Source: Camelus dromedarius
Taxonomy: Eukaryota
Length of the DNA stretch: 64,000 nt
Assembly: GCF_036321535.1 (NCBI RefSeq)
Contig: NC_087436.1
Span: 52,144,001 to 52,208,000, forward strand
Reading direction: 5' to 3'
The notes beneath the pieces were generated by a model, which saw nothing but the letters and a program-made list of their open reading frames with translations, had not been told where the DNA came from and did not search any database. Both the position numbers and the translations under genes were made by a program. Position 1 is the first letter of the stretch. Each line of letters starts with the position of its first letter. Positions 1 to 64,000 of this stretch are shown here, piece after piece.

Positions 1-1721
1 AGAAAAGCATTCTTTACTGGAATTTTGTTTTGTTTTTTTTTTGCAAAAGTCTATCTACCCTTTTTGGTAGAAAAAGCCATATCATGATGTTTTGGACTTT
101 AAACTAGGCAACTTGATAGAATTACTTATAAAAAGCATTTTAGTCTTACCAAAATTTGACATTTTCAACATCCTTAAATATTTCCCAATCAAGAAGTAGT
201 CAGGGGCTTCAGGAAGACACCGTTTATAAATTAAAAGATAACGTATGACTTGGCAGGAAGATACCATTGTAAGGGAGGATTGAATTGTTAATGTAACGAA
301 CCCAGGTAGGAATCTGTTGGCAGTCATTATGTGAATTATAGGAGCAAATACAGCATGTCTGAAGCCAGCTTGCCTTGGAGCCCCGACTTCCAGCAAGAGC
401 TCTCAGCCCTCAGTGACACCACCATCAACGCAGCGCGGTGTTGCCAGGCCTGAGCATCTCATTCCCTGCTGCATCATAGTTCTTGCACACTGGAAGCTTG
501 TTTCACTGTGCTGGAGTAACTTCCACAAACTTAGAGATAGCTGATCCCTGCCTAGTTCAGGAGCCAAATAAGAACCAGCTAGATGGGACACGTAACCTGG
601 ATGGAAGGGGTCGGGGAGGGAAGGGAGTTGGTCTTCTGAAGGGAGGAAAATCGGTGCCCAGGCAACCCTGAGTACCTCTCCTGCGTGTTACTTCCCTGCA
701 AAGGCACCCACATGTAATGGCCACTTCTATGGAGTCTGAGCCTTGTCTTAGGCATGGGCATGCCCTTTAGCATTGACATAAACATTTTTAAAGCATTTTG
801 GGGATGTTCGCAACCACCACCATAAATATGATTGCTTGTTGCCTTACAAATTGGATAAAATTAATCCAGAGACTTTATCCAATGGCAAGAGTTCCCCCAA
901 CCCTTACTTTTTTTTCCTGTCATTATCTCAAATCTAAAGATCCTCTTGATTGGTCTTGAGCAACTGTTTGCCCAGATCACTTATTTCACTATAGGAAATG
1001 TAAATACATATGCATGGTAACATTCTGTTATTTAATATTTGCTAACAAATTGGAGGTCAGGTACTTTTTTCTTCCTTCCCAACTTCTAAAACAAAACAGT
1101 AAGTAAGATACACCCCACCAAAATTTTTTCACTTCTTGATTTATTTAATAAACATTTTTTGTTCTTTAGCCTGAGGAGTATTGGTAGAATTGCACACCCT
1201 GGGAAGATAATTTCTTTCTAATGATTATTAAACGTAGGACAATTTACCAGGAAATGGTATGGAATATAAGAATCTGTGAAGGAGCAAAGCAAACTATGAA
1301 CAAAACTCTTAGTATTAACTCTTTTTATTATTAATGTGAGATGGTAGAAAAGAAACTTATGTAGACAATTTAGGTAGACACTTAAGGTTAAAGAGAACTT
1401 GAAGTTAGGAGGTTTTTATTGGTTTTTATTTACCTCTCTGAGATAAATAGCTAAAATTATCTACAGGGAGATTTCAGCAGAACATCCCCTTTCTCTGCCT
1501 TTTCTAACCAGGACTCTTCAATATGTGGAATTAATCTGTGGCTGTGATTTCCTATATCATTATCATTATCATGGTCACCTTGAGTAATACTGGTATATTT
1601 TCTTAAAGTCTTAGGTTGGTAATGATATATTCAGTAAATGCAAATATTTCCCTTCAGTTGGGATAGCATGCTATACAGATGCTTTTGCTTTATTCCTGTA
1701 AGTAGCATATAATAAGAAGAA

Positions 1722-1956
1722 TAAGAATAATAACTAACATTTATTGGGGATTTACCAGAAACTGCTCTACATTTCCACGTGTAAATGCATTTAATCCTTC
1801 AACAACTCTATGAATTACATTATAACCTTGACTTTATTGATGAAGAACCAGAGCACAGAGGAGTTGCATACTTCCCCAAGGATCATACAAGCTGGTCAGG
1901 GAATAGCACTGAGATTGAAAAGCAACTGTCTGACTCCAGAGCCCACAGGTTAAGCT
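1722..1956 (-). mobile_element. MIR SINE
   Basis: taataactaacatttattg...atttaatccttcaacaactctatga...cccaaggatcatacaagct...ctgtctgactccagagccc. Confidence 0.8.
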
Positions 1957-2869
1957 CCTAACTGCTCTTCTGTGCCTGCTTTGTTATGGGAAAGCTTTCA
2001 GGGCAGTGTTTGCACTGATCCCCTTTTGAGCTCACGGCTTCATTGTGTTTAGGTGACTTTTCTTCAATAAGAAAAGAAAGCTTTTGAAATGAAGGGTTTT
2101 TTGTTATCACTTTAAAATTACATGAGTGTTACGCATCCAAATATATACATTATTAAAAGACTAAACTTAAGAGTATCATATTATTCTGAAGTAAATCATT
2201 TGTCCCTTAAAAAGATACCCTCTAAAGCATGTGTGCTTTTGCTTGGTGGTTTATTCCTCTCTGCCGTGAAAGTGTCATTGCTGGAGGCCACTTTCTGAAT
2301 AGATTGGTTTTAGTCCCATAGTCACCTTGCTTACATTTTAACATTTAATTAATGGGACAGAAGGTGAAAAAGAAAACAGAAAACCTATCAAGATTTAATA
2401 TTTAAGAACTGCTCTCACTATAGATTTTAATTGAATTAATCTACACATAACCTGTGTGGCTTTGCTCTCACAAATGACCTTGATTTCTTACCCATCATCG
2501 CTACACGATTGTGAATTTCAGCAGTTCAGTAATTGCGGAACTTCAACAAAGTAGGTATAATGTGGCAGTGAGTGAGGTAATCCTCGCTTTTCACAAAGCT
2601 TTGCCCATAGAATCAGAGAATTTTAGATCACAATGTCCTGTGAAGCCTTATGTGGGGCAGAAGGCAGGACCCCAAGCAAAGGTGGGTCCTCCATCCACCT
2701 TCCTTGTCAGTGCTCTTCTGCTGTCACTTGGGCAGGATCTACTGAGGCCTGCACCTTCAGGTGTTCCAGTCCATGTTCTGACAGATGGTTATTAGACTCT
2801 TACCCTGGACTGAAACTACTCTAGAAATCTAATTCTCTATAAAGCATTTAACAGGAGGAAAAACAGGAA

Positions 2870-2926
2870 CTCTCTCTCTCTCTTCCTCTCTCTCTCTCTC
2901 TCTATATATATATAGTACTATATATA
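2870..2926. repeat. (CT)n(TA)n microsatellite
   Basis: Directly visible. Confidence 0.9.
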
Positions 2927-5900
2927 GCATATTTACTGTAGATGTAGTAAATTTTGAAGATATGAGTCAGCAGATTATCACCTGCTATTCATTATCTAGA
3001 CGTTCTAGACCTGCGGGAGACTCTTGGACTTCACCCTGACAATGTCAGAAAGTCCACAGTGACATTACTTCCGGGAGAAGAAGTAGTAGTATGAGCTTAA
3101 CATTAGCTTGGTGCCAGTGATGTCTTGGAGACAGCAGCCTAGAACCAATTCAAGCTGCAGCTTAAGGCTTGACATGAAGGACAAGCTTGAAGGTGAAAAG
3201 ACTGTTCTGTGATTGCATACATACACATACAGGCACTCGTTTTCAAGGTAACTCCCACCAAGAGACAGTTACCCTTGTTGAGAACCTGGAGCTGGTAAGT
3301 ACCAGTTGTGTTGAATGAGAACAGGGCGTGGCTCAGTGTTTACTCCGTCCATGCCTTGTCCTTCAGCAGTTTAAAGCTTCAGCTAAATCTTTCTCATTTA
3401 GTCCAGGGTTGATTAAACCTTACTTTAGCATTGTAATAGTGTGGATTAGAATTGAAAAGAGGGTACCGACTCAAATTTGTAAAGCGCTCAAAACTGCCAA
3501 TGACTTTTTCTTGTTGACTTAGCAAAAAAATTTTAATGGTAGAAACTCAAATTGTCTATGTGAAACTGTAACATTAAAAATGAGTCATAATGTTTGGCTG
3601 GACTTGAGCTAATTCCAAGGGTCAATTTTTGGCCCAAATTCTCTGGGTCCTCGTATATTGATGTGACACATTAGGTGGGAATTATAAAATGGCAAAACTG
3701 TTAAAGATAGATAGCCATTCTCTCCTCAAAGCATGTGAAACTGAGGCATGATACTTTACATTTTTCAGATGCCAAGTATTTTATCTGATTGTATATATTA
3801 TGAATATTAATCACATATTATTTTATTTGATCTTCATACTTTGAAGATGAGAGAGCAGGCTGTAATTATTCCTAACTTACAAGTTTGAAAGGTAAAACTC
3901 AAATAAGGGAAATATTTGCCCAAGTTCACATGGTTACTATGTGACAGAGCCAATATTACTTCCACTCTTCTATTTTCAGGACTCTTTTACAATTTTAAAA
4001 CAGAATTTAGCCTCTGAAGTGACATGTTACCTTTTCCCCAAATTCCTACATGCACCCTTCAGACTTCTGTTCATACGTGGTTACATTTTTAGTGTCCTGA
4101 CAGGTTATGTTTTACGTTTTTGTATTTTTCTATATTTTCTCTTTCATCGCCTGTCTGCCTTCTTTCTTTCCTTCCTCTCTTTCTCCATCTTGTCCTTCTT
4201 TTCTCTACTTCCTTTCCTTCAATCTTTTCTTAAACCAACATTATTGAACATCAACCACGTATGGTACAAAGCTCTATAAAAGAAAAAAAGATCCATGCCT
4301 TCTTCTTTTCTTCTGTCGTCTTCCTTCCACTTACTTTACTCAAAATTCTATATTTGAATAATACCCAACTCATCAGAATTCACTAATGCAATGCTAAGAT
4401 GGGAAACACATCACACATACATACTTATTCACGCACAGAGAGAGAAATGGTCATACGATTGGCTCAGATTATTTCACAGATAGATGTAGTATAGTCACCT
4501 TCCTTCATGTAAGATAACATTATTTTATGTAGGAGACTGGTGACAAAGTTAAAGAAGGCGTTATAGGTGCCATGAAGGAGGCGTGTGCAAAGTAAGAACA
4601 GGAACAAGGTCTAGCTGTGGGCATAAAAGGATTATCTATAGAAGCATATGTGTGTCTGTCTCTCAATAAATACAAAATCATTAGCTCATTGCTTCAAGGA
4701 GATTACATACACCTACTGTTTGTATCCATTAATAATGAAACATTTCAAGCTGGTTGCAATTCAGTCTTTATGTGGAAGTTACTGAGCATTTGCCTGTGAA
4801 ATACCCTACGTTAGGTACTGAATCGAGCAATTTATTAAATTTCTCAGGAAACCCATACTGAAGAGTATCATTATGAAAAAATTACATGCAAATTGAAGAC
4901 TTGAAATCCATCTTCATCAGTGATTTGAACACTTACTTTGTGCCTGACCTTGTGAGCTGTAACTAGCTAGTGAGAAATGCAGCCCTTGCTCACCAAGTGC
5001 AACAACCCTCATGCCCTGGTTAATCTCCCTTTACCTACATCATTTCCTTTATGTTGGTCACTACTAATGAAAGAGGAATCTTTTAAAAACAGAATCTATC
5101 AGGCAAGTAGAGGGCATTGAGAAGAAAAAAAAAAAAGAGTTAAAAGTCAAATTTCTAAATGGCAGGAATCATAGAGATTGTATTCATAGATGCTATAACA
5201 TGTACTATAATAACTATGCATATATGTGAGTGTGAGTATGTATCTTCCCAAATTTTTTTTAAAAATTTACCACCCCCAAATATAATCTTTATGGAAACAT
5301 ATAAATTTTTAAAATTTTATAGCGTCTCTCCCAGAGAGACAACTCTTTCATGCAGTGTACCAACGTAATCTTAAAGTACTGCCAAAGGACATTATGAGTG
5401 CTTAGTCCTACCTCAAGAATTCTATCCATCAAGCTATCATGCCTCCTTCAGTGAGGGTGGGACTTTGCCAAAAGAACAACTGACGCCAGGTTTTCTACGA
5501 AAGTGCCTAGGGGTAGGAGAGTTGAAAAGGAAAAACATCCGGGGTCTATTATGCTTTTTTTTTGTTGTTGTTGTTGTTGTTGTTTTGCTATTTCTGGCTG
5601 GCTTACAGTGACTGTGAAGCACCCCCGTTTGCTTTCCTCTCATCTTTGTTTCTTTTCTTTCCCTCTGTCCCATCTTTTTGAGTAGATGGTCAATTAGAGT
5701 TAAAGAGGGGAAAAATGGTAGCAGAGGGGTGAAAAGGAATAAAATGTATCATTTCCCTTCTTTTGAGCTCTCTGTCCCCTGTATTCAAACAGCCCTGGTA
5801 GTGCTGAGAATGCCTGAGGTGTGAGGGGAGCCGCACAGTTGCTAACCTGAAGGCTGTCAGAAAAGGAGCTCTGGGTTTCTCTTGAAACCCACTCGGACTG

Positions 5901-7489
5901 TGTTAAACCCATGGTTGGGTGAACTGGTCGTTGCATCTTGCTAGCAATATTTTGATAACTTCTCTTAAACTGGAAGCTCTCCTTTGACCTTCCTATTTTT
6001 GTCACTTACTGCCCTGTCATCAGCTTTCCTCTGGTGGCAACGGTAAGGAAGATGCTGAGAAATGTTATCAAGTTCTTATGAAATAGTGGTTTTTGTGTCT
6101 CATCAAAATGTCAAATTTTAAAGTAGGAGAGAACCTTTTAATTTACAGGTTTGGGTATGGCCTGGCAATTTAGTGCATGTTTGGTAGATGGAAGATTGGA
6201 TTCGTGTCTAGATTCTATTCCTTGGGTTTCACTACAATCAGAGGGCCAAGTTACATTATTAGGAACAGTAGCGGTCCAGGGCCTCTTCCCTGTTCCCAAG
6301 TAGAAGCAGTCTCTTTATTACTGGTTTCATCTCTTTTATATAAGCATGCTTTACATAAGCTTGCTTTGCATGCTTTGTAGGGTCTGCAATAAAAATATTG
6401 GCCCAAGATATTGCACAAGTTTGCAACCATGATTTTGACAGCCGAGAAAGAACTGGCAGTCAGGTCTCCAGATCCACAGGGGTTACTGTTCTTTCCACTA
6501 TGCCAGACGTCTTCTGGCTGTTCTTCACAGCTGCATGTGCAGGAGAAGAGCGTTTGTTTCTGTGCTGTCTGATCTGCGCTGAGTTACGATTGATGGCATG
6601 TATACGTACCATAATCCCTCTCCAGGCTTTTGATACAGTTGTGAAAGGACTCGAGGTCATGTGTAATCGCCCGCGGAACAGAGGAGTTCCTTGACGGTAG
6701 ACTTTGTTCTTTTTTCCTCTCTCTGTTTCTCAGACAAGGTCTCCAGAGGTGGTCTTGAGTGATTCTTGAAGTACAACCATTTGTATTATTTATGTTGCAC
6801 TGGAGATAAACGTCTTTCAAGTACTTCAGAGACAAGCACACTGTTAGGGCTTCAGAGGAGTTTCGTAATCCCAGGGACAGTCAGAGGCAGGAGGAAGGGG
6901 CGGAGGACGTGGGAGGTGGAAGATGAAATGCTAACTGTGAATTTCGTGACTGGATGTTTGGAACTGTTTTAATTTTTTTCGTTTTTTGATACATAGATTT
7001 ATTATGCCAAAAAATCAAAATTCATAACTTATGAGTGTAAGGTTATTCAAGAAGTATTTTTGCATGCATCTTTTATGTGGCTGAAGAAAAAAGAATACAT
7101 ATTGTTGTATTTGCATTTGAAGTGAAAGTTATTCTTTTTTTAACCGGTAGAAAAATAAGAAAAAAATTACCTTAGTAGCCTCTAGAATTACTGAGAATAT
7201 TCCTCGATTATTGCATTAATGATGAAGTCTTTGTTCCAGAATTTTGTTAACATCATTCAGATCTGAAAGAGGTCATGTAAATTATCTGGGTAAGCCCATG
7301 TAGTTTAGGTGACGTAGAGGCATAGAAACATTAAGTGACCTTGAGTCTCCTGAGTAATCAATGACAGAATCCATCTAGCAGTCTAGGCTCCTGGCCTTCC
7401 AGTCCAGTACTCCTTTTTAAAAAGAATAAATGTGGAAGAAGAATCTGTGTCTAAAACTTGATTGGTGTCGAATGATTTATGCAGTTGGA

Positions 7490-7722
7490 GTGAGAATATT
7501 GTGGAGTGCTAGAAAGATGAGGACTTCAGATTCAGACCCAAACCGAGGTTTGCTGCTTCTCTCATGTGACCTTGGAAAAATAACTTCTCTGTTTACTTAT
7601 TTTCAAAGTGTAAATAAGAACCACTTTTGAGAGCTACTGTGAAGAGTTGGGATTATATCTGCAAGAAACCAAATATAGTATCTGGTACAGAGCAGATGCT
7701 TAGAAAACATAGCTACTGTTAA
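7490..7722 (+). mobile_element. MIR SINE
   Basis: tgtgaccttggaaaaataacttctctg...tctggtacagagcagatgcttagaaaacatagcta. Confidence 0.65.
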
Positions 7723-8039
7723 ATTGTGTTATTTCTGCTGTTAATTAACAAAAATAAAATCTGTAAACAGTATCTGCTTTATCCGTAGGCTCTCAGATAA
7801 ATTGTGTTGAGCCAATATCAAATGAACAAATGCTTTATCTCACCAGCTACAAAACAGAACTTCTGTTTTATCTATTGGACAAGCCTCACCCACGCTTGTG
7901 AATTTGCATCCTATTTCATTTTTCTCAAACAAGTATTTTGGCAAAAAGCTAAAATCTCTTTAATTATGAATACCATATTAAAAGTTAAATTAGTATAACA
8001 GCTAGGACTAGAATTCATACATTTATAATTTAGGAGAGA

Positions 8040-8240
8040 CAGAGGGAATGGTGGAAAGGGAGTGGATTTAGTGTCAGTAAAGCTGAGTTTGAATTTGAAT
8101 GAGCTCTTCCAGTTCCTGGTTGCATGATTCTGAGCAAGTCACTTCATTTCTCAACCTCCAATCCTTAGTCTATAACGTGAGGGTAGCCACACCTCCTTCT
8201 CAGATTTGTGATGAGGATGAAATGCCGTATTATAGAAAGC
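8040..8240 (+). mobile_element. MIR SINE
   Basis: ctgagtttgaat...tgagcaagtcacttcatttctcaacctc...gatttgtgatgaggatgaaatg. Confidence 0.7.
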
Positions 8241-8813
8241 CTCTCTTTCCTCTGGGGTACTGTCAGTTACAGCACTTAATTTTCCATCTTCCTGCTGTAC
8301 CAACCCAACGCTGATAAAAGGTATGGGAAACTTAGAGGAGAAATTACTCTTCAAAAAGATAACTTAGAACCTTAAAAGCTTCTTTTGAAGATAGGAGGAT
8401 ACATTCCTGCTAAGAATGTGCAGTAGTCAAAAATAGTCACGGTCTTTTCCATGGAACAAGCGCTCAGGCAGCACTTCACAAAGGCAGGAAGAACTTCACC
8501 TTTCCCGTCTGGCAGATCAGAGGGATTGATGTTGTAATTCGCCATGATTTTTTCATTTTGCATGTTTTTAATACTTTGTGAACATATCCTTAGGCCACAT
8601 GACATATGGCGTGAATGACAGGATAATGCCAAGAAGAATGGATTTACAGATGCATATGCAGGATTTGGTATTCCATGGGAAGACGACAGTAACTCCCTTC
8701 ATTCAGTGCGTTCAGTGTGGACTGCACTCTCTGCATTTCTTGTCCCCAAACCGTCTGTGATTCTGTTCCCTGGAGTTGTGTTGGTCAGCCTGAAATATGC
8801 AAGGAAAAGATCT

Positions 8814-9321
8814 TGTAACCGAGTCCAAACTTGTTCTGCTCACTGCATGACAGGCCAATAAACCGGGAGACAAGGGGTTGGGACAAGGAAGAATAACGAC
8901 TTTATTTGGAAGGCTGGCAGACTGAGAAGATGAGGGACTGATATCTTAGAGAACCATCTTCTCCAAGACAGAATTCAGGTTCCTTTTATACTAGAAGGGG
9001 AGGAGCTGGTTGGTTTTTGCAAACTTCTTGGTGTCGGAATCCTTTGTTCTTACAGCTGTCCACATAGATCAGCTGTAAAACCTCCAAAAGGGAAATGTTA
9101 TTCTCTGTTCTGCAACTTTCTGTCTCTGTATCAATGGAAAAGTGTCATACCCCTAAAGGTCAGAGCCTGGAGAATGGGCTCTCCTGTATATTTCAGGCTA
9201 TATGCAACATTCTTTTATAAAAGGTGCAGAATTAGCATGACTAAACATAGAAAACAGAGCACGGGGTTAGAGCTAAAGGAACAGATCTAATATGGAGTCA
9301 GATTTGTTCTTCCCTATTATA
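8814..9321 (-). mobile_element. Solo LTR, ERV1 class (MER41-like), antisense to PPP3CA
   Basis: Ends TGTAAC...TATTATA (decayed TG..CA), 4-bp TSD ATCT at 8810-8813 and 9322-9325; on the - strand TATAAAA (~8984-8990) precedes AATAAA (8901-8906). Confidence 0.88.
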
Positions 9322-9344
9322 ATCTTACTCTTCTCAAGTATGAT

Positions 9345-10620
9345 TTTAGTTAACTGCAAGCTGCTGAAAACCTCCACTTATTGTTAGGCTGCAGTATGAT
9401 GTATAGAGTATGCAAATCACAGAAAACTCTGTATCCTTCCCATACTCCACACTGATCAAACTCACTAAGATTGTATTAGTTCAGAGCCACACTTTAACAA
9501 TGGCGTTGCTGATGGGGCATGCATCCAGAACAGGATGAACAGGATGGGGGAAAGACTGTAGAAGCTGTCTCTAGGTGGGATTGAGAAGAGTTTTCTTGAA
9601 AAAGATTATAGGGGAAATATCAAGAAGAATCCTTAGCTTCTGAGCATCCATGCTAAGAAGGTGGTATGTGGAGCATAAGGAAATAAGAAGCCTGTTCTAT
9701 GGTACTTAGCCTACAGACATAGAGAGACATTGGCATATATGTATATACATAGAATAGCTGTGATCAGAAATTGAATAATAAATGCAATATTAAGATGTGA
9801 GTCCAGAGCTCTAGGAATTCAGTGGAGACACATCCACCAGAGGAAATCAGAAAGATTTCACAGAGGGGATAGTGTTTGGCCTGGGCACCAAAGGGTGGGG
9901 TACTTACTCAGAGGTTTCTGAGAAAACATTCCGGGTGAAAGAACAAATGTGGAGCTACGAAAGCAATGTCATGTTTAAGATATCACTAAGTAAGAAGTTA
10001 AGTAGGATATCAGTGCAGACGTTAATGCAAAAGCTCAAACCCAGTAAACTTCCAGTAACTTCTCAAAAAATAGGTTTTGAAGGGCTGTCTTTATCCATAG
10101 CAATCACATGCTGTAACATATCTTTATGTAAAAGTCAGCTGAGAATTGAAAAGTAATGAAACAATTAATTTCTCTGTATTTTAAATCTTTAAACAAAACA
10201 AAGAAAAACCCATTTGACATCATCTAGGATCCGTTCAACAGTTTCTGCTAATGCAATGCTAATCATGCCATGATAGGATAATAAAAGTAAAATCTTGCCA
10301 AAGCTCAGGAAGGTACGATATGAGAGTATTGTTCTTAATATTTAAAGGATGTCATTTAGAAATAGAAGCATACTTGTTCTGTATTTTTCCAGAAGGCAGA
10401 ACGAGGATCAGTTAGTAGTAAAGAAGGTTTAAACTCACCCTGAGAACTGCCCCGACTTAAAGTTGTCTATCCATAGAGTACACAACCCCGTTAAAGCAGG
10501 TAGCTTTTGCTTCACTGAAAGTATTCACAGAGGCTGGCTCTCTCTGGGTCAGGATTGCTGTAGATGAAGTTCTGAACCTGGTTAGAAGTGAGACTGGCTG
10601 TGCTCTTAGCATCTCTGCAA
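9345..10620 (+). mobile_element. L3/CR1 LINE fragments (~9345-9600, ~10330-10620) split by younger sequence including L2
   Basis: CR1-like ttagttcagagccacactttaa...catccagaacaggatgaacaggatg and ttccagaaggcagaacgagga...cactgaaagtattcacagaggctgg. Confidence 0.55.
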
Positions 10621-11239
10621 CTGTAACACTCCATGTGAGTGTGTATCTAACCTCCAGACACCAGACAAGGCAGAGTGAAGCAGGCAGATTGATCTTCCTG
10701 TTTTTCTGGATGGTGCATCCCTTTCAGAAGTTAAGGGTAGAGTCAGATGCCAGCATATTTTAGGCAGGATTCAATCCAAACATTTTACTTAATTAATTCA
10801 GTCTAATTTAACCTATTTTGTACAACTGTTGTGAGTTCTACTGGGAGAAAAGTGTGCTTTAAAAAAAATAGAAACAAGTTCTGTTCAAATATTTGAGGTG
10901 GTTATTAAGTTACGTCATACTAACTTAGCTATGCTACTTTTATTAGTGTCACCAGGTATTAAGTAAGACTAGAATGTTCTTGGCTGCAAGAGGAGCTTGA
11001 TCCAATTCCTAACAGACATTTGATTAACTATTGTCTATAGCATGTGCCAAGTTATAATGTCATTTCATTCATCGTATTCGTATATTGTGCAGTTACATAT
11101 TACACTGAGGGAAGTTTAAGTCCGTCAGTAGTATAAACATTCATGACTAATGAAGCTATTTGCCTTGATGTTTTGGAACTTAAGTCAAGTAGTTGAGTTT
11201 TTCTGGATCCAGGAAAACCACATGTAGAAGCAGAAATAG

Positions 11240-11413
<174 letters not shown>

Positions 11414-11527
11414 TGAAATCCTGAGATGTTCTTAATAAAATGGCATAGGAAGGAGAGGAAATGTGGCCTCTTTTATTTGCAAATACTCAGAAAGAGAAAC
11501 ACCTCGGCCTAACCAGTAAAACTCACG

Positions 11528-12055
11528 AGCTGCACCTTGAGAGAAGGGATTTGAAAGTGTGTTGCTGTGTGCGCTGGTAACAACATGCAGTGAGTGAATT
11601 AAGGGGAAACGAAAGAAATGAGGACTGTTAGGATAATTTATATGATCTCATTAGGATAATACAACTCTTTAAAAATAACAGATACATAATTTTGACTGGG
11701 TTCAAGCTAAAATGGCTACCTTTTTTTCTTACCCCTTTGTATTATAATTCAAAAGTTGCTATTTTATTTCACAAACTACCTGTCAAATTGAAAGGTTAGG
11801 ATAACCATGCTTTCCTCACATTTCTGATATTAATAATAATCATTATACGGAAGTGATTAATGGCTCCAATATTTTGAAAGGCTTGTACAATAACAAAAAA
11901 ACCCAGTTTATTATAAACATAGTGGCCATTGGTATGTTACAAGGCAAGACAAACTTATATTTAAAAAATTGTCTGTTAGTGTGCCCCAGTTTTTCAGAAG
12001 AATTGGCCTTTTCTTTCTTTCCTTCCTTCCTTCCTTTCTTCTCCATTTATTTTGT
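11528..12055 (+). repeat. Long inverted repeat, left arm (528 bp)
   Basis: Reverse complement of 13234-13761; manual alignment gives 12 substitutions and two 2-bp indels. Confidence 0.98.
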
Positions 12056-12811
12056 TTTTGTATTTTGACCCAAAGCCTCAGCAAAAATTTTGGGGAAAGG
12101 TCTGCATCCACTGAACTTGAGCTTTCAGTGCAGGAGGCATGATGGTGATAAGCTGGATCATTACTCATGCAGCTTCTCACAAATCACAGTGAATGGGCAT
12201 CGTAATAAACATAGGAGTTTGTGTGTGTTCAAGAAAAAATGATGCCCTGTGAGGGATTTCAGAGAAGAGCTGTACATCTTTCTGAACTATTCATAATAAT
12301 ACATACATTAATGTTTATATGTATTTATTATTTTACTATTTATGCTATTTTATATTAATATTTATATTTATAGCATGTTAATACTGTATATATTTATTTT
12401 CCTACAATATTTATGGCTTTTTCCCTTAAATATCCAAAAATGATTAAACCAAGAAGTTATGAATTGCCAGCAAAGAAATCTTCCCTTTCAATACCAAAAT
12501 AAGTCACAAGTAAAGGTTCCCAGTACCACTCCATGTCTCCACTTTCTTGAATCGGCCAGACCACAGCATGGAAACCAAAGCAATGTGAATCCTGACAACT
12601 TCCCTTAGAACATGCATCATTTCAGTTATTTCCATTAATTATTCAGATTTTGAATATCTGTTATAAAAGAAAATATTAATGTATTTGTATACATAATTCA
12701 CTTTTGATAATTAAACTAAAGCTTTGGATTAATGTTGGCTCCACTTAAGTTTTACTCTTTATCATGTATCTTCAATGCTAGAAAAATATTGATTTTAAAA
12801 AGTAATTCTTA

Positions 12812-12953
12812 GAGGGGAGGGTATAGCTCAAGTGGTAGGGTGCTTGCTTAGCATCCACAAGGTCCTGGGTTCAATTCCCAGTACCTCCTCTTAAAAAAAT
12901 AAAAAAATAAATAAATAAGTAAACCTAATTACCTCCCCCTACAAAAAAAAAAG
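12812..12953 (+). mobile_element. tRNA-derived SINE, camelid vic-1-like
   Basis: GGGGAGGGTATAGCTCAAGTGGTAG (A box) ... GGGTTCAATTCCC (B box), A-rich linker, ACCTAATTACCTCCCCC, A tail; near-perfect TSD aaagtaattctt 12799-12810 / aaattaattctt 12954-12965. Confidence 0.9.
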
Positions 12954-13233
12954 AAATTAATTCTTGAAAGAAATAGTGGACAAGCTTCTTTTCCCATTCA
13001 CAATAGAACCCAACCTAATTGTTTAAAATATTCAATACAAATAGCATGCAACTTAGTAAAAAGTCATGCAGTACTAATTTTCTGTGTATAATGCTTTTAT
13101 ACAACCCTCTTGTAATGCATTTACTCAACTAAATTTCTTATTAAATTTACCTAAACCCCATTTGTAAAACCTTTTTGAAAATGAAATGCAATGATCTATG
13201 TATCAACACATTCATTTTTGAAAATCAGTATTC

Positions 13234-13761
13234 ACAAAATAAAGGGAGAATAAAGGAAGGAAGGAAGGAAAGAAAGAAAAGGCCAATTCTTCTGAAAAAC
13301 TAGGGCATACTAACAGACAACTTTTTAAATATAAGTTTGTCTTGCCTTGTAACATACCAATGGCCACTATGTTTATAATAAACTGGGTTTTTTTTTGTTA
13401 TTGTACAAGCCTTTCAAAATATTAGAGCCATTAATCACTTTTGTATAATGATTATTACTAATATCAGAAATGTGAGGAAAGCATGGTTATCCTAACCTTT
13501 CAATTTGACAGGTAGTTTGTGAAATAAAATAGCAACTTTTGAATTATAATACAAAGGGGTAAGAAAAAAGGGTAGCCATTTTAGCTTGAACCCAGTCAAA
13601 ATTATGTATCTGTTATTTTTAAAGAGTTGTATTATCCTAATGAGATCATATAAATTATCCTAACAGTCCTCATTTCTTTCGTTTCCCCTTAATTCACTCA
13701 TTGCATGTTGTTACCAGCGCACACAGCAACACACTTTTAAATCCCCTCTCAAGGTGCAGCT
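13234..13761 (-). repeat. Long inverted repeat, right arm (528 bp)
   Basis: Reverse complement of 11528-12055; ORF 11843..12046(-) reads the same purine tract seen on + at ~13250. Confidence 0.98.
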
Positions 13762-14148
13762 GATAAAGTAAAATATATTAATTCATCAATCAATAATTTT
13801 TGTTAAACACAAGACCACATGCCTATCACTAAGCTAGGTTCTCTAGGGGACTAAACAAATTAAAAAAGGGATCCAGCATTCACTTGGTCCCTAGGAACGT
13901 AAGTTTGTAATCTGGTCTAGATCTAGGAGCAAAACTGTACAAATAAATACAAATTCAAAAGTAACCATTTTCTCCTTCATAGATTTATAGTATATTCACA
14001 TCCCCATTTTTTATTTATCCATTGTCTGTTGACCTATACTTGGTCAATATTACCATTAGATTTTGTAGATATGAGCTAATAATTTTAAAAACATAAAGTC
14101 TGCATAGAAACACAAAGACTCTTAACTTTTATAATCTGAATTTGATAG

Positions 14149-14400
<252 letters not shown>

Positions 14401-17344
14401 TAATGCTGTTTGCCAGGTGATTACTTGGCGTCTCATAGATAACCCTGAGAATAATTGTCTAAGATTTTGGATTATGTGCAAATCATAACATACTGTTGAG
14501 AATGAAAGATATTGTTTATTCTCTAGTTGCTCTGAAGAAATATTAGGAAAAAAAACCATGAGGGAATTTTCCTATTATCCTGAAAACATTGTTGAAGCAG
14601 TGAACTATCTTAATAACCACCATCTTTTGGTAACTCACATCGCTAAGTGACTTTTTTGGCTCTGTTAGTGAGGTTGTTCCTGTCAATTTTTCAATGATGT
14701 CTGTGATAAAAGAAGGCACTTACACATTGATATATTGGTATTTATGTCAATCCCAATATTTTTTCATATCTATAATAATGAATAAGCCATGAGGTTTTTT
14801 TATTGTTTTTAACGATACTGTTTGGTATTCAGTTACTCTCGAAGAGTATGCTTTCTATAAAAGACAAAGATTTATGAGGTGAATGGAGATGGTGAGAAAA
14901 AATTTCTCTGGCTCTTCAAAAGGACCCTAAAATGAATGGAAACTTAACAAAAATGTAGTTGGAGGACAAAAGTATGAGGGCAAACTTCACTTCCTTAAAC
15001 ATTTAGTAAGTACCTACTCTGCATAGGGCACTCAGGATTCCAAAGTGCATTAAAGACCTCAGAAGAAGTTACAGTCTGGATAGACTGATGCATAAACAGA
15101 TAATATAAATAAAATAAGACATGTTATAAAATAAAGGATGAAGGTGGCAGTGAAAACTAGGTATTGTGGCAAGTTTAAATTGATACAATTTTTATCTTTA
15201 AAAACTGCGCTTGGGTAAAATGAAGCAAGAATGTGGCCCTTTCTGAAAGTTACTTATCAGGACAGCATTATTTAATGTTTACTTGGGTTTAATACAGATC
15301 ACATCTATAATTGCAGAATACCTAATGCTGAAGGCAAAATAAAATAAAATGTTCATATATTCATATAAATAGAGTCCATGTACTTGTATAAATTTAAAGT
15401 GTGCAATTATTCCTACCATCTCATAGTTTTTCTTTTTTTCTATAACATCTCTTGTCTTCATTACTTGTCTCCATATATTTTCCTCAGTCATTTTTCACAT
15501 TACAAGGGGATGTACAGTATAGAGAAGGAAAGAAAAACTATCTATCTATATACATATACACACACATATATATATACATATATGTATGAAAACTTTTACT
15601 AGGTTAGAATTTGCTAAAGAATAGTAGTAAGAACTTACTTAAGTAGATATATTGATATATTTCAAAATATCCAGATAATCAGTGTATATTTTGTGCTTTA
15701 TACAGATTCTCAATGTTTCTGGTTATAGCCACAGTTTGCCATTGTTAACTTTTCTAGGGATAGTGATATCATTTAAGAGATATTATTCTTTATAATGGCA
15801 GAGACTTTTTTTCCTAAAAGAAGAATACTAACCTGGTGGAATCTAAATCTTTCTTCACCTTATTCCTTTTATTCCTCAAAAGAAAGATTAGAAAGATTAA
15901 TTAGCATTAACATGTTGATATTCCTCTGTTAACAAATCCCTGTTTTAGCCAAGTTTGTTGACCAATAATTATAATACACAGTATATTAAAAATGTAACTT
16001 ATGGTATGGAATAAATAGACCTGCATATGTTTGTAATGATACATTAATCCATTCATTCAGCAAACATACGTTGAGTACCTACTATGTGCTGCCAGGTCTT
16101 AGAGCCAAAAGTGCCTGCACATTTTAAGAGTGCAGGTGTTTGCTGCACAGTTGACTGTTATTGCCAAGACTACCTCAGTGTTCTACTTCACTTATAGTGA
16201 GTTCTCTTTACCCACCCACTCAGTCACGTACATGAAAGAGTATATTTTGAAACTTCCTCTGCTTTAAAATAATTAGATCCAATCAATGTGCTGTGCTCAT
16301 CAGCACTTGTTTTGAAGCCTGTTCATTCCAATTAAACGAGTGCATGTCCTTTTCAAGGCACTTGGAAGAAGTTTGTTCTTTCTAAATAGACCAGTGAAAT
16401 CTTAACTGCCACGCTTAAGTCTTAGATCAGTCCGGCAGAGAAACAGCTACGACCTCTCCATGTGATTTTTTTTTTAGTTCAAATCTCCTGAATTTGCCCT
16501 CTCAGGAAAAAAAAAGCAGACAGAAGTAAGTTTTAATTAAAAATATGTTTAACTTAGGATATTGTACATTTTAGAGTAAATCATCAGAAATGTTCTTCAG
16601 TGCTTTATTTAACATGTCACAAAAATTATGGATTTCTTCAAAGGTACTCAAAGAACAACTTGTAGAGCTTCCCAGAACTCTGACTCTCTTTGGGACAACA
16701 GTGTGTTGAGAACATATATTGAAGCTTTTTTTTTTTTTTTTTTTGGTATTGTTTTCAACCTTAGGATAAAATTTCCAGTTCTCCCACCCTGTCTGTCCCT
16801 CCTGCAGGCAGCCTGCAGAGTGTGTCCCTCCCTGGGGGCTGGCCTCCTGCTCTGCCTGTCAGGTTCCTGGGCTTGTTGTTGGCTACTGAGGTGAAAGCAG
16901 GAATCAGAAGACATCAAATGACTTAACGAAAGCCCTTCCTTCACTTGCGGCTCATTCTAAAGAGGAGCCATCTCTCGATGAGTTATTTATCCAACCCTTC
17001 TCAGTATTTTGTTTTATACCCAATGTCAACTGCAAGAGTCCAAGTTAGTCATGGTGACTCTGCAGACCATGCCTCTCTGTTTATCTTCTCAAGGTGACTT
17101 CTTAGTGTGTATAGAGCCTGTGGCAGGGAGGAGCTCTCATGCCCTTGGGGAGTGAAAGGTGTGGGATTAATTTTGCCTCTTTCCTTCAGGTTCTCTCAGC
17201 CCCGCTTTACCACTCAGTGGTGATGCTGGCGGCAGCTAACACTTAGGTGCTTAACATCACCCTAAGTCATTTCTGTGTGTACTAACTCTTTCCTAATTGT
17301 GCCTTTTTGATCAACAAAAATTTATAATTATTACCTGTCGTCCA

Positions 17345-17560
17345 TTTTGAGTAAATTTGGTAGGTTATTTATATTATCTCGAATCCTCCAAACAACCTTT
17401 TGATTTAGGTGTTACGATGTTATCCCAGTTTTTCATAAGAAGCTAGCCAGACTCAGGGAGGTGGGCTTAAAACCTCAGGTCACACAGTTAGGGACGTAAT
17501 AGAGCTTGGATTCAAACTGGCGTCTGCCTGGTCCTTAGGCTCCTGAACTTTCCACATTCT
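17345..17560 (-). mobile_element. MIR SINE
   Basis: aatcctccaaacaacc...atcccagtttttcataagaag...aggtcacacagttagg...ggattcaaact. Confidence 0.7.
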
Positions 17561-20500
17561 GTGATTACAATGCTTGAAATCTTTCTTTTTTTTTAACAGC
17601 ATGAGTTTTTTTTTAACAAAACAACACTAATAGCTAAACATAATGTACTTTCATTTGTTCTGTTAAGTGTCCATAAAATAAAGAAATAGGTTTCTTTGCA
17701 CTATTATTTGGTCATGAAAGACAAAGCAAAAAAAAAAAAAAAGTATCATTCTACTCTCTTAACCTAAATTTACTCTGAGAAGTTATAAGCGTTTGATAAT
17801 GTTAAAAATTTTATTGTATCTGAGCAGACAGAATGTCTCCTGGCTCGCCTAGGCTTCTACTGGGTGGAAATCACGTCTTGAATCTCTCCTTCTTAGCTTC
17901 TGCCTTACAAATAAAGGAATGGGAGAGCCTATCTATCTAAAAAGATTGCTGCTTTAAATTGGCCCATGGTTCTTTTATGTTGAAAATAAAATACAAAACT
18001 TTTTTTGTCTTGTAAAATTTTGAAGCAGATTAATGCCAGTGAATGTCTTTTGAGGATCTAGTTTATACGTATTGGGGTCTCTGATTCCTGTTTCCACTTC
18101 TGATTTTGGATGATAAAGTGATAGTCTGGTTTCAATTTGGGTTTATTATTTACCAGAACATTTCAGAGAAGTTAAAAAATCCAAGTAGATGTATCTCATT
18201 TGGTAGTTAATTCTCATTAATGAAGAAGACTGATTTCAGACGAAGAATTAGTAAGTGATCCCAAAATGTGTGTGTGATGGGCCAGGATGGGGAGGCAGCA
18301 GGCAGGGAGCAGCTGATAGAAATCAAGCCATCTGCATCACAAAGCTTGCTTTACTGTTCATTATTATATTAAGGGCGTCTGGAATAGCAGTAAGCATTAG
18401 AAACCTAATGACAATTTCATGAGTTAGAAATATTTATTTGGAACTTTCTTTTAGTCCTAAAATCTTAGACTCTGAGATCACTTTATGTATATGTATAGAC
18501 ACACACACATATATACAAATTATGTTTGAGACTACGATATGTAGTAAGTCTGGCTAACAGGAACGAATTATAGAGGTGAAACTGAAATCCTATAGAATAA
18601 GAAAGGCAAGAGAAAAATAATAAAACTAATGTATTTCAAGCCAAATATAGTTTCAGGCTGCAATGGAAAGACTTAATATTAAATTAGAATTTATGTCTCT
18701 GCTTTCATCTAAGGAGCAAACCACATGGTGGAACTCTTATCCTTTATCCACATTTTTGCCTTATCCTAATGTTAACCAGAGGCAAGTCACTGAATACAGG
18801 ATCAGAGCAGTTTTTTGCATGCCTCTATGAAACCATTTAAATTGTATACGAGAAAATTATCTCCCATCATCTGCTTTGAATTATTAGATAATTCTTCAAA
18901 TCTAATATCACAGGTTCCAGAGTGTCTCCCCACTGCTTTCTGTCTAGCTTTAAAAACTCATACAGAACTTTTTAAAGTGCAAAGTTGGGAATTAGTGGGA
19001 CTAACGTGGCATCTTATGGGTCCTTGAGGAATACCTCTATAAGGGTTCCGGTATATCATTTTCTACCAAAGCTGTATTTATCTGCCATGATGAATGCTTG
19101 AGATGAATTTCATCCTAAAAACTCCCCTCTGCTTTGTGCATCTGGCAGCACATATACTAAGAGCCATTAGCTTAGAGCTCTCCTTGTGGCTGTAATTATT
19201 GTCATTTCTGAGCAGCTCATCTCAGCATCTCAGATTTCAGGTTCCGAATCTGGAAAAAAATAAAAAACAAACAGTTGTGTGTCCTATAATAATTGGCCAT
19301 TTGGGGGAGAAATTCTCACCTTTTAATATAGAAAATACAAAGAAATGTTTAGATCTACTACCGAAAAAGAGCTCTGAGGAGCACGGCGGTGACGTGACTC
19401 TTGTTCTGTCAACTTTGAAACATAGCCAGCAGTCTGTGAGCAGAGGAGGAACATCATAAAAGCAGTATTGGAGAAAAAGCAAATACTTTTTCCAAGCTTG
19501 GAAAAATGCTTGGAACAGAGGATGAGTTGGGATATAATTTAGGGACTTCATAAAGTATCTCGAAGTTGACTAGATCCAAACAGTGACTAGATCCGAATAG
19601 TGATAGTGTTCATCGTAAAATAAAAAGGGAGCTATTCCAAAGAGCTGTCCAAGGACTTGCAGCTCTGGAATCAGTGGGGCAAAGGAAACAGAAGTGGATT
19701 TGGATAGGTCAAACTTCGGTGCCTAGGAGAATGAGAACATTTATGGAAAAACACTCATCTGTTTCAGAAGAAAGATGAGCTTAGTGACAGACGTGTGTTT
19801 GAGTAAAAGTGACACACGTAACTCTGGAAATGTGCAAGCAGGATTTGGCAGTGGAACCTTGAAAACTGGGAACAAAATCTGGCCTGTGATAGAGGCTTTG
19901 AACTAAAAGTCACAACTGAATCTACTAAGAGTCAGATAGGCCTCCAAAGTTACTGATGCAGAAGGAACTACCAGAAAATTGAGGACTGATCCATGAAATT
20001 ATCCCTTGATGAAGCTGGAGAAGGAAGAAAAACAAGTGAAGGAAAAAGGAGTGATGAGGAAGACAGCATAAGAACCAAACTTGGGTAGCAGCTCAGGCAG
20101 CAGCTATTGAAAAGGATTTGCACCAAATGCAGAAAGATTACTGTGAGGTATAAGTTTGACCAGAAAACAAACTATTAGGGCATAACTTTGATTATCAGAT
20201 AACAGTATTGAAAAGAGGGAAATAGCAAAATTGGTTTTATTTTTATAACAGCTAAAAAAAGAAAGTTGAAGTCATTTGTAAAGGCCAAAAACTAAAATAA
20301 AATTCAGAGTACCTCAATTTTAATATAGGGTTATATTTCTATCTTATTTTACATATTATCTTTTTATTTCCATGTCAAGTTATCTATTCATGGAATATTT
20401 CTTTCTGTGTATTCAGTGGCAAACAAACATGTGGTCTCTGCCTTCACGGAGCTGACGGTCTAATACGACAAGACAGTTTTCAACATGCTGGTCTCACAGA

Positions 20501-22732
20501 GGACTTAGAGGGTTGGAGGAGGGGAGTGTGCATGAGGATGAAGCATTTAAATATTTTAAATATTCATTAAATATAAAATAACTGAAGGAGAAAACATAAA
20601 GGACATCTTTCCTGTCCTGTTCTACTTCTGACAAGGAAAAGAAAAATGCGTTATGTATTTTACTGCTTTAAGAAGGATGGCCATGTGAGAAATCCATAAA
20701 ATTTTTCAGAAAATTATATGCAAAGGTGCATATCAGTTTATCAGTTTTTTCTCTTATTTTTTGAAAATAACTGAGTTTGCACAACCTTCCAGTTTATTGT
20801 TGAGTTTTCTCAATTACTTAATATTTCAGTGTGTAACTTATAAGCTGAATCATTTTTACTACTATAAATGTGTCCTTTGTACTCTGCACCCCTTATAGTA
20901 TGGGTAACTGCTTTTTTTCATCATGGTTATGCCACAAAAAGGAAACAAATAGTTATATACAGTATATCATTAAAACTGAAGCATGTTTTAAAAATGCGCA
21001 GGCATTTACTAGGTACTGGAGTATAAATTCCCATCATATTTATGGGACCAATATTCTGGGGCCTTGGCTATCAAACAAGGTGCCTAGTTAGCCACCCTAC
21101 TGTAATCAGTATCATGGAGTCTGACTTCCATGTGATTACAGTAAGTCTTTTTAAGTTGCTAACTAAAATGATACAGTGACACAGACATTAACAGTACCAG
21201 TGTCTCTTCTTACTGTACTACATTATTTTGCACGAACGAGTTTCCTTATTAGGTGGCATAATTTTCACATTGCATGGAAACCCAGACTTTGCAGAACAAA
21301 CTAAGTGTTAAAAAGAACAGCTGTATCCTTGTTACAGCTAATTGGTTGGCTCATGTCCACCATTGGCTAGAATATTATAATAATACTCTGGAGTTTCATA
21401 CTGTATTTCCGTAGTCACATGTGCTATACACATATACAACATTCGCAGGTTTAAAAACCATTGATTTTTGTAGCATTTGAGCCTTCCTTCAGCTTACGGT
21501 GACATTGGCCAACTTATATTAAACATTAGCTATTCCATATCTAAGCATACACTTCAATTAAATGTATTTATAAAATGTATTTGAGAAGGAAGTCCATGTT
21601 GCATAATGAAAGGAAATAAGCATGGGCTCTGTAAACCTTGATGCATTCTTTATTTGAAAGATATTGAAGTAGAGAGCTCTCTTTCCTCAACAAAGGCAGA
21701 TTTTGTGTATATGTGTGTCTATGTATTTTAGAAAAACTTCACTTCTTACAAACAAGGTTGAGGTAATTGGCACATCAAAGAGGCATTCTTCATAAAGAGA
21801 GCTATAGTGGGTAATGTCAGCTTGCCGAAAATTAATAAGAGAAGAACATAAAATATATTTCTCTTGTGTTTTTGGCACAAAAGATTTTTTTTTGTACTTA
21901 AGCATTTTATAGGTCCAGCTCCTTAACCTGAAAATCATACTTATATGAGAATAATTAATAATTGAAGGAACCACCGCAGAGTTGTTGGGAGTCCAGAGTT
22001 TGTAAAACATTCTCTTTATAGTTGTTTGATCTCAGATGGCAGGTTTAAATGCTATACGAAAAAGTTTAATAAATGCTCAGAAAATCTAACGTTTAAAAAT
22101 ATTTTGCTATGACAGGAATCTATTTTCGCTCTTCTAAAAATCCATTTCATTCCTTCATCTTTACTCTTAGCTCACAAGAAGTTACAAAACTTTCTTCTAG
22201 TTTTTCTCAGAACTCAAAAGAAATAGAAATCTTGATTCTGTTTGGCCAGCTCATCTTTGTGGAGTGGTCTAGTTTTTTTTTCTCAAGGCAAAACCAGCAT
22301 TATCCCAGTTTCTCCCCTGCCATCATCTGGGGTCCAACCTTCAGCCTCATTGGCACAAAACTCGACTGAGATCCCAACTTAGGCAGCTTGATATTAATGA
22401 AGATCACACAATCAACCTTTTAATTTACAGTGAGAAATGTAACTATTGGAAGAACTGGAATATTCACTTCTGCACAAGCATTTCCTTCTTAATATAAACA
22501 GCGGACATTTCTGAGTATCCTGGGCCAGGTGCTCTCGCAGGTGGCGCAGTCCCGGCACTCGTGTCTGTTGACTGTTGAGAATGAATGAGCGCATGACTTA
22601 GGTAATTATTCCACTCACCTGGGCAGCAGATCATCAGCCTACCACTCTCATGCATCATGGCTTGGGTTCCCAGCTGATGACCTTAGGTCAACAACTTACC
22701 ATTTGAAATCATGCAAATGAAGCACTTGGAAC

Positions 22733-22880
22733 CTTCCTCATTTTTTAGATGAGGGAGGTGAGACTTAGAGAAGCTTAGTCATTTGCCCAACAAGCACAGT
22801 CTGTAAATGGAGGAGCTGGGACTCAAACCTTGGTCTTTTATTCCAGAGCCCGGGTTCTTTGCCACTGTGCTATTCGGCCT
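22733..22880 (-). mobile_element. MIR SINE core
   Basis: cattttttagatgagggaggtgagacttagagaagcttagtcatttgcccaa...gctgggactcaaacc. Confidence 0.75.
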
Positions 22881-25800
22881 CTGACATGCCAGTTCATTTG
22901 TCTTAAAAGAAGTGAATGAGTCAGGCAGGTGTCTATGATCTGAAGCTTTGCTGTTGGGCCAGAACGCTTAAGGGCTGTCATGGGCCCCTGCATGGTCCTT
23001 CTCTAGACGTTTCAGAAGTTTCCCTTGGCTTCTCTTCTGTCTTATGTCTCTGTGGGTGACGAGTGCAGGTTTTAGTTAATATATCCCTTTCCTCTGATAA
23101 TATATTTCGGTGATGTTAAAGCCTCACAACCTAGGAGCCGTTCTGCCTCTTCAGGTCATCTGTGTAGGCCTGTGCACTGGTCGGTGGCCAGAACCTGATT
23201 CTCATTTTCCTCCTTTTTGGGCAAAGCCCTCGCCGCATCCCCTCTGTACTGACAAAGAACCCTGCCTAGTTCCTGAATAGCATCAGAAGATCTTTGAGTG
23301 GCTTTGTTTCAGGTCAGCTCCGTGGATGCCAGTGCCTCGGCCATCCTCTGCTGTCAGATGGCGGGGTTACACTACCTTCAGCCTGCTTTCTTGTGTGCTG
23401 TCAGATGGTACTCAGTTAGCTTTCTGTCTAGGGTATAACACATGGGACAGTCAAACATAGTATTTTACTATATTTGTGCCTTTTTTTTCCTTCATTCTCT
23501 TTAATTTCCGAGATAACATTTGAATATCACTCTAGTATTTGATAAATGTATAAATCCATAAGGGGCCAGAATTAAATCTTGTCTAAGTGCTTTCTTCCAG
23601 CATTTAGCATATATGCACAATTAGGCCCTTAATGAATAACTTTTTAACTGTTGCATCCTTACCTATATCCAGAATAATACTTGGTAGATTAAACATCCAA
23701 GCATCATGATTGTTTCTCCTATAGACAATAAATCCACATTATTAGCTTGACATTTGTAATTTTGTCTCATTTTGCTTTTATTTTCACTTGTCAGTTTACA
23801 AAAGTGATGCATTTGTGTCATGACAAAGAGTTTAATTCAAGTGGGATTTCACACACTATTGATTTATACTTTGGTAAATATAAATAAACTGAGAAGTCCT
23901 TTGTAAGGCATAGGCTGAATATGTGGTAGTTTCTTGAAAACTCAACCAAGCTTCCTAATCTACTTTAAAGTCTTTTATTTTTACCCAAGTTTTAATTTAC
24001 ACTTACAGCCAATTTCTGTGACTCTACTGAGGAATTACTGAGCAGATGGAACACAATATCTCAGAGAACAGGAGTCCATGGAATCAAATTAGTCCTTGTA
24101 AACCAAAGGAACTTTTACCTGTGTATTAAGATAACCAATTAATGACTGTTATTTGACATTTGGGAGTAGTCTGCGCGTTTTTAAGACTTTCTGTCCAAAG
24201 AATCCGATTATGTTTTGTGACAAGAGAAGTGGGAAGAAATAGTCTAGGCTATACTGGCTCTTTTTAAAGTCCATTACACAGGAGAGTCTTTTTATTTAAA
24301 AAATACATTTTCAAGGATTTTCTGTTCCTTTCAAAATGACATATAAGACAGAATAGCCCTGTGCCAAATATCACACCACTGTAGTTTCTATTCCATGCTG
24401 AGATTTTAGTTGAGCTAAAACATATGGAAGAAATTCGGGATACGTGGTTTGGAGTGATTCGGAATGAGTAGCGTTTATGTCCCATTTTTATCGCCTATGA
24501 ATATGTAATATGGGATTGTTAGGATCAAAATTAGAAAGGTATTTCAACTATTTTGGGTTGTAATCCTCAAAAAGATGAATTTTTACAGAGCTTTTTTAAA
24601 AATTTGTTATCCTGAAGGTGTTTTTCTCTGCCTAATAGAGTAACCTACGGAAGCATACATACAGCTGTTTCGTGAGGGGCAGCACCTCCAATCTCTTTGA
24701 GCTAGATTTAACCAGCACTGACCCTAATGGATCAGTAATGCAGGATTCTCAAGTTATGGCTAGTCGAGGAGATCTTTTTCCCAGCAATTGTCAACTCTAG
24801 AGACTGAATAATCTAATTCTTGATAGAGCAGCTATCTTCATGCCAGAATATTTGAACAAGTGGGTTACCCAAGGTTTCAAGAGGAGCAAGGAAATCCATT
24901 TTCACATCCTCAGCTTCCATATGTCCTCATTCCTGAAAATAATCAGCCTGGGGACTCACCTGGGCTCCACCCTGCAGGCTTCACTGCAGCCTCTCCTCTC
25001 CCACCTCCTCTCTCCATTGCTTTTCTCCCATTTTAACAGAAAGGCATAGGTCTCCCCAGACATAATCGCTGTGAACCTTGCCTGGAGTACTAAACAAACA
25101 GAGGCTGGAAAAACTCACTGCCTAGGAATTCTCCTTCATCAAGGCATGTAATTGCCCTCCCATCCTTATCATTAAGAGGTACATTCCAATCAAATTCTAT
25201 TTCTCTGTTTTTTAAATATTCACAAACATTTATCATACGTTTGTGCTATCTAGCTCAGTTATGCACTACTAATAATTGTGATTTTGATTACAAAGGAATT
25301 TTTAACTCTTAGAGCATACTGCCTCAGGAAATTTTAAAAATACTTTACTTTAAATTTAAATTTGACAGCAAAATATAATGTGGTGATAAAATACTTTAAA
25401 GTACAAATATATAATTCACTAAAGTAAAGGCAGGGAAATTGAAATGGAAATGCAATTTCAAAGATAAAAGGTCTAATGTAAGATATCTAAATGTCAATGA
25501 ATAGCTTCTTAATGGATTCTTACTTTAAATGAATGATGGTGGGATGAAATTGCTATGATATTTATGTGCCATTTGTTTAAAGAAAGTAGTATAGTCATTT
25601 CATTTAAAAATTGACAATGTTTATAATATTATATTCTTTATTTAAACTTGGAGGTGAGAATAGTATTCTTTTGAGGATATTTTGCAGATACGTGAGTAAA
25701 AAGTATAAAGGCTACAGTTTGGAAGCCAGCCCATCAAAATGAACAGTTCCTCAGTGCTTTATTGTGCTGTCCCTAACTCCCAGGACTCAAGTTCCTGGCT

Positions 25801-26707
25801 GTGTAGAAGAGTGTAATGAAGCACTTGTCACACTCACAGCCAAGGACAAAACAGGGTAGCTGTTTAGGTAATTTCTGAATAGCATCACTTTGTTGAGATA
25901 TAGATGCTCAAGATTTGTTACTGTTAAAGTGGATCAGAGAAAGGAAAGACAAGAAAATAAGGTTTAGGGATTACTGCACATGGTTTGGCCTTGTAGCCTT
26001 GTAGGGGCCAATTTGGGATATACGTTCTCCCAAACAGGACTGTCTGTGTACTTATAATTTCATCATCACTTGTAAAAAAGCTGTAATGACCAATCATGCA
26101 AGGTTTTTAGAGGCATCTGAAGACATACTCTGTCTTTGCAGTGTATCATATTTCAAAAGTGCTGGTATGGGGCAGAGGCCAAGCTAATTTTTGTCTTTAA
26201 TGTAAGACAACAAAAAATATTTCTTATCTCAACACCTTAATGCTTTGTTTCATCAATTGCCTTTATTCAAATTTAGTAATTGCTCTATTCATTGAAAAAT
26301 AAAATCTGGAGACATGTCTAAACTCTGCTAAATAATCATGAGTCATAATCACATTTTACTTTCAAGTGGAATAGGTTTCTTATAGAGATGAACTTCGTTA
26401 TATTTTAACAAATATGAAAAGGGGTGAGTTTCTATATTATTTCTTAGAATTTGAACTAAAAGGTTAAAGAGATTTGAAGCCTACCAGCAAAATATAGCTC
26501 TTAAAATAGATCTTTCTTTTGAAAAAATTTGAAATGTTAATGTGTATGCACTTCTTTTAATATACTGGATTTAAAGACGTATGCTGTGGTTACACTTGTA
26601 TTAGTTAAAAGTCCTTTAAAGAAAGAAGTCTTAAATAATAGCAGAATATTTGAGGCCAGCATAATAATGAAGTGGAAATTTTCTGCTGCATTTTCCATTA
26701 GAGCACA

Positions 26708-27005
26708 CAACTCACAGACATAGAAAACAAACCCATGGTCACCAAAGGGGAAAGGGAAGGGGAGGGATAAATTAAGAGTTGGGGATTAACAGATATACAC
26801 TATTATGTATAAAATAGATAAACAGATCTTCTTGTATAGCACAGGGAACTGTATTCGGTACCTCATAATAACCTCTAATGGAAATGAATCTGAAAAATAA
26901 AATTATATATAAATATATATATAAAACAATTGTTTTGCTGTACACCTGAAACTAACACAACATTGTAAATCAACTATATGTCAATAGAAAAATTAAAATT
27001 TTAAA
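26708..27005 (+). mobile_element. 5'-truncated L1 3' end (cetartiodactyl type)
   Basis: actcacagacatagaaaacaaacccatggtcaccaaagggg...gtatagcacagggaact...ctgtacacctgaaactaacacaacattgtaaatcaactata followed by an A-rich tail. Confidence 0.88.
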
Positions 27006-27582
27006 CATTAAAACTATATACACCTAAAAAAAGAGTAAGGAACTCAATTTTTGAAAGCAGCTTTTTTTATGTTCTAATAATATAAAAAGATTCCTATATC
27101 ATAAAATATTCAAGTGTAAAATTTTTATGTAGCTCATCATCTTCAGTTCTTACAGTAGCAAAAAGGTACTGAAAGCAATGAGGGTCTATTGAATTGGGCT
27201 TATCAAACAAAATCTTACTGGTCCAATTTCCCCTGGAGTTGTTTGGAGAAGGGGAGGGGTGGATGTAATCACGCCAAGAACTTTTCTTCTTTGCCCTCTT
27301 TGGCAAGCTCCTGCGTCCTCTGTACAACACCAGGACAGGGAGGGAGGAAAGGCCTCTCTTCTTAAAGCTGCTGTCTCCCTTTTCCCTCAAAGCCTAGCTT
27401 CTCCCAAATATAGTTTCGTTTTTTGACACTTTATTATGAAACGTTTCAAACCTAAAGGAATGTTGAGAGCATTGTACAGTCAGTACTCATGTACCCATCA
27501 CTTACTTTCTACAATTAATATGTGATTGTATTTGCATTTGTTACGTATCTATCTCTCTACCCAGCCATCGATCCATCTCTGT

Positions 27583-27737
27583 CTTTCTTTTTCTTTCTTT
27601 CTCTCTCTCTTTCTTCCTTCCTTCCTTCCTTCCTTTCTTCCTTCCTTCCTTCCTTCCTTCCTTCCTTTCTTCCTTCCTTCCTTCCTTCCTTCCTTCCTTC
27701 CTTCCGTTCAGTCTTTCTTTCTTTCTTTCTTTCCTTC

Positions 27738-27819
<82 letters not shown>

Positions 27820-27863
27820 GTTTCTGTCTGTCTTTCCTCTCTTTCTTTCTTTATTTTTTCTTT
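27583..27863. repeat. Compound (TTCC)n/(TTTC)n pyrimidine microsatellite
   Basis: ~280 bp almost pure pyrimidine tract with a long perfect TTTC run at ~27740-27818. Confidence 0.97.
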
Positions 27864-28222
27864 TGCAGAGGTTGGGGGAGTAAGTGCAAAGTAAGTTCTT
27901 GGTACCTCTGTTACGAGTGTGCAATGCCTAAACTTCTTGTTTGCTCCTACAACTCTGCTAAAGCTTTTACAGTTTAGCCCCAGGCATGTCCTGCTTCTCT
28001 TCCCACCCTACCCTCACCCCAGTGCACCCAAACTCCATTCACACCAGACTTCTCACCCATCATCTGAGCATAACATAGATTGTTGCATCCTCTACAGATT
28101 TGAAAATTCTCTTACTTCTTCGGAAAATTCTTCCTACTCTTTAACTCTTATTTATCCTTCAGGATCCTTCAACTGTCACCATGTCAATGAACATTTTTCT
28201 CCAGACAATTAACACCTGTTTC

Positions 28223-28425
28223 CAGGGGTATGCTGGTAAATGTTTAACAACCCATCACTCCAGGGGGAAAATGGCCCTGGTGTGTAGCATTTGCAGATTT
28301 TCTTGGTATAAATTCCCTTCCCCACCACTGATTTCAAATTACTACAGCTACTAAAGACGGTATTAGGAAGGGATGTGCTGAGTGTATCTCACTAGCTGAC
28401 AGCAGCCAGTTCCTGCACACGTCTG
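28223..28425. mobile_element. MER63-like hAT-Blackjack DNA transposon
   Basis: CAGgggtatgctggtaaatgtttaacaacc...tgtagcatttgcagattttcttggtataaat...cctgcacacgtCTG. Confidence 0.72.
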
Positions 28426-29852
28426 CTCCCTCCTCTCTAATACTTGTCACTGTCCACTGTCATCATTCACTTGATCTCCTAAAGTGAAGACCACGCTTTA
28501 TTCATATTTCCATTGCTAGCAGTTGGCACGTGGCAGGCAATAGGATAGGATAGGATTGGATTTACAAGAACATTTAATGGATAAATGATTTGGGTAGAAA
28601 ATTGTATTCTATATAGTGCTTTCCACATACCCCTAATTCAGTTAAAACTGAGGAAATCCAGGAGGCACTTAATGAATGGGTAGGAACTGTGAGCCATCGG
28701 GAGCCCAGGTCTGTACATGGCAGGTGTCCCACGTGTCAGAATCTCTCTTCACCCTGGCACTCGGCCCCTCATTGCTGTGATGGTGCTGCCGTTATCCGGT
28801 TCCCTCCAGAGGCTGAAATCCACCCTGTGGGGATACCACACTCACTCAGCAGACCGCTTGGCGTAGATACCTTTCAGACTTCAGGAGAAGTCAGCAAGGC
28901 ACTGCCTTAAGGTCAGGAAGGACACATGGTCAAAGTAAATCTTTCAAGAGTCCCTTGGTGTGTACATTCACCTTTGAGGAAGATTGAGTGTGCCCGGGCG
29001 CCTAGATCTGGAAATAGTGTCAATAATACCCCAGGCATAAAAGAAGATTAGAAATAAAAAAGGGAAGCGAGTGAGAGACCCAAAAAAAGAAGTGATAATT
29101 ATTTGAATGGAAACAGAAAATGAAAATTTACTTAAAATTACTCATTTTTTTAAACTTGTGAAATGTTGCCCTTTGGTTTTGGATTTTCAAGTTAAAATAA
29201 GTGATTATAATCTTCTCTGAGAAATAGCTACCACAGTTTTCATGTAACAGGTTTGTGTATATGTGTGTGTGTGTGTGCCTTAATTATTCAATATATTGAA
29301 TTTTAAGTTGAGCTACTGTGGTACATTTCCACAACTTAAATAGAACAAGTACCAAGAATGTTAAACGTGACATTGTATTTGCATGTCACAGCTAGTAAAA
29401 TTCTGAAAAAAAGTGCCTTTTTTCGTTGATCTTTGTATTGAATTATGGGCTGTGAGGATTTGCAATGGAACATAAGTATTTGAAAAAGACTTTTAATGAT
29501 CTCTGGAAAATACCAAAACCAGGAATAGCAATACTAAATATGCAAGGATCTTTACATTTGAACTTAATTCTATCCTGCTATTGTTCAGTTCCTGTAAGTT
29601 CAATTACATATTAGTTCAGATATTTTATTTGGATATTTTACATTTTGTGGATTGTAAATGTGTGGTATTCATATTGATTCGGATTATTTGGAAAATACTG
29701 AAGGTAATCCCCAGGATAAAAGTTGGAGGCATTTGTTTTTAATGTCTCTTCTTTAATTAATTCAATTGCCTTTTTGAGTAAATATATTCTACTTTTATAA
29801 AAGAAGTACTAAAAGCCTCTTACTTACCTGGGTTACTGAGAAATTTAAAAAG

Positions 29853-30033
29853 ATATCTGTCCTTCTCTGTCTGACCGACTTCACTAAGTATGATAATCTC
29901 TAGTCCAGCCATGTTGCTACTTAATGGCATTATTTCATACTTCACCAGAAACTGACACATTGTAAATCAACTATATAGCAATATAAATAAATACATACAC
30001 AGATAGATAGATAGACAGACAGACAGATAGATA
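29853..30033. mobile_element. Short L1 insertion with 5' inversion
   Basis: 29853-29938 is antisense L1 ORF2-end sequence; 29943-29995 is the sense L1 3' terminus, similar to 26944-26985; tail decayed into (GATA/GACA)n. Confidence 0.7.
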
Positions 30034-32723
30034 AGGGACAGCATTACTTCATTAAGAAAAGTGCTGCAATACGATGTGAATCCCCATTTGTTGGGAGCAC
30101 GACTGTGGACACATGAACTAGGGTATTCTGCTCTCTACTCTCCAGTGGAGTCATTAGATCTGAAAAGTGAGGAATGCTAAACTGGCTCCAACTGTCAGAA
30201 TGTTCATTTTACATTTAAAATTCTGTATTTATTTGAGCATTTTTCTGAGTACCAGCTTATACTGAGCTGAAAAGGACAGCTCTACATAATTTATTCCCCT
30301 TTTTTTCCTGCCTAGTTTCTGGCTTTTCATTGCTCTGGTTATGCTTTTTACAAGTCCTTTAATGAAAATTTCCTGAGAGATTATCCTTCTTATATATTTT
30401 TCACTTCCTTGATTTTACATTTTTCCCCTTCTCATTTCTCTTAAATATATCCCATTTCATTTCTAGACATTTAACTACTTCTTCTTGCTGCTTTCCTGGT
30501 TGTGCTTCTAAATATAGTCCCCATTTTTGGAGCGCTCCCCTACTTTCCAGTCTTTGTGTCTGTTGGATTGACCTTATGATCTGGCCATACTGTTCTTGGA
30601 GAGGGTCAGAATCTTTCCCCTTAGCACATCATGACCTCTCAGTGGACTGGGTTAGACTTGGGAAAATTAAACGTAGAGTGATAATAGCAGGCTGAATAGT
30701 TAGACTGAAGCAGGATTTAACTGAAGAACTAAAAAAATAGAAAAACTACTGTAAGAAGACTAATTGCCATCCCACTTTTTTCCCTTATCAAGTGTCCTTT
30801 AGTAGTCTCTTGATCATAAATCATCTAAAATTAAGGCATAGACACTTCAGACATTCACATGGTCTCTAGGACAGGATTTCTTATATAAAGAATCTTCATT
30901 ACAAATCATGGATAATAAATATTGTTAGAAACTCGGAATAAAGTTTGAGGCAGCACCTACACACGTCCCATTTTCTTCTCCAATGTTTTGGCCAGCAGAG
31001 TATAATTCAAGGGACCAATCATGAATGAGGATCCATGGTTCCACTTCATTATCAGAAATGCTGGATTGGACGGTGGCTTTCTCCCAGATGGATTTAAACT
31101 TACTCCACTCATTTGCAGGCAGGAGAGCTGGCAATACTAAGTTCTGTTAATCAGATGTGTGGGGGGATACCTGCCATGGTGTGATTGCCACTAGAGAAAA
31201 AGAAATAGACAACAATATGGGCTGTTTGAAGGCTTTCAGGTCAGAGAGGAAGTGAGAGGAAACCAGCTGCCTAGTACAGCTTTCTGAGGAATATCCCTGG
31301 GTGCGTGAGGTGGGTGTGGGTTGGCATCACCTCTGACAAATTAACCCACCCAGGAGGAAAACGTGGCCTGTTGTGTTTTCGCTTTCTTGGGTGGAGAGAA
31401 AAGCAGAGACCTTTTTCTGGCCATTTCAAAATTGTATGAGTGTTGGTGTGGGTTTTCTTTCTTATAGACATGTTAGAGCTGTGATTAATTGTTTGGCCCT
31501 TAGCAAACAATGAAAAAGATTCCAAACTGAATTCTTAAAAGTCAGGGGAAACAACAGAAATCTTTCCTTCCAAATAAGGTCAGAAATCTTGTTCTTACCA
31601 TGGATTAAAAGACCAAAACTTACACCAGTTACCATCTATAGACCATTCTCTGAACACATTCTATGACTTAAACTGTTCATTTAGGTGAGGAACATTTCAT
31701 TATCTGCTATTCTCTGAAAGGAATATTTTGTTGTATTTCTGTTAGTGGCAGAAGAATTAGAAAAATGATCTGCTGGTGTTAACACTTCCTACAAAGTCCC
31801 ATATGATGTGTGAAAAAGACATCTTATCCTTTTTACCTCGGATTATAAACACCTTAAAAAGAGAGGGTTTTTTTGTTTGTTTTGTTTTTTGCACTTCTCT
31901 AAACATTAACTTGAGAATTTAAGAAAAAATAAAATAGTTTCACTAAAGATCATACAGTATTATTTTTAAAATATAAAAAAGGAAACTATTTATTATAATA
32001 ATAAGTAGATTTTTTTTTTTAATTTGGAAAATGCAGTCAGTGACAAAACTGAGACAGGCCTGTGCGTGACATTTTTACATAGGTGCTAAAATATAAACCA
32101 CGTGCCACGATCTGTCACCAAGTCCAGCTTAGTAGGTTTTCCACTTTTTCCTCTAGGTCTTGTGAACCGACTGCGAGAGGAAAGACTACCAAGCACAGAA
32201 CAGATGTTTTATGACCGTTAATTAATGTAAAGGATATTCCAGGGAACGTAGGGGGTTAAGATAGCTCCTAGCTTGATCACTTCAAGGGAGAACTTTTGAA
32301 AAAGAAGTTTCCTAAAGTAGTCTTCCCAACGTGGAGCCCGGAAGTGGGTAGAAGATTCTAGTGACTCACTTTTTCTGCCAATGCACATTCTCTTTGTATA
32401 AGCAGAAGAGAAGGGAACTCAATTAGAAGAGAAGGGTAGGAACCTGCCCCACCTGCTCAGTGATTTTTCAGTAAGCTGTTTACCCCTCCCCCTGGAACGC
32501 TCAGAAGTGGCTCTCTGGCATTTAGGGGACCTCTGAAGAATCACAGGCAAGTATTCATGGTCAGAAGCATAGGCTTTTAAACTTGATTTACAGGTAAATC
32601 CTTAGAGAGGGAAAACCAAACAAACCAACCTGGTTTTTCTGAGTACAGTCTGTTAAGTATGTAAATTGGTAAAATAGTTAGAGTTAAAGAAAAAGTCATC
32701 TGACTTCTTAACTCTGTTTTTAA

Positions 32724-32882
<159 letters not shown>

Positions 32883-35544
32883 TAATCTGGTAATTTAAAC
32901 ATTTTACAAGAAACTATTTGCTTTTCATAATTATTTTTTAATGGAATTGTCAGTTCCTCACTATTTTAGTCAAATTGAGACTACTAAATTATTTCCATAG
33001 AGAAAGCCTCTAAATGGACTGCTTCACATTTTATCCCTCTGTTTGCTGCAGGACTTTAAAACCTTCATTTCACAATAGATTGAACATGTTATAAAATAGA
33101 AAAGCTATTATAATCCTTTTTATTTTTCACTCTTGCTCTGCAGTAAAAGATGAATTTATCAGGTGCATTCCACTAGATTTCTAGGAAATGAGCATCAACC
33201 GTAAAGCATGTTCATGTGAATCTAAATTATTGTAATAAATCATTGAAGGAAAAAAGTTATTTAGTGTTTCAATTCCCATATGGTAGTTATTTTTTAAATA
33301 GATCATGAATCATGTTATTAAGCATGGATTTAGAAGACAAGTATTTTCTCGAAGAGTATTAACTACACTTTTCTTTACTTAAATTCAGTTATCTATTCCT
33401 GGATAATACAAAGTAACTATATTTCTCTTGGAAATATTGCTTTCAAATACGGTATTATTGTATGTTAGGAATATACAGTCAGTTCACAATTACACATTAA
33501 CAAGGGTAAATAGGAATATCTTGGGAGTAAATCCATCTCCACATTGTATAATTTCATAACATAATATCTGCCAGATTTTTTTTTTCCAACTCTTTTTCCA
33601 GGAGTCGCTACCCTGGCTCTTTTGATTTCTCCTTCTTGCTATTTCTACCCTACTCTTGGTAGAGTCACTCAAGAGTAATTAAGTGATTTGACACCAAAAG
33701 CAGGAGCCAGGAGAAGGATGAAAAGCACGATCATCCTTTCCCAGAGACACCAGATCAAAGGCAGGAATAGCTCCGCGGTAGCAGCCAAATCTTGAAAAGT
33801 CCTGTGAGAGCTAAGGACGAGCATAGTCGCTCCCCACAGCCTAGTGAATGCGGCCACTGCGGCTCCAGTGCTTTATATTCCTCACTGAACTTGCAGGGCT
33901 CATTCATTCATTCAAAATAAATGTAATAAAGCAGTGGAAGAAAAAAATTTTTAAAAAGTCTTTGTACCTACATGTCTGCAGAATACATGAAGGTGGCAGG
34001 CGCAGTGCTGCAGAATCATAGATTGGTCTTAAGATTGGAAAGCTCTGCTAGTCCCCTGCCTGCTGGTTTGTAAGATGCAGTTATTCCCAGCTGAGAAATG
34101 GTTCATTTGAACCCACTGATGATCAGTTACTTAAGATTTCACATATTGATAGAAAAATAAAAACACGGGGCATAGTATTGCTTCCTATAATAAAAGCGTC
34201 TGTCGTAAATGTGTTGAACACAGGGTGGTCATATCTAGAGAAAAGTAAGTCATGATTGAGCGTTAAATGTATACTATACACTACGTTAGGCAAAGTGGAC
34301 ACCAAATTGAAATGCCAGATGTGTAGACAGTAAATTAAATAAGGCAATGGGATGTATGCTAAATACATGGAGAGGCACCCTGCTGTGGAAGAGGCCAGGA
34401 AGGAGCCCTTTTGTTTCCTGAAAGGAATGTTTGTGAAGAGGTTGCCGTTGGGGAAGTGCTGTGGAGGCTAGGCTGGATTCCACTAGGTGGAGGACTGTGG
34501 TGAAGGCATTCCTGGCAGCTGAGAAATCCTCAAGATCCCAGGGACCTAAGAGCAGTGTTTTCTGGGGTGCTCGTTAAGGGCCAGATGCCCTATGCCCCGT
34601 GGCGCACCCATTTGAGAGGAATCCACATAGCAAGCTGGCAAAGTGGAGTTGACCTCAATGAGGAAACCAACTGAAAGAGGCTAAGCAACGTGTCCAAACT
34701 CACTCAGTTAGTGAGCAGTACTGATGAGAATCTGACTTGAAAGTAAACTGTGTAGTCAGTGAATCCTAAGTATTTAGAAGAGCTGGATAATAAGACATGA
34801 AGATGAGTGTGGAATCTAGTAAAAAATGAGGCTGAAAAGTGTATTTAAGTCCAGATTCTCGATGGATTTGAAGACCATGGTTAAGCATGTAATTTTTTAT
34901 ATCTTGGCAACAAGGAGTCATGGATGGTTTTCACAGGATGAGAGGCATGCTGTAACCCATGTTGAGATGAATATGTAATGACCGTGTGAAGATCGCATAG
35001 CAAGATGACTTACAGGTGTCAGAGCATTTAAGAAGCCATTGAAGTAATCCAAGCAAAAGATGTTGAAGCAGACTGTGGGAGGAGAGATGCAAGGGAAGAG
35101 ATGAATACAAGGAGTTTGTGAAGCTAGATGTTTTAACATGTAATGGATGAATCCGGATGGTGGTACACATTTGTCAGGTAGAGCTGTCCAACACAGTCCT
35201 GACATTTTGATAATTTGCAATATTGTAAGGGAACCAGAAACCTGTCTTTCAGGAGCCCTGGCCCATAAGGAGCTGCATGTTGCTGGGATCCACCAGTCAA
35301 GTGAATGCACTCAGGACTTGTGCTTCAAAGTGAACATCCTGGGGAAGGAGCTAGCAGAGAAGGCAATTCCTCTGTCAGGTGTGGAATCGGAGGGGCCAAG
35401 AGGAGAAGAGTTTTCTTTCTCAGCATACTGGGGACTAACCATTAGCCTGAGCTTACGGGTTGGCTCTAAATAGCAGGAAAAGACTCAGAAATCTAAAATG
35501 TGGATTAACACTACCATGCCTCATTCTATTTTCCTTTGACTCCT

Positions 35545-36830
35545 TCCCTTAGCAAATGTTTTTTGAATGTCGATCGACTATGTACAGAGTCCTGTTCTGA
35601 TCTAGGTGTTGTGGATGGAGCAGAAACAAAGCAGTCAGAAACCCCTGTTCACTTGAAGCTTCTCTAGCTAGGGTGGATGTAGCAGGCAGAGGAGCTCAAA
35701 AGAAATTACTTACTTACTTACTTACTTAATTAATTAAAAAATAAAATAGGCAAGGAGAGATAAAGAGTAAGAAGGTGCATATATTTTAATTAGCATTTGA
35801 TTTAGCATTTTCAAGGAAGTCCTCACTTAGGAGGCAATGCTTGAGCAGAGAGTTGGAGGCTGGGAGGGACGGAGTCACACAGATACCTGGGGGAAGAGTG
35901 TGACAGAACAGTGCAGCACCCCGAGGCGAGGTGTGCAGGGTGTGTTTGAGGAACACTAAGGGAAGTGGTCGCTGGTAAGACATGAAGTCCGAGAGATGGG
36001 TGAGGATGGGAGACTGTGGGTTGGGAGCTAGTTCTTTAGGGCTCTGGGCAAATCTTTTAAAGATTTATGCCTTTCACCTTTAATAAGAGGAGAAACCATT
36101 GGAGAGTTTTGCATAGAGGAGTGACAGGATCTGTGTAGGTACTAAAAGGCTCAACCTGGCTAGTATACTGAGAATAGATAATGGGAGGAGGGGGCACGAG
36201 CGTGACCAGGCTGGAGCAGAGAGACCAGTTAAGAGGCTGCTGGAGTGATCCAGGTAAGATGCTGGTGGTTAGGGAAAGAAGTCAGTCACAGAAGACCACA
36301 AGCTGCCATTTGTAAGAAGTGTCCAGAAGAAGCAAATCTACAGAAAGCAGATGAGTGGTTGTATAGGACTGAAAGAAATGCAGAGTGACCTCTAATGGAC
36401 ACAAGATTTCTTTCTGGATTAATGAAAATGTGCTGAAATTCATTGTGGTGATGGTTTCACAACTATGTAAACAGAAGAAAAACCATTGATTGAATTATAC
36501 ACTTTAAGTGGGCAGATTGTTATGGTAACTTAGTTATATCACAAAAAAAGGCTGTTTTTAAAAGCGGTGAGGGACTGGTATTGTGACAAGTGGTAAGATA
36601 CTGGAAATATTTGAAGGGTAGAACCCTCAAGATTTACTGACTGATAGATGTGGAATAAGAAAGGATAAAAGGAGCAAAAGGGTCATTCTTTCAACTAAGA
36701 TGAACATGAAGTTAAAACAATTTTTTAAAAAAGATGAAGTTGAAGAAAGATTGTGAAGTAGTAGCTTTGGGGGTAGTTTGGGAATTTTGTTTGGGTCATA
36801 TTAGCCATCTTCATAAAAATGTGACATAGA
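35545..36830 (-). mobile_element. L2 LINE fragment, interrupted by the L1MB piece
   Basis: Reverse-complement L2 3' end (agcaaatgttttttgaatg...) followed by typical purine-rich antisense L2 (ggagagttttgcatagaggagtgacaggatctg, gagaccagttaagaggctgc). Confidence 0.75.
36270..36562 (+). mobile_element. L1MB-type 3' UTR fragment inserted in an L2
   Basis: gaaagaagtcagtcacagaagacc...gcaaatctacagaaagcagatgagtggttg...tgtggtgatggtttcacaactatgtaaa...aaggctgttttta. Confidence 0.8.
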
Positions 36831-37682
36831 TAGTTGTACATATTACAGACATTATATGTGTGTGTGTGTGTGTGTACTGTAACTATTTTTTTTTCTGGTT
36901 ATGTCAGATAACAGGGTCTGTTATATGGAAATATATGAGGTGATTCCTATTTTATGGTTATTTAATCATTTGATTAATGCTTTGCTGTGATTACTAAATG
37001 TAATCAAAATAATGAATGAAGTATATAAAACGGATGATAAAACAATTATCATAATGAGTAGTCAAGTAATTTTATATTAAGCAAATCAGTGGGGAAAGAG
37101 GCTGAAAAGAAAAGCTGGAAACTTCACCAGTTGTTTTATTGACTAGTTGCCATTATTTCTGGTGTGTGTCATGTAATGTCAGAATTCCTTAATGATCCCC
37201 GGATGTGGTTCCTAGTTTCTCGATCCATAGATCGGATTTTTTTCATCTCTCAGGTAGTCTCTGGTCTTCTCTCCCCAGTCAGATCAGCTCTACTTCTTTT
37301 TGCTGAGCCTTGGCTGGAAAACTGACATCAGCAGTCTCCCTGGCTTTGTTTGTTTGTTTTTTAACATACTTACGGTGTCACGGAGGCTGCCCACAAACAC
37401 TGTACTGTGATGCCGGCGTGCAAAATCAGAATTGTGTTCTGTATCTTGAGTACTCAGAAGGGACGGAACCTCCACCACGGTGTAATTCCAAACTCTATCC
37501 TAGCAGTCGTGTCATTTACATAGCATGACTTCTACATCAATGTATGAAAATACAGTATGTTTTAAGTACAAAAAAGAGAGAGAGAGAAAGCGATCAAGAG
37601 AGGTAAATGTGAGTTCGTTCTTACATACATTTCTTTTTTCGCTTCAAGTTTTTTCTTTTTCCTGAAAGAAAATAAAAGGTAA

Positions 37683-37877
<195 letters not shown>

Positions 37878-38401
37878 TGATTTATTCATCCATTTGAGTT
37901 TGGTGTTGGTCTTCAGTTCTTCTCCGCTGGAAGCAGGGCTGAAACCTCCCAGCGGTTTGACCAGTCACGCCCCCACTCAGTCGCGCCCTCATTGCCTGGA
38001 ATGGTGGTCTGTACCCCGCCGCCCCCATCTCCTCATTTGCGTATGAACCAGGATTTCAGGCCCGGCTGTGAGACAGCTCGTTCAGGTCACGCACATGCAC
38101 AGTAGAGTTGGCCACTTGGAGCCAAGCAGTTGCTAGAAACGACTTTTTAATTACATTTTTCTTAAATGTATTGGTTATCTGTTTGCTTGATGAAATAAAC
38201 ACATACACACATAAATATACATGCCTAAGCCTAGGATTTACTGGAGAATGGAAGAATATAAAAGGGCTGATTTCATTATCCACTGGAATTGAAATTGAAG
38301 CCATATGGGTCTTTTCTCAGATTTATTCATCTAAAACAAAGGAGACTGAGTAGAACCATATTTTATTTTTGAAAACAGATGAAATCTCTAGTTTTTTGGT
38401 T

Positions 38402-38601
38402 GAGTGCTGTCCACTAGAACTTCATGTGATGATGGAGATTTCTGTATCTGTACAGAAGCCACTGGCAATATATGGGGCTATTGAGCACTTGAAATACAGC
38501 TCATACAGCCGAGAAAACTGAATTTTTTATTTCATCTAATTTTCATTAGTTTGATTTAAATAGCTACATGTGGCTAGTGGCTACCATATTAGACAGCACA
38601 G
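38402..38601. mobile_element. MER3-like hAT-Charlie non-autonomous DNA transposon
   Basis: Imperfect inverted ends gtgctgtccactag / atattagacagcac; internal ctattgagcacttgaaat and tagctacatgtggctagtggctacc. Confidence 0.8.
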
Positions 38602-40809
38602 TCAATATAGCTATTTTACTTTTGTTACTTATGTTTTTTTTACCTATTTTAAGTAATATCATTCATTAGAGTCCAATTTTAGCATACTTTATGGAAATTG
38701 TGCTTTTTTATTCGACTTTAATTGAAAAAATTGAAAACAGAAATATGCTATAACATTTTCAAAACAATCTCAGCCTCTTGCTTATGTTCCTGTATCTTTC
38801 CCTGAAGCTTTTTTTGTGTTTTCTTTTCTATCCTTGTCCCAGATTCTGGTATTCTCATGGTTATGTTGTTTAGATTCACCTCTTTCACATAGAGAGTGAT
38901 GTCCAACTTCATCAATACGGTTCTGCTAAGTGATCACATTCCGGCAGCATCACTGTAATTTCCTTTATTTTCGTGTGAATTTATTCCAAAATCAATGCCC
39001 CTTAGTTTCCACAAAAAGAAAAAATTTCTAAATGAAGGTAGGAGAATACCACAGAACTGAAGTAAATTGGCCCTTTCATTTATAGCTAATGATTATTTAA
39101 TAACCAAAAAAAAAAACCCCCAAAATTTCCCACCAAAGTAAACATGCTGTCTAAGAACATTAGCACAAAGAGATAATTTATATGCACAAAATGCACAACC
39201 ATCTAATTGACTGAAATCTGCATAGTTTCTGAGAAGCACAGTTTTAAGGTACAGCAAGTATATTATCAGAAACTATGGGCCACAATTGCTTTAGAAGAAT
39301 ACATTTAATGATGAAAGTACATATTTTTAATATGTTGGTGCTGGTGCGGTTCCAGATGTTTGCTTTACTTTTAAACTTACAGTTCTTTGTTTTGTTTCTG
39401 GATTTTTACCTGGGTTATTCAGTTTCCTTTTCTGTTGTTTTATTTTAAATCCATTGGTTTGTTATTCTGTGTTGAACTTACATACACACACAAGCACATA
39501 CATAGATAGCAGACATAAGGTTTGGAACCTCAGTAGTCCTGAGAATTGGAAAAGCCATTGTATATTTTAAACCATGTACATCAGTACAATTTCAAAATTC
39601 ATTGTCTGATGCCCTTTAATTTGTCCAAAAGGGGAAACTACTTAAAGTTTTGCTATTTAGCTTTTCTCCATGGTGGTAACCATTCTGCATTTCTATCATA
39701 AGGAATTTGAAATGCACTATAAGTGAATTATACTGCACATTTAGCAGTTACTCTAGTTTTAAGACCTTCAATTATAAGAAATCTGCAAATTAAAGTCAAG
39801 GGGTAGGATTTTAATATTAAACATTTTGGAGTTACAGAGGAGTTTTGCATTTTCGCACTTAATTAGGGAAGTATCCCCTAGCTTTAATAGCATAGTAGGA
39901 TTCATATACCTGTATAGTGAGAATGTAGACCTTAACCTTATTGTAAAAATAGCTGATAAAGCAATGGGCGTTTAAAGTTTGCCTCTAAAATATGCTTAGG
40001 TTTCAGTATTTAGACCATCTTTTCTTTAAAACACTAATAGAATTATTGATGCTACTGGCATGTTACCTCTTGATGGTAACATTGCAAGAATTTTGTTTCC
40101 CAAAATGATATTCCAATGAGGAAAACTCATTTTAAAATGGGTTGCCTGGCAAAAGAAGTCCAAACTATACCCATTTTTTCCTGTTCCTTTTGCCTTTCTC
40201 TGTCACCACTCTAAACATGCCCAGTGTTTGTCTTTAAAAGTCCCACATGTTATCAAAGCAGACACATTGATTTTATTCTTCCTCTAAATGTATATCCTCC
40301 CTGCTTTTCCATCCCACTAGGAAATCATGCTATTTAATATTAAACAGCATAAATTATGCCACTGACATTATGGTAATGCTTCAACTTCTGCTGTTTTAGG
40401 GGGGCATTTTAAAACTATAAATCGCTAATCATAGTAGTGGATTTATCATACTTTGTATGAGCCAAATGCACATTTTAGGTTGACCGAGTGCCCTGTAGAT
40501 TCAGTCTAAGCGAAAGAAACCTTCCCTGAGTGTTTTCCAAAGGTTGATCGTTTTGTCGTTCATTTAGTGAGCAAAATCCAAAGCGGTTCACTCAGATAGG
40601 TGTATCCAGCTCATGAAATAAACTTACCACTTTCGTTGTGTTTTTTCCCTTTCTTTTTAGCATTTCTGTTTTGTTGTCTGTGTCAGAATCCAGCACTTAC
40701 AGGAACATTAATCCTCTTAGCTCCCTTGATCGTCACTGATTTGTTCTTAGAGTTAAAAATCCTCTGCTCATTTTTCTCATTCATTTTGCACCCCCTTTCT
40801 TCTCTTCAG

Positions 40810-40839
40810 CTACTGTTGAGGCTATTGAGGCTGATGAAG
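40810..40839 (+). CDS. PPP3CA: PPP3CA exon 13, 30-nt frame-preserving cassette microexon
   Basis: cttcag|CTACTGTTGAGGCTATTGAGGCTGATGAAG|gtaaat; ATVEAIEADE is the known alternatively spliced 10-aa insert; phase 1/1. Confidence 0.96.
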
Positions 40840-43800
40840 GTAAATTGGCCAGTCCCCTTTCTGTTGTACCTGCAACAGACAAGGGCTCTGCTGGGTGTAT
40901 TCATTTTCTTTTTTTCTTTTTTTTCTTTTTTTTCTTTTTTTTTTTTTTTTTTTTGCTGTAGCTTGTACAGAGTGTGTGGGTGTTGGGCTAACAGTTGTGG
41001 CTCAGTATTAACCAAAAATGTTCTTGCTTTAAAGGGGAAAATGTCCTTTTCTGGTTTGTTTGTTTGTTTATTTTTTTTCCCTTAAAGCTATGTTTGACTT
41101 TGTATACAATGATCCTAGGATAATCACAGAAAACAAAAGGATTATTTATCTTGAACCATGTCGGGTGGGGGTTATGGCAGCCGTTTTGACAAATAATGGA
41201 TAAAACAATATTCTTGGAGCTGAACCATGTCCCTCCCTCAAATCACTTTCAGTCAGCGCTGAAACGAGAATAAAAATAGCTCTATGAAGTCTAGTCTTAA
41301 GAAATTTCTAGCAAAAAGAAAAAGCTCATTTGAATAGTGCTGCGTTGTAGTTCAACATTCATTTATGCCTCTAAAAAATATTCCGAGAGACAGCTGTGTA
41401 CGAGATAAACAGTTCTGCTAGTCTTATGAAATTTTAACCTCCTGGTATTTGTAGGACAGTTAGCACCAGCAAAATATTCTAAAGCGTTTGACAGTCTCTC
41501 GTGGCTGTGGAAGTGGCCAGTAACAAGCATAGTGAGTATTGAATCATCACTCAATTGGTTAATGTCTTACTGAGTGTCTGCGTTGCACCAGGCACTGTGC
41601 TAGGTGCTTCAGAAGAAGTGAGGAGGGCACACAACCGTGTCCTAGCACTGCTCTGGGATCACGCAGGGGACCCTCTAGCAATTGCTTTTGAATCGAGTGC
41701 TCTTTAAACGTATAGTTACGAGAGAACTGCCAATCAAAGTAGTTTTTAATATGATATGCACTGTACATTACCATCTGGAAATTTTAAAAAGCATAATTCG
41801 AAGTTCCCCTTTAAAACAAAATTCTTCAGTTGTATTTTGTTCTTGCAAGATAATGTTTTATCGTTCCCAAAATTGTATGATATGGTCCTTCGATATGCTA
41901 TAAAAAAGTGCTGCTTTAGACTGATTGGTACGTGATTTGGGTCCGGTAGCGGGAATGATGGCACTGTAAGAGAAAATACAACTGCTTCCTAAATAGCAGT
42001 GAATAAACTGCTATTTATGTGGGAATTCTCTATTCCTCTTGGCAAACTCTAATCTGCAGTGTGCATTCTTGTTGATAGTTTGGCTGTTTTCTGTGGTTTC
42101 TGTGACTCTGTGTTGTGTTAAGTATCCTACCAATGTAAATTGCTAATACCCATTGTCTGACCAGCAACTACAGCAGAGCACATTCTTCCAGACCAGGAGA
42201 GACAGAAACGATTAGACATGGAGCCCCATTCCGGACATAGCCATTGTTCTAGCTAGATTTAGAATCTCTCCGCTCCCCCCACCTATTGGCTTTTAAAAAC
42301 CTTAAACAACTTAAAAAAAAAAAGAGAGAGAGAGAGATTCCACTTTTTGCCATTTAAATTCGTAAAATTGCTTCATCAGTAATGATGACAAACTTATGTA
42401 TATTAATTATGATGAAATGAGGTTCACAGTAGTCTAGGAAAACAACAGAGTACTACTTTGGTCCCTCAAAATACTTGAGTTAGTTTTCAGAGTGGGTGCT
42501 CATTAGACAGCTCTATTATTTTGCAATTTATGATTGAATTAAAGAAGAATTAAGAAGCTTTGCTTTGGGCCTTGGTCTTTCCCCATTTCCCCATCTTCTT
42601 CCTCTCATAGTTGACTAATCACCATGATGCTAATCTTTAAAATGCAGGGGGGGAAACAAACTTTCTCATCGTTTAATGAGTTTGAAAGCAACTGTGTATA
42701 TCATTTAAGAATCTCATCCATACTAATGAAAGGCACTGCATATTTGTGTGGGAGTGGCTGGTAAAGTTTCAGCTTGAAACTGCTTTCCTTTTTTTTCCTC
42801 AAATAGGGTAGGAAGGCTAAGGGGACAATGCCATTGTCCTGCATCAGCCATGGAGATGCAGCCCAGTTCAGCATTGGTGACTGGCCCTTCAGTGTCTGGC
42901 TTGCACTTTCACAGGAAGTAAAGCGAAGTGATGTCATTGGCTCCCTATTCATGTACTTTGTTTTCAGCTCACTTGTTGGTGCACGTACTGAAGAAATTGT
43001 TAACGTTTCTCGCTCAAATGCCTTATCTATCTCTGGAGCACGCTAAGGTTACCAAAAAAAAAAAAAAAAATCAAATATCAATGCCCCTCCTTTGAGAAAT
43101 CCACGTTTTCATTGAATAAGGCCCAAACCATTCCCATTCGTTTTTGCTAAAAGTTGCAAAAAGCATTTTCCCTTTGCTATTCTTGAACCATCACTTGCAT
43201 CTCCATTGGTCTATTAAGCAAGAGTTTTTCTTTGATTTAGGCAGTAATGGACCAGATGAAAACCAGTTTGACCTGTTCCTTGCTGAAAGTCAAAGTGTTT
43301 CTTCTTAGGAATCTGGTCTTGATTTTTCTGAGTTTCTTTTACCTTGTCACCCACTCCCCATGCTTCCAAAGCTGAGTGGAGAAGCAAGAGTTTATCATTT
43401 CATTTTTTTTTTTCATGCCACTATTGAGTTGTTTGCCAAGAAAGTCTTTCTGGGATCCTGAGATGCCATGGAAATACCCCAAGTTTGTTCCTTTTATAGT
43501 TCCTTTTAGCTTCTGCTCTAAGCTCTTTACTAGATTTTTAGGTCTAGCTGCCTCAATGATTCTACTGAATTTGCCATTACTACTGCAATGGAATAGTAAA
43601 AGTAGGGCCATTTCCAGTCTGTCTAGGTTAGGGCGTTTGATGTAGTAATTATGCCAACAATGCGGCCAGTCGATGCTGGGTCTAGAGACCTGTCCCTGGT
43701 AGCAGCCTTTCCCTTTTAATACCCGCTTGGGATTTCGTTGAGCCAAACTTCCGAGAAGACAAGAGAAACGTTTGCATCTGACTAACTTGAAGAGGACATT

Positions 43801-44003
43801 TTGGTTGGCAAGAGACATTGGCTGTTACCAGACCTCTCGGTTATCTGCGGGTATGGTAAGGAGTCTGTCGTGTTGTGTTCAGGTCCCGTCACTTTGTTCT
43901 CCACTAAAGGATCCCCTCTCTCACTGCGAAATCTCTAACATCACCTGCTGCAGCCGCTGTGCCCTTTGTTTTCCCCTGGCTAACCGGATTTTTCTTTTTT
44001 TAA

Positions 44004-44216
<213 letters not shown>

Positions 44217-45736
44217 CCACTTCCTGTTCACTTTTTTTTTTTTTTTTGAGCCGCAGGGCATGATGGGGATTGCTACATATCAGCAGTTGGATGTTCTCGC
44301 CTCTGATGGTAGCTTGTTTGCTCTGGGGCCAGGTGTTGGATTCAGTTTACACTATCATTTAAAAAGAGGGAGAGAGATAATAAACTATATTTTGGTGGGG
44401 GTGGTGATTAAACACCTCTTTGGGGTATGCCTTTTAAAAATGCTTATAGAAGAAAAATTTAAAAAGAAAGCTAATGCTAGTATATACTGCAATGTTAGGG
44501 GAATGAACATGTTTTCCTACTGCGTTGGGGACTTCTAGATAGGTTAATGAAGGGTCTTTTATTATGTTACTGGACATGAAAACTTTGTCTAATTTCTTAC
44601 TCTATTGTACGTTTACAGTTGCAGCACTAAAAATGGATGACATCAAACATTTTTAACAAAATGATGTACAAACTAAATAAGGACTATTTATTGATAATGT
44701 TTTGCTACTCTTGTCAGACAATGGCTATAAAATGAATTAGGCAGTCTTAAAAAAAAAAAACAGAAAAAGAAAAAAAAAAAAGAATGTTGCAAATTTGTTA
44801 AAATGCCAAAAAGGACAGTTTAATTTTGTACAGATTATGCTTACCTCAGGTTTCTTTAGTGTGCTCGAATGCCTTTCTTTCCACATAACACTTACTACTT
44901 TGGCAATGAACTTCTTTTCTTTTCTTTAAGTTTTAAAAAACTGGAATAATTACGTCTATCTTTTTTTTTTTTTTTTTTTTTTTTTGCTCTTTATATTTAG
45001 GGGTTTTGTTGATCAATCAAGTCTTGGTTGTGGCTTGCTGAATTAAATATTTATGAGTGGTGCATTTTTAAGTATAGTAAACAAGACACCATATTAAGTA
45101 CAGTGATAAAGCATCTATATTCTGTAAAAAAAAAAAAAATCTGCCTATGCATGTTTTTTAAGAAAAAAAAAAAAATGGCTGTATCGGCCTGTATGGGACT
45201 GTAATGCGCTTAGTGGTCTGACATATACTGGAAATGTATGTATACTGGCGTACTTTATATTCTCTAAAATGCTTAATGCCTTTGAAATTTTGTAATCAAA
45301 AAAAGCTTTGAAAAAATCTAAAGGGGAGAGTATTCTTAAAAGTTTTTAACATAAGCTTGTCAGTGCACATATAGATGGTTAGCATGTTTAGCAAACCTTG
45401 TGAAATTTAAATAAGTTTGTAGTTACATGTGAAACTCTAAATGCATGGTAACTGTTAACGTCATAACAGTTTAGTTATTTTGTTCTGTTCTGTCATGTGC
45501 CACAAAATATGTACTTTTTTCACTTTTTTCCCTTTGTATATCAGTTACGGGTTACAACTGGTTCATTCTGAAAACAACAACAAAAGTCCATTCATATTTT
45601 TTAACAATTGTATAAGTGCCCAAGTAATTCACTACAGCCTAAAGCCTTGCCTTTGTAATTTGACTTCTGAAATGTTGGCAATCAAAGCATGCACTTGTAA
45701 CAATGAAAAAAGAAAAAGCATTTTATATTACTACTC

Positions 45737-45742
45737 AATAAA
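45737..45742 (+). terminator. Proximal poly(A) signal AATAAA
   Basis: ctactcAATAAAatgtgc, preceded by TGTA motifs and U-rich sequence. Confidence 0.65.
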
Positions 45743-46264
45743 ATGTGCATGAACTTAAATAACTCTCATCCTTTCCCTGAGTCTGCTGAAGGGATTCACG
45801 TGCACAACCACCACGCTGTCTTCTAGGTGCTGGGCCCACCACCACGCATCACCGATTTCCTTTAACCGGCTTCTCTGGGGGCCTCGTGAGCTAAGGTGTG
45901 GTGCCTACTTCCGCTGTAAGAATCTTGGTGGATTTGTGTCTGCAATCAGACAAGAGAAATATATTTAAAGAGCAAATGCCATCTTCTGGCTCCCTTGAAT
46001 TTGGGAGCCAGTTAAGATACCAGAGCATTCCTTTTTATTGAAAACAAAATTGTTATCAGGTTGTTTCAGTTGTATCAGATGCCCTATCTGCTAAATCAAA
46101 ATTAACTAAGCTACTAAGTGCGTTCAGAAGAGAGTTGCATTTGTATTGATATGAAATTTGTATACCGGCACTTCAGCTAATATCTAATCACCTGAAGAGT
46201 TAAGATACACCAAATTTCAGTTTGTTTCTAACATTGTTCATTTTCAGTACCTTTTGTTTTGTGT

Positions 46265-46270
46265 AATAAA
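46265..46270 (+). terminator. Intermediate poly(A) signal AATAAA
   Basis: ttttgtgtAATAAAgtatg, with ATTAAA shortly downstream. Confidence 0.5.
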
Positions 46271-46630
46271 GTATGCCTGTTATATTAAATAATAAGAATA
46301 TGGCAATTAGTTACATAGTGTACCAAAACAAAGATGATCTAGATATATTCTCTGACAAAGACTATCCCAAATTTATTTTGATGAATTCAAACGTGTTTTT
46401 CCTGTGGATATTCTTCCATCCAAAAAAAACAATAAAACAAACAAACAAAAAACCCCAAGGAAAATATTTAGATGCAACTTATTAGAATGACATGAAAGAA
46501 ATGGTAATTCTGGTACCAAGGTGTTTATTTTCTTTCCTAAAACTGCAGAGAAAATATCCTGACAAAAAAAAAATTCATTTTTTTGGATTCGTTTCTTTTA
46601 CAAATTGTGCTGAGGCAACTATGGCATAGA

Positions 46631-46650
46631 AATAAACATTTGACATTAAA
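46631..46650 (+). terminator. Distal poly(A) signals AATAAA and ATTAAA
   Basis: agaAATAAAcatttgacATTAAAata followed by GT/T-rich gttgatgtgagtattgcttggtcttttt. Confidence 0.75.
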
Positions 46651-46877
46651 ATAAGCAGTTGATGTGAGTATTGCTTGGTCTTTTTGCTCGGTAGTTAGGA
46701 AAGTAACAATGTATATTTTTGCATAATAATTCCATCTATCAAAAAAATCAATGTAAAACTGAAGTTATTTCTCTAAAAGCAGTGACATTGCCAGATCATC
46801 AGTTATTAGATCTACCTCCTTCACTTTCACAGAAACTTCTGAATTCTTAAGTTGCTTATTCCCATGAATCTTTGGTT

Positions 46878-46906
46878 CACACACACACACACACTCACAC
46901 ACACAT
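46878..46906. repeat. (CA)n microsatellite
   Basis: Directly visible. Confidence 0.85.
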
Positions 46907-48699
46907 AGATACAGCCTCGTGTCCCCTGCCCCTCTTCACCCATCCCCAAGGTGACTTACATCTCATGGGGTTCAAACTCAGTGCTAACTTATCTAGCTTT
47001 TCAAGGATTAAGAGCTAAATTTGACTGACCCTAGGTCTGCAGTTTTTCCTATCTAAAATATCTTCCACTTATATTCTTTTAAAATACTTTTTGAAGAAAA
47101 GAAAAAGTCTTCATACTCTAAACTTGTATGATGAGGGGAACAAAGTGGGGAGGGGAGGAACCTCTGTGGACAGAGACCATGGCTCTCCCTAGGATAGCAT
47201 ATCAGAGGGGAAGTGTCTTGCAGCGTGAGCCAGAGAGTGTCATGACGATGCTGAAGCCCCCAAATGAGCTTGTCCTGAAACACTTCTTCCCTTCCCACCA
47301 CCGCCACATCCATTTGAAACAATAAACTTGAGGACACATCCGTCTTTCTGCCTAGAAAACAGGTCCCTGATGTGAAGCCAGCCCCACAGGAGGGACAGTG
47401 GCAGTGACTTTGACGTCTCACACTTTTCTTGACTACTTCATGTCTCCCACTCACTGGACCCCTCTTATCACACTGTTGAGAAACAGGAACCTCTCAGCTT
47501 GCCTTGCCTACCTACAATTTCTTCAAGACTGGAAGCCCCTTGAGTTGGATAAATCTGAGATCCTGAGACTAAAGAGAGGTCCTTTTCCCATGGTAGGTGA
47601 CCTTTTGCTTTATTCATTCCACAAACATGGAGCCTCTGCTATATTCCTCTCATTGTTCTAGGGTCTTATTTTTTCCACACACACACTCACAAAAAAAAGC
47701 CTGGCAGTCTTGACAGCCTGTCAATTTTCGATATGCTGCTAAATGTCAGTGCTCCGTCAAACATGAAGACAGTGCCTGGTTTAACACTGAGCTGCTTTGT
47801 AATGCCATTTTACTCTCTGTTTCAGGGATCTTCCTTTTGTATATAGTTGAAGGTAACACGAACCAGAAAAGCCCCTGATGAAAACTTTTCATGATATATT
47901 TTTTTTAATAATTGCATACATAGTAATGGGAGGCAAGAAGTAGCGAAAGAAATGTTGTATCTATTCCTGGTGATCACATTTTCAAGAGGTAACACTGGCA
48001 AATTGGAATGCATTTGGGAGTGTGGAGACCCAGCAGGGGAGAGGGTCTGCTTTAAGAACAGACTGAAGAAACCTAAAAGGTGAACAGAAAGAGACATAAT
48101 GGCTATTAACATTGAATTGGTTATTCCAAAAGACCTCACTTAAATCAGAACAATGCCTACTTATCATAAAAGTAGAAGCTGAGGCTGTGTAACTAGAGAA
48201 CAAACTGCAGGAGAATGTGGGTTCCTCCCCTTCACTGGAAGCATTAAAATCTAGGCAGACCCGACTCAGTGCCACAAGCGTCTTCGGAACGATGCTTTGT
48301 GGAGGGAGCTATTCTAAACATAGTAGAAGGAGCTCTCCTCGAAGATCATATTGAAGTTACCCTTCAATAGTAATTGTCCAGATATCCATTTACCTGTTCA
48401 GTCTCTCGGGAGGATAGAACTTTGATTTGCGAACTGTTCCCTGGAACACTGTGTTTACAGGGATGTTGTCACGGGGCTGAGCTTTCTGCATCAACCAGAA
48501 CAGCACTTTTGCACATTGCAGTCTATGGAAGATGTCAGTTGAGAAGAGTCTTCAACTGAATTAACAAAGCTCAAAACTATTATATAATATTAGCTCGGAA
48601 CAAATTTGACCTAAACTCCCATCTTAAGGCACACTTGTCAAGTTGTATTTTGAAATCATTTTACACCAAGTGCTGGGGACATCTAAGTTTCTTGCCAAC

Positions 48700-49095
48700 A
48701 TCTCCACATTGTCTATGAGACTAAGTCCAACATCTTCAAGGTGGCATGTAAGTCTGTTCACGATCTAAATCTTGCCAGTCCATCTACCCCCACTTTCCCC
48801 ATGAGCTTCAACCAGGCCAGACATTTAACAAGCTCAGAAAACACCAGGTTTCCTTAAGCCTTGGGATCTTTATTCGTACATCTTCAATGTGGAATAACCT
48901 TCCCTTTGCAGATGTCAATTTTGCCTTAAGTACTTGGACCAGGCATTTCTTCCTAAATGCGTAATATCCTGAACTACCTCTGTGTCAACATTTAATGTGT
49001 TGTGTAATTGTTCGTCTTCACCAGGCACTTCAGTAAGAATTGTTGCTTTTCTTTGTCTTCTCAGCATGTAACAGTGCCTGGCACCTCAATAAAGC
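48700..49095 (+). mobile_element. L2 3' fragment
   Basis: Ends with aacagtgcctggcacctcaataaa, resembling the L2 3' terminus. Confidence 0.6.
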
Positions 49096-52000
49096 TACAG
49101 AAAGAAATAATAGCACAAGCATAGTATTTAAAACTATAGAGGTATGTAGCGGAGTAAACAGCTAATAGTTAAGAATTATCTCTAAGGAGCAGGTATGGAG
49201 GACTGGAAGATGATAACACAGTGTAGCAAGATTGCTTATGTGGAAAGCCTTTTAGCAGTACTTGAATGTTGAAAGCCCTGCACATGTTTTAATTGGATAT
49301 TTTTAAAAGAATGATCAAAAGCCAAAATAGCAAAATATCCTTTTATCCTCCCCAAAATTTTGCTAATGCCATAATTAGTGATATTTTTCTAGAAAGCTCA
49401 AAATTGTGTCAAGGCAAATATTCTCAAAAAAGAACTGTGATGGGTACGTTCAGTGACAGGAAAAAGTGGGGCTTAAAGTGATTAAGGTCCTTATTTGTGT
49501 TATATATTATGTTTCTGTTTTCTAAAAAACTTAACAAAAATCAGATACTAATAACAACAAAAAAATGCTTGTTATGAAAAAGAGGACACTGGGTCTGAAG
49601 GAGTTACAAATCCCTATTTCAAGTCCAGTAATAGTTTCTGAAATGCTGCTTCCATTTAAGGGATCAGTGGTCGGAGGCAGCCTGGTACGAACCGTTTACC
49701 CAAGCCTAGGAAAGTTCATGTACACAAGTCCACGGGAAACACACACAATAAAGTCTTTGAGAATTAGAAGACAAACATTAGCTTTTTAATGTCTCGTTCT
49801 GACATTTGCTCAATTTAAGAGGAGAGAGTCTTCAGGGGCAATGGTTCTCCAGTTATGCCAACTTTCAATTACTTCCAAGCAACCAATTACATGATCTATT
49901 TCTTTAAAAGATAAAGTTTTGACCTGACCTCCTTGGCTAAATCAGAAGACCAGACTTTCTTGCCAATATGCAGACATTTTCCATTTTAGAAATGAAATGG
50001 AAAGCTGTATTACACCTGACCTCTTTTCCCATCACAAACCAGGCCATCTGTGCTGAAACTTTTTTCCCCTCGGTTTTAATTTCTTTTCCAATATTCTTTT
50101 TCTCCTGTAAAGAACATTTCCACTTGAAACCCTCTCAAACCCTATCCTAAGGCAAAACTGATGCTTTGGGGAACGTGCTGAAAAGGTGGTTGATTAATTT
50201 CATACCAAATGCTTTTGACCTCCTATTACCAAGGCTTTTTTGCAAGGAGTAGATATTGTGTGTAAATTAAGCCACTTTTGTCAATAGAGATTGTAGCCGA
50301 AAAAAAAACAGATGGAACGTTGCTGGGTTTAATTTAGCACAGAAGCCTAACTTCTCATCTATGACTTGTTTTATAGCCACAGTGATTAAACCCATTTCCT
50401 CAAGCTTGTTGGTTCTTGAAAGAAAGACTATGAAAAATAATTATTCTACCGCACTTAGGAAGTCACCTGAAAACACTGAGCTAATTGTTCTTGTTCCTAG
50501 ATGCTTACCCCAAATCAAACATTTTTATGCTCTTCTAGGTCTGTTGAGGTCCACTTCCTTGGGTTGCTCTCAGTCCATCCTCCCCATAACTCTGCCCCAT
50601 CCAGTCCTTATCGGTCATTCACACTCCAGACTCAGACTTTCTATATGTCACCTGTTTCCAGCATCAAGCTGACACAATATTGTGTTCTTTTGTCATTCCC
50701 TTTTTTTTGTTGTTGTTCTTAATAATATTTATATGGTCATTCCCACATTTTTGTTAATAAACATAGCACAACATTTTTGGCTACCACAATTTTGGGTCCA
50801 ATTACAGACAAGTAACTTAGAAGGCAGAATTGCTGAAGTGTCCAAGTATGAGTAGACCCCATTCTAATTATTAGAAAAATTTGATTCCTGGAGACATGCA
50901 AAGCAATATGAAAATGGGACTCTAGGTCTAAAACTTTGCCTTCTAATCTCACTGCTCTGACGGAGAGACTGGAGCAAATTTTGGCAGTGACGTAGAATAT
51001 GTCCTTGGAAATAGAAATTGAAAAAGTGGTTAATTCTTAGCAAATTTATAGCAAAAATGTACAGTCAGAAGCCACAGCACCTTGTCTTAGATATATGTTG
51101 TTTAATCTGAGCCTTGGAGGAACAAGTCATTGCAGTTTCCATACACATTTTGGAGGCTTTAACTTGGCTTCTTCAACATTTATCAATGGTTTCACAGTCC
51201 CATCCCACTCAAACACAATCTTTCAGCCCTCACTATCAAAACACAGCAACATCCTCCCTCACCTTGACCTTCATTCTCCATCATAGGCCCTCCTGTGGCC
51301 TTCTCGTGGTTTCTCGATGTCATTCCCTCAAAGTGCCTCTCTCCAGTTGACACTGTATATTTAAAAAGTCATTTTAAAAAATAGCCACTATCTATTTCAA
51401 ATCGAACCCCTGTGCTTCCAAATCAAATTTTACTTTGATTAAGCTGATACACAAATCGGAGGTGGTTGCCAGAGTTCAATAAACACATTCACTTCCAAGC
51501 TATTTAAAGAAAATCCATCTGTTCCTGGAACAAGGTGCTCATTATATACCAGTTGAATGAATGAAAAAATGAAGGAATGGTAAGTAATCTCCTGCCATCT
51601 GGGAGATATATGACATACTAGAAACAAGTTATAATTTATTCCTTAGAAATCTGAGTTTGGATATAACCTGGAGCAAGTGATGGGACCCATATTGCAATAA
51701 ATAAAAGAGACATTTAAGGATGCGAACCCTCTTTGAAAGAAGGCAGTGCTGATGGTCTTGCGTCCTGCTTGTCAAACGTTGTAAGAAAGCATAAAATGAC
51801 AGAGAAATACCAGACAAGATTAACCACAGGCTAGGAAGAAATATGGGTAGAAGGAATATGAGAGGAAATAGTGGAATCTGATCAAAAATAAGGCATAAAA
51901 ATAAATAATAAACCCAAATGCAGAGAGTTTACCTGAAGATCAGAGTTGTAACCAGTAGTCTGTGAGCAGCTGAAAAATCCAGATCACCAGGAGTTTCCAT

Positions 52001-53186
52001 TGTGAACTAAATGTATAACTTGGAGGCAATGATCACTTTGTAGAAGTCATCAAAGGGCATTGACAGTGGGGTAAGAGACACAGGGTAGATTGTTGGACTC
52101 CAAAAGATGTCCTTAACTTGGAGGCTAGTGCTCCTCTCACCTCTCATCCACCCACCCAAACACAGACATACAGACACACACACACAGGTGCACACAATCC
52201 ACTGATAGCGTTGGAGAAAGAGTACTTGAATCAGAGAAGCTGAACTAAAATTACTTGTTGACATTTGGTCCAATTAGGAAGGTCCGCATCATTTTACAGG
52301 GCAAGTTGCACAGGGGTTTTACTTTCTGAGTTTAATGAAAAACAAGCGGACCTAAATCTCTGTAGGATTTCTATGATTCTCAGAACAAACCTGAAGCAAC
52401 AGTTAAGAACACAAAAAGACATTTTAAATGAGAGGGAATAAGAAATGATGGAGGAAATAATGCTCTCATCAGAGTTTAGGGGAAAACTAGGTTAGACATG
52501 GAAGATGATGTAGTCTCGGCATTAACTAGCTCATAGTTATTTCCATGTTAGGCTTGGAAATTGCCTCAAGAACCAGCCAACTAATTGGTTTAGCAAAATT
52601 ATCTTCTCTTGACCGAAGTGGAAACACACTGTTTTACATTTTTATAGTGTGAAAAGGAGACAGATCCAACTACATCTCTACAGATAAATTTATAAATATA
52701 AGTGAGACGTCTATGTATACATACTAACTCTACTTGCTAAATATTCAGGCAGTAGGGAAACTAAGAAGGCAATTAAAGGTTTATTAAGATGTTTTTATAA
52801 GTATAGTCATCCACCCTTAAAAATACTATTTTGTTCAGTTTGAAAAACAATTTTCCTAGCCCAGAAAAGCGTTCTATTCCACACTCATATTCAACAGCAA
52901 TTGGCAGAAGCTGGATTCCTGAGTAGTATTTATGCAGTTCCAAGAGGGGTGCATGTTATTTTTTAAAATTATGAATAAGGAATGGGTTTTCTTTTGCCTC
53001 ATCTTAACTAATTTATTTTTTTAGCCAGGGATTTCTTCGCTCAAGTGATTATTTTGGGCTCTGGAGATAAAACGGTAGATGAAATAGCCATTATTCTTGC
53101 TCTTGTGGGCATTTGGTAAAACAAACAAAGTTAAATCCAGTCGCCTTCAGTAAATCAGGCATTAACTACATCAAAGGAGTGAATGG

Positions 53187-53631
53187 TGTTTCAGTTTGTG
53201 TTTCCCAAAAGCAGAGCCAGAAATAAGGCTTAGGATGCTGGTAGCTCATCCCAGGAAGCAGGAGTGAGGGAATAGTGAGGCTGAGACTGAAAGATTGCTG
53301 ATGGATGCCATGCTGGCTTGATGTACACAATGCTTCCAAGACCTGCGGCCTTGAAAGCTGAGAGATGGGAGTATTTATCCACCCACTGCCATTGTTTGAG
53401 GACTGCCCCTGGGAACATGAACTCTCCAAGATTCTTGCTCTGTGTTTTCATGTGGGTCACAAGAGTTTCTGCTGTGTCTAAGAAGGACACAAGGCAGAAT
53501 GCAGAAGGACATCTGTTTGCTTGGGGACTGACACTTAGGTGAGCCTATGGGCAAAGAGAACTGGCCACGGCAGGTGAAACAAAAGAGCCGAGTTGAGGGG
53601 ATTTTGACAGAGGCTCCAGGCATCAACTACA
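53187..53631 (-). mobile_element. Solo LTR, ERVL-MaLR (MLT1-type)
   Basis: TG...CA ends with 5-bp TSD AATGG (53182-53186, 53632-53636); tgtttcagtttgtgtttcccaaaagcagagcc resembles an MLT1 terminus. Confidence 0.82.
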
Positions 53632-54559
53632 AATGGCATTCTAAGACTGCCTTTCCTGATGCTGAACAAAAGCTTCAGGATTCAAGTCTCCAAGGGGGAA
53701 AAAAAATCAGAAGAATGTAAATCTGCACAGCTGATCTTATAAAACTTGTCTGGAGAGGAGCCCAGTCCCCAAATCATTTCTCTCTATTAGTCATTTCCAA
53801 CTTGGGAAATACCCTGGCGACATCCAATTTAAATATTTTGGTCCATAAGGCTTTCTTCCTTCCCTGCCTTAACCCCACATTCCCATGGCCTTATGTTGTT
53901 TGAAGAGGAATCGACACTATGATAAAGGAAACACATAGGCACAAAGTTGCAGATGGAAGAGAACAGACTGATCGCACAAGCTTTGCCAAAGGAACAAGCA
54001 GGGACTATTTTTATCTCCAAGAGTTATGCTCTCATTTGTATCTGAAGAGTGTGTTCTAACTTATCCCCAGCACAACAGAGTGCTGTTTCTCCCTGAATAG
54101 CAGTGATGGACTTACTTTCCTCATTCCATACCTTACCCTGGAGGCTTTCTGGCCAGTAGCAAGAATTTGCAGTAAGTGGCATAGATGAGAATAGTAGTCC
54201 ATGCTTTGAGGACCGAGTTCACAATTTGATGTATTCTTCTTTACAAGTGCCAGTATGATTAAAATAGTTCACAATAATATTTACAACTTACTTACTGTGG
54301 AAAAATGTTAGGAACTGGCAAGTAAGGGGAAGGATATTTGGGAGTCTATTGTGTTATTTTTACAACTTTTCCGTGAGTTTAAGGTTTTTTTCCCCAAAAT
54401 TACATGTTAACAAACATTGCATGATATATACCTACATAAGAAATATGTGACTGATGAAATAGGGTAAAAAATGTAAATAAATGAGATTAAATTAAGAAAT
54501 ATGACTGCCCAAAACAGATAAACAGGTTTTGTATACAACCTTACAGATTTTTTTATGAT

Positions 54560-57500
54560 CTAGAAAGAGGAAATCAATCAACCAATCAATCAATCAATTG
54601 AAACAGACACAGAACTGACACAGATATTAGAATTAGCAGACAAGGGCATTAAAACAGTAACAACTGTGTTCCAAATAGAGTGAGTCGAGCACTCGCACAT
54701 CCCTGAGGGTTAATGCCTTCTTAAAACTTGTGACCCAGACATAGCTCATGTCTCACCCTGGTCCTGGTCCTGGTCCTGATTCCAGATGTTCAAAATTAAA
54801 TCAAGACACAGAAGATGTTAACAAAAGACTCAAAGCTCTGCTAATGGAAACTACAATCTGTGAGTTGAAAAACTATGCTGACTGGGATTAAGGGCAGATT
54901 ACATATTGCAGAAGAAAAGATTCGCTGCATTAAGTCCTAATGATAGGAACTACCCCAAATAAAATAATTTGAAAAAGAAAATGGAAAGAGAATCTGTGAA
55001 CTGTGGGATAACTCTAGAGGCTCAATATATCTTCAGTTGAGTCTACAGAGGAAAGGGAGAGAGGAGTGGAGGAGACAAAAAATAATTGAAGAATAATGGT
55101 TCAAAAACTTCTAAATTTGATAGAAATTATAAACCTATATATGCAAGAAGCTTAATACAAAACACAAAAATCATAAATAAAAGAACATCAAAATAATCAA
55201 ATTGCTCATAACTAATCATTAAGAGAAAAATCTTAAAAGCAGCCAGAGAAACATTATGCACAGAAAAAAATAAATAATGAATATCTCATAAGAATCAACA
55301 CAGGCAAGAAGATAGTGGAAGGATGTTTTTAAGAAGTACTGAAATTTAAAAAAGAAAGAAAACTTCATCCCTAGAATCCTTTATTCAGCAAATATATCCT
55401 TCAGAAAAGCAGAAAAAAAAACCTTCCTGACCATACAAAGGCTGACAGAATCCATCACATGCCAAGAAATATTAAAGGAAGTCCTTTGGGCAGAAGGAAA
55501 ATGATACCAGATGAAAATCTGGGTCTACATTAAGGAATGAAGAGCCCCAGAAATACTAATTATCACAAACTAGAAATGATCTGAGCTTTTACTCTATTTG
55601 CAAGTTAATTAGTTAGCCTTCCACTGTTTCCTGGGTGCTGGCAAAAGATACAAGACTCCTGGGTCAGAGGCAAAGAACTTTGTTACTCATAACACAGCAA
55701 GTGTTCTTGCCAGGTCTCCATGCCATCCAAGGCCCGTGTGGTAAAGCAGGTTGACCTAGATGTGTGATGCACATGGTTCCTCGTAAGTAAAAAACACTGA
55801 ATGTAGTAAAATACAATTTTTAATAGGCAGCAAGCAAATCTGTCCAAACTTTGTCCAGGAGGAAATCATTACCTTCAGGATAAAAGATAGCAAAAACTCA
55901 TGCCCTCTGTACCAGAGGGAGACACTATTTTAGTTTTATCGAAGGCTGTTCATTACATAAACATCCTTGGAAAGATAGTCTGGAAAAAGCTTTTAGTGCC
56001 TTTGCTCACAAGATGTTCAGAAATAGGGGAAACTCATTAAGAATTGTCTCATAATAGTAACTATATGAACAAATGTACAGTTTTTTCTAATTAATACATT
56101 GTCTATGAGATCATGGACTGTTTAAATAAAAATAATAATAATGTAGTGATGGGTCTAAAATACATGTAAAATGTAAGATAACAATAGCCCAAAGCTCAGA
56201 AGAAAAGATACGAAAATATACGGTTAGATCCTTATACTGTACATGGAGTATTTTAATGGCACTTAAGGCAGACTGGGATAAGGTAAAACAAGCATGGCGT
56301 GAACCCTAAAGCAACCACTAAAATCACAAAGCAAACACTGTAGCTAATAAGCCAACGAATGAGATAAAATAAAATCATAAAAAATTCAATTAATCCAAAA
56401 TGAGGCAAAAAAAAAAAAAAAAAGAGAGAGAGAGAGAGAAAGAACAAAAAGCAGATGGGAAAAATAGAAAGCACGTAGTAAAATGATAGATTCAAGCCTA
56501 ATAATTTAATCACAGAAAATGTAAATTAAGTACTCCAATTAAAAGTCAGAGATTAGATTTTAAAAAACAAGACACAATTATAAGCTGTATATAAGGCACA
56601 CTCTTCAAATACAGAGACACAAATGAATTAAAAATTAAAAAAAACTAAAAGACTAGAAAAGGACATACTATGCTAATACTCATCACATGAAAGCTGGAGG
56701 AGCTATATTAACACCAGAAAAAATATATTTCAGAGCAAAAAATATTTCCAGGGATGAGAAGATTATTTCACAATAACAAAAACTCAATTCTTCAAAAGCT
56801 CATAACAATCTTAAATGTTGATACACTAATAATAAAGCTTACAAATAGATGAACTGCAAGGAAGACAAGACAGATTAGCAATGATCTCAAAGATGTCAAT
56901 AGCTCTCTCAATATTGATAGAACTATCAGTAAGGTGTAAAAACGTGAACAGCACTATCAACAAACTTGGCCTAAGTGACATTTATGGAACATTCCACTCC
57001 ACAAGAGCAGAATACACTTTCTCATTTATCAAGACAGATTGTATTCTGAAGCATGAAACAAATCTCAATAAAATGAAAAATATTCAAGTCATACAGAGTA
57101 TGATTTCTGGCCCCAATGGAATTAAATTAGAAATTAATTTTTTAAAATCTTTGGAAAATCCCCAAATGTTTAGAAAGTAAATAATGTACTTCTACATAAT
57201 CCATGAGTCAATGGAAGCAAAAGGGGGGTTGAGGGCACTAAACACCCAAAAAAGGTCTCAAGTGAATGACCTCAACTTCCACCTTAAGAAATCAAAAACA
57301 AAAGAGAAAATAAACTCTAAGTAAGTAGATTAAAGGATATAATAAATAAGTGAAAATAAGCAAAATAGAAAACAGATAAAGTATTTATATAAAAATCAAT
57401 GAAATGAAAAACTGATTCTTTAAAATGCATAAAATTAGTAAGCCTGTAGACAGACTAATATGGAAAAATAGGAGGAAGACAAAAGATACTAGGAATGAGA

Positions 57501-58225
57501 GGAGTGACATCTCCACAGATTCTAAAGATATTAAAAGGATAAGGAAATTTTGTGAACAACTTTATGGCAATAAGTTCTTCAACTGGGATGAAATAGACAA
57601 ATTCTTTGAAAGGTGCAAATAACTAAAGCTCACTTAAGAAGAAATAATCCTCACAGTCCTATACTTATCTTAAAAATTGAAGTTTTAGTTAAAACCTTAC
57701 CACAAAGACAACTTCAAGTTTCAGGTGCCTTCTCTGCTGAATTCTACCAGATATTTAAAGACTAACTAATACCAATTATATACAAACTCCTCCAGAAACC
57801 TGAAGGTTAGTAAATACTTCCCAGTCCATTCTACAAGGCAAGCATTACCCAGATACCAAAACCAAACACATTACAAGAACAGAAAACTAACACTACCTGA
57901 TTTCAAGACCTACCATAAAGCTGCGGCGATCAAAACAACATGGTATTGGTGTAAACACAACCAATCAATGAAACAAAAGAGCGGGTACTCAAATAGACCC
58001 ACACAGATGGATACATGGACAAGTGATTTTCTCAAAGGTACAATGGCAGTTCAGTGGTAGAAGACAGTGTTTAGCAAATTATCCTAGCACAACAGATATC
58101 CACATATAAAAAAGTGAATATGATCTGTACCTTGCAACAAACACATGCACACTTAAAATGGACCATAGACTTAAATATCTATATCTAAAGCTCTGAAATG
58201 TCTAGACAAAATATAGGAGAAATCA
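54560..58225 (+). mobile_element. Old degraded L1 (ORF1 remnant, inter-ORF, ORF2 endonuclease and later fragments) with deletions
   Basis: A-rich + strand; ORFs 56881..57180 and 57425..57622 keep ORF2-like peptides (LSDIYGTFHSTRAEYTF, HETNLNKMKNIQVIQSMISGPNGIKLEIN, EQLYGNKFFNWDEIDKFFE); many stops and frameshifts. Confidence 0.9.
55561..56055 (-). mobile_element. ERV-type solo LTR nested in the L1
   Basis: ~495-bp non-A-rich block interrupting the L1 near the ORF1 end; LTR-like gcaagttaattagttagcc...agactcctgggtcagaggcaaagaactttgttactc; ends decayed, family not certain. Confidence 0.6.
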
Positions 58226-59249
58226 CTCTCTTATTAGCACTCCTGAAGTGCGCTGGCTTTTCCTCATCCCTGTGATGCTGCTTGTCAATCTAGAGGTGAA
58301 GGTGACATATCACATTCCTCTGCATTTACTTGATTACTACTAAAATTTACTTTTTTCCAAATATTTAAAAGAACGTTATTGCTGTTTTCAAATACAGAGT
58401 GGAATTTGCCTAATACTAACTGGCTTTGGTTATTAAATTTCTGGGCAGGGTGATTCCCCAAAGACTGTATTCTGAAGTACTTGGCAATGATGTGTAGAAG
58501 TTAGGAAAGAAAAAAAAAAAAACAACCAGAAGGAGGGACGACTGACAATGAGTTGGGACAATGTATAAATGCAGTAAGTTGAGTGGATTTTTAAACCATT
58601 GTGAAAATGCATTGATGTGTTAAAGAACCTTGCCTAATAGAAGAGGGAAAACACAAATAGAATGATCCTGTTTTCTTGATTCTCCTCTAGTCTTGTTGAC
58701 TCCCTGAACCTCATTCCTATTTCATATTTGACCAACAGAAAATGCACTGCTCAATCCCTGTGTACAGAGAGCTTCCTTTACCTCCCCTCTGGTGCTTTCA
58801 CAATGGTGCTAAAATATTTTTGAAAATCACTGAAGAAATAACAAGTGCAGCTGGGCTGTGGCATGGAGCCAGCTGGAAAACTTCATCTCCTCATGGGTTT
58901 TGCCAGCCATTCCTGGCAGAGGGCATCGCCGTCTGCTCAGCTCCCCTGGAGAGCTTCAAACACAGTTTGCAGAGGAGCTGTTGGGGCTCTGGGAACAGAG
59001 GAATCATCCCCTTTAAGAAGACCACTTGCAGGTCTGGGGTTTAAGATTTGGAACACGATAGAAATGGAGTTCAAGGTGTCTAGAGTGTGCCCTGGGAGGA
59101 CACCTCAGGGTCAGTTAGGGAATGTGTTGAGGGTAAATACCAGACAGGGAGCTAAGTAAAGAAAAACTAAGGCGAAGAAGGAAATGGAAGGTCTACTTTT
59201 GAGTTATACGTATTCTAACCACCCTTCTCTTTAATTTGCCTTTTTCTTC

Positions 59250-61900
59250 AAAGAAAATTTTATAATGGAGCATTTCAAATAGATACAAATAAAGAGAGAA
59301 TAGTTTCTTAAGGTAACTCTCACGCATCTTAAACAAAGACCAGCTGTGCTTTAGGAAACCTGAACTTCTCAAAATTCAAGAAGCTTAAGAGTCAATTTGA
59401 ATGTTAAAATTCATTTTTACTGTATTTTATACTTATTTTAAACTATATTTTAAACTATTTTTATACATTTGTATCTATTTTTAACATGTATTTTTTATAG
59501 TTTATGCTTGGGCCTGAGAGTCTACATTTCTAATAAATTCCTAGATGATGCAGATTCTGTGGCCAATGGATTACTCTTAGAGTCACTGAGTTCTATACCC
59601 TTAACTACCTTTACCCTCTAGATATCACATCATTTCTCCCTAGATATTTCAGCAAGTATCCCTAAAATAGGAGCTCATTTTTATAACATAGCCACGATGT
59701 CATTATTCTGCTTTCAAACTGAATGATTCCTCAATAACTTTAAATGTTCAGTTATCAAACTCAGAGTTTGTTGGAGTCAGGATGGAAATAAGTTTCATAC
59801 ATTGCAATTGATTGATTTTTCTTAAGTCTCTTTTAATCCATTGATATTCTTTCCCTCTCTCTCCCCACTTTCCCATCTTTTTATATTTCTTTGCAAGTTT
59901 TTGGAAGAAATTGCAGAATTTGTCCTGCAGAGTTTCCAACAGTATGAATTTTGTTAATTGCATGGTTTTCATTAACTTATTCCTTTTTTCCTTGTGTTTC
60001 CTGTAAAATGGTAGTTAGCTGTAGAGGTTAATTTGGGGAATGGGGGTGTGGGAAGTGAGGCAGGTAAGACTATTTCATGGATGGTGTTTGAGGTAAGCAA
60101 ATGTCTGAGTCTCTTCGGTTTGGTAATGTTAGCAGATATTGTTCATTGCCAAGAGTCGTTCATTAATTAGGGATTATAAATGGTGATGGCCTGTCATTCT
60201 TTCATCATTTATTATCTGGCATAGATTTAGAAAAAGAAGCTTTCCCTATCAACTCTGTTTCCCTTGACTTTTTTTATATAGAAATAACAAGATAAATGCT
60301 TGATCCTTTCCCCTTCTTCACCAGTTTTCAAAATAGAAATTTGATCACCTCATAGATGACTAACAAAATTGTATGTGTGTATGTTATGAACACATAGATT
60401 TAATTATAGTTAATACACTTCACTACATTGCAGTTATTATTCTTATTGATCCTCAAAAAGTTTTGCTCAAAATCTCCTCAAACTGACCCCCATACAGTGC
60501 TATGCTGGCAAACAGGCTCTCAAATAAAAAAGAAAAAGATGTAATATGTAGTATTTGCCAATTTCTTTGGTGTAAATTCTCCCAACGTGGCTAATCTCAG
60601 GCTACCAATGTTTTAACAACAGGGTCAGAAAATTCTGGATACTTAGCAATCAGCTCTCATGAGCCTGTATGTCCTGGGTCTGGTCCATCATTGCACCTAA
60701 GACCTGTCCAGACAACCACTGAAGCCTTTGAGGGCGTCCTTGCTGTCTTGTATGACAAGATATTCCAGACTTGTCCAGTACATTTCCTGCCCCAGGCCAG
60801 GAATGGGCCTTTTCTCTAAGCTGCCCTGTTTTCCTTTAGCAGATTTTGAGAATGCAGGCAACATGGGTATACATTGCTTTGGGATAGGCACCTATTTCTA
60901 GACCTATTCAGTACATGTGGCTAGGAAATTTGCTTCTTTTCAAAAGATAACCTATTCATAAGTTTCTACTGACAATTTTCATTTACATTCAGGACTACAG
61001 TGTTTTTACTTAACTTTATCTTTCATCTGCTTCTCTTTTCTCCCACAGAGAAAATTCCAGTTCCCAATGAACCAATGTAATCACTCGCTTGATTTATTCC
61101 ACAATTCATGTGCAAAAATCTTAGAATAACAATACCAATACAATCTCCAACAATGTGGTTACTGAAAACATTTTCATATTTATTAATTTTGTTTCCTGTA
61201 ATTCTCTTTGTCTTATGACATATCCCGTTAGGAACTTAAAATCAATTTACTCTTTTGTAAAGTTGATTGAAATAGTTCCTTCCATGCAGTTATGCTAGTA
61301 ACTTGATAAATGCCTAAGTTCCCAAGTTTGTTCATTTCAATGTTGCTTTGGTTTTTAGGCCTTTTTTAAAATTTAGTTTTGTATTAGAATTATGCAAAAA
61401 TTTCAAAGTTAAATTTACAAAGCAAGGGATATCCAAAGAAATCTATGACTAGCCCTGCTCTTCCACCCTACTTCCTCCCTCCCCTACAGATGGTATTTTT
61501 AATAAAATTGGGTTTTGGTTTATTTTTCCATTTAAAAAATATGAATATGTATATATTCATATTCATTCCTTTCTTATGTCAGCCACATTATGCTCATTTT
61601 TTTCTCCATTTTTTTTCACCTTCTGTATTGTAGAGATCAATTCATTGCATTACATGGAGATACTGCTCATGCCTTGTTTACAGCTTTATAGTACTCCATC
61701 ACATGGACAAACCATGGTTTATTCAACCAGTGCCTTAGTGATGAACTTTCACATTCGTTTCAGTCTTTTACTATTTAGATATGCTATGCTTGTGTTTTTG
61801 CTAGCATATCTTGGAGATAGATTCTTTGAAGCAGCTTTGCTCTGTGAAAAAAATGCATACATACTTTTGCTAAATATTTTTTCTTGATTATTGACCACTT
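59250..61900 (-). mobile_element. Ancient L1 (L1MC/ME-type) 3' fragments
   Basis: T-rich + strand with antisense L1 3'UTR-like blocks (cagagtttccaacagtatgaattttgttaattgcat; tatagtactccatcacatggac); interrupted by DNA transposon pieces. Confidence 0.6.
60495..60693. mobile_element. Second MER63-like element
   Basis: CAGTGctatgctggcaaa...gtagtatttgccaatttctttggtgtaaattctccc...CATTG; shares core sequence with 28223-28425. Confidence 0.68.
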
Positions 61901-64000
61901 TTAAATACAAAAGGCAGAAAACAATAGAAATCTTGAAGCTCAAGTTCATCACCAATTCTTTTTTTTTGAGTTTGGTCATTTATTGATGCCACACAAGGAC
62001 AGGCTATGGTTATAATCTGGTTTTAAATATTGAGGTATCCACTGAGGTGCCTACCCCTCAAGTGGGTTGAGCCTGGCAAAGCAGCACAGAGATGCAGGGA
62101 GGGCAATGGATTAGGCATGGCCATCATACAGCTGCTCTGGAGGACAGTGATAGGTGGAATTGTGCTGATTTCTGAGTCTCAATTCAGTCTCCCTGACTTC
62201 AATAAACTCTTGGTAAGAAATCTTCCCTATGTTTATTTTTCATGACCACTCCACTCTCTTTTCTAGGCGCATCAAATGTCTTCAAGAATTTTTCATGTGA
62301 CTCAACTTATTTTAAAGATAATGTTATAATACAAAAATACCAACTTTATAAAATTTTAGAATTGCAATGTATTGAAAATATTTTCCTTCATTAAAAAGGG
62401 GGAACAGGGATATTAGACAAAATAATCAAGATTAAAGACAATATCAGTGTCAGAGGCAGGATTAGAATCTAGGCCTCTTTCTCTAGGTTCAACGCTCTTT
62501 ATCTGCATCTGAGATTCTCAAGCTGGTGTGCCAGAGGACACGAGATTCCATAGAAAAAATATGGTGGATCTTCTTAAAACTTGATTCTGAGAAGTAATTT
62601 AATTCCATGGTAAGTCAACTTCATTCCATAGTATGTAACACAAAATATTTTTTTATTTAAACAGACATACATTGGAGGAGAATACAAATATAATCATGTG
62701 GCATTTTTAATGATCAAATCTAGAATACTGAAAACCTTTCCATCTTGCAGCGTACCATGTAGCACGTGGCATCCCTGGACCTCCAGGGTACCAGCTTATT
62801 CTCTGCCTGAGAGCACATTATCCATCCCTGAGCTGCTTTTCCCCGGAGCTGATGGGGGTCATTTCTACCAGTCTAGCAGTCAGCATTTCCACATCCTACT
62901 GAATTGGGCTGGGCATATGAATGAGGAGGAGAAAGAAAATCAGGAAGCCGCTGGTCAGTTGGGTCCCTGGAGATCCTTCGGCCTCCCTTTGATCCACATT
63001 TAGGTAAAAGATAAAGGGAGGAGCATCCTTATTCAAGACAGTCTGAGACGTCTTAGACCCTTCTCTGCGGCCTATCATGTAAAGGCTACCACAAAATAGG
63101 AAGGAGTTGGGGTGAGTAGGAGTTGCTATTAAAAAAAACAACTTTTTATCTCACTGTATTCAAGAGGAATAAATAGTCTGCTGTCACGTAACTATCTGAA
63201 GATAGAACATCACATTCTAAACAAAGACTAATTATGAAGAAAAGTTGCTTATGGCTTAGCACCATGGTGCAGTCTGAATGCTTTTTAATCCTCTGAGGAA
63301 CCATTAGGTCATTTCCTCAGAGGAATCACGGGGGTTAATCTCTGAAATCAATGCAGAAAATGAAAACAAAATATGGAAACAGCTACCATTGTAAATCCCT
63401 TGAATCAACCTATAGCGTGGATAGAGTTCTATGCACACAGCCCTGCACAGTGATTTCTTTGCATGTAGAGAATTTGAATGGAGGCAGCAACAAAAGGAAG
63501 AGCCGTGTGCAGATGTCTGAGCATTCAATTCGTTTTGTTTTGAAGTTATCTATCCCTAGGAGTTAATAATAGATGAAAAGAAAATTCTAAAGATCTCTTG
63601 CTTCCAGGGTTTATACCTTTCTGCCTCAACAGTAAGTCAACCTTTAATATCAAGGCTCATATTTTGATGGTACAAAGAGGTAAGCAAAGACCAGTTATTA
63701 CAAAGTCTATTATGATTGGTCGGGCTGGTGTGTGGTTATTGCATTTGTTAAATATATGGTGGTAAGAACCCAATGAGATGCAGGAGTTGGACCTTACCAT
63801 ATACAACAAATTGGGCATTTCAAGTTCTAGGACACAGGAAATGGACTTCATATGTTCCAGCCCTATTTTTCCTCTGATAAAGTATCTTTGCATATCTTGG
63901 TCATCTTTTTAAGTTACTATGACCCAAACTGTATACCAAATGGGAAAAAATGTGACTAAATCAAATTAATTGAGCTGGCTCTGCCAATAAAGCCCTAGGA

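Follow-up and report, generated by a model that had tools for sequence, protein, structure and literature searches.

The window, by which we mean the whole 64,000-nt stretch of Camelus dromedarius DNA that was analysed, has no N bases and contains only one inverted repeat of at least 100 nt with arms within 10 kb of each other. This pair is situated in an intron of a calcineurin gene (Table 1). The upstream exon was delimited by eye; presumably it is the calcineurin A gene exon that a preliminary description of this DNA numbered as exon 9. The identity of the gene was assessed from the downstream exon (exon 10 in that description). The translation of 14305-14376 was identical at 24 of 24 positions to residues 361-384 of PPP3CA (PDB 9b9g, named 'Protein phosphatase 3 catalytic subunit alpha'; E = 1.2e-21), while the match of the same translation to the beta isoform was far weaker (E = 2.4e-4). 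Judged by the one exon compared, where the alpha isoform fits better than the paralogue, the gene appears to be the orthologue of PPP3CA (calcineurin A alpha), in agreement with the earlier assignment of the intron to this gene.

Table 1. Features of the PPP3CA intron and its surroundings (positions are those of the window)
Feature	Position	Strand	Details
Upstream coding exon (putative exon 9)	11280..11405	+	AG acceptor before 11280, open frame, GT after 11405 (read by eye)
PPP3CA intron, 2897 nt, holding the whole structure	11406..14302	+	GT at 11406, AG at 14301-14302
AGTAAAA 7-nt direct repeat, first copy	11515..11521	+	6 nt outside the left arm; partner at 13767-13773
Left arm, 528 nt	11528..12055	+	Repeat search and gapped local alignment
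(TTCC)n-type polypyrimidine microsatellite	12010..12041	+	Inner end of the left arm; Tandem Repeats Finder
(TATTTTG)x3 array	12048..12067	+	Across the left-arm/spacer junction 12055/12056; Tandem Repeats Finder, score 33, weak
Spacer, 1178 nt	12056..13233	.	Between the arms
tRNA-derived SINE with A-rich tail	12811..12957	+	Inside the spacer
Right arm, 528 nt	13234..13761	-	Reverse complement of the left arm; 97%, E = 3e-253
AGTAAAA 7-nt direct repeat, second copy	13767..13773	+	5 nt outside the right arm; partner at 11515-11521
Downstream coding exon (putative exon 10)	14303..14377	+	

The repeat search returned the inverted pairs 11541-11901/13390-13750 (361 nt, 98%) and 11895-12055/13234-13394 (161 nt, 97%), which adjoin each other; gapped local alignment, extended by ~78 nt of flank at either side, joined them into a single pair of arms. 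Aligned with each other, the arms show 514 matches (514/526), 12 substitutions and two 2-bp indels, with perfect runs of 130 bp (11591-11720) and 111 bp (11722-11832); the GC content of an arm is 33% (175/528). The BLAST E-value of the second arm was 3e-253 in the whole 2.3-Gb assembly, which is far beyond chance. The left arm begins 122 nt into the intron; arms and spacer together measure 2234 nt. The preliminary description had given the same picture: its reverse-complementary arms with their substitutions and indels were reproduced exactly by gapped alignment, its two perfect runs agree with the positions of the arm differences, and the assembly sequence bears out its 1178-bp spacer, its 122-nt offset and its statement that the unit spans 2234 of the 2897 nt of the intron. 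Similarity between the arms ends sharply at both ends, with none seen in the ~78 nt beyond either end. Sharp ends combined with an identity of 514/526 fit one event and not the decay of a larger repeat.

In the search of the 2.3-Gb assembly with the arm, the three scored candidates were the two arms and one microsatellite-type match of 46-48 nt; no third copy of the arm was found anywhere in the assembly. No target site duplication of 2-15 nt was found flush with the outer ends of the arms. There was no stop-to-stop open reading frame longer than 90 aa (eight had at least 60 aa, the longest 90 aa), none of seven open reading frames matched Pfam, and the Rfam search of the intron gave no tRNA or 7SL match in the arms, the only match of note being the tRNA of the spacer SINE. 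We rejected a pair of inverted SINEs (three genome candidates for the arm compared with 2610 first-look candidates for the spacer SINE, and no tRNA/7SL match) as well as a foldback or TIR DNA transposon or MITE (no flush duplication, no copies elsewhere, no transposase-size open reading frame, no Pfam match). Since the arms are unique and show none of the marks searched for, they are neither a SINE pair nor a transposon; the earlier claims that they resemble no known or high-copy repeat and form a local inverted duplication, rather than a SINE pair or foldback element, withstood the whole-genome search.

The spacer at its full length matched only itself, and all 42 other matches fell within spacer positions 727-918. 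Its SINE is flanked by the direct repeat TAATTCTT at 12803-12810 and 12958-12965 and has an Rfam tRNA match at 12817-12889 (34 bits). Against a consensus of the 20 nearest copies among 40 scored, there is 1 difference over the 78 positions of the SINE core (12814-12891) and there are 16 over the 157 of the whole SINE, nearly all of the latter in the A-rich tail. The spacer, whose only non-unique part is a SINE of ordinary kind bordered by a direct repeat of its own, looks like host DNA rather than cargo.

The spacer has a GC skew of -0.112 and a TA skew of -0.014; among 315 sliding windows on the + strand (SD ~0.10), its GC and combined GC+TA skews rank at the 7th-10th percentile. The spacer thus leans towards an 'inverted' orientation, but within local noise. 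The arm skews are +0.017/+0.054 compared with -0.006/-0.048.

Two low-complexity tracts lie towards the inner end of the left arm. The (TTCC)n tract, 14 nt from the inner breakpoint, is mirrored in the right arm by (AAGG)n at 13253-13278 (Tandem Repeats Finder). The (TATTTTG)x3 array runs across the junction, a hint that, prior to the event, the left arm was already continuous with the first part of the spacer. Taken together, the two tracts fit such ancestral contiguity, with a break or stall at DNA prone to non-B structure.

Of the 12 substitutions between the arms 10 are transitions (10:2 transition:transversion), and the differences include a CpG-to-CpA site at 11849; there are only two indels, and one falls within an A-run. 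Such differences look like the outcome of evolution and not like assembly error. GC-to-AT changes number eight in one arm and four in the other, which is not significant. If rates of 2.2 to 1.0e-9 substitutions per site per year are assumed, the K2P distance of 0.023 would place the duplication roughly 5-12 million years ago. Among the perfect runs, the longest (130 bp) is within expectation (P = 0.26), while the longest stretch with one difference, 242 bp, is above it (permutation P = 0.024). We take this stretch as a hint only of gene conversion; if conversion did occur, the event would be older than the divergence indicates.

With a probability of about 0.68 we regard the structure as genuine, specific to the lineage and not mobile, the product of one break-repair or replication event that duplicated 528 bp of unique PPP3CA intronic DNA locally and in inverted orientation. 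It is best read as having been made in one step, through either a template switch or a staggered-break micro-inversion. As the mechanism we prefer a replicative template switch or fold-back synthesis, to which we would give somewhat less than even odds. The original intron of ~2369 nt would have contained the exon-proximal left arm and the spacer. A nascent strand would have departed from its template where the present spacer ends and, switching to the opposite strand, copied the left arm from the inner end beside the (TTCC)n/(TATTTTG)n tract to the outer end before rejoining, the intron gaining 528 nt; the copies would then have diverged through ordinary germ-line substitutions. We infer that the right arm is the copy and the left arm its source. 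No microhomology was visible by eye at the four junctions under any model. Neither a 40-nt exact word from the arm nor a degenerate pattern for the downstream exon had a match in metagenome contigs.

The micro-inversion, which we consider unlikely though deserving of attention, would have started from one staggered break: ~1.7 kb (spacer plus arm) would have been inverted and a 528-nt single-stranded overhang at one breakpoint filled in, so that this segment came to stand, in opposite orientations, at either end of the inverted piece. The outcome would be identical to that of the template switch except for the flipped spacer. Isochromatid and chromatid staggered-break models are the standard origin of inverted duplications found where inversions end, as stated in the available portion of PMC7584159; the same portion describes, as footprints of break repair in the O7 region of Drosophila subobscura, inverted duplicates of 534/540 bp located 1,374 bp apart, along with a 2,026-bp micro-inversion, dimensions nearly identical to those of the camel structure. 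Blunt junctions free of microhomology would suit end joining, and the GC skew (-0.11) and combined skew of the spacer, at the 7th-10th percentile, lie in the direction expected of a flipped spacer. The skew signal is, however, inside the local noise (SD ~0.10); the (TATTTTG)x3 array across the junction is compatible with no variant but the one that has the right arm as resident copy, and a stagger of 528 nt requires long unwinding or sister-chromatid exchange. We keep the template switch as the preferred mechanism.

A long pre-mRNA hairpin had been proposed for this intron, and the predicted fold of the whole intron does join the arms, by 520 pairs (~98% of the 528 arm nt), with a minimum free energy of -1235.7 kcal/mol compared with -603.5 kcal/mol when the right arm was shuffled. 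On paper, the unspliced RNA could fold into an unusually long double strand. The arms would pair as a ~520-bp duplex with 1.2 kb looped out, and both splice sites would stay free, 122 nt and 541 nt from the duplex; nuclear ADARs may edit the duplex, which would be discarded with the intron. The structure is probably tolerated and selectively neutral.

That the duplex has been put to use seems to us very improbable. Such an element would regulate PPP3CA as a hairpin, controlling the dosage of calcineurin A through splicing kinetics or through nuclear retention of hyper-edited RNA, or it would serve as a somatic source of hpRNA-like small RNAs, or as an invertible DNA switch, recombination between the arms flipping the spacer from one individual to another. 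PPP3CA is highly expressed in neurons, and a non-repetitive duplex in a gene of this kind speaks for a selected element; so does the 242-bp near-identical core (P = 0.024), which could represent homogenisation. Duplexes of >300 bp that are >96% paired are, moreover, rare in human according to the accessible text of PMC11838218. The substitutions argue otherwise: transitions giving G:U number six in the sense transcript and four in the antisense one, i.e. there is neither a compensatory nor a wobble bias towards keeping the pairing, and as far as the arm differences tell, nothing points to selection acting on the RNA. In addition, a trans target for siRNAs is absent from the genome, the splice sites are free of the duplex in the predicted fold, and young age by itself accounts for the high identity of the arms.

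We regard as very improbable an assembly artefact, i.e. an organism with one arm only and a second arm produced by long-read mis-assembly. In 14 runs (11 samples, seven studies, one organism) 0.90-0.91 of the sampled 31-mers of 11300-14400 were present. The sequence content of the intron is not private to the assembly; the arrangement of the arms is not thereby proven. A uniform fraction of ~9% of the words was absent in each of the 14 runs that contain the sequence well, near the 9.9% of the stretch (304/3071) made up by the private and junction 31-mers of one arm, and this speaks for an artefact. Bubble popping between two true arms at contig building would probably also remove such a fraction, and the ~9% missing in every run are as compatible with one arm in the genome as with two true arms whose bubbles were popped. 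False inverted copies, which derive either from one and the same molecule or from the second haplotype, should be near identical and usually have no spacer, whereas the copies observed differ by 2.3%, with 10:2 transition:transversion and only two indels, and lie 1178 bp apart. The window is also free of N, and the assembly has no alternative contig of the region. The RNA runs (X15-X20) contained 0.05-0.48 of the sampled words, shares that do not bear on expression or intron retention.

Hardly credible is an origin in which a 2.2-kb unit of foldback or long-TIR type, already containing both arms and the spacer, inserted into a ~645-nt ancestral intron. In outline the structure does resemble a foldback element, and the AGTAAAA pair at 11515-11521 and 13767-13773 could be read as its 7-nt target site duplication: among 20,000 random pairs of flanks equally far apart, only 1.8% share a 7-mer. 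Yet this 7-mer was noticed post hoc and is offset by 6 and 5 nt from the arm ends with non-complementary bases between, there is no donor or family (the arm and the non-SINE spacer have no other copy in 2.3 Gb), and neither a transposase-size open reading frame nor a Pfam match is present. The AGTAAAA pair is probably a chance match. It slightly weakens the earlier statement that target site duplications are lacking, which holds for repeats flush with the arm ends.

The preliminary description considered the persistence of the repeat notable in view of the known instability of inverted repeats. Highly recombinogenic inverted repeats have a spacer of <20 bp and an arm/spacer ratio of >16 (Lobachev criteria, as quoted in the available part of PMC5414712). 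With a spacer of 1178 bp and a ratio of 0.45, the PPP3CA repeat was rejected as a member of this class, and the claim was overstated because the underlying criteria apply to closely spaced repeats. In yeast a 1-kb spacer can still mis-route the repair of a nearby break (PMC6103520, in extract); the risk of instability in the PPP3CA intron is therefore low rather than zero.

Nothing in these results suggests that calcineurin function is altered. The feature is of a rare yet known kind, and no new kind of system is indicated. If it is real in the animal, it provides a clean natural example of an intramolecular dsRNA of >500 bp, almost perfect and non-repetitive, in an expressed mammalian gene, and could thus serve as a natural substrate for studies of hyper-editing by nuclear ADARs, of the disposal of intron dsRNA and of tolerance to self-dsRNA. 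It would also be a footprint, open to dating, left in a mammalian germ line by a rearrangement of template-switch or staggered-break type. Were the duplex truly used by the lineage, it would become a test case for a mammal tolerating abundant self dsRNA of MDA5 grade.

Our literature search returned no paper in which PPP3CA, 'inverted repeat' and 'intron' occur together. A FEBS J article of 2009 reportedly deals with 'species-specific intronic inverted repeats' of human. The long inverted repeats (LIRs) of Wang & Leung and of Lirex are defined by arms of >30 bp, identity of >85% and GC of >20%, with a default search window of 2000 bp (PMC5414712, in extract). By these measures the PPP3CA arms are LIR arms (528 nt, 514/526 identity, GC 33%), and the 1178-bp spacer is below 2 kb, yet at 2234 bp the unit as a whole is longer than the default Lirex window. 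The PPP3CA repeat resembles LIRs in being intronic and apparently lineage-specific; it differs from them in that its arms are far longer than the LIR examples of 32-53 bp (in the available part of Table 1 of PMC5414712) and in that they are not built from transposons.

In human, 2,018 of 5,134,754 predicted dsRNAs are >300 bp and >96% paired; 88% of these are intergenic and most are inverted LINEs, and in this class, also termed 'putative MDA5 substrates', splicing removes all but one of 103 exon-overlapping cases (accessible text of PMC11838218). By its predicted pairing of 520 pairs (~98% of 528), the camel duplex belongs to this long, highly paired class as delimited with dsRNAscan (PMC11838218, in extract). 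The predicted PPP3CA duplex is likewise intronic, so that it would be spliced out; in contrast to the mostly intergenic inverted LINE pairs of human, its arms are unique sequence in an expressed gene.

The hpRNA/endo-siRNA loci of Drosophila and of mouse oocytes are long near-perfect inverted duplications transcribed as one RNA, and hpRNAs give rise to Dicer-dependent 21-22-nt RNAs and possess homologous trans targets; the PPP3CA arms, with no third copy, have no trans target in the genome. With intronic inverted SINE pairs (IRAlus) that act as ADAR substrates, the PPP3CA repeat would share an intramolecular intronic dsRNA formed by copies ~1-2 kb apart (PMC2533698, in extract). Unlike IRAlus, the PPP3CA arms are not SINEs, and they are longer and far more similar to each other than typical SINE pairs.

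Template-switch hairpin events generally span tens of bases. Template switching is a source of reverse-complement copies (10.1101/2021.04.15.439925 and PMC7954356, in the parts available), and mutations of this type can create hairpins (10.1101/2021.04.15.439925, PMC10710096 and PMC5453318, likewise in part). The resemblance to the PPP3CA case is that a one-step reverse-complement copy of nearby DNA would yield a ready-made RNA stem; the difference is one of scale, the PPP3CA case, with 528 nt and a 1.2-kb loop, being at the kilobase scale of FoSTeS/MMBIR-type events (PMC2621351, in extract). The breakpoints of D. subobscura differ from the PPP3CA case, which is mammalian and intronic and has no large inversion attached. 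In the portion of the source available, they are alike in nearly the same size and layout, in unique DNA free of transposons, and in breaks near motifs prone to non-B structure.

Gapped local alignment of the two arms, run with ~78 nt of extra flank per side, gave 514 matching positions, 12 mismatches and two gaps of 2 bp, with similarity breaking off abruptly at both ends; the preliminary description had arm coordinates, 12 substitutions, two 2-bp indels and the 1178-bp spacer exact to the base. The perfect runs of 130 bp and 111 bp that it reported follow from the arm-to-arm differences (at 11553, 11590, 11721, 11833, 11849, 11850, 11867, 11968, 11981, 11987, 12038 and 12045) and the indels near 11544 and 11895. 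A repeat search returned two abutting inverted pairs, 361 nt (98%) and 161 nt (97%), which the gapped alignment merges into one. No other inverted repeat of at least 100 nt with arms up to 10 kb apart occurs in the 64-kb window. Similarity by chance is excluded, as the second arm was recovered with E = 3e-253 when the full 2.3-Gb assembly was searched.

The intron borders were read from the sequence: the upstream exon ends at 11405, with donor GT at 11406, and the downstream exon starts at 14303, preceded by acceptor AG (14301-14302). As described earlier, the repeat unit begins 122 nt past the donor and fills 2234 of the 2897 nt. Translation of the downstream exon is identical (24/24) to residues 361-384 of protein phosphatase 3 catalytic subunit alpha (PDB 9b9g, E = 1.2e-21), while the beta isoform matches far more poorly; by these matches the host gene is the PPP3CA orthologue, as first named. 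The upstream exon, as read from the sequence, is probably an exon of the same calcineurin A gene. A perfect (TA)9 microsatellite lies at 14186-14203, ~100 nt upstream of the downstream-exon acceptor. In the literature searched, no publication connects PPP3CA to an inverted repeat in an intron.

Features in and around the inverted repeat (window coordinates)
Feature	Position	Placement	Remark
Left arm	11528-12055		528 nt
Spacer	12056-13233	between arms	
Right arm	13234-13761	reverse complement of left arm	528 nt
(TTCC)n / (AAGG)n polypyrimidine-polypurine microsatellite	12010-12041 and 13253-13278	inner ends of both arms	14 nt from inner breakpoint
(TATTTTG)x3 short array	12048-12067	spans junction of left arm and spacer	only first part present in right arm
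tRNA-derived SINE	12811-12957	sense orientation	Rfam tRNA match, 34 bits, at 12817-12889
8-nt direct repeat TAATTCTT	12803-12810 and 12958-12965	flanking SINE	read from sequence
AGTAAAA direct 7-mer	11515-11521 and 13767-13773	outside arms	offset from arm ends 6 nt (left), 5 nt (right)

The arms yielded no third copy in the assembly: three candidates came up and all were scored, two being the arms themselves and one a microsatellite-type match of 46-48 nt. We observed no stop-to-stop ORF of >90 aa in the intron (eight ORFs had at least 60 aa), no Pfam match at E ≤0.1 for any of seven intron ORFs and, with Rfam at permissive thresholds, solely the tRNA-like spacer match plus two sub-threshold matches at that site. 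There was also no direct repeat of 2-15 nt flush with the outer arm ends. On these grounds a SINE pair, recognisable DNA-transposon ends and a known RNA gene were ruled out for the arms, and the initial reading of arms without a recognisable transposon or target-site duplication largely stands, its second point being slightly weakened by the offset AGTAAAA pair.

In the genome search the spacer was unique apart from its positions 727-918, for which there were 2610 first-look candidates genome-wide; the 40 scored had 78-91% identity. This part holds the SINE, whose tail is A-rich and contains (TAAA)n. Its 78-nt core departs at one position from the consensus of the 20 genomic copies closest to it, which suggests a recent insertion from an abundant family. 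With its remainder unique, the spacer resembles normal intron DNA of the host. A block of low complexity and high AT content, made of degenerate TATTTATATTAA / TTTATA repeats, occupies 12288-12372 in the spacer, where GC is ~27%.

Transitions make up 10 of the 12 arm substitutions, one difference is CpG-to-CpA and one of the two indels sits in an A-run; this spectrum reads as germ-line mutation, not as read or assembly error. The K2P distance between arms, 0.0233, would place their divergence about 5-12 million years ago if neutral sites in mammals are assumed to change at 2.2 to 1.0e-9 per site per year. One 242-bp stretch contains just one difference and exceeds the length expected from random placement (P = 0.024; P = 0.26 for the longest perfect run); if it reflects gene conversion, the event would be older than this age. 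A selected RNA stem should show G:U over A:C transitions in the transcribed strand. There was no bias towards kept RNA pairing, wobble-compatible transitions being 6/10 in sense and 4/10 in antisense RNA, and the inverted duplication is most likely selectively neutral.

The arms end sharply, consist of unique sequence and have diverged uniformly, which points to a single event; the feature is best read as a young, local, non-transposon inverted duplication. The present layout is left flank, left arm, spacer, right arm, right flank. The left arm and spacer could be ancestral, the right arm being an inverted copy added between spacer and right flank, or, in the mirror history, the left arm could be the copy. 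We prefer the former, via replicative template switch or fold-back synthesis, with a probability of about 40%. The short array across the left arm-spacer junction hints, weakly, that the two were contiguous before the event. Such contiguity would also allow one variant of an unlikely alternative, a staggered-break micro-inversion of the spacer and one arm with the 528-nt stagger filled in; of the two inversion variants, the array fits only the one in which the right arm is the resident copy. Strand-skew of the spacer leans towards ‘flipped’ but sits inside local noise, and no junction carries microhomology. The (TTCC)n / (AAGG)n tract may be a site of fork stalling or H-DNA formation at the rearrangement junction, which suggests that the inner breakpoint lay in stalling-prone DNA.

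That the repeat is an assembly artefact is highly improbable, given the 2.3%, transition-rich divergence with few indels, the 1.2-kb spacer between copies, and a window with no N and no alternative contig of the region in the assembly. Fourteen DNA runs (11 samples, seven studies, one organism) each contain a 0.90-0.91 share of the 291 31-mers sampled from 11300-14400, so the content of the intron sequence occurs widely. All runs lack the same fraction, ~9%; one arm's private and junction 31-mers are 9.9% of the stretch (304/3071). We infer that a one-arm genome and a true repeat with arm-to-arm bubbles removed in contig building predict about equal loss, making the k-mer result neutral on arrangement; we suspect bubble-popping. 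Insertion of the whole 2.2 kb with AGTAAAA as target-site duplication is likewise highly improbable. A shared 7-mer turned up in only 1.8% of 20,000 random flank pairs with this spacing, but the pair is offset from the arm ends and was noticed post hoc, and for the arms and the non-SINE spacer there is neither a donor nor a family in the genome; AGTAAAA arose by chance or else records the event.

RNAfold gave -1235.7 kcal/mol with 520 arm-arm pairs for the whole intron, against -603.5 kcal/mol with the right arm shuffled once. In the predicted stem the 12 substitutions become six G:U pairs and six mismatches. It would place 11527 beside 13762, leaving ~663 nt of unpaired flank with splice sites free, 122 nt and 541 nt from the stem; at the level of prediction this bears out the proposed ~530-bp duplex. 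Given what is established about ADARs, this duplex would be expected to undergo heavy editing in the nucleus and then to be discarded with the intron.

The feature is rare yet of known kind, a long inverted repeat in an intron. Its persistence had been called notable because such repeats are unstable, which is overstated: strongly destabilising repeats, as quoted in PMC5414712, have spacers <20 bp and arm/spacer ratios >16, whereas this repeat has a spacer of 1178 bp and a ratio of 0.45. In yeast, repeats of 2 kb separated by a 1-kb spacer can misdirect nearby double-strand break repair, mainly by inter-molecular annealing (PMC6103520), so a small liability probably remains; the spacer might also be inverted by arm-to-arm recombination. 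A closely similar layout is described in Drosophila subobscura, where inverted duplicates of 534/540 bp, separated by 1,374 bp, adjoin a micro-inversion of 2,026 bp and are ascribed to staggered breaks or repair synthesis (PMC7584159). In a human genome-wide prediction (PMC11838218), 2,018 of 5,134,754 dsRNAs were >300 bp and >96% paired, 88% of them intergenic and most from inverted LINEs; the predicted PPP3CA-intron structure falls in this rare class and, being non-repetitive and genic, would be unusual within it.
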